From contig JAVKOQ020000088.1 of the NCBI GenBank assembly GCA_031835245.2, positions 1-64,000 of the forward strand: a stretch of DNA of 64,000 nucleotides, written 5' to 3'. The stretch is from Balamuthia mandrillaris (Eukaryota). The position numbers and the translations under genes are program-made. Below are positions 1-64,000 of the stretch, piece after piece (within the stretch, counting starts at the first letter, position 1; every line of letters starts with the position of its first letter). The notes beneath the pieces were generated by a model that had not been told where the DNA came from, did not search any database, and worked only from the letters and a program-made list of their open reading frames with translations.

Positions 1-14
1 AGGAAAATACTCGC

Positions 15-2489
15 TTGCCACCGTTGAGCCAAGAATGGTTACATGAGTCGTCTTTGGCAGATGCCCTTATGTCAGCTACTCCCCCAAAGGCAACAACAAG
101 CCGTCATCGAATGAAAGGACAACAAGAGAGGATGTCAGAAGAAGAGGAAGAGGAAGATGAAGACGAAGAGCAACAAGAAGAAGAAGAAGAAGAAGAAGAA
201 GAAGAAGCGATGATGGAGGAAGATCCAGAGGCCTTCTTACATCCCCCACTGGATCACCAGCAATTAGAGCAAGCGGCCCAAAAGGAAGCGATAGTAGATA
301 AGCAGCATTCCGCCAAGGAAAAGTTGTTCCTCTACCGTATAAAGCTGACCCATTATTGTCCTCCCTTTACGGTGCAAGAAGCCTTGGCAGAGAACGCGTT
401 GAACTTTGCCAGTCTGAAATCCTTGAAAGGCATGCGCATTTCTACCAGCATCAACCTTTCTGGACCTTTGGAGGATGTTAGGCGGTTGGTGCTCGCTGTT
501 CGTCGCTGCTTGATGAAGGAAGCGCAACAACAGAATACTCTGCTGGAGTTGGATCCTTTGGACAGAAAGGTCTGGAAGACACGCATTCATCATCCGGTTC
601 GTTCTCAGCTGGAGCGAGTGTGGCCGCACATCGCAGTGGAAAAATCCAAAAAACCTGAGCGAAGACGAAGCAAAAGCAGCAGCAGCAGCACCAAAAGCAA
701 GAACAAGAGTACAGCTAGCAGCTCTGCTACAGTTAACATGCCAGCAGGCCAGTTATCCGATGCAGCTGCTATTGTGCATGTCAAAGATTTGCCTGAGCTG
801 GATGCTATATCACCACTCGCAGCTGATTGGTAAGTCGTTTTTTTATTTGTTTGTTTGTTTGTTTGTTTGTTTCATAGCAACAACTCACCACTTTTTCACT
901 TTTCTTTTTCTCTTTTCCTCTTTATTTCTCTCTCTCTCTTTCTCTCTTTCTCTCTCTCTCTTTTTCTCTTTCTGTTACTCTCCAGGGATTTACAATATGT
1001 GGATCAATTGGAAGACAAAACGTGGCAGCCCATCCATACAGCCTCTACCAAAGTCGGCACTACAGAAATGAAGAGGGAGAAGCATCGCGCCAAACGCCAT
1101 TCGGTTAGGCACCAAAAAGCCATGGACAAGCTGGCTCAGAAGAGCAGTGAGCTGCAGCAAGATATCTCTGTTGATGCCAGCCCCTGCATTGACTTGACAG
1201 AGTTTTTTGGGCCTGACCTTCGCTCTTTTGCTGCTGTGGACCACCAGAGTAGTAGTTTGAATGATGCAGAGTTTAGTCTTGATGATGGCAGTCGTCTGGG
1301 TGGTGGTGGTGGTGGTGGTGGTGGTGATGATGATGCAAATGCTACATCAGTTGGTGAGTTTGTAGACAAAATGGACATAGCAGCAGCAGCAACAGCAGCA
1401 ATAGCAGCAAAAAGAAAGCAGCAAAAACCAAGCTCAACAAAGCGCCCAAGAGCTATGTCATCCTCTGCTGCCTCTTCTTCTCCTGCAACAAGCAAGAAGC
1501 CACGGAAAGCAGATGATGATGTGCTGCTGAAAGAAAAGAAAAAGAAGCAAAAGCAGAAGCAAAAGCAGAAGCAGAAGCAGAAACAGAAACAGAAGCAGAA
1601 GCAAAAGCAACAGCAGAAAAAGAAGAAAAAGAAGACCACCACCAAGTCGGAGGAGTCAGAGGCGGCAGATAAGTCAGAGGAGTCAGAGCAGGAAGAGGAA
1701 AAATCCAAGAAGAAAAAGAAGCCTACAGCTTCTACCAAGTCTACTGCTCCTAGTATCAGCAGCAGCAGTAGCAATAGCAGCTCCTCAGAGAATGATGATG
1801 CTGATGCTGATGATGATGATGATGATGAGATTGCCAGTCTCATGAGTGTTGATATCACTCCTGCAACAGGTAAGAGGTGCTCATGTTTGGTGGTTACTAC
1901 AACAACCACAACATCCACTACTCCTACTCGTTTTTTTTTTCTTTTTTTCTTTTTGTTATTACTTGCTTATATCCGTCCTTTCTTTGCACAATAACAACAC
2001 ACAAATGCATCGCATCTCACTTGCATGCATGCATGCATACAGATACACCACGTGGTGGTGGTGGTGGTGGTGGTGGTGGAAATAACAAAAGCAAGACAAA
2101 TATGCCCAAGACAGCTCCATCAGCAGTTGCAGTGGATGAAGAGAGTGATGATTCCATTCTGATCGACGTGTTGGGATGTATGTATTATATTTCATTTTGT
2201 CTGTTGGTTGGAGTTTGTTTGTTGGATTGTTTGTCCTTTTCCTCTTTGTGTTTTTTTCTTTTTGGCTGTTTTGGTTGCAATTCTATCCTTATGCAGTAGC
2301 GCTCCGTCGGAGCGGCAGCTTTTTAACTCCAGTTTTGTGTTTTTACTATTCATTGTTTTTTGATTGTCTTTTGGTGTTGATTGTTTAGCGCTCCATCGGA
2401 GCGCTATCTTTTTGGTGTTTGTTTGCAGTGTTATGCCTTTGTGATTTCTCATTCCATTACTTACTGATTGTGGTTGTTGTTGTCTTATG

Positions 2490-2526
<37 letters not shown>

Positions 2527-2923
2527 ATTGTTTTAGTATCAAAGCAAACTGCTAGTGACCCAGCTAAACAAGCAGCAGCAACAGCAGAAGAAGAAGAAGA
2601 AGAAGAAGAAAAAGAAAAAGAAAAAGAAAAAGAAAAAGAAAAAGAAGAGGAACAGAGAAGCAAAGATGCTAGCAGAGACAAGGAAGAAGAAGAAGAAAAA
2701 GAAGAAGAGGAGGAAGCAGAAGAAGAAGTAGAAGAAGAAGAAGAAGCAAAAGCTGGAGAAAAAGAAGCAGAAAAACAGAAAGGAGAGGAAAACACAAGTG
2801 CATCCAAGAGCCTTAGCAACAAATCTACGCGCAAGGCTGCAGCTGCTGCCCAAAAGGCTATTGCTACTGCTGCAGCCAAATCATCTTTGCAAAGTGCTGC
2901 TGCTGCTGTGGCTGCGTCATCTA

Positions 2924-2962
<39 letters not shown>

Positions 2963-3006
2963 AAGGAGCCACAACTCGTTCACAACGCCGTAACACAGGC
3001 AGGTGA
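15..3006 (+). CDS. Orphan multi-exon protein, 5'-truncated by the window edge; acidic/basic low-complexity rich; possibly cargo or partner gene of the YR element
   Basis: Phase-consistent GT-AG joins of the listed ORFs: exons <15-829, 986-1869, 2043-2177, 2537-3006 (TGA). One globular-looking stretch (EKLFLYRIKLTHYCPPF...HIAVE) with no family recognised. Confidence 0.7.
2297..2406. repeat. Two copies of a GC-rich palindrome TAGCGCTCC(G/A)TCGGAGCG inside an AT-rich intron
   Basis: cgctccg-t-cggagcg at 2300-2314 and tagcgctcc-atc-ggagcgcta at 2386-2406, read directly from the sequence. Confidence 0.85.
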
Positions 3007-3435
3007 TCTCTTTCTCTTTTTATATTTGTTGGTTAGTTGAGTGATAGCTTGAGTTGGTTGGTTGGTTGGTTGGTTGATGGTAATAATATTGGTTAAACAA
3101 TGGATAGATAGCTGAATAGTAAAGTAATAATGGTGGTGATGGTAATAATGGTTAAGAGTGCTGAGTGAGAGTAAGTGAGTAATAGTAGTGATTGTTGTTG
3201 TAAATAATAGATAGGCAACAAAAAAAGACAACTGAGTATGAAAAGGCAATTATAAAAATGAAAAAGGAAAAAAAAGAGAAAGAAAGAAAATGATTTTAGG
3301 AAAGAAAAGGAAAAACAAAACAAGTAACCACATAGTTCTCATTTAGTTTTATCATCTCTTTATTCATTCATCCTCAATTACTAACTTCTTGTTTCTTTTG
3401 TTTCACAATTTGTTGTTTGTGTTTGTGTCTACTAT

Positions 3436-3467
<32 letters not shown>

Positions 3468-3624
3468 TTAACAAACAGAAGATAATCTATCTATTCCTGC
3501 TGCCTTTGACCAACCTCCACCAATAAACAACAACAATAACAACAACAACAACAACAACAACAAAGAAGTAGCAGTAGCAAAAACAATAGTAGCAACAGCA
3601 GCAAAAGAAGAGGATGATGAAATA

Positions 3625-4872
3625 ATGATTGTCTCAATATCATCATCATCATCATCATCATCCTTATCCACAACATCTCTCTATCATCACTTGCCTCCCT
3701 ATCAGGCTCTGGACTCTCGCTCTTTCATTCGCAAGCAGTTTTTGGATCATTATTGGTTAAAAACACCACCATCAGCTACCACCCTTGATTCTGCTCCAGT
3801 TATTGCTACTGTTGATAACCCTGCAGAACTCTGTTCACCTCCTTTTTCTGCATCACCCTTTTCATCTACCACCACCACCACCACCGCCACCACCACCGCC
3901 ACTATTACCACCACAGCATCAACAACCCAAACACAACCACGACAACAACAACCGAAAAGGATGATTTCTTCTTCTGGTTCTTCTTCTTCATTTGCTTCTT
4001 CTTCTTCTTCTTCTTTTTCTTCTTCTTCTTCTTCTTCAACAAATTCAGAGTCCTTTGTCTTTGAGAACAATGAAGATGTTATGGATAGCGGTAGCAATTG
4101 TAATTTATTGTCATTATCATCATCCTCATTAGACGGAGGAGGAGGAGGAGCAGAAACAGATATAGATGCAACAAGTAAAACAACAGCCACACCAACGTTG
4201 ATAGATTTGTTGTTGTTGACCGACGACAAAGAAGAAGAAGAAGAAGAAGAAGAAGAAGAAGATAAAGAAAAACACAAAGAAGAAAAACAAGAAAAGAAGA
4301 AAAGAGATAACCAACATATTGGAGCTAGAACAGCAAATGATAATACTGATGATACCACACATGGCAGCAGTAGTCGTAACGGTGGTGATGGTGCTGGCAG
4401 ACGTCTTTCTCGTGCTATCACATTGATGAACCATTTGTCAGAAGAGCGCTGGACAGAGTTGACAGCAGTGACGAGTCGATGGAGCCCTTCGACCCAACGT
4501 AAACATGCTTGGACTTTGGCCATCTGGGAAGCGCATTGTGCACATCATCAATGTTTGCCAGCTCTTCCTTTGAATCTCCAACGCCATAATGTAGGAGCCT
4601 TTGTTCAATGGTTGATTTTGGATGTGGGGTATGCCTTGAGCTCTGTGCGTGATGTCATGATTGCCAGTCTTTATCGTTTGCATGATGAAAGTATCCAACA
4701 ACAGCTTGATACCCTTGCTGCCTCCTCCTCCTCCTCCTCCTCCTCCTCCTCCTCCACTTCCTCTGTTTCTTCCATCTCTTCATCCCCAGCATCATCACCT
4801 ACTTCTATTATCACCACAACCAGCAGGAATGCTTCTCCTCTATCCAAAACCCTTCTTGGTGATGGTGTCACT

Positions 4873-4924
<52 letters not shown>

Positions 4925-5268
4925 GACGCACGACAGCAATGATGGCAACAGATCATGCCTACTTGTTGTTGCTAAAGAACCAAATGGATGCCATCAAAGA
5001 TCAAGTCAAACAGGCCATTCGGCATTGCAAAAGAGCCAAACCCTCCTGTTCTAGCAAACAATTGTGCAAAGATGCTTGTTTGCTGGATGACGTCTTGCAT
5101 ATCATCGCATCCACTCCAGATGGACTGGTGAGCAAAGCTGGTGAAGCCAGTTGTTGGTTACACAGTGTTTGTACTGGTGCCAGAGCCATTACAGCAGCAA
5201 ACATTCGTTTGGGTGATATTGTGGCATTTCGACCTAAACTTTCATCCTCCTTTTCCAACAACAACAAT

Positions 5269-5314
<46 letters not shown>

Positions 5315-6138
5315 GCCGCAGCAGCAGCAGCAGCAACATCAGCTGTCACCACCAAGAGGATGCCTTTTCTCCTCCTCTTTATTTCCTTTCTTTGCGCCAA
5401 CAAGTCACCAAAGGAATACCAAATCATTGGAATCATGTCGTTACTTTTGAAGGTTATTTAACACCACCACCACCACCACCACCACCACCACCAGGAGGAA
5501 TATCTTCATCATCACCATCCCCGTTATCCTCATTGCCACTTAGCACCACTACTACCACCTCTACCATCACGACCGCTGCTGCATCAACAACATCAACCGC
5601 TGGAGTTTGTCTTGGAGATTTTATTTACTGGCTAAACAAGCATCTGCTGTGCAAGCATGGTTTGGATTTGCGAGAGTTTCACAACTGGTGCTTGACAGAC
5701 AAACAAAAACAAACATCATTATGGGGATGGTCACGCGATACTTTGAATGCCAAGCTGCAAGACCGCGCTGTTCGGGCTGGTTATCCTGAAGGGTTATTCT
5801 CCTTTCACTCCTTACGTGCTGGCTTCCTTTGCACTGCCTTGATCTTGGAGGGACTGCAGGAAGGGCATAGTCAGAACAATGTACTGGATACCACTGCCCT
5901 TATCGCAGGTTGGGTACCTCGTGGTAGATCTCAGCAAGTCTACGTCAAGGATACATTAAAACGTGCTATTGTGGCCAATCGCTTGGTTAGCAATGTTACC
6001 ACCCTTCATCCTTCTTCTTCTTCTTCTTCTTCTTCTTCTTCTTCTTCTTCTGCTGCTGCTGCTGATCATCATTCTCCTGGGCCTCGACATTGTGGTTTGT
6101 TATTCATCTGATTTTTTGTTTTTCTTTTGTTTTTTCTT

Positions 6139-6179
<41 letters not shown>

Positions 6180-7673
6180 TCTATAAACCACCTGTGCTTA
6201 CTTTTTCTCTTTGTGGTTTTTTTTATCCTCACTCCCTTGCAGTGATTGCTCCAGAGCTAGTTACCAAAGAAGCATTTCACAATCTATCCCCAGAGGCTTT
6301 GCAACAATCCAAGTGGTCTGCAGATACCAACTATCAGAGTTTTATCCATGCTGTTCGCCAACGGTTTGTTTGTTTGTTTGTTTGTTTGTTTGTTTTTTTT
6401 TTGTTGCCCTTTGCTTGTTGTTGTTTGTTTGTTGGTTTGTTTGTTTGCTGGTTTGTTTTGTTTGGATGGTATCTACCACTATCTATCAATCTATTCAGTC
6501 ATGGCTTGTTTGTTTGCTTGCTTGCTTGCTTGTTTGCATTCAAAAATGCACCTTTAGACTCAGCGCTCAGCTCGAACGCAGAGGTTTATTGTAGCAGCAA
6601 CAACATTCATGGTCTAAACAATAATTGTTCTGATGGATTGGTGTTGGTCTATTTGTTCTTCTTTTGACATTGCATCATTTATTCACACTTTGTTTTTTGT
6701 CTCTTTTTCTTTCTTTCTTTCTTTCTCATTCTTTCTTTTTCTCTTTTTCTCTTTTTCTTTCTTTTTCTTTCTTTTACACTGCTTCTTTAGTTTCATGAAA
6801 CGAACAGATTTACCAACCAAAGATCAACAAATACGATTTTATCGCTCCTTGTGGCTTGAATGTTGTACTGCTTGGGTAGACAAAGATGAGTTTGACAAGG
6901 ATGTGTTAGCTGAAGCTGCAGCAACTTATGAGGCCAAAAACAAATCTCCTCTTCATTGGCCCAATATTCATCATCAGCTTTGCCGTCAACATATCTCTGG
7001 CATTCTACAAGGTTTTTTCAGTGGCTTGAATGAGCTGGTGGATGAGTTTGTAGCTCCTGTACTTCCCAAGTTGGTCAACGGATCACCCATTCACAAAGCA
7101 TTCCTCACCTCTCGTCATCAAGAGCAGCCATTCTTACCTACTTTTCCTAATGATGATGTTCTGAAAAAAAACGATGATAACGATGATGATGATGAAAGGA
7201 ATCATAACTCAAAAGAAAAAACACCACCACGACAACGAGTTCGCAGAGCACTTCAGCAGCGACAACAAATGTTATCCAATCGACTCAAATATCAGAAGAA
7301 TGGTCATCGACAACGGATTGCTTGGCAGACACCAGAAATCCGTAGACTTGTCACTTGGCGCTTGCGTGATGGATGGTCTTGGTTGGAGATTGCCAAACAC
7401 TTGCCTACCCAACGCCGAACCAACAATGATTGCTATGACAAATGGCGCAATCTCCTCACAGAATTCTTCAACAATCTCGATGCTTTAAAAGACAAATACT
7501 TGGTGGCCCATGATGAGGACTTTGACACACCGGATGACAACCATGCTTCCCTCCCATCATCTCCTACTTCTACTACTACCACTACAGTCATATCCATCTT
7601 GGATGAAGAGGAAGAAACAAAGGAGAATGATGATGATGATGATGATGATGATATTATGATTATATCCAGTTAG
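3625..7673 (+). CDS. Tyrosine recombinase (integrase family) with N-terminal core-binding domain and C-terminal Myb/SANT (telobox-like) domain, ~1157 aa, 3 exons
   Basis: Exons 3625-6094, 6243-6363, 6791-7673 join in frame (3474 nt). Motifs: SPSTQRKH..W...C...V..FVQWL...Y..SSV (core-binding); TGAR (R, 5182); VTKG (K, 5410); FSFHSLRAG (HxxR, 5806-5817); AGW (5911); QVY (Y, 5941); Myb W..W..RTNNDCYDKWRNL (7308-7454). Confidence 0.88.
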
Positions 7674-7811
7674 ATTATATATATATATATATTCCTATGA
7701 GAAAATTGAAAAAATTGCTACTTTGCCCCACTTTATCCGTTGGACTTATAGACTTAGAGTTTTATAGAATGGACCATGGGGAGTTGAATGCTGTAGGTTC
7801 TGAGTACCCGC

Positions 7812-7825
7812 CCCTAACCCTAACC
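7812..7825 (+). repeat. Short interstitial telomeric-type repeat CCCTAACCCTAACC
   Basis: Read directly; two full CCCTAA units plus CC (TTAGGG on the minus strand). Confidence 0.8.
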
Positions 7826-7899
7826 TTCATAGATCTAGGAGCTGTAACAATATGATATTGAATTTTAAGCCTATTAAATAGGTGAGGCACAAATATGTG

Positions 7900-9050
7900 G
7901 AAGCAACACTAAGAACACTGTATTAAGGATAAAAGAGCAGTACAGAGTGTGTATATAGGTGTGGTGTGTGTGTATGGTTTCTGGCGGGTGTGTATGGATA
8001 CATAGGAACTCTATTTATATATGTTCATGGTTCTGGAATATTTCTCAAGTCTAAATCTCTGTAACTGTGATTTGATAGGAAAGAGGTGAGAGCAACTTCA
8101 GGAGAATAAGTACGAGAGATAAGATAATCATTGTGTGTTCTTATAATGCCAACAAGCACTGCTGTTGTCTTGAACATGGAGAAGGATATTACATAGTGCA
8201 ATCCTGGTCTGATTGCTAGAAGGATGTCAGCCAACTAATCAATGGAATCTCTAAGTATAGCATTACACAAAGCAAAGAAAAACAGGAAAAAAGAAAAAAT
8301 GATTTAAAAAGTTGAAAAATAGTAAGCATAATGTGATAAGGCTGGCAAGGTTAGGAAAAATCCTTTAATAGAATAAGATTTTTATACAAGGAAAAATAGG
8401 GATAAATATTATGGAAAAGTGGTATAACTATTATAAAGAAGAAAAAGAAACTCACTTATAAAGACAGAAAATGAGGAAGACAAAATGTGAGTAAAGAGAA
8501 GGAATTCAACTGCAAAATCAATGAAAATCATTTAATTACTCATTTTGTGTTTATGGTTTTGTTTTTATTATGTGCTTTTAAATACAGGTCAAGCTGATCT
8601 TCAATATAAGAAACTTGCTCAAAGGGAGAGAGAAACACAGAGAGAGAAAAAGAGAAAAAGAGAGAGAGAGAGTGTTGTAAAATAAGAACAGGATGATAGT
8701 GGAGACAAAGTAAGTATGAGACCCAAACTTAATTTACTAAAGTAAAGAATACAAGTAAAGTATTTTGTTATAAGTTGTCTGAGAGGAAGGAAGAAGAAAC
8801 AAGGAGAGGCAGTATTTAAACTAGAAGAAAGATCCATAAAAGAACAAAGCATAAAATGGAAGAGAGAGAGAAAAGGAAACATCAAGAAAGGAGAAGGGGA
8901 AGTTTAGAGGTTTCCTCAGGTCAACAGCAGAAGGAGAACTCGGCAGAAAACAGAGCTACTATGTTGGAATTTTCCAACAAGAGAGAAAGAAAAAAAGCAA
9001 GCAAAGATGTAAAATAGATAAAAAAAAGGAAAAAAGAGATAATTGTGATA
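7900..9050 (-). pseudogene. Possible decayed minus-strand gene or TE remnant, CpG-depleted
   Basis: Short ORF 8025-8234 preceded by an in-frame TAG and an intron-acceptor-like ATACTTAG; purine-rich tracts on + resemble minus-strand introns; almost no CG dinucleotides. Confidence 0.3.
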
Positions 9051-9093
9051 AATAATAATCATGAAACAAACAATCAAAGGAAATAATCAAAAG

Positions 9094-11991
9094 TTACATG
9101 TCACGTGGAGAAGCTATGCTAAAATGAGATAACTTTTCTTCTAGTTGTGCCTTGGCTGTGTTACGTTTACGCCGCTGATAGAGAAAGAAACCAGCAACAA
9201 AAGCTACAGCTAACAACACCACACTACATACGGTGGTTATTGTGATGATGAGGAGGTTGTTTTGACCATCATTATCAGCTTCAGTGAGCAGCACAGTAAA
9301 TCGAGAAGGAGAATTTCCACTTTTGATGGCCACGTCTTTGGCTTTGATGGAAATGGAAAGAGTATTGAGGGAGAAGGTGACAGGCTGCCGTATGTTGGTA
9401 TTGCCTTCAGAAAAGACCTCGCCCAGTACGAGCTTGCTGTCTGGTGTTATGCCTGGAAATTGGGTGGTTGGCAACTCCCATTCAAGGTCCAAATGGGTGC
9501 TTATTCCGTTGATAACAGGGTTGTTGGAGTCGAGAGGGACGATGGACACTTCAACGGAAGGAACTAGTGGTTGTTTCTTCTTAACAGTCACCGGTTCGTC
9601 TTGTGGGAGAACATCCCTGACTTGGATCACAGACGGCACAACGAGTTTGGTGATAGAGAGGGTGGCCACTGAGTTGTTTTGGGATTGTTCGCGTACCACC
9701 ACTTTCACGTCAATGGGGTTGACTGGGCTGGCCTGATCCACGAGCACGTCTGTCGGTTGCACCACCACAGAAACTGTTGGTGGAGCACATTTGGTAGGAT
9801 CTTGACTGCACGCTCCTCCGAGACAAGCGATGCCTGTCAGTCCATTAGAAGTGCTGCAAGAGCACTCCTGGATGTTGGCGACGCACATGCCGCTGTGGCA
9901 GCGACAAGGCTTGGTAGTAGGACATCCGTTTTGGGCGTAAACGCATTGACAGCTAAGAATGTCAGGGGCACAGCTGCCGTCCGCACATAACCAGGCATTG
10001 CTTCCGCAGAGAGGGGCAGGTGGGTCTGGTGGTGGTGGCGGAACCAGCTCGCGGCAAGTGGCTCCTTCCTTAGCAAATCCGGTGGGGCATTGGCAGGAAC
10101 AGCTGGTCACCAAGTTCTTGAGGGTTTGAGGGGCCTGGCAGTACGGGCACAACACACTACATCCGGGTTGAAGGTAACAATATCTATCGCTTTGCTTGCA
10201 GATAAAGAAATCGTCTTGCTGCAGTTACACAAACAAAACACAACACATAAGAACAAAGAGCAGGAAAGCACACACAAACCGAAACACTGGAAACGAATGG
10301 ATGAGAATTGCGTACCCCATCGCCATTAAAATCACCAGCAACAAGTCCTTCGCCTAACACAGAACCAAACTCAGAGCCATCCAGCCGAAAACCATTTTGG
10401 CCATTAAGGTTGGCAACGAAGATATCTCCCGCTGGCGTGGATGTACCAAAGATAATATAGGCACCCCCACCATTTGGAGTGATAAAAGAGCTATACCCAG
10501 CCGTGATGATGAGATCGTCAAGTCCATCCTTGTTGATGTCTCCAGCTGCAATATCATCTCCAAACAGTTGGTGGGAGCCTAGTTGATGCTGAACTCGAAA
10601 GCCGTTGACTCCATCCAGGTGCCTAAACGTAGTTGGAGATACGGGTTGGTTTGTACCAAGAAGGACGTAGACTGAGTCATCAACTCGAGTGGCCACGTCG
10701 GCCAGCCCATCCCCGTTAAAGTCACCGATAGGGGACAAGTGTAGTCCTATGTGAGAATTCTGTGCTGGGCCTTCCACGCGGATTGCCTCTCCGTTTTGCA
10801 CCATGACGTCCACATCTAGGACATCAGGTCTAGCACTTCTCGTGCCAAAGATGACATAGATAGCGCCGGTTCTACTAAAAGCTCCGTCGTAGTATTCTGC
10901 CCCGGTCACGACGTCATCGATGCCATCCCCGTTGAAATCTCCAATTCTCCTGATGGTTGCACCAAAATGGACTGGACCATCTATCCTATATCCTGTCGTT
11001 CCTTTAGCCTCCCACGAGCTCATAAAGCCACCTGGAGCAACATTCTCTCCACCAAAGACCACCCATATTGAGCCGGTGGATTGGCCGTTGAACCCGGCAG
11101 TCCAAGCACCCACCACGAAATCTCCTCTGTTTAACAAGAATCAATCAGCAAAAGTAACTAGAGTGAAGTGTTTTTTTTTTGAGTTTTTGTTTGTGCTAAC
11201 TTTCCATCACCGTTCAAGTCAGCTCCTGCCCCTCCTATTCCAGTTTGTCCACTGGCCTTAAAACGAAAACCGTTCGTGCCGTTCAGGGTAGTAAGGGGCC
11301 ATGCACCGGAAGGGTAAGGGTCCCTCCTTCCATACACCACATAGCCTGACTCAGCGGGCGCCCCTGGAGCACCAACCCCTATATCATCAATCTGAAATAA
11401 AAACCATCGTCACCATCGTCATTAGCTCATTTGTATGCATTGGGTGACGAGGTAACCGCTGTATTTGGTTTGGTGAAGCAAGGAAGTCTTACCCCATCAC
11501 CGTTGAAATCAGGTATGATCCAAGCATTTGAAACCTGGTCGTTGGGCTGCCCGTCCATACGAAAACCATTGATCCCATTCAGAGCTCCACCTGCTACAAC
11601 TCTCTTCTCGGTCGTACCAAATAGAACGTACGCAGAACCGCTATTAGATCGCTCGATGCCAACGCTCGTCACGATGTCTACCAATCCTGAAAGGAAGAAG
11701 GCGGGTTCAAACTCTCAAGAAATACACTACAAAAGAATTACGAGAAGCCGTCTTACCGTCTCCGTTGACATCCCCGCCTGTAGCCAAGTTCCATATCCAG
11801 GCTATAGAGTCTGCCCCTCTAAGCTTAAACTGTTCTGTTACAATAAACGGTTGTGCTACTGGCGGAGGAATAGGGCAACCAGAAGGAAAAGTGTTTGCTA
11901 GAACCACTGTTGGTGCTAAACAACCCATCGTTATCAGAGCCATTATGAGCTCCCACACAGCAAGTCTTTGTACAGTCAGCGCACTTTTCAT
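9094..11991 (-). CDS. FG-GAP (integrin-alpha beta-propeller) repeat type-I membrane protein with Cys-rich region
   Basis: Signal-peptide-like N-terminus; multiple G(D)xNGDG repeats across ORFs 11707-11991, 11427-11684, 11158-11340 and 10184-11137; Cys-rich stalk, TM helix (LLIITITTVCSVVLLAVAFVAGFFLY) and RRKR stop-transfer in 9094-10155. Confidence 0.85.
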
Positions 11992-12434
11992 CTTCGTTTA
12001 CTGTGAGCGGTTCCTTTTTTTTTCTTTTTCTCCTTCTCCTCCTTCCGTCTCCGTCAGCGATCCCTTTTTCTGTTGTTCAACCACAAGATGCATTGCCTTT
12101 TTCATCCACCTTTTGCCATTTTTGGTCCAATAATTTCTTCAACGTATCGGCAACTGCTAGAACCAGACCCGCCATTCCTGTGCAAGAGGACGTCACAACA
12201 GCACATGTAATGACGAAGCAGAGATACTACCTACAAGTTAAACGGCATTGGCATCAGTTTCTGACAGTGTTGCTCAGGCGTGGCTGTGAACCCGGTTCAT
12301 AGATGATCAACAAACTATTATAAAGAGGTAGCAGTAAAATATCGAGAAAAAAAATATAGAAATGTATTTGTACAAGAAGAGAACAATTCTCTTTACATAA
12401 ACCCAATTTTCTGCGAATAGGGCTCATCTTTTCG

Positions 12435-12462
12435 TTATCTATTTGAGAAAGCGAGATAGAGA

Positions 12463-12500
<38 letters not shown>

Positions 12501-14681
12501 AATTTAGCGTGAATGAAGGTTTTGACTACCAGAACGAGTATTAGGGGGTTGTAAAATGCATACCTGGCAAAGCCGTTGGGAGCATGTGCGTTGCTGCCGG
12601 AGGAACTAGTTGTGGATCGCCGTTTGGCAAAAGTTTTGTACCATGAGGCATGTTGTTTCTTTTCGTGGGTGGAAAGGTTAGCTTTCTGTGAAAAAGATTT
12701 GCCACAACCGGGGAACCCGCAAACATAAGGTCTCTCTCCTGTTAACGACCAATTTTTGTGAAACACAAGTGTGAACAGGTTGACTCTCTGGAAAAGGAGA
12801 GGGACAGAGAGAAAAAAGCGAAGAGAGAGAAAGAAAATACAAGAGAATAACCGCGTACCTGTATGAATACGTTGATGCCTCCGAAGATTCGAAGCCTGAG
12901 TAAAACTTTTGCCGCAGTGACTGCAAATGTGAGGCTTGCTTCCTTCGTGGGTGTTCATGTGTTCCTTCAAGGAGGCGCTATGAGCAAATCTCTTTTCACA
13001 GCCTGGGTGAGTACACGCGTAAGGCTTCTCCTTGGTATGAACGCGAATGTGTTGAGTCAAGTTAGAGCTGTCCGCAAAGGCCTTTCCACAAGCATCACAA
13101 ACGTAGGGTTTGGACCCTGGATTCTTTTTGGCTATGTTGTATATACACACCTAAAACAATTTGTGCAAAAAAAAAAAAAAAACTGAGAACAAAAAACAAC
13201 AAAAAGAACCAAAATAGCAAAAAACAAAGGTTGCGTACTTGGATAGTAAAGGGTTTTTCATCTCTGAGGTTGGGTGGTTCCGCCTTGTCCTTCTTCGCAA
13301 CGTGCGCCACGTCTTGATTCTCTTGAGAAAAATCGTTCTCTTCCCCGAAGTTCGCCATGGTACCGTTATCGCTTTCTTTCAATCTTTCTTTGCCCTTGTT
13401 TGCCTTCCTGCGCTTGATAGGTAAATTGGAGACGGATTCTCGGCGAGAGAGCCGCTTTCGTTTCGTTTTTTCTGGTACTTGCTCTATGATATGCCGCACA
13501 TCTTCATCCACGTAATCGGGATCAGATTCTTCATCGTCCACCTCTTGCTTGATGGGTTGTTGGCTCAAGGCTTTGCATACGTGGTGCTCTCCAGCATCAG
13601 GTGAATGTTCAACATCAGGATCAGTAGTAGGCTTTCGATAATCAGAAGAGGAGGAGGAGGAAGATGAAGATGAAGATGAAGAGGATGAGGATGAGGAGGA
13701 GGAGGAGGAGGAGGAGGAGGAAGAGGAAGGAGCAAGTGGCATCAAGTCCAACGCGTCATGCTTTCCTTCTCCCTGGGAACCTTCTTCTTTGCGGGCAAGA
13801 AGTGGCGCCTTCTTGTGCACTTCCAGCTGCTCCTCCACAAAGGATTTCAACTTTTGCAGCGTGTTATCGTCTAAGTCGGCAAGATCGATAGTTATATCAT
13901 TGTCCGCAGATGTCCGCAAGTTTCGAGGGGCATAGCAGCGCAACAAGTCAATGACCTTGAGTTGATCTCGGTTGGAGAGGCGGCTTATGTTTACCGAGAG
14001 CTTGCGCCTTTCTTCCATGTTGAGAACCTTGGGCTTGTCTTTTTTCCTTTTTTCCATGTTCCCGGGAGCATCGTCATCAGGCTCGAGCTCCGCCTCAGCG
14101 ATTAGGGAAGACACTCGTTTGCTCCGCTCGTTTTCAGACTCATACTCCGAGTTGTAGTCGTTTTCAGAGGAGAGATCACCTTCCTCCCCGCTTTTACCTT
14201 CCTCCTTGTACAGCGTCTTCTGCAACCTCTTTTGTGCTCTAGTTTTGGCTTTCCTCCCCTTTTGCATTTCCTCTCCTTCCTTCCATGCCGCCAGGGGAAA
14301 GGAAGGCGAAGAAGAAGAAGAAGAAGAAGAAGAAGAAAAGGAAGAGGTGGAAGGTGGTAAAGAGGACGCCTTATGACGAGCTCTGCTGCTGGAGAGTCCA
14401 TGGTGGTCATAGGACACTGCCGAGGGTGGAGGAGAGGGCAACCTACGCTGACGGCTTCTTCCTCGCCTTTCTGTCTCTTCCTCTTCATCGTCCTCAATGC
14501 CCTTCTTGCTTCTTCCTCCTCCTATCCGCTTGTCTTGAGTTGTCGTTTCTTTGCGTAGAGTGGGCTTAAAGGTCGTATTGGTAAGCTTGTCAATAATCTG
14601 GCCTCGCCGCTCTTGGTACTCGTCCTTATCCATGTGCCCTTGCTTGAACAGGGCTCTCAATCTTTCCAGATCAGTTTCCAT
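12435..14681 (-). CDS. SHOCT + ET/NET domain + C2H2 zinc-finger protein
   Basis: N-term LERLRALFKQGHMDKDEYQERRGQII (SHOCT-like); LNMEERRKLSVNISRL...IDLADLDDNTLQKLKSFV (ET-like); tandem C2H2 fingers with HTKEKPY/HTGERPY linkers; stop at 12435 after a final intron is inferred. Confidence 0.8.
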
Positions 14682-15465
14682 TTTTGGCTCTTACTGTAGT
14701 GATTATTCGGCTTATTACCACAGAAAACGACAATAAAAATGGTCAGCCAAAATAAAAAGTGTAGCACGCAAGACTTCACTTGACACACATAATATAAAAA
14801 CCTGTCTACTTCGGTGGTTGTTCTTCTTATTGCCAAGCGTATTGAAAGCTCTTAGCTTCTACGCGCTTCTCTAAAAGCCTTGTTAGTCTGCTTTGTCTTG
14901 TTTTTTTTTAAAAAAAAACAAAGTGAGATTTTCTATTCCTTCAGGCAAGAAAAAGAGTGTTTTTTTTTAAAATGCCAAAGTAAGTACAAACCTCCACCAA
15001 AGAGTGGCAATTGGCTTTCCTTCTCCTCTGTCCTTTCGGCCAAAGTCTCTCTAACAATTTGCTCCCTTTGCCCCCGGTGCCCCTGCGCCACCAACCCGCT
15101 CCTGCTTCTGCCTCTTCCTTTCTTCTGCTACTCCTGTCCCTTTCTTTCCTCCTGTTCGGCAGCAGCCACTACTTTCTTTTTTCAGGCAACACAACAACAA
15201 CCACACAGAAAAAAAAAGGGGGGCAACGGGAAATTTCCCAACAACGAAATTTCGTATGGTGTCGACGAAATGATACATTTATCAAAACAGGAAATAATTA
15301 ATAAGTAATAACGTTAATATATTTTGTTACCTCTCTTCAGGGGCCGTTACATCTTCTTTCGTTCTCGTCTCTGTGCAACAAAAACGAAAGCAGCCTCTGT
15401 TTATTTTTAGGTTCGTGTTCGCCTCTCGAGTTTGCGCTCTCTTATTTTTTTCTGCTGGCCTGAAG

Positions 15466-16168
15466 ATGCAGAAGGAGGACGAAGACCTCCAACGAACCAG
15501 GAGTCGTTCCTCCTCCTTTCCCTCTGCCCACCCTCCTGAGCTCTTGCTCTCTCTTCCCCAGGAATCCTCCTCCTCCTCCTCTTCCATCAACACAGCATGC
15601 ACCAGCTCTTCTTCCTCTCCGCGCAGCCCAAGGCTCCTCTTTCCCAAAGGCAAATCCAAAACCAAAGCCAAAGCCAAGGCGGCCAGCGAGATACGCTTCC
15701 GCCCTTCTCCTTCCATCTCTGCTGCTTCTGCAACCACTTCAAACGACAAGAAGAAGGACAAGAAAAAGGAAAAAGAGGCGGAACAAACTGCTCTGTCAGA
15801 AGGACCTCCCAGGAGAAGAAAGAGAGCAAACACCGATAACGCAGGCCTTGAAAAACCAGCTGGTGTTATATTCGAGCCCAAACGCACGGGAAGTGCTGAT
15901 ACCATGACCAGAAAGCCCAGCAAAGGCAAGAGTAAGAGCAACAAATCCTCTTCTCGAGAGCTCTCTGATGACGAGGAGCCCTCTTCCAGCCCTTCCTCGC
16001 CTTCTTCCCTCTCTTCCTCTCCTGCTAGCAGTTTTGGTAGGGGCAAGAAAAACCGTCACAACGCCAACAGCCATCCTGTGCGGAGTTCTGCCGGAAAGGC
16101 CTCCCGCAAGGCTGTTTTACCACCAAAAAAGAAAGTAGCAGGAAGTTGGCATGTTCGTGTTCCTTCTC

Positions 16169-16220
<52 letters not shown>

Positions 16221-17823
16221 ACATTTTCGATTATTCTATATTTCCGTCTCATTCGTTTTTTGTCTAATGTGCAACAAATAAACAAAGGGAGCCCCAAAGT
16301 TGAACCTGTCCAAAGCACAGGAAGTAGAGTCGAGCTCCAAGCTAAGTCCTCGAAGGAAAGCCTCCGATGCTTTGAAGCGCAGTTTCTCCTTCCAGAAGAT
16401 ACGCAACAAGAAGGAAGAGAAGTCGCGACTGGAGAAACAATTGGAGAAGTTAAGCGAACTGGAGCGATTGGACATGCAGTACCAACTCAGTTGGAAAAAG
16501 TTTGAGCTAGAAAAGCAGAAACGAGTAGAACGAAAGCACTCCTATCAGAAAAACGGCAGTGGCTCTAGCTCAGAGGAGGAAGACGAAAGAGTCAAGGAGA
16601 GAAAAGGCAAGGTAAAAGGGAGAGAAGAAAAACACGAGGATCATGATGCTAGCTGGACCAACCAGTTGAAGAAGAAAGAGAAGAAAACAAAGATGGGAAT
16701 GCAGTTAGGAGGAAGTTTGGCGTTCATTCCGGAAGAAGCCAACGGAGTGATGTGCGTTGTCTCATCGGAATGGGTGCTCAACGACAGCGACGTTGAAACA
16801 TCAAAACTAGAGAAGGAGTTAACGACCAGAAAAATGGCAAGAAGCAATAAGAGTATTGTGGGGGAAGAAGCAGAAGAAGAGGTTGATCAGCATGATGCTG
16901 ATGCAGATGACGATGACGCGGTAATGAAAGAATTGCGAGCTTTAGAATTGGAGATTGAAGAGAGCAGAGAGAAGAGACCCATCCGAAGAAGTACTTTTCG
17001 CAAGAGCGAAGAGAACAAGCCCAAGATCAACGATGCTCAGAGAAGGCGCTTTCAGAAGGAGCTCAGAAAGGCCAAGGAGAAAATGAATCGCGAGGAAGAA
17101 GAAGAGCAGCTTCGAAGCACGAAGAAAGAGAAAAGGCGGAGCGCAGAGGTAACGAGCTCGGAACGAGGAGGCAGCTGGATCAAAAGATTTGGAGGAGGTG
17201 TTAAAGACGACAAAAAAGAAAAGAAGTCGGACAAAAAACTTAAAAAGTCAAAACGTGGTTCCTCTTCCGCCAGAAACTCTCCTTACGAAGCCAAACGGAA
17301 GCATGACAAAGAGCAAGATAATGAAAGCCAACAAAGCCTGAATGATACAACATCTACCGCTTCTGAAGAAAGCATCCCCCGCACGGATTCGATGGAAGGA
17401 TGGGACCTTGAAGGCCCGTCCGCCTCTTTTCCGTCGAAGAAAACTCCTCTATTAGTCTCCTCTTTCGTGAACTTGGATGACGAGCTTGTTATCGAAGATA
17501 GCAACACAGACGACGAGCAATCCGAACAAAACAAGAAGATGAAGGCGGACAAAAAGATCGATGATGCCGCCAAGGACTTTTTTTGCCTTGACGATGAGTG
17601 CGAAACAGGAACGGAAGGATACATCAGCACTCTAGAAGAAGAGGATGAGGACGATGAGAGCGAGAGAGAAAGGAGCAACAAATCTGGTCGGATATTGCTC
17701 TTCACGGAGTCGCAGAGGTGCGTAAGCATTCAAGCCACCGACAGCAGGGATGACCTCCGCGCACAGATACTGGAGGCACGTTCCAACAAGGAAATCCTTG
17801 CTTCTCCCAATTCTGCTGATTGA
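15466..17823 (+). CDS. Lys/Ser/Glu-rich low-complexity protein of unknown function, 2 exons
   Basis: ORFs 15373-16281 and 16300-17823 separated by a (CT)n intron; ATG at 15466. Confidence 0.65.
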
Positions 17824-17849
17824 GGAAACAAAAAGCGAAAGAAAGAAAG

Positions 17850-17900
<51 letters not shown>

Positions 17901-18216
17901 CGTTGTGTACTTGTGTGAACTGTATAGCTTTAGCTAAAGAAACCCCTATCTATTTAAAACAAACAACAACAAAAAAATGAGCACAGTTCGTGGTGCTTGA
18001 TGTGGGGAGAGGAAGCAAACGCCTACTCATTATAATAATAAGAAGAATAATTATCAGATTAAGAATAATTTTTAAGGGAACCCGATTGATGGATAAATCT
18101 CCAGGCAAATAGTGAGAGAGAAGAGCAAAGACCAGATATTTGTTTGCTAACGTACTCTCACTTTTGTGTTCTGCGGTAGGTAACCACCAAGAACAAGCCA
18201 ACTGAAACGGGTCGCA

Positions 18217-20171
18217 ATGGACGGTAAGTGGCGGCTGTCCTTTTGTTGTTATTTTGGACCAAAACTGTGTTGTTGTTGTTGATGTTTTTTTTTTTGTTTG
18301 TTTGTGGGGACGTACAGCACAACAATTGAAGAAAGAGCTCGAGAAGCTGGACGAGGTGCTGAACATGGGGTTCATTTTTGAGGAGGAGTACCAACGTAGA
18401 AAGGCTGAGCTCTACGCCAAAGCTGGTAAAATTTGTTCATACCCTCGTTTCTTCCTTCCTCCTCTTTGCTGCTTCCTATTTCTGTTTCTGTTTTTTTGAT
18501 TCTGACCCTGTGTTAAGGGTTGGAGGCGCCTCCCGAAGAACCAAAGACACAACCTACAACCTCTTTGCCGTCGTTTGGTGTCTCTCCTGTGAACACTCTC
18601 TCCTTCACCACCACTTCCTACTCTCCTCCTCCTTCCCTCTCCAACAGCTGGAACAACAGCTACAACAACACCAACGACTTTGTCATCGATGACACTCCTT
18701 CCTTTACTTCCAATTACTACCAACCCCCAAAGGAAGAACAAGAACCTACCCAACCATCTTATTTCACCACTTCAACCTCTTCCTACTCTCCTCCTTCTTC
18801 CCTCTCCAACAGCTGGAACCAGCACAATGACTATAATGACGATGAACCGCAACAACAATACCAACAACAGCAACAATCAACGGAACCCAGAGGAGAGGAA
18901 GAGAATACAAAGGCGGCGTACATAATGTATGGCATGAACGTTGATGGTATCGTTATCTACATTAAGGATAGGCGTGGCCTCTTTCAGTTAGAACCGATAC
19001 CTGCTGGCACTTCCTTGCACACCATCCAACAGCGGCTCTCTGTCAGTCATCCCGTCTTACATAGAGTTCAGGCTCCTTCTTCAAATTGCGAATCCGCAAC
19101 TATATATACAAAAGAGGAGGACCGCGTTCCTGCCGGTCATTATGTTCTTAAGCAGGTACAACATGAATTCCTTATTTTCTTGTACTACCACTCTAACTTT
19201 CTCGTTTTTACGTCTCTTCTGCATCTAAAAACAGAAATACATACGTCCATTTAGGACAGGTTGCGACATGCGCATCACCGGCAAGGTTTTATCCTGGTCA
19301 GTAGCTTTCCTTTCTCTGCTTTGCCGTTATGGTTATTGTCTTGGTCTTGGGCTTTGTCTGTGTTTTGTTTTGCTTTGCTTTTCTTCTGAATACTAATTAT
19401 ATGCTGATCAGGTCGCCGGACGTGAGCGGGGACACCAACGAGATGGAAGAAATGTGCCAAATCGGCAATTACACACACGGGTATCACTTACAGCGTCCAG
19501 AGATGCCCGTATCCAATCATAGTTATAATTGGGGCTATGGCCAAGTTCCCGATGACTGCCGCCCTGACATCGACTGGCGTTGGTTGCGTTCAGGCAAAAG
19601 CCGATTGGAGCAAACTTTGGGCTTTCGCCTCCAATTCAATGCAGATGTGGAGATGGGGGAGAGCTTGGGAAAGCATGGCTATGTCAACACCTTCTCGCGG
19701 TTTAAGAAGTGGAAGGAAATGGTGGAGGAGTGGAAGCAGGACAAGCAGCAGCTGTGGAGAGAGGAGGACCAGCGTGTGGCCAGAAGGGAGAGCGAGAGCA
19801 GACAGGAAGGAGTAGTCACTGAATCGTACGGAAGCAATGCAAATGCGGAAGAAGCAGAATTGATGGAGCGCATGCAGAAGCAATTCCCGTGGTTGCCACC
19901 AAATCCCCATTACTATGCGGGCGGACTCAACTCGCACGACGCTCAGCCCATGTGGCGGTACTTTGATCCCAAGGATGTCGATCTTGCCAACCCTCCTCGT
20001 TGTCGATTCCGCATGAAGAAAAGGCAAACTCCCGTTACTGAAACGGAATGGCAGACAGAACCCGTCTCGCAACAAACGGAGGAGCCCTGGCAAACAACCC
20101 CTCCTCCTTGGGAATCACCTGAGCCCTGGGAAACGCCACAACCCTGGCCAACAGCAGGCATGTGGTCTTAA
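18217..20171 (+). CDS. SHOCT-domain protein of unknown function, multi-exon
   Basis: ATGGACG|GTAAGT start; LKKELEKLDEVLNMGFIFEEEYQRRKAEL (SHOCT-like); continues through ORFs 18520-19254 and 19329-20171. Confidence 0.7.
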
Positions 20172-20566
20172 AAACAAAGAAAAGAAGGGCGCAAAGGGGT
20201 GGGGGTGACTGGAAAGGAAGCTTCCGCGAATAAACAACGGGTTAGTCTTTTGGGTCACTGAGCATGTATCCCGCCAAAACAACCCACGTCTGTGAGCCTT
20301 GTCACTGGAAGAAAATTTTGCGTGTTTTCCTCAGGAACTGTGGGCCTCCGCCTTTGTAGCTCATGGGCGAGAGAGAGAGAGACAAGCCAATTTACCGTTA
20401 AAAACTTTTCCAGGAACCTTTTTCAATGAAAAATGAATTGCTCCTCAAGCAATAACCGCCGAAAAGAGGAAAGAAGAAAAGAGGCCGAGAAGAAAGCGCG
20501 GGAAGACCTCGAACACCTCCTCTTTGTGCGGAAGACCAACCCATTCGCACGGCTGGCCCTTGGTAG

Positions 20567-27211
<6,645 letters not shown>

Positions 27212-27275
27212 CAAATAAGTTCTGGTTCTCTTTCGTTATTTTGTCATTCTTGTAAAAACTAAACAAATATAACGT

Positions 27276-28050
27276 TTACAATGCACCACCTCGAATGATA
27301 GAGCCTTCTCTGACCCTGGCGTTCATTGCTTGCCTGGGATTCTCTTCATCATCAGAGCTGGCCTCGGCGGCCTCACCTCTATTCTGCATCTCAACGCCTT
27401 CATCCTCCTCTTTCTTCCGGAATAGAGAGTCCAGCTTGCCAAAGACCTTGTCTTCCAAAGCGCTGTTGCAGGCAAGGGCGCCGGCTGGTGTCCTCTTGAT
27501 GACGGATCCGCCTCTGCCTTTCATGTCATAACCACTGCCTCCATGATGATCCTCATCCAAACCTGTTGTCAATGTAAGTTGTTAGCAGCAATCTCTGTGA
27601 GAAACTGAAATAGAAATAACGCGGAAGACACTGACCAGCAATTTCGACGGTGTGAGAAACCCGCAAGAAACCAAGCACGCGGAGAGCAAAAAACAATATT
27701 CCAGAGAGGCTGCAAGACCACAACGCGATAACTATTACAGCGACGATCTGGACACCAAGTTGCTTGCCAGAAGAAGACTACCAATGAAACACATTAGTGA
27801 ATGTCTCCCACTAAGCAGGCATTCAACGTACGCCAACAAAGACTCCGTAATCGTCACTTTCGCGATAAACCTCTGCCACATGGTCCTCCGAAGCAAAAAA
27901 TCCAACGGCAATAACGCCCCAAGCACCACAGAAGAAATGGAGTGGAGATGCGTCCACTGGATCGTCAATTCTCAACAGCTCCAGCAATTTGGATGAGAAG
28001 AAGTAAACAAAAGCACTGATAACTGCACTCAATGAAACGAATAAGTACTG

Positions 28051-28095
<45 letters not shown>

Positions 28096-28636
28096 ATAAA
28101 GGTACTAATACAACGTACTCCCAATAACTAACGCAGCCCATGGTTGCACCACTGAACAACCAGCCGTGATGCCAATAAGTCCTGCCAACGCTCCGTTCAA
28201 CGCCGTTGACAGATCCATCAGCAGTGCTTTGTCCATAACAGCTGACCACATAATGCTGATGAAGAGCGTGAAGACAGCGCCAGCACAAGCTGAGACGGTT
28301 GTTGTTACAGCGCTGCGAGCAGCCACGGCAGAAAAGCCGCCGGACGCCATCAAAGTAGAGCCTGGGTTGAATCCATACCAACCAGTCCACAAAATGAAAG
28401 TTCTAAAGAGAAAAATAAAGGAGCGTGAGCTCGTGATTGTGAAACCTCAAGAATCACAAAAAGAGGTGGTAAACCCTAAAGCGCTGTAGGCAATGTTGTG
28501 GCCATGAATCTTGCCCGTGAACCATTTTCCTTTGTCGAATCTGCCCAATCGGGGACCAATGATAATGGCTCCCATTAAGCCGCATCCACCTCCCACCATG
28601 TGCACCACTCTGTTTTGAAGAAACGAAAGAGGAAAT

Positions 28637-28676
<40 letters not shown>

Positions 28677-29508
28677 GAAGTGTTATTACCCACTCCCAGC
28701 AAAGTCTATAAGTCCCACATCACTGACGAAATAATCTCCATCAGCTTTGAATGCGCTGAGCCAACCTGTTGAGCTCCAACACCCTTCTTTCCGTGTTAGT
28801 AGAGTACTTCAACTAAAAGAACGAAACTATAGCAAAGCAGACAAGAATATACTTACAATGGACTACAACTGGATAGATAAAGCCACTGATGGCAGAAGTG
28901 TAGATCAAATAAGCTTTCATGCGGCATCGTTCTGCTACACATCCAGAGACGATTGTGGCTGCTGTGGCTGCAAACGTGAACTTTTCGTTTTGTCTTTAGT
29001 TCCACGAAAAATAACAATTTAAAACAAAGAAGATAGTTACTTGGAAGAAGAAATAAATATAACTCTGTGTAGAGTCGTCGTCATCAATTCCAGAGAGAGC
29101 AAAATATCTGTCACCAATGAACTCGTTGTCATCTTCGTCTCCGAAGGCAAAGCCAAAGCCAACCAGGTAGAACACCAAACCTCCGAATGCAGCATCCGCT
29201 AAGTTCTTTTTATTACAACAAGAAACAATTCCCTCAGTTCTGTTTTTCAGCTCAAGAAGCTCTTCAAGCGAGAAACATACCTTCAAAAGAATGTTTGTAA
29301 CGTTTTTTTGTTGAATGGAACCAGCTTCCAACAACGCAAAACCAGCTTGCATGACTGTTGCAGTAACGCGTGAGACGAGACAACAAGGCAGAAGAACAGG
29401 AAGAAACTGAGACGTACAGAAAACGAGAGTGCCAGCAACTAACACCCAGATTGTATCAAGGTCGCTGGCAAGAGCAGCAACGGCATCTTCTGATCCTGCA
29501 CTCGACAT
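27276..29508 (-). CDS. amt: Ammonium transporter (Amt/Mep family)
   Basis: [83 protein letters not shown] motifs across exons. Confidence 0.95.
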
Positions 29509-29839
29509 GTTGTGCTATGCGTAACTTGTAAGAAAGAGAAAAGCTTACTGCAATGGTCGTTTCTCTCTTTGGCTTAGTTTTAATCGCGATGCTGTTATTA
29601 TGCATATGTCAAATAACAGGAAGGCTTGAAGGGATAGGGAGATGTATTGCGTCATTTAACGAAAGAGGCAAGATCCACGACAAAGTTCCTCCAACCCGAA
29701 CTTGGTTAATACATGTAGTCGTAAGTTTCGCAATCCGTGAACATAAACAATCAATTACAAACTTGATGTTAATTAATCGTTCTGGCCTGCCGCTTGGTGC
29801 ACCCTTTCCGCTTGCTGAGCCTTTGGTGAGGAGTGTTGG

Positions 29840-30481
29840 TTACATTTTTTCAAATGTCATGGTGAGGCCGCAAATGGAACAGCTCTTTGTCCACAAGCCC
29901 TGATCTTCGTCCACCAAAGTCTCTTGAAAGGCATGAGCGTGACTGATAGATAAACCTTTTGACAATTGCTGTGGACTGCCATCAGAAGAAGACAAGAAAG
30001 ATGATGAGGAAGAGGAGGAAGAAGATGAGGTGGGTGAAGAGGAGAGCTGTTGTGACGTCTCTCCGTGGTGTTCACTATTGCTTAGATCAATAGTTGCCGT
30101 TGAAGAAGAAGCAGGTTCATTGGTATTGTAGTTTTCGTTGATGTATTCTTGGACCAGTATTCTCTTTGCTAGCTTACGCCATCGCTCGGCCACCAGCTTT
30201 CTTCTCTTTTCTCGCTCTGCTTGCAGTTTTCGGTACATTTCCTCTTCACAAACCTTTTAAAACATTTTACTAAGGAGAGAAGAAGAGGGAGAAAAAGGGA
30301 GTGTAAAAACGTGAACGAGCAGTACCTCTCTCAAGAGATCAGCAAATTCCTCAAAAACAACTCCTCCCTGGATATCAGGATAAGAACGACCTCCTTGAGT
30401 CTTCCAAGCTACCTGTAAAGACCAAGAAACAATAGCTGAGCAACAACAAATCTGAGAGGAGAGAAGTGGCTGAAAAAAAGT

Positions 30482-30526
<45 letters not shown>

Positions 30527-33387
30527 CAAAAAACCATAGCAGGAGCACAATCGATGTGAAGCTTGTTAGCCACTCGAAACACGTTTGGAAGGTTGATATG
30601 CACAGTTCCAACGGGCACCATTTCGGGATGAAAGAGATAGACATTGCCGTAGGAGTTGCGAGGGACTTTGCCTTCGCTTGCTACTGGTGGAACATATTTT
30701 GTGGTTTGCCATTCTCCAAATAGAGAAAGAGTTCTTTGCTCCTCGTTCATTTCGGTGGTGTTGGTACTCATCGTTACGTCAGCTTCTTGTTCTTGTTGCG
30801 AATTGCTGTTGCGTCTTTTGTTGGGTTTTTGTTTCTTTTGGATGACTTTGTAAGGTTGTTCTCCGACTTTAACCATTTTGCCTTTTTGTAACCACTTTTC
30901 TGGTGTGTGAAGCTATTGAATAACACCCTCAGTACAAAAGCAATAAAAAGGAATAAGCAAGGAGGATGCAATACGAACCATTTTAACGCAAGAACGAGGA
31001 TAAACATGCCATCCTTTGAACTCGCCAATCATATAATCCGGGCCACGAGGATACAACGCTTCGTATTTGAGCAGATGTTTCTCAAGACAATAGAGCGGAT
31101 GATTCTTGAAGCCAGCTAAGGTGGTTGGTAGTGGTTCTATCAGCTCTAATGCTTGTAGCTCCGTTTCGTCAACATCTTCTTGGTCTCGGCACCGACTAGG
31201 GTCCGAAACGAGAGCGAGTGTTTGTCGGAGCCAATCCTCATCGCAACGTTCTGCAATGGCTTCTGACCAACGAGCGACATAACGTCTCGTTACATCACGA
31301 ATACTTTTGGAGGATTCTACGAGGAAGAGGGAGGAAAAAATGGCAATTGTCAGTTGAGAAAGGAAGAAAGAAAGAAAGAAAAGAAGGGATACCAGAAAAA
31401 CTGAGCGCATAAGGGAAAGGAAGCATTCCAGTGTTTTGTTCATAGCGTGTTGGTTCATCAATGTAGTTGTTAAGCACATCTACAGCTGTTAAAATCGTTT
31501 CATCAACGATATAAGACAACTAGAGTTAAGAAGATCAAAAAATACCTCCAAAGATAGAAAATATACCTATCCATCGCTGTTGGCTTTCAGAAAATAGTTC
31601 TGCCCATACATGTTGTTCATATTGAACAGATAGCTCAACCGCCCTTCCTTCTTCTCTGTCCTCTTCCTTATCTCCTTCCAATTCTTTCTTCTTCTTTGTT
31701 GTTGCCTTTTTCTTTCTGTTGGTTGTCGTTGTTGCTTTATGCTTTTTCTGTGTAACCAAATTTGTGATAGAGTCTGATCGGGAGAAGGTTGCCAACAAGT
31801 CTTTCACGGGCTCAGCTTTGCGTTTCTTATTTCCAGGAGGTGTTGTTTCGTCTTTGTTATTTCTTATTGCTGTTGTTGAAGCAGATGAGGACGAAGATGA
31901 GGACGATTTGGTTGGTGTGGTTATGGATTCGTCGTTTTCATCTTCTATTGATTCCTGACGTTTCGCTTTACTTCGAAGGCTGAACGATGAGGAGTTTCTT
32001 CGTTTCAATAGTTTCGCTTTGTTGGTGCTGAAAGGAATTGGAGAAACAACACAAACATAGCGTGTGTGCATCGAGAGAGAGCGACAAAGGCTGACAAAAA
32101 GCTATTTTCAAAGCAAACAAAGAAACATAAGAACAGCATAAGAACTACGAAAAAAGCAGAAACAGACCTGAGTGATTTGTTTCGGAGTTCCTTTTCTACG
32201 TTCCAAGCTTTGCATTAATGAAGTCGGTATGTCCGAAAATGATAACGTGTGCTCGTCTTTCTTCTCTCCCTCTTCTTTTTCTTTTGCTTCTTCTTCCTTT
32301 TCATTGTCCTTTTCGTTCCCCTCTTTCTCTGAAATAAGTTCAAAGTAAGATTGAAAGAACTGAACAAGATTCCTCAACTTCGAAGTAAAGCTTCCTCCTC
32401 CACCCGTTCTTCTTCTTTCAGTCGGTCGACTATCATGCCTTGCGATTCCAAACGAAGAAGCCAGTTTCGGAGGAAGAATGGATAAAACGGAGGCCTGAAG
32501 CAAGGCATCGTCAAGTTGAAGGTTAACGTTGTAGTGATGGAAGAGAAGACAGAGCAAATGGGCCTTGTGTAGGTTCATTGCCAGCTCTTTCTCTTTCTTG
32601 GTGCGACCGGTGTTTTGCTTCTTCTTTTGAGCGCTGTCGTTTGATTTGTTCCTGCGTCTTCCTCTTCTGCCTTCCGTTATTATTGTTCTTTGTATTTGCT
32701 TGTGTGAGAACAAAGAAAGAAGCAAAGAAGGGAGAAGGAGGAAAGAATAAGGAAAAAAGGTACATGATTTGAGAGGAAGCGTCATCCTTATTCGCGCGTT
32801 CCGCTGTTTGTTTGCCCACGAGGGCAGAGCCATCGGGCTTGGCTACAGGATCAACCTCCTCGCTGCCCTCTGCACACAGCGCACCATAAAATGTCAGCGA
32901 GAAAAAAACAAAAAAAAACAAACTGGAAGCTGGAAGAGATCAAACCATTCCAATCGACTTGTTCCCATTCGACATCTTCTTCCTCTTGAGCTTCCTCTTC
33001 TTCCTCTTCCTCTTCCTCTTCCTCTCCCTTTTCGTCTTCAACGTCTTTTTCAAATTGTTCCGTTTCTGCTCCTTCGTCCTCCTCTTCCTTCTTCTCTTCG
33101 TTCTCACGTCCTCGATCACGCTTGCGCGCTCGCTCCGATGGTCCACCACTGCTCCCCTTCTCCTTCTTTTCGTCGCTCTTCAGCTCTCGGAGTTGCTCCT
33201 CAGCTTCTTCATCCGCATCGTTGCTTCCTTTCGTTCCTCCGATTTGTCGTGCTCGTCTCCTTCCGGGAGTCTTCTTCTTCGCGACCACTTCCTCAAGTTC
33301 TTCTCCGCTGTTCCTTGACCTCCTCTTTCTCACCGGCGCCTCCTTCCCTCCGCCGCCGCTTTCCTTCCGCTTCTTCTGTCTCGCCAT
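29840..33387 (-). CDS. XPC: DNA damage recognition protein XPC/Rad4
   Basis: LHKAHLLCLL, HVWAELF..RWI, RDVTRRY, EPLPTTLAGFKNHPLYCLEKHLLKYEALYP, LFGEWQT..Y.PP, KVPRNSYGNV, HAHAF...KSCSICG..FEKM; acidic/basic N-terminus. Confidence 0.93.
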
Positions 33388-33503
33388 CTTCTCTCTCTCT
33401 AGATTTTTTCGTTCAATGTTTTCCTGGAAAATTTTCACACAAACTTTTGCATTAATTTTGCCGACAAATTATTTTTGTGGACAGGATTTCAACCAATGTC
33501 GTC

Positions 33504-34335
33504 ATGAATGTCTACAAAAAAGACAGGCTGATGGAAGAACGAAAGAAAGAGGAGGGCTCCTCGGTGGCGGTGGTGGCTTCCAGCAGCGGCATTCCGGTGA
33601 TAGACCTGTCGGCATGGGAGGCGTACGAAGAAACGCGAGGAGCAGGAGACACGGGTGAGTTGTCCAAGGAGGCTCAGGATGTCGTGCGGCAGGTCGACCA
33701 CGCCGTTCGCCACGTGGGCTTCATGTACCTCTCTCACTTTACCTCTCCTTCTTTGAAGGTTTGATAGGCATTTCACTTTTCTTCTTTCTTCTTTCCTGCC
33801 TTATTCTTGTCGCATTTTCTTTTGACCTTTTGGTCACCAAAAGGAAGTGGAAGAAATGTTCCGTTTGTCAGCCGACTTCTTCTCCCTGCCGTCCAGCGCG
33901 AAACAGCGGCTGGCCTATCCCTCCACCGAGAAGAACGTCGGCTACATCTCCGTGGCGAGAGAGAGGTTGAACCCGGACGAGAATCGCGCCGGCGACCTCA
34001 AAGAGGCCTTCAACACCTCTCACCACTCTGACATGTCTTCTTTCTGGCTTCAACAGCAAAATGCAGAAAGGAAGGCTGGAGAAGAGGACAACAAAGAGAG
34101 AGAAGAGCAAGTGGAAGAGTTGAAGAGGATGACCAAAGAATTCTTTGAGAGGTGCGAGGTGCTGGCGAGAAAAGTGTTGAAGATCTTCGCTTTGGCGTTG
34201 GGCCTGGAGCGAGGAGACTTTTTCGAGGACGTCCTGACGGAGCATAGGCACACGCTGCGCATGCTGCATTATCCACCTCTCACTGAAGAAGAAGCAACCA
34301 AGGCCATTGCTGCTGGACAGAGTATATCTTTTCTT

Positions 34336-34370
<35 letters not shown>

Positions 34371-34951
34371 GCTCTCTCTCTTTCGCTCTCTCTATAGCTC
34401 TCTCTTCCTCCTTTCCTATCTTCTGTTCTTTGTTGCGCTCGTATGCATATCTTAAAACCTTTCTACTCTCACACAGCTAGAGCTGGAGAACATGATGACT
34501 ATGGATGTATTACGTTATTATTTCAAGATGACGTTGGAGGGCTGCAGGTTCGAGATGCAAACGGCAATTGGATGGCCGCTCCTTGCATTCCTAACACGGT
34601 TCTCGTGAATACTGGTTCCTCTTCTTTCTTCCTTCTTCTGTTGCAAAATTGCTTTTTCTTTTTTTCTTCTCCCTTTGACTCACCAAAACAAATGCACAAA
34701 CATAAAAAGGTGGATTAATGCAACACTGGACAAACGGAAAGTTCAAGTCAACGAAACACCGAGTGGTAATACCGGAAGAACCAGAGCAATCCGGACGCGA
34801 CCGTTACTCCATCGCTTTCTTCGTTCATCCAAACGACGACACTGTCATCGTTCCGTTTCCCAGTTGTTTGGATGACAGCAACTCTTCTTCTGCCTCTTCT
34901 GCCATTACAGCTGGCCAATATTTAGCTATGCGCCTCAAAAGAAGTTATTAA
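33504..34951 (+). CDS. 2-oxoglutarate/Fe(II) dioxygenase (IPNS/DIOX_N family)
   Basis: IPVIDLS, VGFMYL, DLKEAF, LRMLHYPP, GEHDDYGCITLLFQDDVGGLQV, KSTKHRV, RYSIAFF; 4 exons. Confidence 0.92.
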
Positions 34952-35101
34952 TGAACTACGTTTGTTCCTATTCCTTAACCTCTTTTTTGTGAAGTATCGA
35001 TTTCTTTTCTTATTTTATCGTCATTCTCTCTTTCTCTCTTTCTCTTTCTCTCTTTCACTCTTTCTCATCTTCTTGACTGTGTTCTTCTATGTTCTCTTAT
35101 T

Positions 35102-35140
<39 letters not shown>

Positions 35141-35170
35141 CGTTTAGTAAGGTAGGTGCTTAAAGAAAAG

Positions 35171-37622
35171 TTATTCGCAAAGATCGCTAAACGACCGACG
35201 ATGACCATTCGTTAGTTTTGTCGATGTTGACGTTGTGGAGGAGTAATGGTTGTTGCCATTGTTGTTTTTCATGAGTTTAGCGGAGAAGAGATTTGTGAAG
35301 CTGCGCTGTTGTTGCTGCTGTCGTTTCATCAACAGTTTCCGTTTTCTTCTTCGTCGGTTCCGTTCTCTGTTTCTTCTTGTTTTGTTGGATACTTTTGTTT
35401 CTGGTGATTCTCCCTGTTTTCATTAGTTTGTTAATTATTTACAAAAAAGAAAAGAGAAAAGAGAAAAAAAAAAAAAACAGAAAAGAGAAAAAAGAGAAAA
35501 GAAAAAAGAAAAAGAAAAACGAAAGCGAAAAACGTACACGTATTTCAATGTCGCTGTTGCTGCCGCTGAGAGACTGTAAGAACAGTCCTGTTTCGCTATC
35601 TTCATCCTCGTCGTAGTTGAAGCGGAGTGCAATGCTGCTTCGTTGATCCTCTCCAAAACCAAGTCTGCGTGCCACCACTCCCAATATGGCTCTATAGCAA
35701 AAATTATACTTTTTTTCAACAGCACAAACAAATAAAAAAAGAAGACCGAATGAGTAAAACAATACTAAAGACCAAGAATGCAAGTAAAATGAAGACCAGA
35801 AAAGATAAACACGAGGGGAGAGGGGGAAAAAATGATCACATACTTGTTCAGGCTGTGTGACCATGGAAGCACGTTGCGAACGAAGATGGTCCACAAGAAG
35901 AGGAATGTTGAAGCTGGGTGGCGTTGGCCCAAGCGCAAAGGCATCGGCATCCGTATGGCCAAACAAAAGATCGAGAATTGTGTGAACTACTACGAACGTT
36001 CCTGTTCGTCCTATCCCAGCACTAGTTTTTATAAGAAATGTACATAAAGTTTAATAAAGAGAAAGAAGTATACATAAAGAACGGAAGACAAGAAAGAAAA
36101 GCATAAGAGAAAAGGGAAACAGAAGAAGAGAGATACAGAAAAAGAAAAGAAACGACAAGAGAAGACAGGAAAAAAGAAGAGAAAAGAATTGACGTAGAAT
36201 AAAAAACGAGGCAAACCTGCAATGTATAACAAGAGGCGAGGAATAAGAAAAGGGAAAAGCATCGCTGTCGTACTTTTCGTTGATGAGTCGGATGATCCGT
36301 TCCAGCTGCAGCGTTGAGTGGGGTACACCATGATCTGGCCAATCCAGATAATGAAAATGATATATTTCTCTCTGTTCTTCTCCCTTTTTTTGGATTTTCA
36401 AAAAAACAAAAAATAACAAAAAACAAGAAGTAAAAAAGAAATGTTAATGCTGCTGCAAATAAGAAAATAACAAAAGGAACAGGAGAAGAAGCGAAAGCAA
36501 ATAGAAAAGGAATGTACATGTTGAACGAGCAGTGTTCGTATGAGAAAGGAATAGTCCATTTTGACAGTATTTACAATTTTAACAGTCATATCCCCAAAAC
36601 GCAATCCCTCCTTATTCTGCTTGCTCGGCCAATACTTGTGGCACTTGATCTGTTCTCACAAGTTCAAAGAACGAATACGTTAACAAAATACTTTGGCGAG
36701 TATGAAAAAAGAAGAAAAGCAAACAAACCTTGCCACCTTCCTCGTTGCGAGATAGCATTACCACAACGTAGACGTTGCTCTCCCATAGCATTCGATAGAA
36801 TGCAGGAATGGTGGTTGGCAGCGGCGCAGAGGCAGCTATGTACGGGATCTTTCTCCTCATTCCAGGTATCAAGTCTGAGGTCTGTTTGCAACAACTCCAT
36901 AAGACACGAAAGAAAACCGCGATGGAAGGCGGAGAATATGAAAGTGAGGAAGAAAGAGAAAAGAGAGGAGAAGAGAGACAAGGAGAGAAGGAGAGCGCGA
37001 TAAAGTAAGGATAGAGAGGAGAGAAGAGAAACGAGAGAACGGGAAGGAAAAGAAATACAATAATGTGGCTGGCGTTGACGTAGTCGGAGCACTTTTTGGT
37101 TTTGGTGGTGAGCTTCACTCTGTTTTTGTCGACTGTGGTCGTTGCAAAAAAAAAAAGCAAAGCAGAACGATGAGAGAAGAGCGACACACTGAAAGAGAAA
37201 GATAGCAAAAAAAACAAAAACAAAACAGAAAAACAGAAAAAACGATGCAAAAGAAGAGAGATGAAGGAGAAAGGAGAAAAAGCTAGTTTACATGGAAGGA
37301 TGTTGCCGTAACGGTTTTTTGCCAAATTCTCGGCGGTAGCGGCCACAAGGCAGCTCTTGCCCCAGTCCGTTGAGGAGGAGACCGCCGATTGTTGTTGTTG
37401 TTGCTGCTGCTCCCTTTCGTTCTCCTCCAACACCATAAACTCTTGCAACGGAGTTCCCTTCTCGACGTGTTTTTTCAGCCCGCAGTAAAAATCCATCCAG
37501 TCGCTCCCCGAGATCTCGCTTCCCCCAAAAGATGCTGTTTTGTTCGTTGCCATTGTTGTGGTTGTGGCCGTCGAGCCCGCATCTTCCTGTGTCGTTGCCC
37601 CTCCGCCACTTCCTTCCATCAT
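35171..37622 (-). CDS. Classical non-receptor protein tyrosine phosphatase
   Basis: KNRYGNILP, DYVNASH, YIAASAPL, WPDHGVP, HC|SAGIGRTGT, QRASMVTQPEQY across exons. Confidence 0.92.
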
Positions 37623-37934
37623 GTCAACCTTGTTTCCTCCTTTCTCTCTCCTTTTTTTTTTTTTTTTCGCTTTTCCTTTGCTTAGTTACCGTTACCTTTA
37701 GATTTCATTTAAAAATTACCTTTTCGGGGTACGTGATGTCAGCAATCGTATAAACTTACCTTTTTTTGCCTTTTGGATTTAAAATGTTAATACCCGAAAT
37801 TTCCCCGAGTGGCCGGTTGTTCGTTCACGCGTTCGACTCTCAAGATATAGACAATTTTTTTTACATACATAAACGGGACACGCACGATCGCGCTTTTGTC
37901 TCTCTCCCCTTCTCCTTTTGTTTGGTGATGGCGT

Positions 37935-40900
37935 TTAGTCGTCACCTGTATTCTCCCATAGAGGACTGGTTTGCACAACGGTGTTGCCCTGGTAGATGGC
38001 GCTCTGTTCTCCAGCCATGCGAAGACTAATGCCAGCAGCGAGGGCATCCTCCACCGGCCGCTTCTTATGGAACTTCCACCAAATAAGGCCTGCCGCGGCA
38101 ACCACTAACGCCAACGATGCTGCCGTTGCTGCGACCACAGCCCCAACTATAATTGGCACATCGTTATCATCGTTTCCTCCCCCACCTTTAAGTTAATATA
38201 TAACACAATAGAGAAAAAAAGCAAAAAAAGAATGTCAACAAATGCAATGAGAACCGAAATGTAGAAAGGCGGATACTCACATAGAACGGTGCAATTAAGT
38301 GGGGTATCGGGAGCATATTCCAAAAGCTTGTCCCATTGCTCCACTCCCCAGCACAACCCTCCGCAGTATCTGCACCGAAACAGCGTCGCATTGTTTTGCC
38401 CATTACACCCGCCACAGTCTCCATCCCACCTGCTGCACTCATCACAGTCATCCACACGACTGAGCTCACAACGTGTGCTGTTGTTGGGATCGTCAGGAAC
38501 GAGGATGCACCGGCCTTCCAAGCAGTGATCCTCCTCAGGGTAGGGGTCGCACTCGGTGCCGTTGGCAAGGGGGTCTCGTTCCGTGCCGCAACTTCCTCGC
38601 ACGCACTTAAAGTCTTCACACAGGAAGAACGGCAGTCTTTCTGCAGCAGCATCGGCACGAAGCAGAGGCTGTTGAGGTTCCAATTGGTTTTGAAATAGGT
38701 ATTGATCGCGACGGCGATAATCAACGAAAGGACGACAACTGGTTCCGTCAGGAAGGTCTTCCACGCGGCATTCTCCATTATCACATGTGAGCTGCAAGCA
38801 CGTGCGTTGGCCGCAGGAGGTGCCAGCCGGAGCTAACACTGCTGTTTCGTTGTTGCACACGCCATTGCCATCGCAAGTAAAGTAAGAGCAGCCGGGATAG
38901 TAAGGGCTGTCCTCATCTTCGAGAGTGAAGCAAACGGTGCTGCTGTCTCTGGGGCTGGAGGCACAGTGGCCATTCTCATCGCAGGCGAATCGCAAACACG
39001 GAGGAGCATCAAAGCCTGCAGGTTCGCAGGCAATGTCTTGGTTGATGGCTGTCGTTTCGCAGATTAGCTCTGAGTGGTCATCAAACCTGCATAGGCCAAA
39101 GTAACAAAAGTCGTGAAAGTCATCTCTGCCGTCGCGACAAGCCTTGTTCTCCAGAGCGTTGTTGTTGACGGTGTTGTCACAAAAGCCAATGTTGCCATTT
39201 GCTCTGCAAACGCTCTTTTTGCAAGGCTCCGGAGCGAGCCCACAGGAATGCTCCAAGGTGCGAGCAGCAATTGGGGTTTGAACGCACTCAGCAGAGGCAT
39301 CGCAAGTGAACTCCATGCAAGTAGCAGGGGTTCCACTTCCAGCACAAAACGTGCCAACCGCCAATGGATTGTAGACGCAGAGCTCTGCCGCGTTGGGATT
39401 GCTAGAACAGGCCACCGAGTGACACGTCCTCGCAGGACAGTCCGAGTGATCACCAGTTATGGAGGGAACACAGTTGCCAGCTCCATCGCAGGTGTAAGCC
39501 AAGCAGCTATGGTCACGCGCGGCAGGACACGAGCTCCCTGCATTTTGAAACTGGCCTGCCTTGCATTGGCCAAAGTTTGCTTCGTCGCATACTGGGTGGA
39601 AGCAAGTAATGGGAGCACAGTCAGTGGTATCTCCGGTCAAGTCAGGCACGCAGCTGCCACCTTCACAGAAGTAAGCAATGCAACTGTGATCGATGGGTCC
39701 AGTGCAGGCAGTACCATCGTCCTTCGGAGACAACGCGCAGCTGCCACCGGTACACTCTCCCTGTAGACAGGCATTGTTGTTCTCTCCTGTAAAGTCACAA
39801 AGCAAACCATTGGGTACGTTAACAGGTTGGCAGGTCCCGCTCTGGCACTGTCCCACGGTGCATTGGTTATCATCGTTATAGGGGCAAGAGGTGGTATCGG
39901 CCAACGGAACTACGTTGCAAGTGCCTCCTCCGCACTGTCCTTTCACACAGGGATTAGACTGATCCGCCAGAGTGCAGGACCTGGAATCGGTGACTTGCAC
40001 AGCGACGCAGGTTCCAGAGGAACAGGTGCCAGTCACGCAAGTATTTCCTCCACCAAGGGAGCAAGCGCCAGCAGCGTTGCCGGTGACTTGGCAACTGCCA
40101 GACACACAAGACTTCACCTTGCAAGCTTCGTTTTGGGAGCAGCTGCCACGTGGGGTGTTGGAGACAGTGCAGCCACCGGCACCATTGCACACTCCTGACT
40201 GACATACGCTGAGATTGTCATTGCAAGAACGGTCTGCCCCGTAAAAGTTTTGAATGCAGTTTCCATTTCCGTCGCACTTGGCGCTGGCAGGGCGGCACCG
40301 CGTGTGGAAGGAAGGGTTGTTGATAACCGGACAGCTGGTGTCAGCTGCTTTGTTGGCGACCTGACATGTTCCCTGTGCTGTGCACCTGCCCTCTTGACAG
40401 GAGGTTAGAGTGGTGCCAGTGGGGGAGCACGTCTGTCCTGTCTTGGGGAGCACTTGACACGTTCCATCGCTGGTGCATCTGCCTTCCTGGCATGAGCTCA
40501 AAGTCACGCCCGAAGGCGTGCATTGGGTATCGGCAAGGGCCAAGGCCACCTCGCAAACTCCGTTCACACAGAGCCTTCTTCGGCAGGGTGCTAGCCCAGT
40601 TGTGGACCCGCAAGTCTGGCCGTTCTTGTCGTTAACAGCGCGCCCTCCTGTGGCACAAACGCAGTTGAAGCACTCGGTGGGTTCGCCACCAAGGTTGCAG
40701 GACGCTCCGTTGTCCTTGTTTTTGTATTCACATTTCCTGGAGGACCCACCAGCACATGTCCATGTGGTGCATCTTGTGTTTATGCGAAAGTTTTGGTCGT
40801 AGTTGGAGATTGCGTTGAGGGAGGTGTCTGTACCGGTGGAGCAAGGACTGTCCTTGCTGCGGGGAGGTTGGTTACAAGCTCCTGTCTGTGCATCACAGCT

Positions 40901-42084
40901 GCCCTGGTCCACGGTGCAGCCTTCGTCCTGTTCAAACTCCAACGTGCAGGTCTGGACGTTGTTGTTGCTGGTGAATTCGCAGACTCCTCTGGTTTCATCG
41001 CACTCTCCAAAGCCACAAACAGAGTCTTGCGCGGCGCAGGCAGCATTGTCTCCACACGAGATACGCAGCGTGGCGAAAAGGTAGTTGACGTTGTCCTTCT
41101 GTTCCTGAGAGATGAAGGACACCTCGTCGGCTAGATCAGTGGAGGTAGGTACCACGCAGGTGTCTGGCACGAACTCTTGGAGCAACAGGGTGAGATCTCC
41201 CACTTCCACCACCGACTGTACGTTGACGGTGATGCGGTCAGAGCAGTAGCCTCCTCCTTTGTTGTCTAGAGGAGTTGTGTAGTAAGGACAGCATGGCAAG
41301 AGCGAGGACCACGGAGCCTGCCAATCGTTCCAGTACTTTGTTTCGGCGACTGGGCAGCTTGTGCATGTGTTTCCACTGTACGAACGGCATTTGTCTATTT
41401 TGTTTGTTTATGGTTTGAGTGAATGAAAGAGTAAGATGTAGAACGGACAAAGCAATCGTAAATAAAACGAAAGTGAATAGTTTGACGCTAGTTAGACTGA
41501 GAAACAAGGAAAACAGGTGGAGTGTCTCATACCTGTATTAGCAGTCTCATCAATGGTCACGGAAATAGGCAGGCTGAAGGTCTCTCCTTGGATTTGAACG
41601 TTGATTGTCAACGTCACACTTGTTGCAATAGAGGCTGCCTCATCGATTCGAAAGTTTTCATGTGTGATAGAGCCCAAAAGAAATGGAGGTTGGCCAGGTC
41701 CTGGCTCGTAGTTAATGTTACGAACACCACGAAAGACTAGCCCGCTCTGCTTTCCTCCTCCTTGGGCGATACCCCAACGCACAGAAGAGAGGGAAGTGGA
41801 GAGGCGAGTGTCTTGCCCGCAGGGTTGAGTTGTGGAGGTCTCGGTCAGCGTTTGGCATTGCAGGAGGTTGCCGCCTTGGCAGTTGGACCACGTTCCAGAA
41901 GAAGATATCGTCAAGGTTTGCACTTGAGCTATTGTCGTTTGAAGTTCTTAAGAAGGTGCCCACGGAGGAAGCAAAAACAAAAGGAGTAATGAAAGAGGAG
42001 ATGAACGATACCAAGGGCTGAAGGCACCAGACCCACGCACAACATGAACACCCGAAGTACTAACAGTGTATCTCGAAGCAACAT
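37935..42084 (-). CDS. Large Cys-rich type-I surface protein with N-terminal THxN (choice-of-anchor-K-like) domain
   Basis: Signal peptide (MLLRDTLLVLRVFMLCVGLVPSAL); VRWG..QSGLVF..FLLGSITHENFRI..IDETAN..C..CSDRI; ~1000 aa of C-x(n)-C repeats; TM IIVGAVVAATAASLALVVAAAGLIWW and short tail. Confidence 0.85.
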
Positions 42085-42639
42085 CTGCGAAACGGGAGCA
42101 GTAAGTTTCAAAATACGCAACCAAGCGATACGCCGGAGTGTCGTACGCTGTCAATACAATAAAGTATGTTTCTTGCAAACGGTAGTTCCTTTCAGAAACG
42201 CCTGGCGTTTCTTGTCTGTCCGTCAACTTTCTCCGTTAACTTCTTTGGTCGGATAAAAACCGGGTTGGGAGTCACGAAAAGGGAAAAAAAATACATTTCG
42301 GAGTGGAAAAAAGGTTATAGCCTCCGCAAGGGAGACGTAAGTATTGAAGGGCCACCCATTTTTCCCCCCATAAGACAAAGACACCGTTGTTCGTCAAAAC
42401 GACGCGTTTCGCCATAAAAAGAGGTGATCGGGGAAGGATGCTAGATCAAAGGGATGGGCTTACGTGGCGTTTGTAGATTGGGTGAATACGTTTGAAAAAA
42501 AAAGGAAAGAAAAAGCGCACCGCCAACCCCAGCATCGCTTTCGTGGTTCAACTTAGTTCTTAGAATTTACTCTTTCGGGAAAGAGAGGCATTGCAAAAGC
42601 AGGAGGAAGAATGAAACTGATATGTTGATCCGGGCAGAG

Positions 42640-42770
<131 letters not shown>

Positions 42771-42878
42771 TTATCGGTCGACAACAAAAGTACGTCAGCT
42801 GGGGCTAGGAAAGAGAGAGCCAAAACCTCAATCAGGCTGTTGAATAGGCTTCCTTGGTTTTTTAAAATAGGAAAAGCT

Positions 42879-43883
42879 CTACCCTGAATCCTTCAGGGAT
42901 CCAGGGGGTGTGGCCTCCCAACCGAATAACTTAAAGTCCGCCACATACATTTCATAAACTTGTCGCCACAACTGCGGCGTGTAATACTCCATCAGTTTCT
43001 GGGTGGCGTTCGTTGGATGGATATATCTCTTGAGGAGTGCTTCCAACCCATAGCGTTGCACCAGGTTTCCCCGCCACTCCGAAAGCACTTTCCCAACTCC
43101 TTCTTGCATGTGGTCAAAGTGAATCACGTGATACACCGGAAGGGTCTTGTAGAGGTCACCTCGGATGTGCTGAGGGAGGAAGTGATTGTCAATGCGGTCG
43201 TACCTGTTACGTCGAACCTTGGGAAGAGTCCTTGCCAGTCTGTCCACCAGTTGTGGAAAAGAGAGGTCCCAATAGGCTGGAACTTCTTCGTTCTTCAGGA
43301 CTACTTTGTCCAAAAAGTAGGAGAGCACAATGGAGTGTGGGTCCCTCACTATAACCACCTTCAGATAGTCGTCACTTTTGAGCATTCTCTCGGCGTCTGC
43401 TGGAGAGAAGTCGCAGAGACGTTTCAGCCCGCTGAGATGTGGATCGTGTGTGTAGTTGTAAAAGTGTTTTCTAATGGGGAGACCTTCTATCTTTTGAAGA
43501 ATTTGTTTAACCACGGTGCTTCCGCTTTTGGGAGTAGCTAGGAAGATGAGCTTCTCTTTGAGCACAATGAACGGGCTTATGTCCCAGTTTTTACAGTTGA
43601 GAGTGGCGTCGCTCTGTGTGAGAGTGAAGGTGTATGTAGCAGAGGAAGGGGTGGTAACAAAAACGGACGGAGAAGCAGTCGGGGCCGACCGATAGTCAAG
43701 AGAGTTTGTGATACTGGAGGAGAAAAACGGAGGCCCTCTGACCGGACTCTTTACAAAGGTGGAACCAATCCCATGTATAACCGTTCCATAATTCAGCGTC
43801 ACGATCCAAAGAGCAGCCGCACACAATGAATACATGACACATCGATGAGAGAAAAGCCGCCGATACATCGGAAACCTTCGCAT
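42879..43883 (-). CDS. Golgi-type carbohydrate sulfotransferase (Sulfotransfer_2 family), intronless
   Basis: N-terminal TM anchor; 5'-PSB TPKSGST; 3'-PB VRDP...S; HFLPQ; Y..DF.LFG C-terminal motif. Confidence 0.88.
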   Translation of the reverse strand: MRRFPMYRRLFSHRCVMYSLCAAALWIVTLNYGTVIHGIGSTFVKSPVRGPPFFSSSITNSLDYRSAPTASPSVFVTTPSSATYTFTLTQSDATLNCKNWDISPFIVLKEKLIFLATPKSGSTVVKQILQKIEGLPIRKHFYNYTHDPHLSGLKRLCDFSPADAERMLKSDDYLKVVIVRDPHSIVLSYFLDKVVLKNEEVPAYWDLSFPQLVDRLARTLPKVRRNRYDRIDNHFLPQHIRGDLYKTLPVYHVIHFDHMQEGVGKVLSEWRGNLVQRYGLEALLKRYIHPTNATQKLMEYYTPQLWRQVYEMYVADFKLFGWEATPPGSLKDSG

Positions 43884-44030
43884 CCGCCACTGCTCCTTTG
43901 TATGTCTGGTTTGTTCTGTTGGAAAGGGCACCGACCAATCAAAAATCAAAAGAGATATTCATGTCGTCCTGGAATCAACCAAACTGTATATTATCCGTGA
44001 CGACGTGATCAGAGAAAAAGGAGAAGAAAG

Positions 44031-46224
44031 ATGGGAGACAGCCAGTCCACCCACAAGAGCAGCGGCACAACCTACCGGTTCTCTTCCAGCGAGGTGGGCG
44101 ATGAGCACGAACAGGCCCACGAGAAAGGCGTGGCCTGGAATGCCATCAGCCTCAGCATTCTCTACCTCGCCGTACTTTTTTTTTCTCCTTTCCATCTTAT
44201 TCCTCCTCTTCTCCTTCATTACACTCTGCTAAATCTCACTCCCTCTTTTCTAATCTCGTTTCCTCCCTCCCTTCTTCTTCTTTTTTGTTGTTTCACACAC
44301 AAAAAAAGTTAGGCACAGCGATGCCCATCTTCAACAAAGTTTTGTTCGACGGCCAGTGGGGTCTGGGCGGCTACCCTTTCCCCATCACGGCCTCCATGCT
44401 GCAGGTCCTGGCCACCGCTTTGGTGCTAGTCGTCTACGGGGCGGCTCGCCATTGGTACGGCCTGCTGGAGAAGAGGAGGATCAGCGAGGAGGAGCATGGC
44501 CTGCCCTTGTTGACGGCGGCCTACGAGGAGAGTTGGGTCTTTGGACCCTATTTTTGGTGGAAATGCAAGCTTCTTTGTCTTCCTTCTTTCTTCTTTGCTG
44601 CTGTGATATCACTCACCAACTTGGGGCTCTTCTATCTCGACATCAATGCTCACGTTCTCCTCCGTTCTACAGAAGTATTCATCTTCTCTTCTTCTTCTTC
44701 TCCCTCCCTTCCTCCTACCTCTTTCACTCTTCTTCTTTTCTTCTTCTTTTTTTTCTTCTTTTTCTTCTCTCCCTCTCGCCATTCTTCTCTCCTTGCCCTT
44801 CTATCTCTTAATAGTTGCTTACAAACATAAAAACACAGATCTTGTGGGTGGTAGTGTTAGCATGGATTATACAAAGGGAAACTCCGGGATGGAGTACCCT
44901 TTCATGCTGCTTGGGCCTTATCATGGGCGTATTCCTCATTTCCTTTGATTTTGAATCCGGGGTTTGCTATTTCTTTTTCCTTCCCTTCTCCCCTTTCGTT
45001 GTGCTTCCTTCTTGCTCCTCTTCTTTCTTCTTCTCCCTCCTTCTGACACACTTTTGGTTTGTTATCTATGCAGATACGATTTGAGGTAAAAGCGTTGTCA
45101 ATTAACTTGGCCAGCGCTTTGGCTTCTGCTTTAATGGTTGTCACAATGCGATATTCCTGCGTGCGGCTAAGAGAGTGGGAACCTACTATCACCGTTTTTG
45201 AGGTATATATGCTTTCAGTTTACACTTTCTTCTTCTACTTATGCTTCTTCTTTCCGTTGATCTGTCTAACTACAACAACAAAACCAATATAATAATAAAT
45301 ATAGATTACATGCTTTAAGATGAGCATGGCAGCTTTATTGATGATACCAGCATCATTGGCCGTGGAGATTGGTGCATGGGAGGGCCTTGGCACCGCCTCT
45401 ACTTCTGCCAAACTGTTAGTTGTCGCCGGCATTCTCCTTACTTTACTTTATCAATCTGCCGGTATGCTTCAAACTTTCTTTTCTTGTTCGCCATTTCTTT
45501 CTTTCTGCTGCATTCTTGTCGTTTGGATCTCTACTTTGGCTTTCTTTTCATTTTCGATTGACACATACTACATTACATAGTGGTAGGATTAGCAGCATAT
45601 ACCTTGGCAACAACAGTAGGAATCATCTCACAAGGAAAGATCATCCCGCAACTCGTCTTTGGTGCTCTCTTCCTTGACAAACGCTTTACTTTGACTGTGC
45701 CTCATCTGCTGGGCGTCACCCTGGTTGTCGTCAGTACTTTGGGTTATTCCTTTCTTCGTTGGTGGCCATCCTATTTGGCAGCAAAAGCCAAAGAGAGAAA
45801 TGCCGTCTTCTTTCGTCTCTCTGCTCCAACTTCTTCAACTTCTTTTTCTTCATCTACGACCAAAAAAACGAGCAAAGGGGGTCGAAGAAGCAGAAGCGGA
45901 ACATATACTCCAGCTTCTTCTTCTTCTTCTTCTTCTTCTTGTTCTTCTTCTTCTTGTTCTTCTTCTTCTTGTTCTTGTTCTTCTTCTTCTTCTTCTTCTT
46001 CTTCTTCTTCTTCTTCTTCTTCTTCTTCTTCTTCTTCTTCTTCTTCGACGAAACAGATTTTGACAAAGACGGGAAGTGAGAGATCAGCTTTGGAAAAACA
46101 ACAAAAAATGAAAATAAGAAAGAAGGAAGATGAAGGAGGAGACAATGACGATGGCTCGGTATTTTGGGTTGGCACTCCCTCTACTTCTTCAACTGCTGCA
46201 CTTTCTTCTCGTGCTTCGTGGTAA
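44031..46224 (+). CDS. SLC35/TPT-family (nucleotide-sugar-type) transporter
   Basis: FNKVLF..YPFPIT..LQ, SLTNLGL, multiple hydrophobic helices, GIISQGKIIPQL; spliced; poly-Ser tail. Confidence 0.8.
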
Positions 46225-46321
46225 GCTTTTTTTTTGTCCTTTGTCAATACTTCATTATTTGCGTTTCCTTTCATACATAATACAGACACAAAACAAACAT
46301 AAAGAAAGAAAGAAAGAAACA

Positions 46322-47038
46322 TTACGAAGAAGAAGAAGCTGAAATCCTCTCAAGCGCCTCCGTGATAACGGAAGGCTCCATACGAGTCATGTAGTTCGGA
46401 TCCACGAAGCGAGCACGAATGACGCCCTCCCTATCGATGACGAACGTGCCCGGCACAGGCAGGTTGTTGCTCCTGTCGGCGTTTCTTTGGGCCAGGTCCA
46501 GCGCGAAGGCATTCTTGATGAGCGCCAGGTAACTCTCTATCGGCGTGAACTGTAGGCGATAGTCGACAATTACTGTTTGGTCTGCATCCGTGAGAACAGG
46601 AAAGCTGGTTTCTTCAGAGGAGGAGGCGGAGGCCGAGGCCGAGGCCTTATCCGAGGGGTCGGCCGCTTCAGGTGTAACGGCGATCAGCTGCGCGCCGAAC
46701 CTCTCTCGCCAGGAGGGGAGGTGTTGGGAGTAGGCCCGGAGCTGGAGGTTGCAGAAGGGGCACCAGGAGCCGCGGTAGAAGGTGAGCACGACGGGACCTT
46801 CGCGGAGGGCGGAGGATAAGGCGATCGGCTTGCCGGTCTGGTCGAGGAGGGTGAAGTCGGGGGCTTTCTCGCCGACCGGCAGGCCTTTGCCCTGCTCGCC
46901 GTTGTGTTGCTGTACAGCTTGGATGGCGTCCTGCACCACCTTGGAGACCTCAGGAGGAAGGCTGATGCTGTTGAGGAAGCCTTCAATGCTAGCTTTGAGG
47001 GAGGAGGTTACAGCAGTGTGTTGGGAAGAAGAACTCAT
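46322..47038 (-). CDS. AhpC/TSA peroxiredoxin-like redoxin (bacterial-type), intronless
   Basis: GEKAPDFTLLD, GPVVLTFYRGSWCPFCNLQL, AVTPE, LPVPGTFVIDREG, Y..RMEP. Confidence 0.9.
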   Translation of the reverse strand: MSSSSQHTAVTSSLKASIEGFLNSISLPPEVSKVVQDAIQAVQQHNGEQGKGLPVGEKAPDFTLLDQTGKPIALSSALREGPVVLTFYRGSWCPFCNLQLRAYSQHLPSWRERFGAQLIAVTPEAADPSDKASASASASSSEETSFPVLTDADQTVIVDYRLQFTPIESYLALIKNAFALDLAQRNADRSNNLPVPGTFVIDREGVIRARFVDPNYMTRMEPSVITEALERISASSSS

Positions 47039-47663
47039 GATTGTCTTGTGTGTGTTCTTTTCAACTGTCTCCCCCACGCAACTCTTTTGTCTACCCCACA
47101 CGACTCTTTTCTCCACTCTCAGGTCCATGATGATGTCACTCACCTTCCTTTTTTTGTGTCTTTTTGGTTTTGAAGTTCTCTGTATTTTTTCCAACATTTT
47201 TTCCTTGTTTGGTGATGTTTCTTAACATATTTTCTTTGTAAGGTATGATTTTGTCACATACTTTCCAAATTATGTTAAAAAGAACAACAGTGGAATGAAA
47301 TCTCTCCAAAAATGGGGGTTGGCCCTCCTTGCAAAATTTCCCTTTCGCCCTGTTTGTACAAGCAAAAAACGAAATTGTTTGTGATGCTCATGAGGGTGGC
47401 TGTGGTGTTGTTGCTTCTCATTTGTAGAAACACCTTTGCGTGACTTCCTCTGAATACAAAAGAAACACTGCAGAAACATAGGAGTCGGCAGGGGAAGGCT
47501 TTGGAAGGAAAGTTGTGAAAAGGAAAAAACCAATGAAACGAAAATGATGAGAATCCTTAGCGAAGTGCTTCATGATGAATTGAAGTGGTTTGGTGACCTA
47601 TATCTTGGTGTTTTTTTAAAAAAAAAACAAAGATACCTTCTAATACGTTTCGGATGTTTATGG

Positions 47664-48272
47664 ATGGAACGTTCGCAGAAGGCTGAGGATGATGCCGTCG
47701 TGGATTTGAATGTGGGAGGGGCCTTCTACTCCACCACACGCTCTACCTTGCTTCGCTTCGACTCCATGCTGAACCGCATGTTCAGCGGCCGCTTCGACCT
47801 CCGCACACGAACGGAGGATGGTAGAGTGTTCATCGACAGAGATGGAGAGGTGTTCAAGTTCGTGCTGCAGTACTTGAGGGATGGGGACTTGGAGGTGGAG
47901 GGCATGGACATGAACCTGGTTAGACGGGTGAAGCGCGAGGCTGCTTTCTTTTGCCTCAAGGAGCTGGAAAACAAGTTGAAGGCTCACCTCACAACTGAAG
48001 AAAAACGAGACGAGAACCAAAAACCCAAAAAAGCCAAACACTTTTGGGTGAAGCTCTGTTTGGTGGGGAAGCCTGCCAACGTGCAGGCAGAGTGGTACGT
48101 GAGACGCAAGCCCACAGACTCTTTTGACCTGCGCGAGGTCTTGCAAGGCGAAAGGACGCTGAAGAGAGCGGTCGTGAACGTGTGCGACTACCTGAGCCAG
48201 CACAACTTCGCCCTGGTCAACCACGCTTGTTACGACCGTGGCGTCACGCTGTTGATGTTCAGAGGAGAGTGA
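47664..48272 (+). CDS. KCTD-type BTB/POZ (T1) domain protein, copy 1
   Basis: VDLNVGG..YSTTRSTL..DSML..MFSG, VFIDRDG..F..VLQYLRDG, REAAFF. Confidence 0.92.
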   Translation: MERSQKAEDDAVVDLNVGGAFYSTTRSTLLRFDSMLNRMFSGRFDLRTRTEDGRVFIDRDGEVFKFVLQYLRDGDLEVEGMDMNLVRRVKREAAFFCLKELENKLKAHLTTEEKRDENQKPKKAKHFWVKLCLVGKPANVQAEWYVRRKPTDSFDLREVLQGERTLKRAVVNVCDYLSQHNFALVNHACYDRGVTLLMFRGE

Positions 48273-48567
48273 ACTTACAGCTCAGTTGCTTTGTTCAACA
48301 AAACATTTTCTTCCCCACTTTTTTTTTTTTTTGTTGTGCGACTATTTCTTAGAACTGTTTTACATCTTACCACCTGTGAGTGTAATGATGAAATAGGGTT
48401 AGAGTGGGGCAATTCCACGAATTGTATTCCTGGATGTTTCGCATAGGATCCAATCATCATTCAAACGTCGGATTTTGTGCCGACCCATTCCGCTTCTCTC
48501 CTGTTTCTGTCTCTCTCTTTCCCAACTACGAAGCAAGAGAGCAGGAGAGACCGGAAAGAGGCCCGCC

Positions 48568-49221
48568 ATGGAGAGGGAAGCTAGCCCCTTGCAGGTGGAG
48601 GACTGCGATGTGGTGGACCTCAACGTTGGGGGAACCTTCTACTCCACCACACGCACCACGTTGTGCCGCTTCGACTCCATGCTGCGGAGCATGTTCAGCC
48701 GGCGTTACAGCATCCAGAGGGCTGCCGACAACAGAGTGTTCATCGACCGGGATGGAGAGCTGTTCAAGTTTGTGCTGCAGTTCCTGAGGGACGGCGACTT
48801 GGAAGTGAAGTACATGGACATGAACTTGGTGGCACGGCTAAGACGGGAGGCTGCTTTCTTTTGCCTCCATGAACTGGAAGAGAAGTTGGATGACGTTCTT
48901 ACAAACATGCAAGAGAAAGAGGAAGAAGAGAAAAATCTTCGCCAAGACTACCTCATCGCAAAGATACAAGACTGCGAGGGAAAGACAGGGAAGTTGCAGC
49001 TCGTGGGGGAGCGTTGCTCCCGGTTCGAATGGAAGAAGAACGTCTGCAAGGAGTTCACCGACCAAACGGTGGTGGCGGCCGGTAACTACCTGAGCAAGTA
49101 CGGCTACACCCTCGTTAGCTACTCCCACGTTGGCAACCGGGTTTCTTTGGTTTTCAAACAGCCGACCCGGAAGACAGAAACCAACGCTACGAAGAAAGAA
49201 CAGAAAGAGATGTTTATGTGA
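48568..49221 (+). CDS. KCTD-type BTB/POZ (T1) domain protein, copy 2
   Basis: Same motifs as copy 1; tandem paralog. Confidence 0.92.
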   Translation: MEREASPLQVEDCDVVDLNVGGTFYSTTRTTLCRFDSMLRSMFSRRYSIQRAADNRVFIDRDGELFKFVLQFLRDGDLEVKYMDMNLVARLRREAAFFCLHELEEKLDDVLTNMQEKEEEEKNLRQDYLIAKIQDCEGKTGKLQLVGERCSRFEWKKNVCKEFTDQTVVAAGNYLSKYGYTLVSYSHVGNRVSLVFKQPTRKTETNATKKEQKEMFM

Positions 49222-49580
49222 ATACATTATTTATGTTTATACATGTTTTCCTTTCATAACTTGCCTCTTCCTCATTTTTTTAAAACCTCTGGTCTGGTTT
49301 CCAGCGAGCTGTTGCAGCCACTGAACAAACAAACAAAGCATCGGCTTTCGAATTATTCCACTCACGGATTTATTCTTGTCTGTTTCTTTGAGGATGAAGA
49401 GAGTATGACCTCCTACTTCACCGCATCACGTTTGTCGACTGTTTCTTCGACCAGTCCGAAGGAATAGTGGAAGAAGAAATAAGTTTATTTTATACAAAAA
49501 AAAAAAGAGCACTTGCAAAAAAGAAAAACAAACACGATTCATTCCTCAATGAGCCGTTACGTTTGGTTAGATGAGTGGAC

Positions 49581-52155
49581 TCAGTTGTTGTTGCCGATGT
49601 TTTCTTTCTCAGCAAACGTCAACAGTGACGATGAAGATGTGGAGGAAGACGATGATAATGGAGATGCCGCTTTGTTGGATGATGCTGAAGCAAACGCCTT
49701 TTGCGAGGCAGATGAAGAAGACAACAACAAAGCGCTATTGCTGGTTGATATCCTGTTTTTGTTGAAAGAGGAAGAAGTGGAAGCTCTGGTCTTGTTGCCT
49801 TGGTGGTTGAACTTTATGGCTTTGGCTTGGGCCTCGGCCGCTTCCACGATGGCGGTTGCCAAAGCTTCGGCTTCGCTTGGTTGATGCAACGACAGAGGTA
49901 AACGATCATACAGTGAGCTGCTGCTGTAAGAGGAAGCGCTGGCAGTCAACGCGGCTGAAGAGAAGGTTGTCTTTGTTTGCGAGCCAATGGCAGCAGCGAA
50001 TTTGTCCAATGCACTCGATGCAGAAGCAAAAGAGCCCACTGAAGAAGATGGAGGAAGAACTGAGCCGATCGTAGAAGCGGAAGGAATGGCTTGTCTGACC
50101 CTTTCATTGTCTTTCGCGATGGCAGCAGCGGTGGAGGGGGAGAGCGAAGGCGGAGCTTCCTCTTCCAGCTCTACTTCTGTGGTTGCGTTTGTTCCAGTTA
50201 CGGAGACAGAAGATGGTGTAGGTGAAGATTGTTGTTGCGTTGCACCGAGACGACCAATAACAGAAACGCTCTTCGCTCCTGCTTCTCCAGTGCTGACTGC
50301 AGCCACAGAAGGAGTATAAGGCGAAGATGAAACAACAGCAACAGAAGTACCAGGAGAACGATGAGCAATGGATTGCTCTGGAGTGCAAGAGGAGACTGGC
50401 AAAGCAACATCAGCAAAGAGAGAGGAAGAAGGGAGAGGCGAAGACGCCTTGGGGGCCAACTCCGGTACGTTCTTCGTCAAGAATGGATGCTCCAACATCT
50501 CATCCAAAGTTATGCGTTGAGCAGGATCATGGACCAACAAACGAGAGATAAGGTCTTTGGCCTCAGCAGACAGATAAACCGGGAAGGAGAGCTGAACTTT
50601 GGAGATGCGTTCGGTCGTCTCCAACTCGTCTTTGGCGAGGAAGGGTGGTTTGCCAACCAGAAACTCATAGGTCAAAACGCCGAGACTCCAAATGTCGACT
50701 CCATCGTCGTATTGTTTGCCTTCTATGATTTCAGGAGGGAGGTAGTCTAAGGTGCCACATAATGTCATGCGTCGAGTGTTAGGAGCATGAACTGACCTGT
50801 TAGAATAAAGAATAAGAGAAAAGCTAAAAGGAAAGAGAAAGGTAAAGGTAACAAGGAGAGGGGAAGCAAGAGAGATACCATCCAAAGTCAGCGATTTTAA
50901 GTTCTCCTTTCTTTCCAATGAGCAGGTTCTCTGGTTTAATGTCTGCATGTATTTTCGATAAATCATCAGAAAAAGAAAGGCAACGACATGTACGATGCAC
51001 CGAAGAAACGGACCTCTGTGAATGACTCCTTGCTTGTGACAGAACCTCAAAGCGGAGACAATAGAATAGAGATACTTGGCCGCCATCTTCTCAGGAAACC
51101 TCTGCATCGTCTGAAGTTGTTTAAACACTTCTCCTCCTGTAATGATCTTGTTAGAACAGTCTTTCTTTTACAAAAGGAGAGAGAGATACCAGGAGCATAT
51201 TCCAGGATAAGAAATACTTTGGATTCATCATGGAACCATCCATACAGCCGAAGAATGTTCGGATGTCTTTTTTATTGTAAACAAAACAAAGAAAACGGAG
51301 AATAAGAAAGTACGACGAAAGAATGAGAAGTGAGAAGAGAACAACGAAGAGCATAGAAAAGAGCAGAGGAAAGAAAATAAAGTACCGAAGGTGGGCTTGT
51401 ATTTCAATCTCACGACGGATCTGGTGTTCCACTCCGGAGTTACGAAGGGTGTCTTTGAACAAGACTTTCACTGCCACTTGAAACTTGGTCCTCTTCTCTC
51501 TCGCCTTTTTGTTTCTGTTTAGTAAGCCTCCAAAGAAGAAGAGGGAAAAGATAACGAGAATAAAGTCACGTACCAAATAGACGTTGCCAAACTTGCCCCT
51601 TCCCAACTTGTTCTTCACCTCGAAGTCGCTCAGCTGCCACTTTCGCGGTTGCTGCAGTTGTTGCTGCTGCTGTGGTGGTGCTGATGGCTTATCCGCGGCA
51701 ACAACTTCTTGCGAAGAAGGAGGAGCACGCTGTTGGACCTTGTTCAACAGACGGTTATTCGTGGTTGGCTTCTTTAGCGCGGCTCCCCGACGGGGTTCCT
51801 TCGTCATCGTTGTGGCTGCTGCGGTGGGCTGCTGCGATCCCGTTTGGCAAAGTTGTTTCTCTTTGACGAGACGTTCTTTCTGTGTTTTGAGCTGCTTTAT
51901 TCTTTCTCTTTTTTCTTTGAGGCTCAACGCAGAGTCCGCAGCAGGCTGAGCGCGACCCTTGGGAGGGAGGAACGCTTCCGAGGAGGCAGCAGAAGTGGCG
52001 GAAGGAGAGAGGTTGTTGGAGGAAGGAACGTGGGAACCCGTTTCTTCGCGCAAGCCAGCAAGGCGAACCACCCGTTGTGGCCCTTGCTGCATGCCCACTC
52101 CCGCCGTCCCTCCTTGTTTCGTTGTCATTGTCAACGTTGCGGGTTGTTGTTGCAT
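49581..52155 (-). CDS. AURK: Aurora kinase
   Basis: [64 protein letters not shown]; long Ser/Ala-rich C-terminal extension. Confidence 0.93.
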
Positions 52156-52358
52156 TTCTTTCTTCAACGCAAAACAAAAAGCACTCTCTCGCGCTTTTGT
52201 CTGTGACTCGTTTGTGTGTCGCTCTTGCTGCCCCCGCCGCTCCTCCTCCTCTTATTTTTTTTTTATTCTTTGGTATTTTTGTTTGTTTGTTTGTTTGTTT
52301 GGGTTTTTTGGCCATCCGCGAGCCTAACGGTCGGCCGGCGAAGAAGAAGCAGAAAAAT

Positions 52359-52425
52359 TTTGGCGGGAAAGCGTCGACCGAAAGATATGTCGACAAAATT
52401 TCGTCGACCGAAATGACGTGTCGAC
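52359..52425. promoter_or_regulatory. Aurora kinase upstream region: E2F-like site plus four GTCGAC palindromes
   Basis: TTTGGCGGGAAA at 52359-52370; GTCGAC at 52373, 52389, 52403, 52420. Confidence 0.55.
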
Positions 52426-52601
52426 AAGACTTGCGCTTTCTCCCTGTTTGTTTGGTTGGAAAGTACCTCATGTTTCCTAGCCTCCACGAACGCCAATAAC
52501 TTCAAATGTTGATACATTTTTTTTTTCGTAGATTTGTTGGCTATTTGATGAGACCTCAAACGGCAAAAAAAAAACATGCACACTAAACAATCGTCTTACT
52601 T

Positions 52602-55116
52602 CTACTTCTCCTCCTCCGCCGACAAGTGCACCTGATAGACTTTGGCGTTCTCCAACACGTCCTTAGCCTGCAGACGATACAGCGCATCAAAGAGCAGCAG
52701 CTTAAAGGAAGCTGGCCCACCAGCCGCACCAGCCGAGGAAGAGGAGCTCACCAAGGGCAGCGCCTTGGCCGCCTTCTCTCCCGCCAATCCCCAACAGACC
52801 AAGGCGGAGAGAGCGGCGGTGCATCGGTCCTTATGCACGCTGGCAAAGGCGCCCATAATGGCGGTTGCCATGCAGCCCGTTGCGGTGATGGTGCCCATCA
52901 TCTCGTGGCCGTTGTCCACTGCATAGATGTGCTTCCCATCTATGGAGATATAAGTGAGCAACAGAAAGGAGGTAAGAAGAGAGAAGAAGGAGGATGTATA
53001 ACCAGAAACAACATCAGTTTTGCCGGTGATGACAACAATAGTGCGATGAGTTGGTGTTGCTCTCGCCAGCTCTAGAGCGACGCGGCCACGTTGTTGAACG
53101 TCCTCAGCACCGCCAATGCTTTCCACTCCCCTCATCTCCACTTTGACCTCTTCACTCTTTGTTTCTTGTTTAGCACTTTCTCTCCGCTTCTTCGTTGTCT
53201 TTGTTGCGGTAGAAGGCACGAGTTCACGCCAAAGAGCAACAATCTCTCCGAAGTTGCCTTTCAGTATGTCGACCTTGAGCTCTTTCATCAGCTGAACGTT
53301 GGTTTGGGTGCGGAAGGGAGTAGCCCCGGCTCCCACAGGGTCCAACACAACCGGAACACCCAAAGCGTTGGCCCGTTTGCCAGCACGAAGCATGGAGCGG
53401 ATCCACTCGCTGGAAAGGGTGCCTGGATTGAGCACCAGGGCGCCGTTAACGCTGCCCGTAGATGTGGCTAGTGTCACCATGTCTTCCACTTCTTCCTCTG
53501 TAAAAAGAATAACATCAGTCACTGATGAGAAATAAGTGGGAGAAGAAGAGGACGAAGAAACTACCAGCATGGGCCATAATGGGAAGCGCGCCAACATGCA
53601 AAGTGACATTAGCAGAGTCGTTCATAGCTACGAAGTTTGTTATTTGATGGACTAAAGGCTTCCGTTCTCTCAGAAAGGTGAGCCCATCCGCAATGTCCCG
53701 TGCAATGTGTTCAAAGTAATTCTTCTGTTGGCCTACCATCAGTGACGCTTGCTCATTTTGCTCCCCGTTCTTCTCCGTTCTCATACTCTCTTCGGTTTCT
53801 GCTCCTTCTGTTTCTTTCGTCGCTGCTCGTTGTGGCAAGGTTCGGTGCGGGTTATCAATGATGCTACGCAACTCACCGGCCGCGTGCGCCACATCATCCG
53901 CCGCGGCGATGGCCGAAACCACCCCCAACGCTATGGGCTGTCCTTGCGCCAACACCTCAGCAGCGTTTTCCTGATGAATGCCGCCAATAGCCACTAAGGG
54001 CATTACCTTGGCCCTATTCCCCGCTTTGCGAGCTAGCTTGAGCAGATAGTTCGAGAGCTGATGTAAGCCCATCAAACCCATGGGCTTGCCCGCGATGTCC
54101 GTCTTGGTTGGTGTTGCAAAAACCGCGTTAGTGCCAAGATAGTTCGCCCCGGCAGCGATGGCGGTTTGGGCTTGTGCGGCGTCACGCACGGTGGCGCCTA
54201 TGATGAACTTCTTGCCAAGAATTTTACGTGCTGTCTCCACGTCCATGTCTTTCTCGCCCAGATGGACGCCATCTGCTTCTACTGCCAATGCCACGTCTTT
54301 TCGTAGTTGGCAACAAAGTTATAAAACGGTATTAAAAACAGAAACAAGATGAGAAGGGAAGACCGTAAAAGGAGTGGAGGAGTGAAACAGCAGAGAAACA
54401 GAGAAGTAAAGGAGTGAACAGTAGTAACCAAAACAGAGCAGCAGCAGCAGCAGCAGCAGCAGAAGAAGAAGAAGAAGAAGAAGAAGAAGAAGAAGAAGAA
54501 GAACAAGAACAAGAACAAGAACACACGTCTAAGAAACACACTAACCAACACGATCGTTGATGATAAGCGGGACGTTCACGGGGCGAGTGATCTCCAACAA
54601 CCTCCGCGCGGTGGCAATAAGCTCCTTGGTGGTGGCCTCCTTGTCCCGGTACTGCACGCAAGTGGCTCCCCCTCGAATGGCCTCCCTTACCATGTCCTCC
54701 AGACTCCTCCCTCTGGCGGCCGCTATTTTGCTGTCCGTCACAAAGTAGAGGCAGAGCTCGTAGTGATGAGCGTTGATGCGGAGGGGAACGGAGCGGGCTT
54801 TTGGGGGAGGAGGACGTCTGAGCCAGGAAGGAGAAGAAGACGAGTAGTGGCAGCGAGCAGAGGTGGCAAAGCAAGAGGAAGAAAAAGAGGAGGAGGAGCG
54901 ATGAGGAATATAATGGTGGTTACGAGGTTGAAGACGAGGAGAGAGGGCCAGCGACGAAGAGGAACGGTATTGGTGGTGGTGAGACAGGGAGGGCCGAGGG
55001 GGTTGGTGGTGGCATGTCAGTGAAGCACCACTACGGGGTAGCAGCGCCACATGGTGCAGGGGTTGGCTGGGGCGAAGATAGAACAAGGGCGGCGTGGCGC
55101 AGCTCTGGCCCTTCAT
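52602..55116 (-). CDS. THI6: Bifunctional thiamine-phosphate synthase / hydroxyethylthiazole kinase
   Basis: ThiE part: [40 protein letters not shown]. ThiM part: [40 protein letters not shown]. Start codon uncertain. Confidence 0.93.
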
Positions 55117-55367
55117 TTCTTCTTTTTTTTTTATTTTCCCTCGCTACTTCGGCAGAAAACTCTCATGTCCTTGTCCGCTTGGTCCTGGTGATGTATCCTG
55201 TCCTCTCCCATGTCTTGCCAAGAATATTTTAATAGTTTCTAGGAATTCGAAATATTGAACTTTTTCAATATTTCATTAAAAAGTTAGGATAGTTTGGAAA
55301 TTTTTATAAATATTTGTTTGGCGCCAAAAAAAATAAAAAGAAGAAAGCCGCAGCATAACATCGCTCC

Positions 55368-55758
55368 ATGGAGCAACAACAGCAAAAGAGTAGCAGCAAA
55401 AGCCCGAGGGAGGAGCCCCCTTCGCAGCACGGCGGCATGAGTGTGGTCGTGCAGCAAGTGGATGAAGCGTTTTTGTTAGTGGTTTGTGTTGTTCTTCTCC
55501 CCTTGGACCCAGTCCCCCTGATGTAACGTTTACGTTTTTATTTTTTTTCGGTGTCTCGCTATGCTTGCTTGCGCTTCTTCTTCCTGTTCTTCTTGTTCTT
55601 CTTCTTCGTTCCCCTTCTTTCTTCTTCTTCTTTGTATGAAAAGGACAATGAGAATGAATGGGTTCACATCGGGAAAGGAGTGGTGATCTACATTTGCTTT
55701 CTTCAGGGAGCCTCCCAAGAAATGCTTCCTAAAGTGGGTTCGTGGTTTGCCCTTTTCT

Positions 55759-55801
<43 letters not shown>

Positions 55802-56362
55802 TCCTCGTCTCCCGTCTTCTCTGCTCCACTCTGCATTCTCTCTTTTTTCTGATGGTTGGCCTTCAACTTAGTGAAAGCATTGTTGGGCGTGAAGCTGTTT
55901 CAGGTGGATGGCAAAGCGGCTTCGGTGATGGAAGCGCAGCGAGACATAATGATAGTCCCACAGGCTTCGCTTAGCGGCAAACTTAAAGGCAATCGCACAC
56001 AGTTACGTTTGCTTGCTTGCTATCTCTTCTTGCTTCTTCCTTCTTTCTTTTGCCGTCTTTCTTTCATTGCTATCTCACATGTTCCATTCATTTAAAATAG
56101 ATATCACGGACAGGCCAACAAAGAAGAAGCTGAGACTCTCTACGACACCTTCATAAGCCTCATCAAAGCCAACATCTCCAACACGCCGGACATCATTCTC
56201 AAGCATGGCACTTATGGTTTCCTCTCTCTCTCTCTCTCGTTCCTTTTTCGTTTGTTCCTGTTTGAGAAACAGAACTGAAAGGCCAATCAATCAAATGCAG
56301 GAAACAGGCAAGGACTTCGCATTGTATCGTCGGGACCTTACACACATCATTTTACATTCTAA
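55368..56362 (+). CDS. DTD2: D-aminoacyl-tRNA deacylase 2
   Basis: VVVQQVDEA, IGKGVVIYICF, IVPQASLSGKLKG..QYH, GTYG|NRQ..SGPYTH; 5 exons. Confidence 0.85.
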
Positions 56363-56529
56363 TGATGGTAACGTTTACCTTCAACAGAAGTTGAAGAGCT
56401 GATCTCTTCGTTCGACTTCTTGTTTTCGAGACTGGAAAACAACCACGAGAGAGAGGAGAAAGAGAACAAAGATGGAAACAAAGCAACATACAATTCTTTA
56501 CACGGACAAAACACAACATCAACAAATGT

Positions 56530-57577
56530 TTACGCAGTTGAGTCAGAAGATGATGATTCTCCTTCCTCCAAAGCCGCTTTCTCTGTTTCTTTTTCCTCTT
56601 TCTCCTCCTCTCCCTCACTATTCGTTGCTGTTCTCTCATTCGTATTGCTTTGATTCGCGTTGGCAGTGTTGCCCCTCGACCGCAACGAAAACGACCTTGT
56701 ATGTTTGGAACTTCCCCCTTCGGAGTAGGAGCGCGTGGAGCGCAGGCTCCTCGTGACATCCCGCACCCTCTTCTTCCACGCTCTCACCACCATCTTCCTC
56801 GGGAACAGCGCCAGGAAGAGCAAAAAGCCCAGGCTGGCATAGGCAAAGCCTCTCAGGCCCAGGAGCTCATAGTTCATGGTGACGGAGTCAAAGTTGCAGC
56901 CCAGGGACTCCACGTTGGAGGAGGTGTCCCCCCAGTAGATGCATGTATAGAAGAGAAGGTACTGATCCATGATCTCATCCTCGTCTTGGTAGAACTTAAT
57001 GGAGTAGGCGAAGATGAAGGTATAGTTGAAGAGGAAGATGGAGACGAAGATGAGGAGGCTATAGTTTGCCAGGAGCAAGGCCTTGACCTTCTTGCTGACC
57101 AGGGCTCTTCGCACGATTTGGATTATGGAGGCGGCGAAGAAGGCGCTACCGGCGCCGAGGGCGATGCCGACGGGGATGAACCAGAAGGCTAGGAGATAGG
57201 CCTGATCGTCTTTGGAGGAGATGAAACAGCTGTTTGCATTCATTTCAACAACAACGAAGGAGAAAGGTTAGATAGGAGCGAAGTTGAAGGAGGTGAGGAG
57301 AGGAAAAGGAAGTATGAAGGAAGCTAAAAGAGAAGAAGCATACAAGGTTCCACCGAGAGGAAAGGCCACCCGGTCAGCAGCGGCAGGAATGATGGAGAAC
57401 AACAAGGAAATGCCCCAGGCCACCACGTGATAGACCCATTGCAACACCTTTTCTGCTTTGCCGCCATCCGGCAGTTTATCAGGAAAGTACAGCTGTTCCA
57501 GCAAACAAAGTAAGTTAACGTTTACTCCTTTGGCCAAAGGTGGAAAGCGAAAGGAGAGGGAGAGAGGGAGAGAGAGA

Positions 57578-57625
<48 letters not shown>

Positions 57626-58939
57626 CCTTGAGGAACATGTTTAACGAAACGCAAGCCCACCAAATGGTCGAACACAGGTATCCAAAATGAAGTATCGTTC
57701 CTTTTTGTTCAAGTGTTTAGTCATCTGTTAACCGGTTTCTTGTCCAACCTTTCTCAAAAACACAAACGGAAGCGAACCTTGAAAAGTACACAACCCAGAG
57801 GAGGCCTCCACATCCTCAAAGGTAAAGTCCGACCGCAGCACGCCCCCATCCATCGCTATTACGTCGATGGCGATGACCTGCCCGTCCTCTCCGCACCACC
57901 AAAGCTCGTGCCCGCCGAAGGAGGGGAGGATCATGGCCCCGGCGGCGATGTGGGCGGCTATGGCGGACATCATGAGCAGGTTCGAAGGGTACTTGCGTAG
58001 CTTGGAGTCGATGAGGGAGGTTACTATCCACGCCAATGAACCAGCCTTTTTAACAGGTTTGTGTTCGTTTTCGTAAGCATTTCCTTCATCTTGAAGAGAA
58101 AGAGCAGGAGAAGGAGAAAGAAGAAAGAGGAAGAGGAAGAGAAACAGAAACAGAAACCATGAAAGATGAAGAGAAACGACGAAAGAGGAATCGTTTCAAG
58201 GAGAAAAGACTTACCCAAGATAACCATCCAAACGTCAGCTGAAGCGCTTGGAGGGCATCATACTCCTCATCGGTCAAGGAGGGCAAGGGACACTCCAATC
58301 CACACTTTAGCACGCCATCCTCAACGGTGGCTTTGAACGGGTCCTGACAGTCACTTGGCACCAGGACGGTTTTGGGAGCGCGGCACTCAAACTCCAACTC
58401 GCGCCCATCGTCGAGGGTGAGGTTGTAGCGAGGCTTCTGCCAGAAGGGAGTGAAGCCGGCGTCGTAGTCGGACTCGTTGCAGAGCAACGGGAACTGTTCG
58501 TTGGGAGGGAGGAAGAACGGTAGTCCTGGGTCGAACTTTAGAACCTCGTGGAAGGCATCGCTGCAGATATTTACTTTGTTGTTGTTGAATGTTAGATGGA
58601 ACAGCAGCAGAAGCAGAAGCAAAAGAACAAGAACAAGAGCAAGAAGAAGAACAAGAACAAGAACGAGAACAAGAACAAGAACAAGAACAAGAACAAGAAG
58701 AAGAACAAGAACAAGAAGAAGAACAAGAACAAGAACAAGAACAACAACAACAACAACAACAAGAACAACAAGAACAACAACAAGAACAAGAACAAGAACA
58801 AGAACAAGAGCAAGAGCAAGAACAAGAAGAAGAACAAGAACGAAGAGAAACGCGGAGAATGGTACAATGACGAAGGCATAGGTCTTCGCATGGTTGAATG
58901 GGAAGTATCAAAGTTTCTGTTTGTTGTTGAAGTTTGGAG

Positions 58940-58982
<43 letters not shown>

Positions 58983-59478
58983 GCAAAAGTGAGCAAGGGA
59001 AAAAGTTAACATGAAAGCAGGCAACGATGGAGTCAATGAAGTGATACCATCGCCAACAGTAACACAAGGACGAAGCCAAGTAAGACAAAACAAGGTGGTG
59101 ACACTTTCAGCGCAGTCAGGAGGAACCCGGTCTCGAAAGGTGGTTCCCAAACGAAAGATGCCCTGACTCCAGAACTGGTGGCTCGGCATGGTCCAATTCT
59201 CTCCAATGAATATCAGGTCACCCTCTTTGTTTGGTTCGTTAGTTTAAACATAGGAACAAAAAGAAGCACGGAGAAGAATAAATAAAAAAGAAACCTTTGA
59301 AGCCAGTCACTTCGGAGCATTCAGCAGGAAGTCCGTTCCATGGTTGGCATGTAGCGTCAGCCACGTCCGGAGCGCCCCATTCATAACCTTCGGGGTTCTG
59401 AGCCAAGCCACAACCACTGCACAAAAGCAACAGGACGCACAACCACAAAACGACGGTACCGCTGTTCCTTTCTCTCAT
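56530..59478 (-). CDS. Frizzled/Smoothened-like GPCR, paralog 1
   Basis: Signal peptide, Cys-rich Fz-like domain (C..SVTTLFCLTWLRPC..PCEDLC), CGLECP, 7 TM helices with RKYPS, CTFQG, WWAC, YHVVAWG, CFI, FWFIP. Confidence 0.88.
58600..58845. repeat. Compound (AAGAAC)n/(AAC)n microsatellite inside a GPCR intron
   Basis: Read directly. Confidence 0.9.
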
Positions 59479-60000
59479 CCGGGTTTGTCGTTTTTGTGCA
59501 AAAAGGTGCGTGCTGTGTGCACCTCCTCTTTGTTTTTTTTTTCCCCCCCAAATATCACGGTAAGCTCTCCCTCTCCTGCTGCCAGAGTTTCTGTTTGCCA
59601 CACCTCCCTTTTTGTTTTTTTTTTTAAAGGTCTATGCGTGTGTGGTTACCCGCTTTCTTTGCCGCTTGGTCCACATGAGGAAACTCAACAAACGGTTATT
59701 TGCGGGGTTGATGCGCCACGAGGCATTAATACTATAATTTTGCCCTAAGTTCGCTAATATGGTAAAAATTGGTGGTTATTAATGGTATTTTTCCGCCAAT
59801 CAGCGGCTGGGAAAATTTGTCGACATGGCGGATGTCTTCGGTGGGGGCATTCCCGTTGCGCACTATTCCGGTTATCCCACTGGGAATTTTGGACATTGTT
59901 TGTGCTTTTAGCGATTCGCGTTTTTTTGTTACGCGTAACGTTACATTTATTGGTATAAATGAAAAAAAATACATCGACGTTAAAAAAAAAAAAGAAGGTC

Positions 60001-62524
60001 TTAGTTTTCGCTCTTCTTTTGTGCGCCGGTGGTGCTAGAGTCAGTTCCGCCTTCTTTTTGCCGCAACGAAGACAGCTGCGTGGAAGAGGTGCCCACGCTC
60101 TTTGCAACATCCTTGAAACGTTTCTGCCATGCCCGGATCACCATTCTCCTCGGGAACAAGGCCAAGAACAGCAGAAAGCCCAATGAGGCGTAGGCAAAGC
60201 CTCTCAAGCCCAACAACTCGTAGTTCACAGTCACGCTGTCAAAGTTGCATCCGATGGCTTCTTGTGCTGTAGAAGAATCTTGATCGGGGTAATAGAGACA
60301 CGTGTAGTACTTGAGATATTGGTCCATGATCTCATCCTCGTCTTGGTAGAACTTGATGGAGTAGGCGAAGATGAAGGTGTAGTTGAAGAGGAAGATGGAG
60401 ACAAAGATGAGGAGGCTGTAGTTGCTGAGGAAGACGGACTTGACCTTCTTGCTGAGAATGGCCCTTCGCACGATTTGAACGATGGAAGCCACGAAGAAGG
60501 TGCTGCCTGCGCAGAGAGCTATTCCCACCGGAATGAACCAGAAGGTTAGGAGATAGGCTTGGTTGTCTTTGGATGAGATGAAACAACTGCACGTGTGTTT
60601 TGTTTCATTTTGTTAGAGAAAATGAAACTAATAACATTTGAATGAAGATAAAAGAGAAAGAAGAAAAAGAAGAAAGATGAAAAAGGACGCAAAAAAAGTA
60701 CAAGGTTCCGCCAAGTGGAAAAGCAACGCGATCAGCAGCGGCAGGAATGATGGAAAATACCAAAGAAACACCCCATGCCACCACGTGATAGACTATCTGC
60801 AGTATTTTCTCTTCTTTGCTATCTGGCATAAGGCGTTCTCTAAAATATAACTATGTTTCAAATTTTTGTTAACTTTATAGTCATAAGAGAGGTGATATAG
60901 AAGAGAGCGAGAACAAATGGAAATGAGCGAGAGGAACCTTGAGGAACATGTTCAAAGAAACACAGGCCCACCAGATGGTCGAACACAGGTATCCAAAATG
61001 AAGTATCATTCCTGTTGATAACACATTCACTTTGTTCAACACCCAAAAAAAAAAATAATAATAATAACACACAAACTAACCTTGAAATGTGCACAACCCA
61101 CTTGAACATTCCAAGTCCTCCAACTCAAAGTCACTCCTGGGAAGCGCCTTACCGTCGATCTTCAGCTCAATGGCGACCACCTGCCCATCCTCTCCGCACC
61201 ACCATAAGTCATGCCCGCCGAAAGAAGGAAGGACCATGGCGCCTGCTGCGATGTGGGCGGCTATCGCAGACATCATCAGCATGTTGGAGGGAAACTTTCG
61301 GAACTTCTGGTAGATGACGGAAGTTATGATCCACACCAAGGAACCCACCTGGTAAACGTGAAGGGTTAGGAAAGAAGATGTGAAGGAATGGAGAGAAGGG
61401 TGAAGAGGCTAGAGGGAAGAAGGGAGGGAAAGGGAAGAGGAAGTAACCCAAGATAACCATCCGAAAGTAAGCTGAAGCGCTTTGATAGCATCATACTCTT
61501 CATCCGTCAACGACGGCAACGGACATTCCAGACCACACCTGAACTCTCCATTCACCGTCGTTGCTTTGAACGGCTCCTGGCATTCGTCCGGCACAAACAC
61601 CTCCTTCGGTGCTGAGCAGTTGAACTCCAACGACCGACCTTCGTGGGTGATGTTGTAACGCTCCTCCTGCCAATAGGGCGTGTAATGAGCGTCATAGTCC
61701 GTTTCGTTGCAGAGCAAGGGAAACTGTTCGTTGGGAGGGAGGAAGAAGGCCACTCCTGGGTCGTAGTTCAGCACTGCTGCAAAGGCCGCTGTACATACAT
61801 TCACTGTTTTTTTTTTTGATGAATAAAAGTGTTCGTTGTCGGTTGCGAAGGAGACCAGAAAGAAGCAGAAGCGAGAGATAGAGAGATAGAAACAGGACAA
61901 GAGAGACGAACAATGGTGGTAACAAAGGTCTGCGCAAGGTTGTATCGGAAGCACTAGGGTCTCTGTGTTGTCGCCTTTGCAAAACATGAGTTCCTTCTCT
62001 TCTGTCTGTAACACAAAGACAACAACCCAAAATAAAAACAAACCATCTTGCACAGTGGCGCAAGGCCTGAACCACGTCAAACAGAACAGCACGGTCACGC
62101 TCTCGGCACAGTCGACCGGAACCAAGTCCTGCAAAGAAGTGCCCAAGTTGAAGATGCCAGAGCTCCAAAACTGGTGACTGCTTGCCGTCCAGTTTGCTCC
62201 TATGAATATCGGGTCTCCCTCTACAAAGAAAGAAACGACAAGAAAGAAAGAAAAAGAGCAAAACTTTCGGTCAATAAAAAAACAAGAACAAAAAACACAA
62301 AAAAAGAAACCTTGAATGCCCACTACAGAGGCGCATTGAGCAGGCTTTCCGCTCCAGGGCACACACTTGGCATCAACGTTGTCAGGCGGGTTCCAAACGT
62401 AATCCTCCCCAGGAGTGAACTGAGCAGAGGCCAAAGGCAGAACCAACAGCACGGAAGAGGAAAAGAGAAGAAGAGAGCAAAAGAAGAAGTGAAACCGGCC
62501 TTTCGTTGTCAATTCTGTCCTCAT
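60001..62524 (-). CDS. Frizzled/Smoothened-like GPCR, paralog 2
   Basis: Same motifs and exon layout as paralog 1. Confidence 0.88.
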
Positions 62525-63000
62525 TCGTGGTTCCCTACGCTACTATTATGTGTGTGAGTGTTTCTCTTTGTTTGTTTGGTTCACCTGTTGTTGTTGTTTC
62601 ACGTTTGTTCTTGGGGAAGGAGGAGGCTGGAACAGTTAATAAGAGGGGTTGGTTTTTTTTGCAAGTGTTCATTAAAATAAATGCACGTTTACCCTTTTTA
62701 AAAAGTGTTCCGTCTGCCCTATTAAACCCTATCGGTTACGAGGAGGATCTGTTCTGCGTTTTACACCGTTGGCACAGCGAGAGTCCAAACAGAATGGCCA
62801 AGGAAATCAATAGCTGCAGCTAACTTTGGGGTATGTCCCGGCCATTCAACAAGCCGAGGGGGATTTGTCAGGAGAGAGCCAAGCCATTTTTGCAGAAGCA
62901 ACGCTTTGAATAGTAATTTACGGTATACGGGCAACCAATGAATTGAATTCGACCGTCACGTGATTCATTTGTCGACAACATATTATGTACGATGGACAGC

Positions 63001-63060
63001 GAGACAGGACCCGAGACAGGACCCGAGACAGGGCATGAGACAGGACTTGAGCCAGGACAG
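63001..63060. repeat. Five-copy 12-bp minisatellite (GAGACAGGACCC consensus)
   Basis: gagacaggaccc x2, gagacagggcat, gagacaggactt, gagccaggacag. Confidence 0.85.
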
Positions 63061-63255
63061 GAGAGAGCACAAAAGAAAGCAAGAGAGAAGCCGCGGAGAC
63101 GACCTTGGCGACAAGGGACTCTTGCATAACCAACAAGAAGAAAAGCCAAGAAAAGGGGGACCAAAAAAAAAAGAGTGAAACAAAGGTATGTTTTTGTGGT
63201 GTACATAAATAAACAAAAAACTTTTGGATGGTGTTTTTTTAAAAAAAAAAACGTT

Positions 63256-63819
<564 letters not shown>

Positions 63820-64000
63820 TCAAAATTAAAAAAAAAAGCAAAGTCTGTCTCCCTCTCTGCTGTTCTGCTGCTGCTGTAAGTTTTTGTTTTTGTTTTTTCG
63901 TTCCGAAGAAAAGAAAAAATGTGACCGTTTGCAACCAATTTATGCGTGCGAAGCGGAGACACCAACCAAAAAAAAAAAAAAAATACAAAGAATGGGCGAC

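Follow-up and report, generated by a model that had tools for sequence, protein, structure and literature searches.

TATE, a telomere-associated tyrosine recombinase (YR) retrotransposon of kinetoplastids, resembles the family described here in being a YR element that forms tandem clusters at a fixed position within telomeric hexamers (PMC6681497). The available text of that paper assigns it gag-like, YR and reverse transcriptase (RT)/RNase H open reading frames (ORFs) as well as split direct repeats, and the accessible main text does not contain the word 'Myb' (PMC6681497). Compared by description, the present family differs in that its complete units measure 3.1-3.4 kb, contain one long ORF and lack RT. 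Endogenous nimavirus YRs share the insertion into host telomere repeats, (TAACC/GGTTA)n, and the occurrence in concatemers, but they reside in viral genomes of giant size (278-401 kb in majaniviruses and 300-360 kb in pemoniviruses), and the YRs themselves carry C2H2 and SAM-like arm-binding domains, with no mention of a Myb in the available text (PMC10871703). The units described here are far smaller (3.1-3.4 kb) and had no viral-contig match; relatives were absent from both the viral contigs and the prokaryote genomes searched.

Cryptons likewise employ a YR as their sole transposase, lack RT and often contain introns, and CryptonF additionally possesses a C-terminal DNA-binding domain (PMC3212892, PMC13465315, PMC8869645, in the portions available); CryptonV is described as microsatellite-specific (PMC8869645). 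Set beside CryptonV and CryptonS by description, the present family is distinguished by a C-terminal Myb and an apparent telomeric target. GCR1_C, DUF3504 and DUF3435 were absent among the Pfam matches listed for 35 family proteins (at most five families each) and for the ORFs of the window, that is, the whole 64-kb stretch (64,000 nucleotides) of Balamuthia mandrillaris DNA analysed here. Ciliate TBE ends bear telomeric repeats and Tec-like elements encode a YR; however, TBE/Tec elements are DDE (ITm) transposons with several ORFs, unlike the units considered here (PMC3558436, PMC5405496, available parts). As for the DNA-binding domain, the telobox Mybs of TRF1, TRF2 and plants resemble that of the window in comprising a single Myb with a TRF1-like helix 3 (PMC5737604, PMC2377444, available parts), whereas the window Myb has helices 1-2 nearer c-Myb, is fused to a recombinase, and has V418 and K421 replaced.

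Target-specific DNA transposons are rare in eukaryotes, according to the available text of PMC8869645, and the known telomere-inserting YR elements comprise a retrotransposon and giant viruses, for which the accessible texts name no targeting domain. Myb fusion goes unmentioned for TATE, nimavirus YRs and CryptonV in the portions searched (PMC6681497, PMC10871703, PMC8869645), and the available portions of PMC3537659 and PMC9528979 contain nothing on a Myb-fused YR family. Such a family is apparently undescribed, no description having been found in the freely accessible literature searched.

The locus probably represents the right end of a multi-copy YR-Myb DNA transposon whose integration sites are telomeric repeats, to which the Myb is predicted to direct it. 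This reading draws on the intact catalytic set, the multi-copy state, the end of the element at a telomeric tract, the tracts and end motif of relatives, their arrays and the lack of RT. A minimal 3-kb, one-gene element would then carry a candidate targeting domain in its Myb, whose recognition helix is TRF1-like. How recombinases locate telomeres becomes directly testable, with natural variants occurring on two different repeats, and the element offers a compact repeat-specific integrase for study.

Recombinase gene and Myb domain

The recombinase gene occupies the following positions of the window:

3472-7673, forward strand: YR gene, four exons, intact; exons inferred by homology
3472..6094, forward strand: exon 1, core-binding and catalytic domains, interrupted by homopolymer tracts
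3625, 3961, 4081 and 4426: Met codons, candidate starts of the YR gene
5173-5187, 5404-5415, from 5806, 5905-5913 and 5935-5949: YR catalytic motifs TGARA, VTKG, HSLR, AGW and QVYVK, respectively
6243..6363, forward strand: exon 2 (inferred from GT-AG introns, open frame and gene model P0005)
6558..6583, forward strand: exon 3 (inferred from GT-AG introns and homology)
6808..7673, forward strand: exon 4, helical linker, Myb domain, acidic tail and stop
7308..7460, forward strand: single Myb domain, the last domain of the gene

All three introns have GT-AG borders, the spliced frame is open, and its product is 97% identical to the public gene model P0005. The exon model rests on homology and not on RNA; in three raw RNA runs (3-5% of each) and one contig run, the gene attracted few reads, and joints were absent. 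All six motifs of the catalytic R-K-H-R-(H/W)-Y set are present in the window ORF, and the corresponding positions are invariant in every ungapped row of a family alignment of 88 rows (84/84, 87/87, 88/88, 88/88, 86/86 and 84/84). The predicted structure of the paralogue P0003 (mean pLDDT 80.6) has Cre as its best fold match (E 2.2e-6); judged on this model, the protein is predicted to have the core-binding and catalytic YR fold. Cre emerged from the fold search only, since a YR sequence profile matched no solved YR in the PDB. Atlas matches to the YR, at 0.92-0.93, are confined to unnamed or phage-integrase-like clusters and serve as a lead only.

Of nine protein matches, six bear the name Balamuthia mandrillaris and one that of Monocercomonoides exilis. 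Cluster look-ups place the amoeba copies in three subfamilies on many contigs. The wider family numbers 1,627 clusters when E <= 0.001 is allowed, and 244 (50% identity clusters) under the stricter limit of E <= 1e-30; a Myb is present in 87 of the 153 family proteins scanned, many of those without it being partial.

The Myb domain ends in ...RRTNNDCYDKWRNL, and its match to Pfam Myb_DNA-binding (E 6.5e-5, 23.4 bits) falls slightly below the 24.4 cut-off. The initial annotation had described this terminus as telobox-like; RRTNNDCYDKWRNL is indeed present, but the V, L and K of the telobox are replaced by N, C and Y. The comparison of TRF-type with generic Mybs that it had called for gave a divided outcome: over the whole domain, c-Myb repeats outrank the TRFs, whereas a helix-3 profile built from five family members places TRF1/Terfa in the top nine positions against the PDB, with c-Myb appearing only at E 0.22 or worse. 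The TRF1 base interface consists of R380, V418, K421, D422 and R425, as given in the accessible part of PMC5737604. Equivalents of R380 occur in 78 of 87 family Mybs, followed by R425 (62), D422 (61), K421 (31) and V418 (20). The window Myb retains three of the five (R380, D422 and R425), with N at V418 and Y at K421, and the paralogues P0003 and P0004 retain all five; the Mybs of two related loci, L004 and L018, have no D422 equivalent, yet are sited at TTAGGG tracts. The Myb is thus no clean member of the telobox class, though it is predicted to work like one.

Telomeric tract and element terminus

Four further features define the extent of the element:

1..3007, forward strand: ORF1, an upstream gene, spliced and low-complexity; its 5' part and the left end of the element lie beyond the window
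7794..7811, reverse strand: element end motif, which on the G-rich strand reads 6 nt, ACTC, 2 nt, AACC and keeps the register seen at the ends of relatives
7812..7825, forward strand: (CCCTAA)2CC telomeric tract, CCCTAACCCTAACC, at the element terminus
7825..7827, no strand: right boundary of the multi-copy element, from contig depth, an X1 contig start and an X1 contig joint

The initial annotation had placed CCCTAACCCTAACC at 7812-7825, about 140 bp past the stop, and had considered it the only tandem telomeric repeat in 64 kb. The position is exact, with 138 bp separating the stop codon (7673) from the tract (7812), and the uniqueness persists when one mismatch is allowed: (CCCTAA)2 with at most one mismatch occurs once in the window (0.09 expected), and 7 of 100 whole-window shuffles held such a match. 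The compositional boundary that had been located at the tract is real as a change in composition but approximate in its placement, as GC skew reverses near 7600, where the coding sequence ends and not at the tract, and GC declines gradually from 0.45 to 0.27. The host telomere type, a point that had been left for checking, is TTAGGG in Balamuthia (bioRxiv 10.1101/2025.02.25.640156, available text).

Since the window is rich in microsatellites (93 tandem hexamer dimers), the tract within it, taken alone, is weak evidence. The same 93 dimers, and the whole-domain matches that favour c-Myb, speak for the view that (CCCTAA)2 is a microsatellite lying by chance next to a generic recombinase with a fused Myb. 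This is very improbable and already largely refuted: only 3 of 20,000 shuffles of the 300 nt located 3' of the stop yielded an exact copy, the tract coincides with the element end, and 15 of 19 related loci bear tracts.

The multi-copy state was assessed by aligning contigs of four runs (X1, X3, X6 and X12) to window 1-9400; X1 may be the source of the window itself, and summed contig depth does not equal copy number. From bin 7537-7850 to bin 7851-8164, summed depth fell from 12,578 to 406 in X1, from 214 to 7 in X3 and from 842 to 3.5 in X12. In X6 it rose from 58 to 152, because a different repeat covers 7870-8145. The collapse just past CCCTAACCCTAACC in three of four runs indicates that the tract marks the element end, in line with the expectation that genomic copies would end at CCCTAA repeats. 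In X1, a contig of single-copy depth (29) begins at 7798, which for contigs assumed to be built from 31-mers means that sharing ends at 7827, and a contig joint departs from the element at 7826; the boundary therefore lies at 7825-7827. At least two other contexts in X1 appear to share the tract plus the following T.

ORF1 is part of the element. It is multi-copy, with high summed contig depth from base 1 and homologues P0176-P0182, and residues 454-912 of P0181 match window 3-1529 at 67%. Searches with ORF1 returned no Pfam family above the cut-off and no Atlas match. At the opposite end, the gene models P0165 and P0166, which belong to a second Balamuthia subfamily, continue from the Myb into LGLRV[PL]APNPNP, comparable with VPAPNPNL in the translated window end; back-inference from the amino acids suggests that these tails are likely the end motif and CCTAAC repeats caught as a false exon.

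Several further observations concern the amoeba copies. One X1 contig, at depth 6 against about 28 for single copy, passes from the element end at 7826 to position 4501 of the same element across a stretch of unknown letters; it may be chimeric, or may reflect a truncated copy with another, nested or in tandem, behind it. The fused models P0122, P0004 and P0173 place a second-subfamily YR-Myb upstream of ORF1 or of a third subfamily, an order that hints, at the level of gene models, at mixed tandem arrays in the amoeba too. The names of P0165, P0172, P0176, P0177, P0181, P0184 and P0186 look like mis-annotations or element/host-gene fusions (RapGAP, DEAD helicase, VASt, carbonic anhydrase and others). 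All eight inspected models of the window subfamily (P0005, P0009, P0011, P0120 and P0183-P0186) keep the Myb side without the N-terminal YR half, which fits loss from the outer end, although genes split during prediction could give the same picture. On the largest contigs, the spacing of three family locus tags equals approximately the number of genes in a contig, which hints weakly that family copies sit at contig ends.

Two other repeat families, represented by high-depth diverged contigs, lie just right of the element end (7870-8145 and 8718-8979), and neither recurs in the window. Opposite-strand contig joints occur at 8741 and 8965/8979, and the outer 35 nt of 8741-8979 do not form a clean inverted pair. 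Window 9094-13150, judged from ORF text only, holds host genes: one, on the minus strand and with repeat-rich exons, for a membrane protein, and another of the C2H2 zinc-finger type.

Relatives beside telomere-type repeats

Nineteen metagenome loci (L001-L019) were collected by protein search alone. In 15 of them, TTAGGG or TTGGGG occurs on one strand or the other as two or more exact tandem hexamers, against 0.02 loci expected from 200 shuffles per locus, a control that does not model telomere-rich contigs. Relatives in other hosts thus adjoin telomere-type repeats, as had been anticipated for other copies. By host group, an exact tract is found in four of six (L001/L003; L004; L018/L019; and the code-6 set, L006-L017), a degenerate tract in one and none in one. 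The tract of L002 is degenerate, and L005 has none in the 1.26 kb upstream of its ORF, its contig stopping inside the ORF; L016 and L019, both of which stop short of the element ends, likewise have none.

Polarity is uniform, the element lying 3' of the tract on the G-rich strand at every short-tract locus. A short tract was considered as the sign of a nearby chromosome end and rejected, the polarity being wrong for a terminal tract. It suits the inner remnant of a telomere, which for the window would lie to the left. In the window and in L004, the YR gene is oriented toward the short tract, whereas most loci show the opposite orientation. Short tracts comprise uniformly 2-3 repeats in TTAGGG hosts and 2-8 in the code-6 host. 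Combining L001 and L003, which are 99% identical, gives three repeats, an element of about 3.3 kb and then 19 repeats running to the contig end; telomeric repeats are thus present at both ends of the element. In Crypton-type transposons, short terminal direct repeats reflect microhomology with the target.

Past the tract, relatives share a motif that keeps a constant register to the repeats and consists of 6 nt, AC(T)C, 2 nt and often AACCC. Scored with a matrix derived from other loci (10 distinct ends), the window end ranks within the top 0.54% of window 18-mers, the register and width of the matrix having been picked after viewing the data and L004, where the motif is absent, having been left out. 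The motif is likely the element-side recombination arm.

The code-6 loci, from a ciliate-like host, contain YR-Myb units of about 3.1-3.2 kb arranged head-to-tail and joined by (TTGGGG)2-8. TTGGGG, the telomere repeat of Tetrahymena, is probably that of this host as well. The units are 37-67% identical in protein; one of them has three different next neighbours in L007, L008 and L009, and an identical unit start is preceded by tracts of differing length, though these short-read junctions may be chimeric assembly. Tandem telomeric clusters, a trait of TATE/VIPER-like elements, thus occur in the code-6 arrays and in L001/L003, and are indirectly suggested for the amoeba by fused gene models, while the RT/RNase H ORF of such elements was not found in the complete units of relatives. 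A YR as sole transposase with no RT, the Crypton-type arrangement, characterizes these complete units, which also contain no DDE ORF. No reverse transcriptase family was found in 12 ORFs of the code-6 units, and a YxDD-like motif gave one chance match in five units and none in window 1-7830. In L001 and L002, no ORF longer than 110 aa lies wholly beyond the YR gene, and an Rfam scan of 6 of the 19 loci returned nothing but a tRNA.

Tract length bears on whether the repeats belong to the element or to its target. A YR transposon could carry 2-3 telomeric repeats in its own end as a Myb-bound arm site, comparable to those of phage integrases, and insert into other or loose targets. The non-telomeric flank in the window, the uniformly short tracts (2-3 repeats) of TTAGGG hosts and the three or more X1 contexts sharing (CCCTAA)2CC plus T (assuming 31-mer contigs) agree with this. 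It is nonetheless unlikely, given that 2 to 8 repeats precede the same unit start in the code-6 host, that L001 terminates in 19 repeats, that arrays of diverged units are joined exactly at tracts, and that P0165 and P0166 imply three repeats with differing next codons.

It is also quite unlikely that the copies constitute a subtelomeric host gene family, possibly a domesticated chromosome-end recombinase, that was spread by ectopic exchange and whose tracts are scars of telomere healing. Homology does not continue into the flank but breaks off no more than about 2 bp from the tract, the motif keeps a fixed register to the tract across distant hosts, compact 3-kb single-gene units that are 37-67% identical change neighbours, and the catalytic residues are invariant; on the other side, the copies have introns, many gene models are partial, neither an empty site nor a circle was observed, and the tract polarity equally suits healed ends.

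Proposed integration route and variation in the recognition helix

If telomeric repeats are the target, the chemistry of YRs and the Crypton model, as described in the available sources, suggest that the recombinase would excise the element as a circle whose joined ends would recombine with (TTAGGG)n near the inner edge of the telomere. Integration would leave 2-3 repeats inside (2-8 in the ciliate-like host) and a long tract outside, and repeated rounds would build head-to-tail arrays. The Myb would supply the targeting, presumably by binding the repeats and an inverted AACCC half-site in the end motif. The two options that had been raised initially, a mark of the element's own terminus and a target of integration, are both supported and probably each partly true, since the tract lies at the terminus and varies in length among relatives as a target remnant would.

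The Mybs of TTGGGG units possess a different recognition helix, mostly RERAR. Co-evolution of Myb and repeat was set aside, because these units form one clade (SH-aLRT 100 in a quick tree of 39 rows), which corresponds to one switch of repeat. In the same quick tree of 39 rows, L004 groups weakly with amoeba proteins (support 85, long branch). A broader reading, which we put forward tentatively and hold to be possible but doubtful, is that of a widespread, unrecognized protist DNA transposon superfamily in which a telomere-reading Myb is joined to a Cre-like recombinase, the recognition helix sets the repeat targeted (TTAGGG or TTGGGG), and arrays remodel chromosome ends without reverse transcription. 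If so, it would represent a naturally re-aimed site-specific integrase, and its arrays would lengthen chromosome ends in the manner of insect telomeric retrotransposons, but without reverse transcription. The family would further account for some of the repetitive DNA found at the ends of protist chromosomes, and for many gene models that are wrongly fused.

Some minor features were observed in individual relatives. In L002 (1-3412), the sole junction consists of a degenerate three-hexamer tract and the end motif, and the contig ends overlap by 155 bp, so that the unit is circular or tandem. A small zinc-finger-like exon with the pattern CxxC...CSxxC occurs 5' of the YR in L002 (2732-2947) and L003 (402-548) and at the N-terminus of P0156; the pattern was found in 3 of 172 proteins scanned, with weak Pfam matches. 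A short ORF within the element of L001 (2659-2817) had no Pfam match and presumably resembles the start of the NF-YB histone fold. L019 contains a DDE_Tnp_1_7 transposase fragment (3-593) in place of the upstream end of the element, and in L004 a tRNA-Met (3599-3671) is located 250 bp past the tract.
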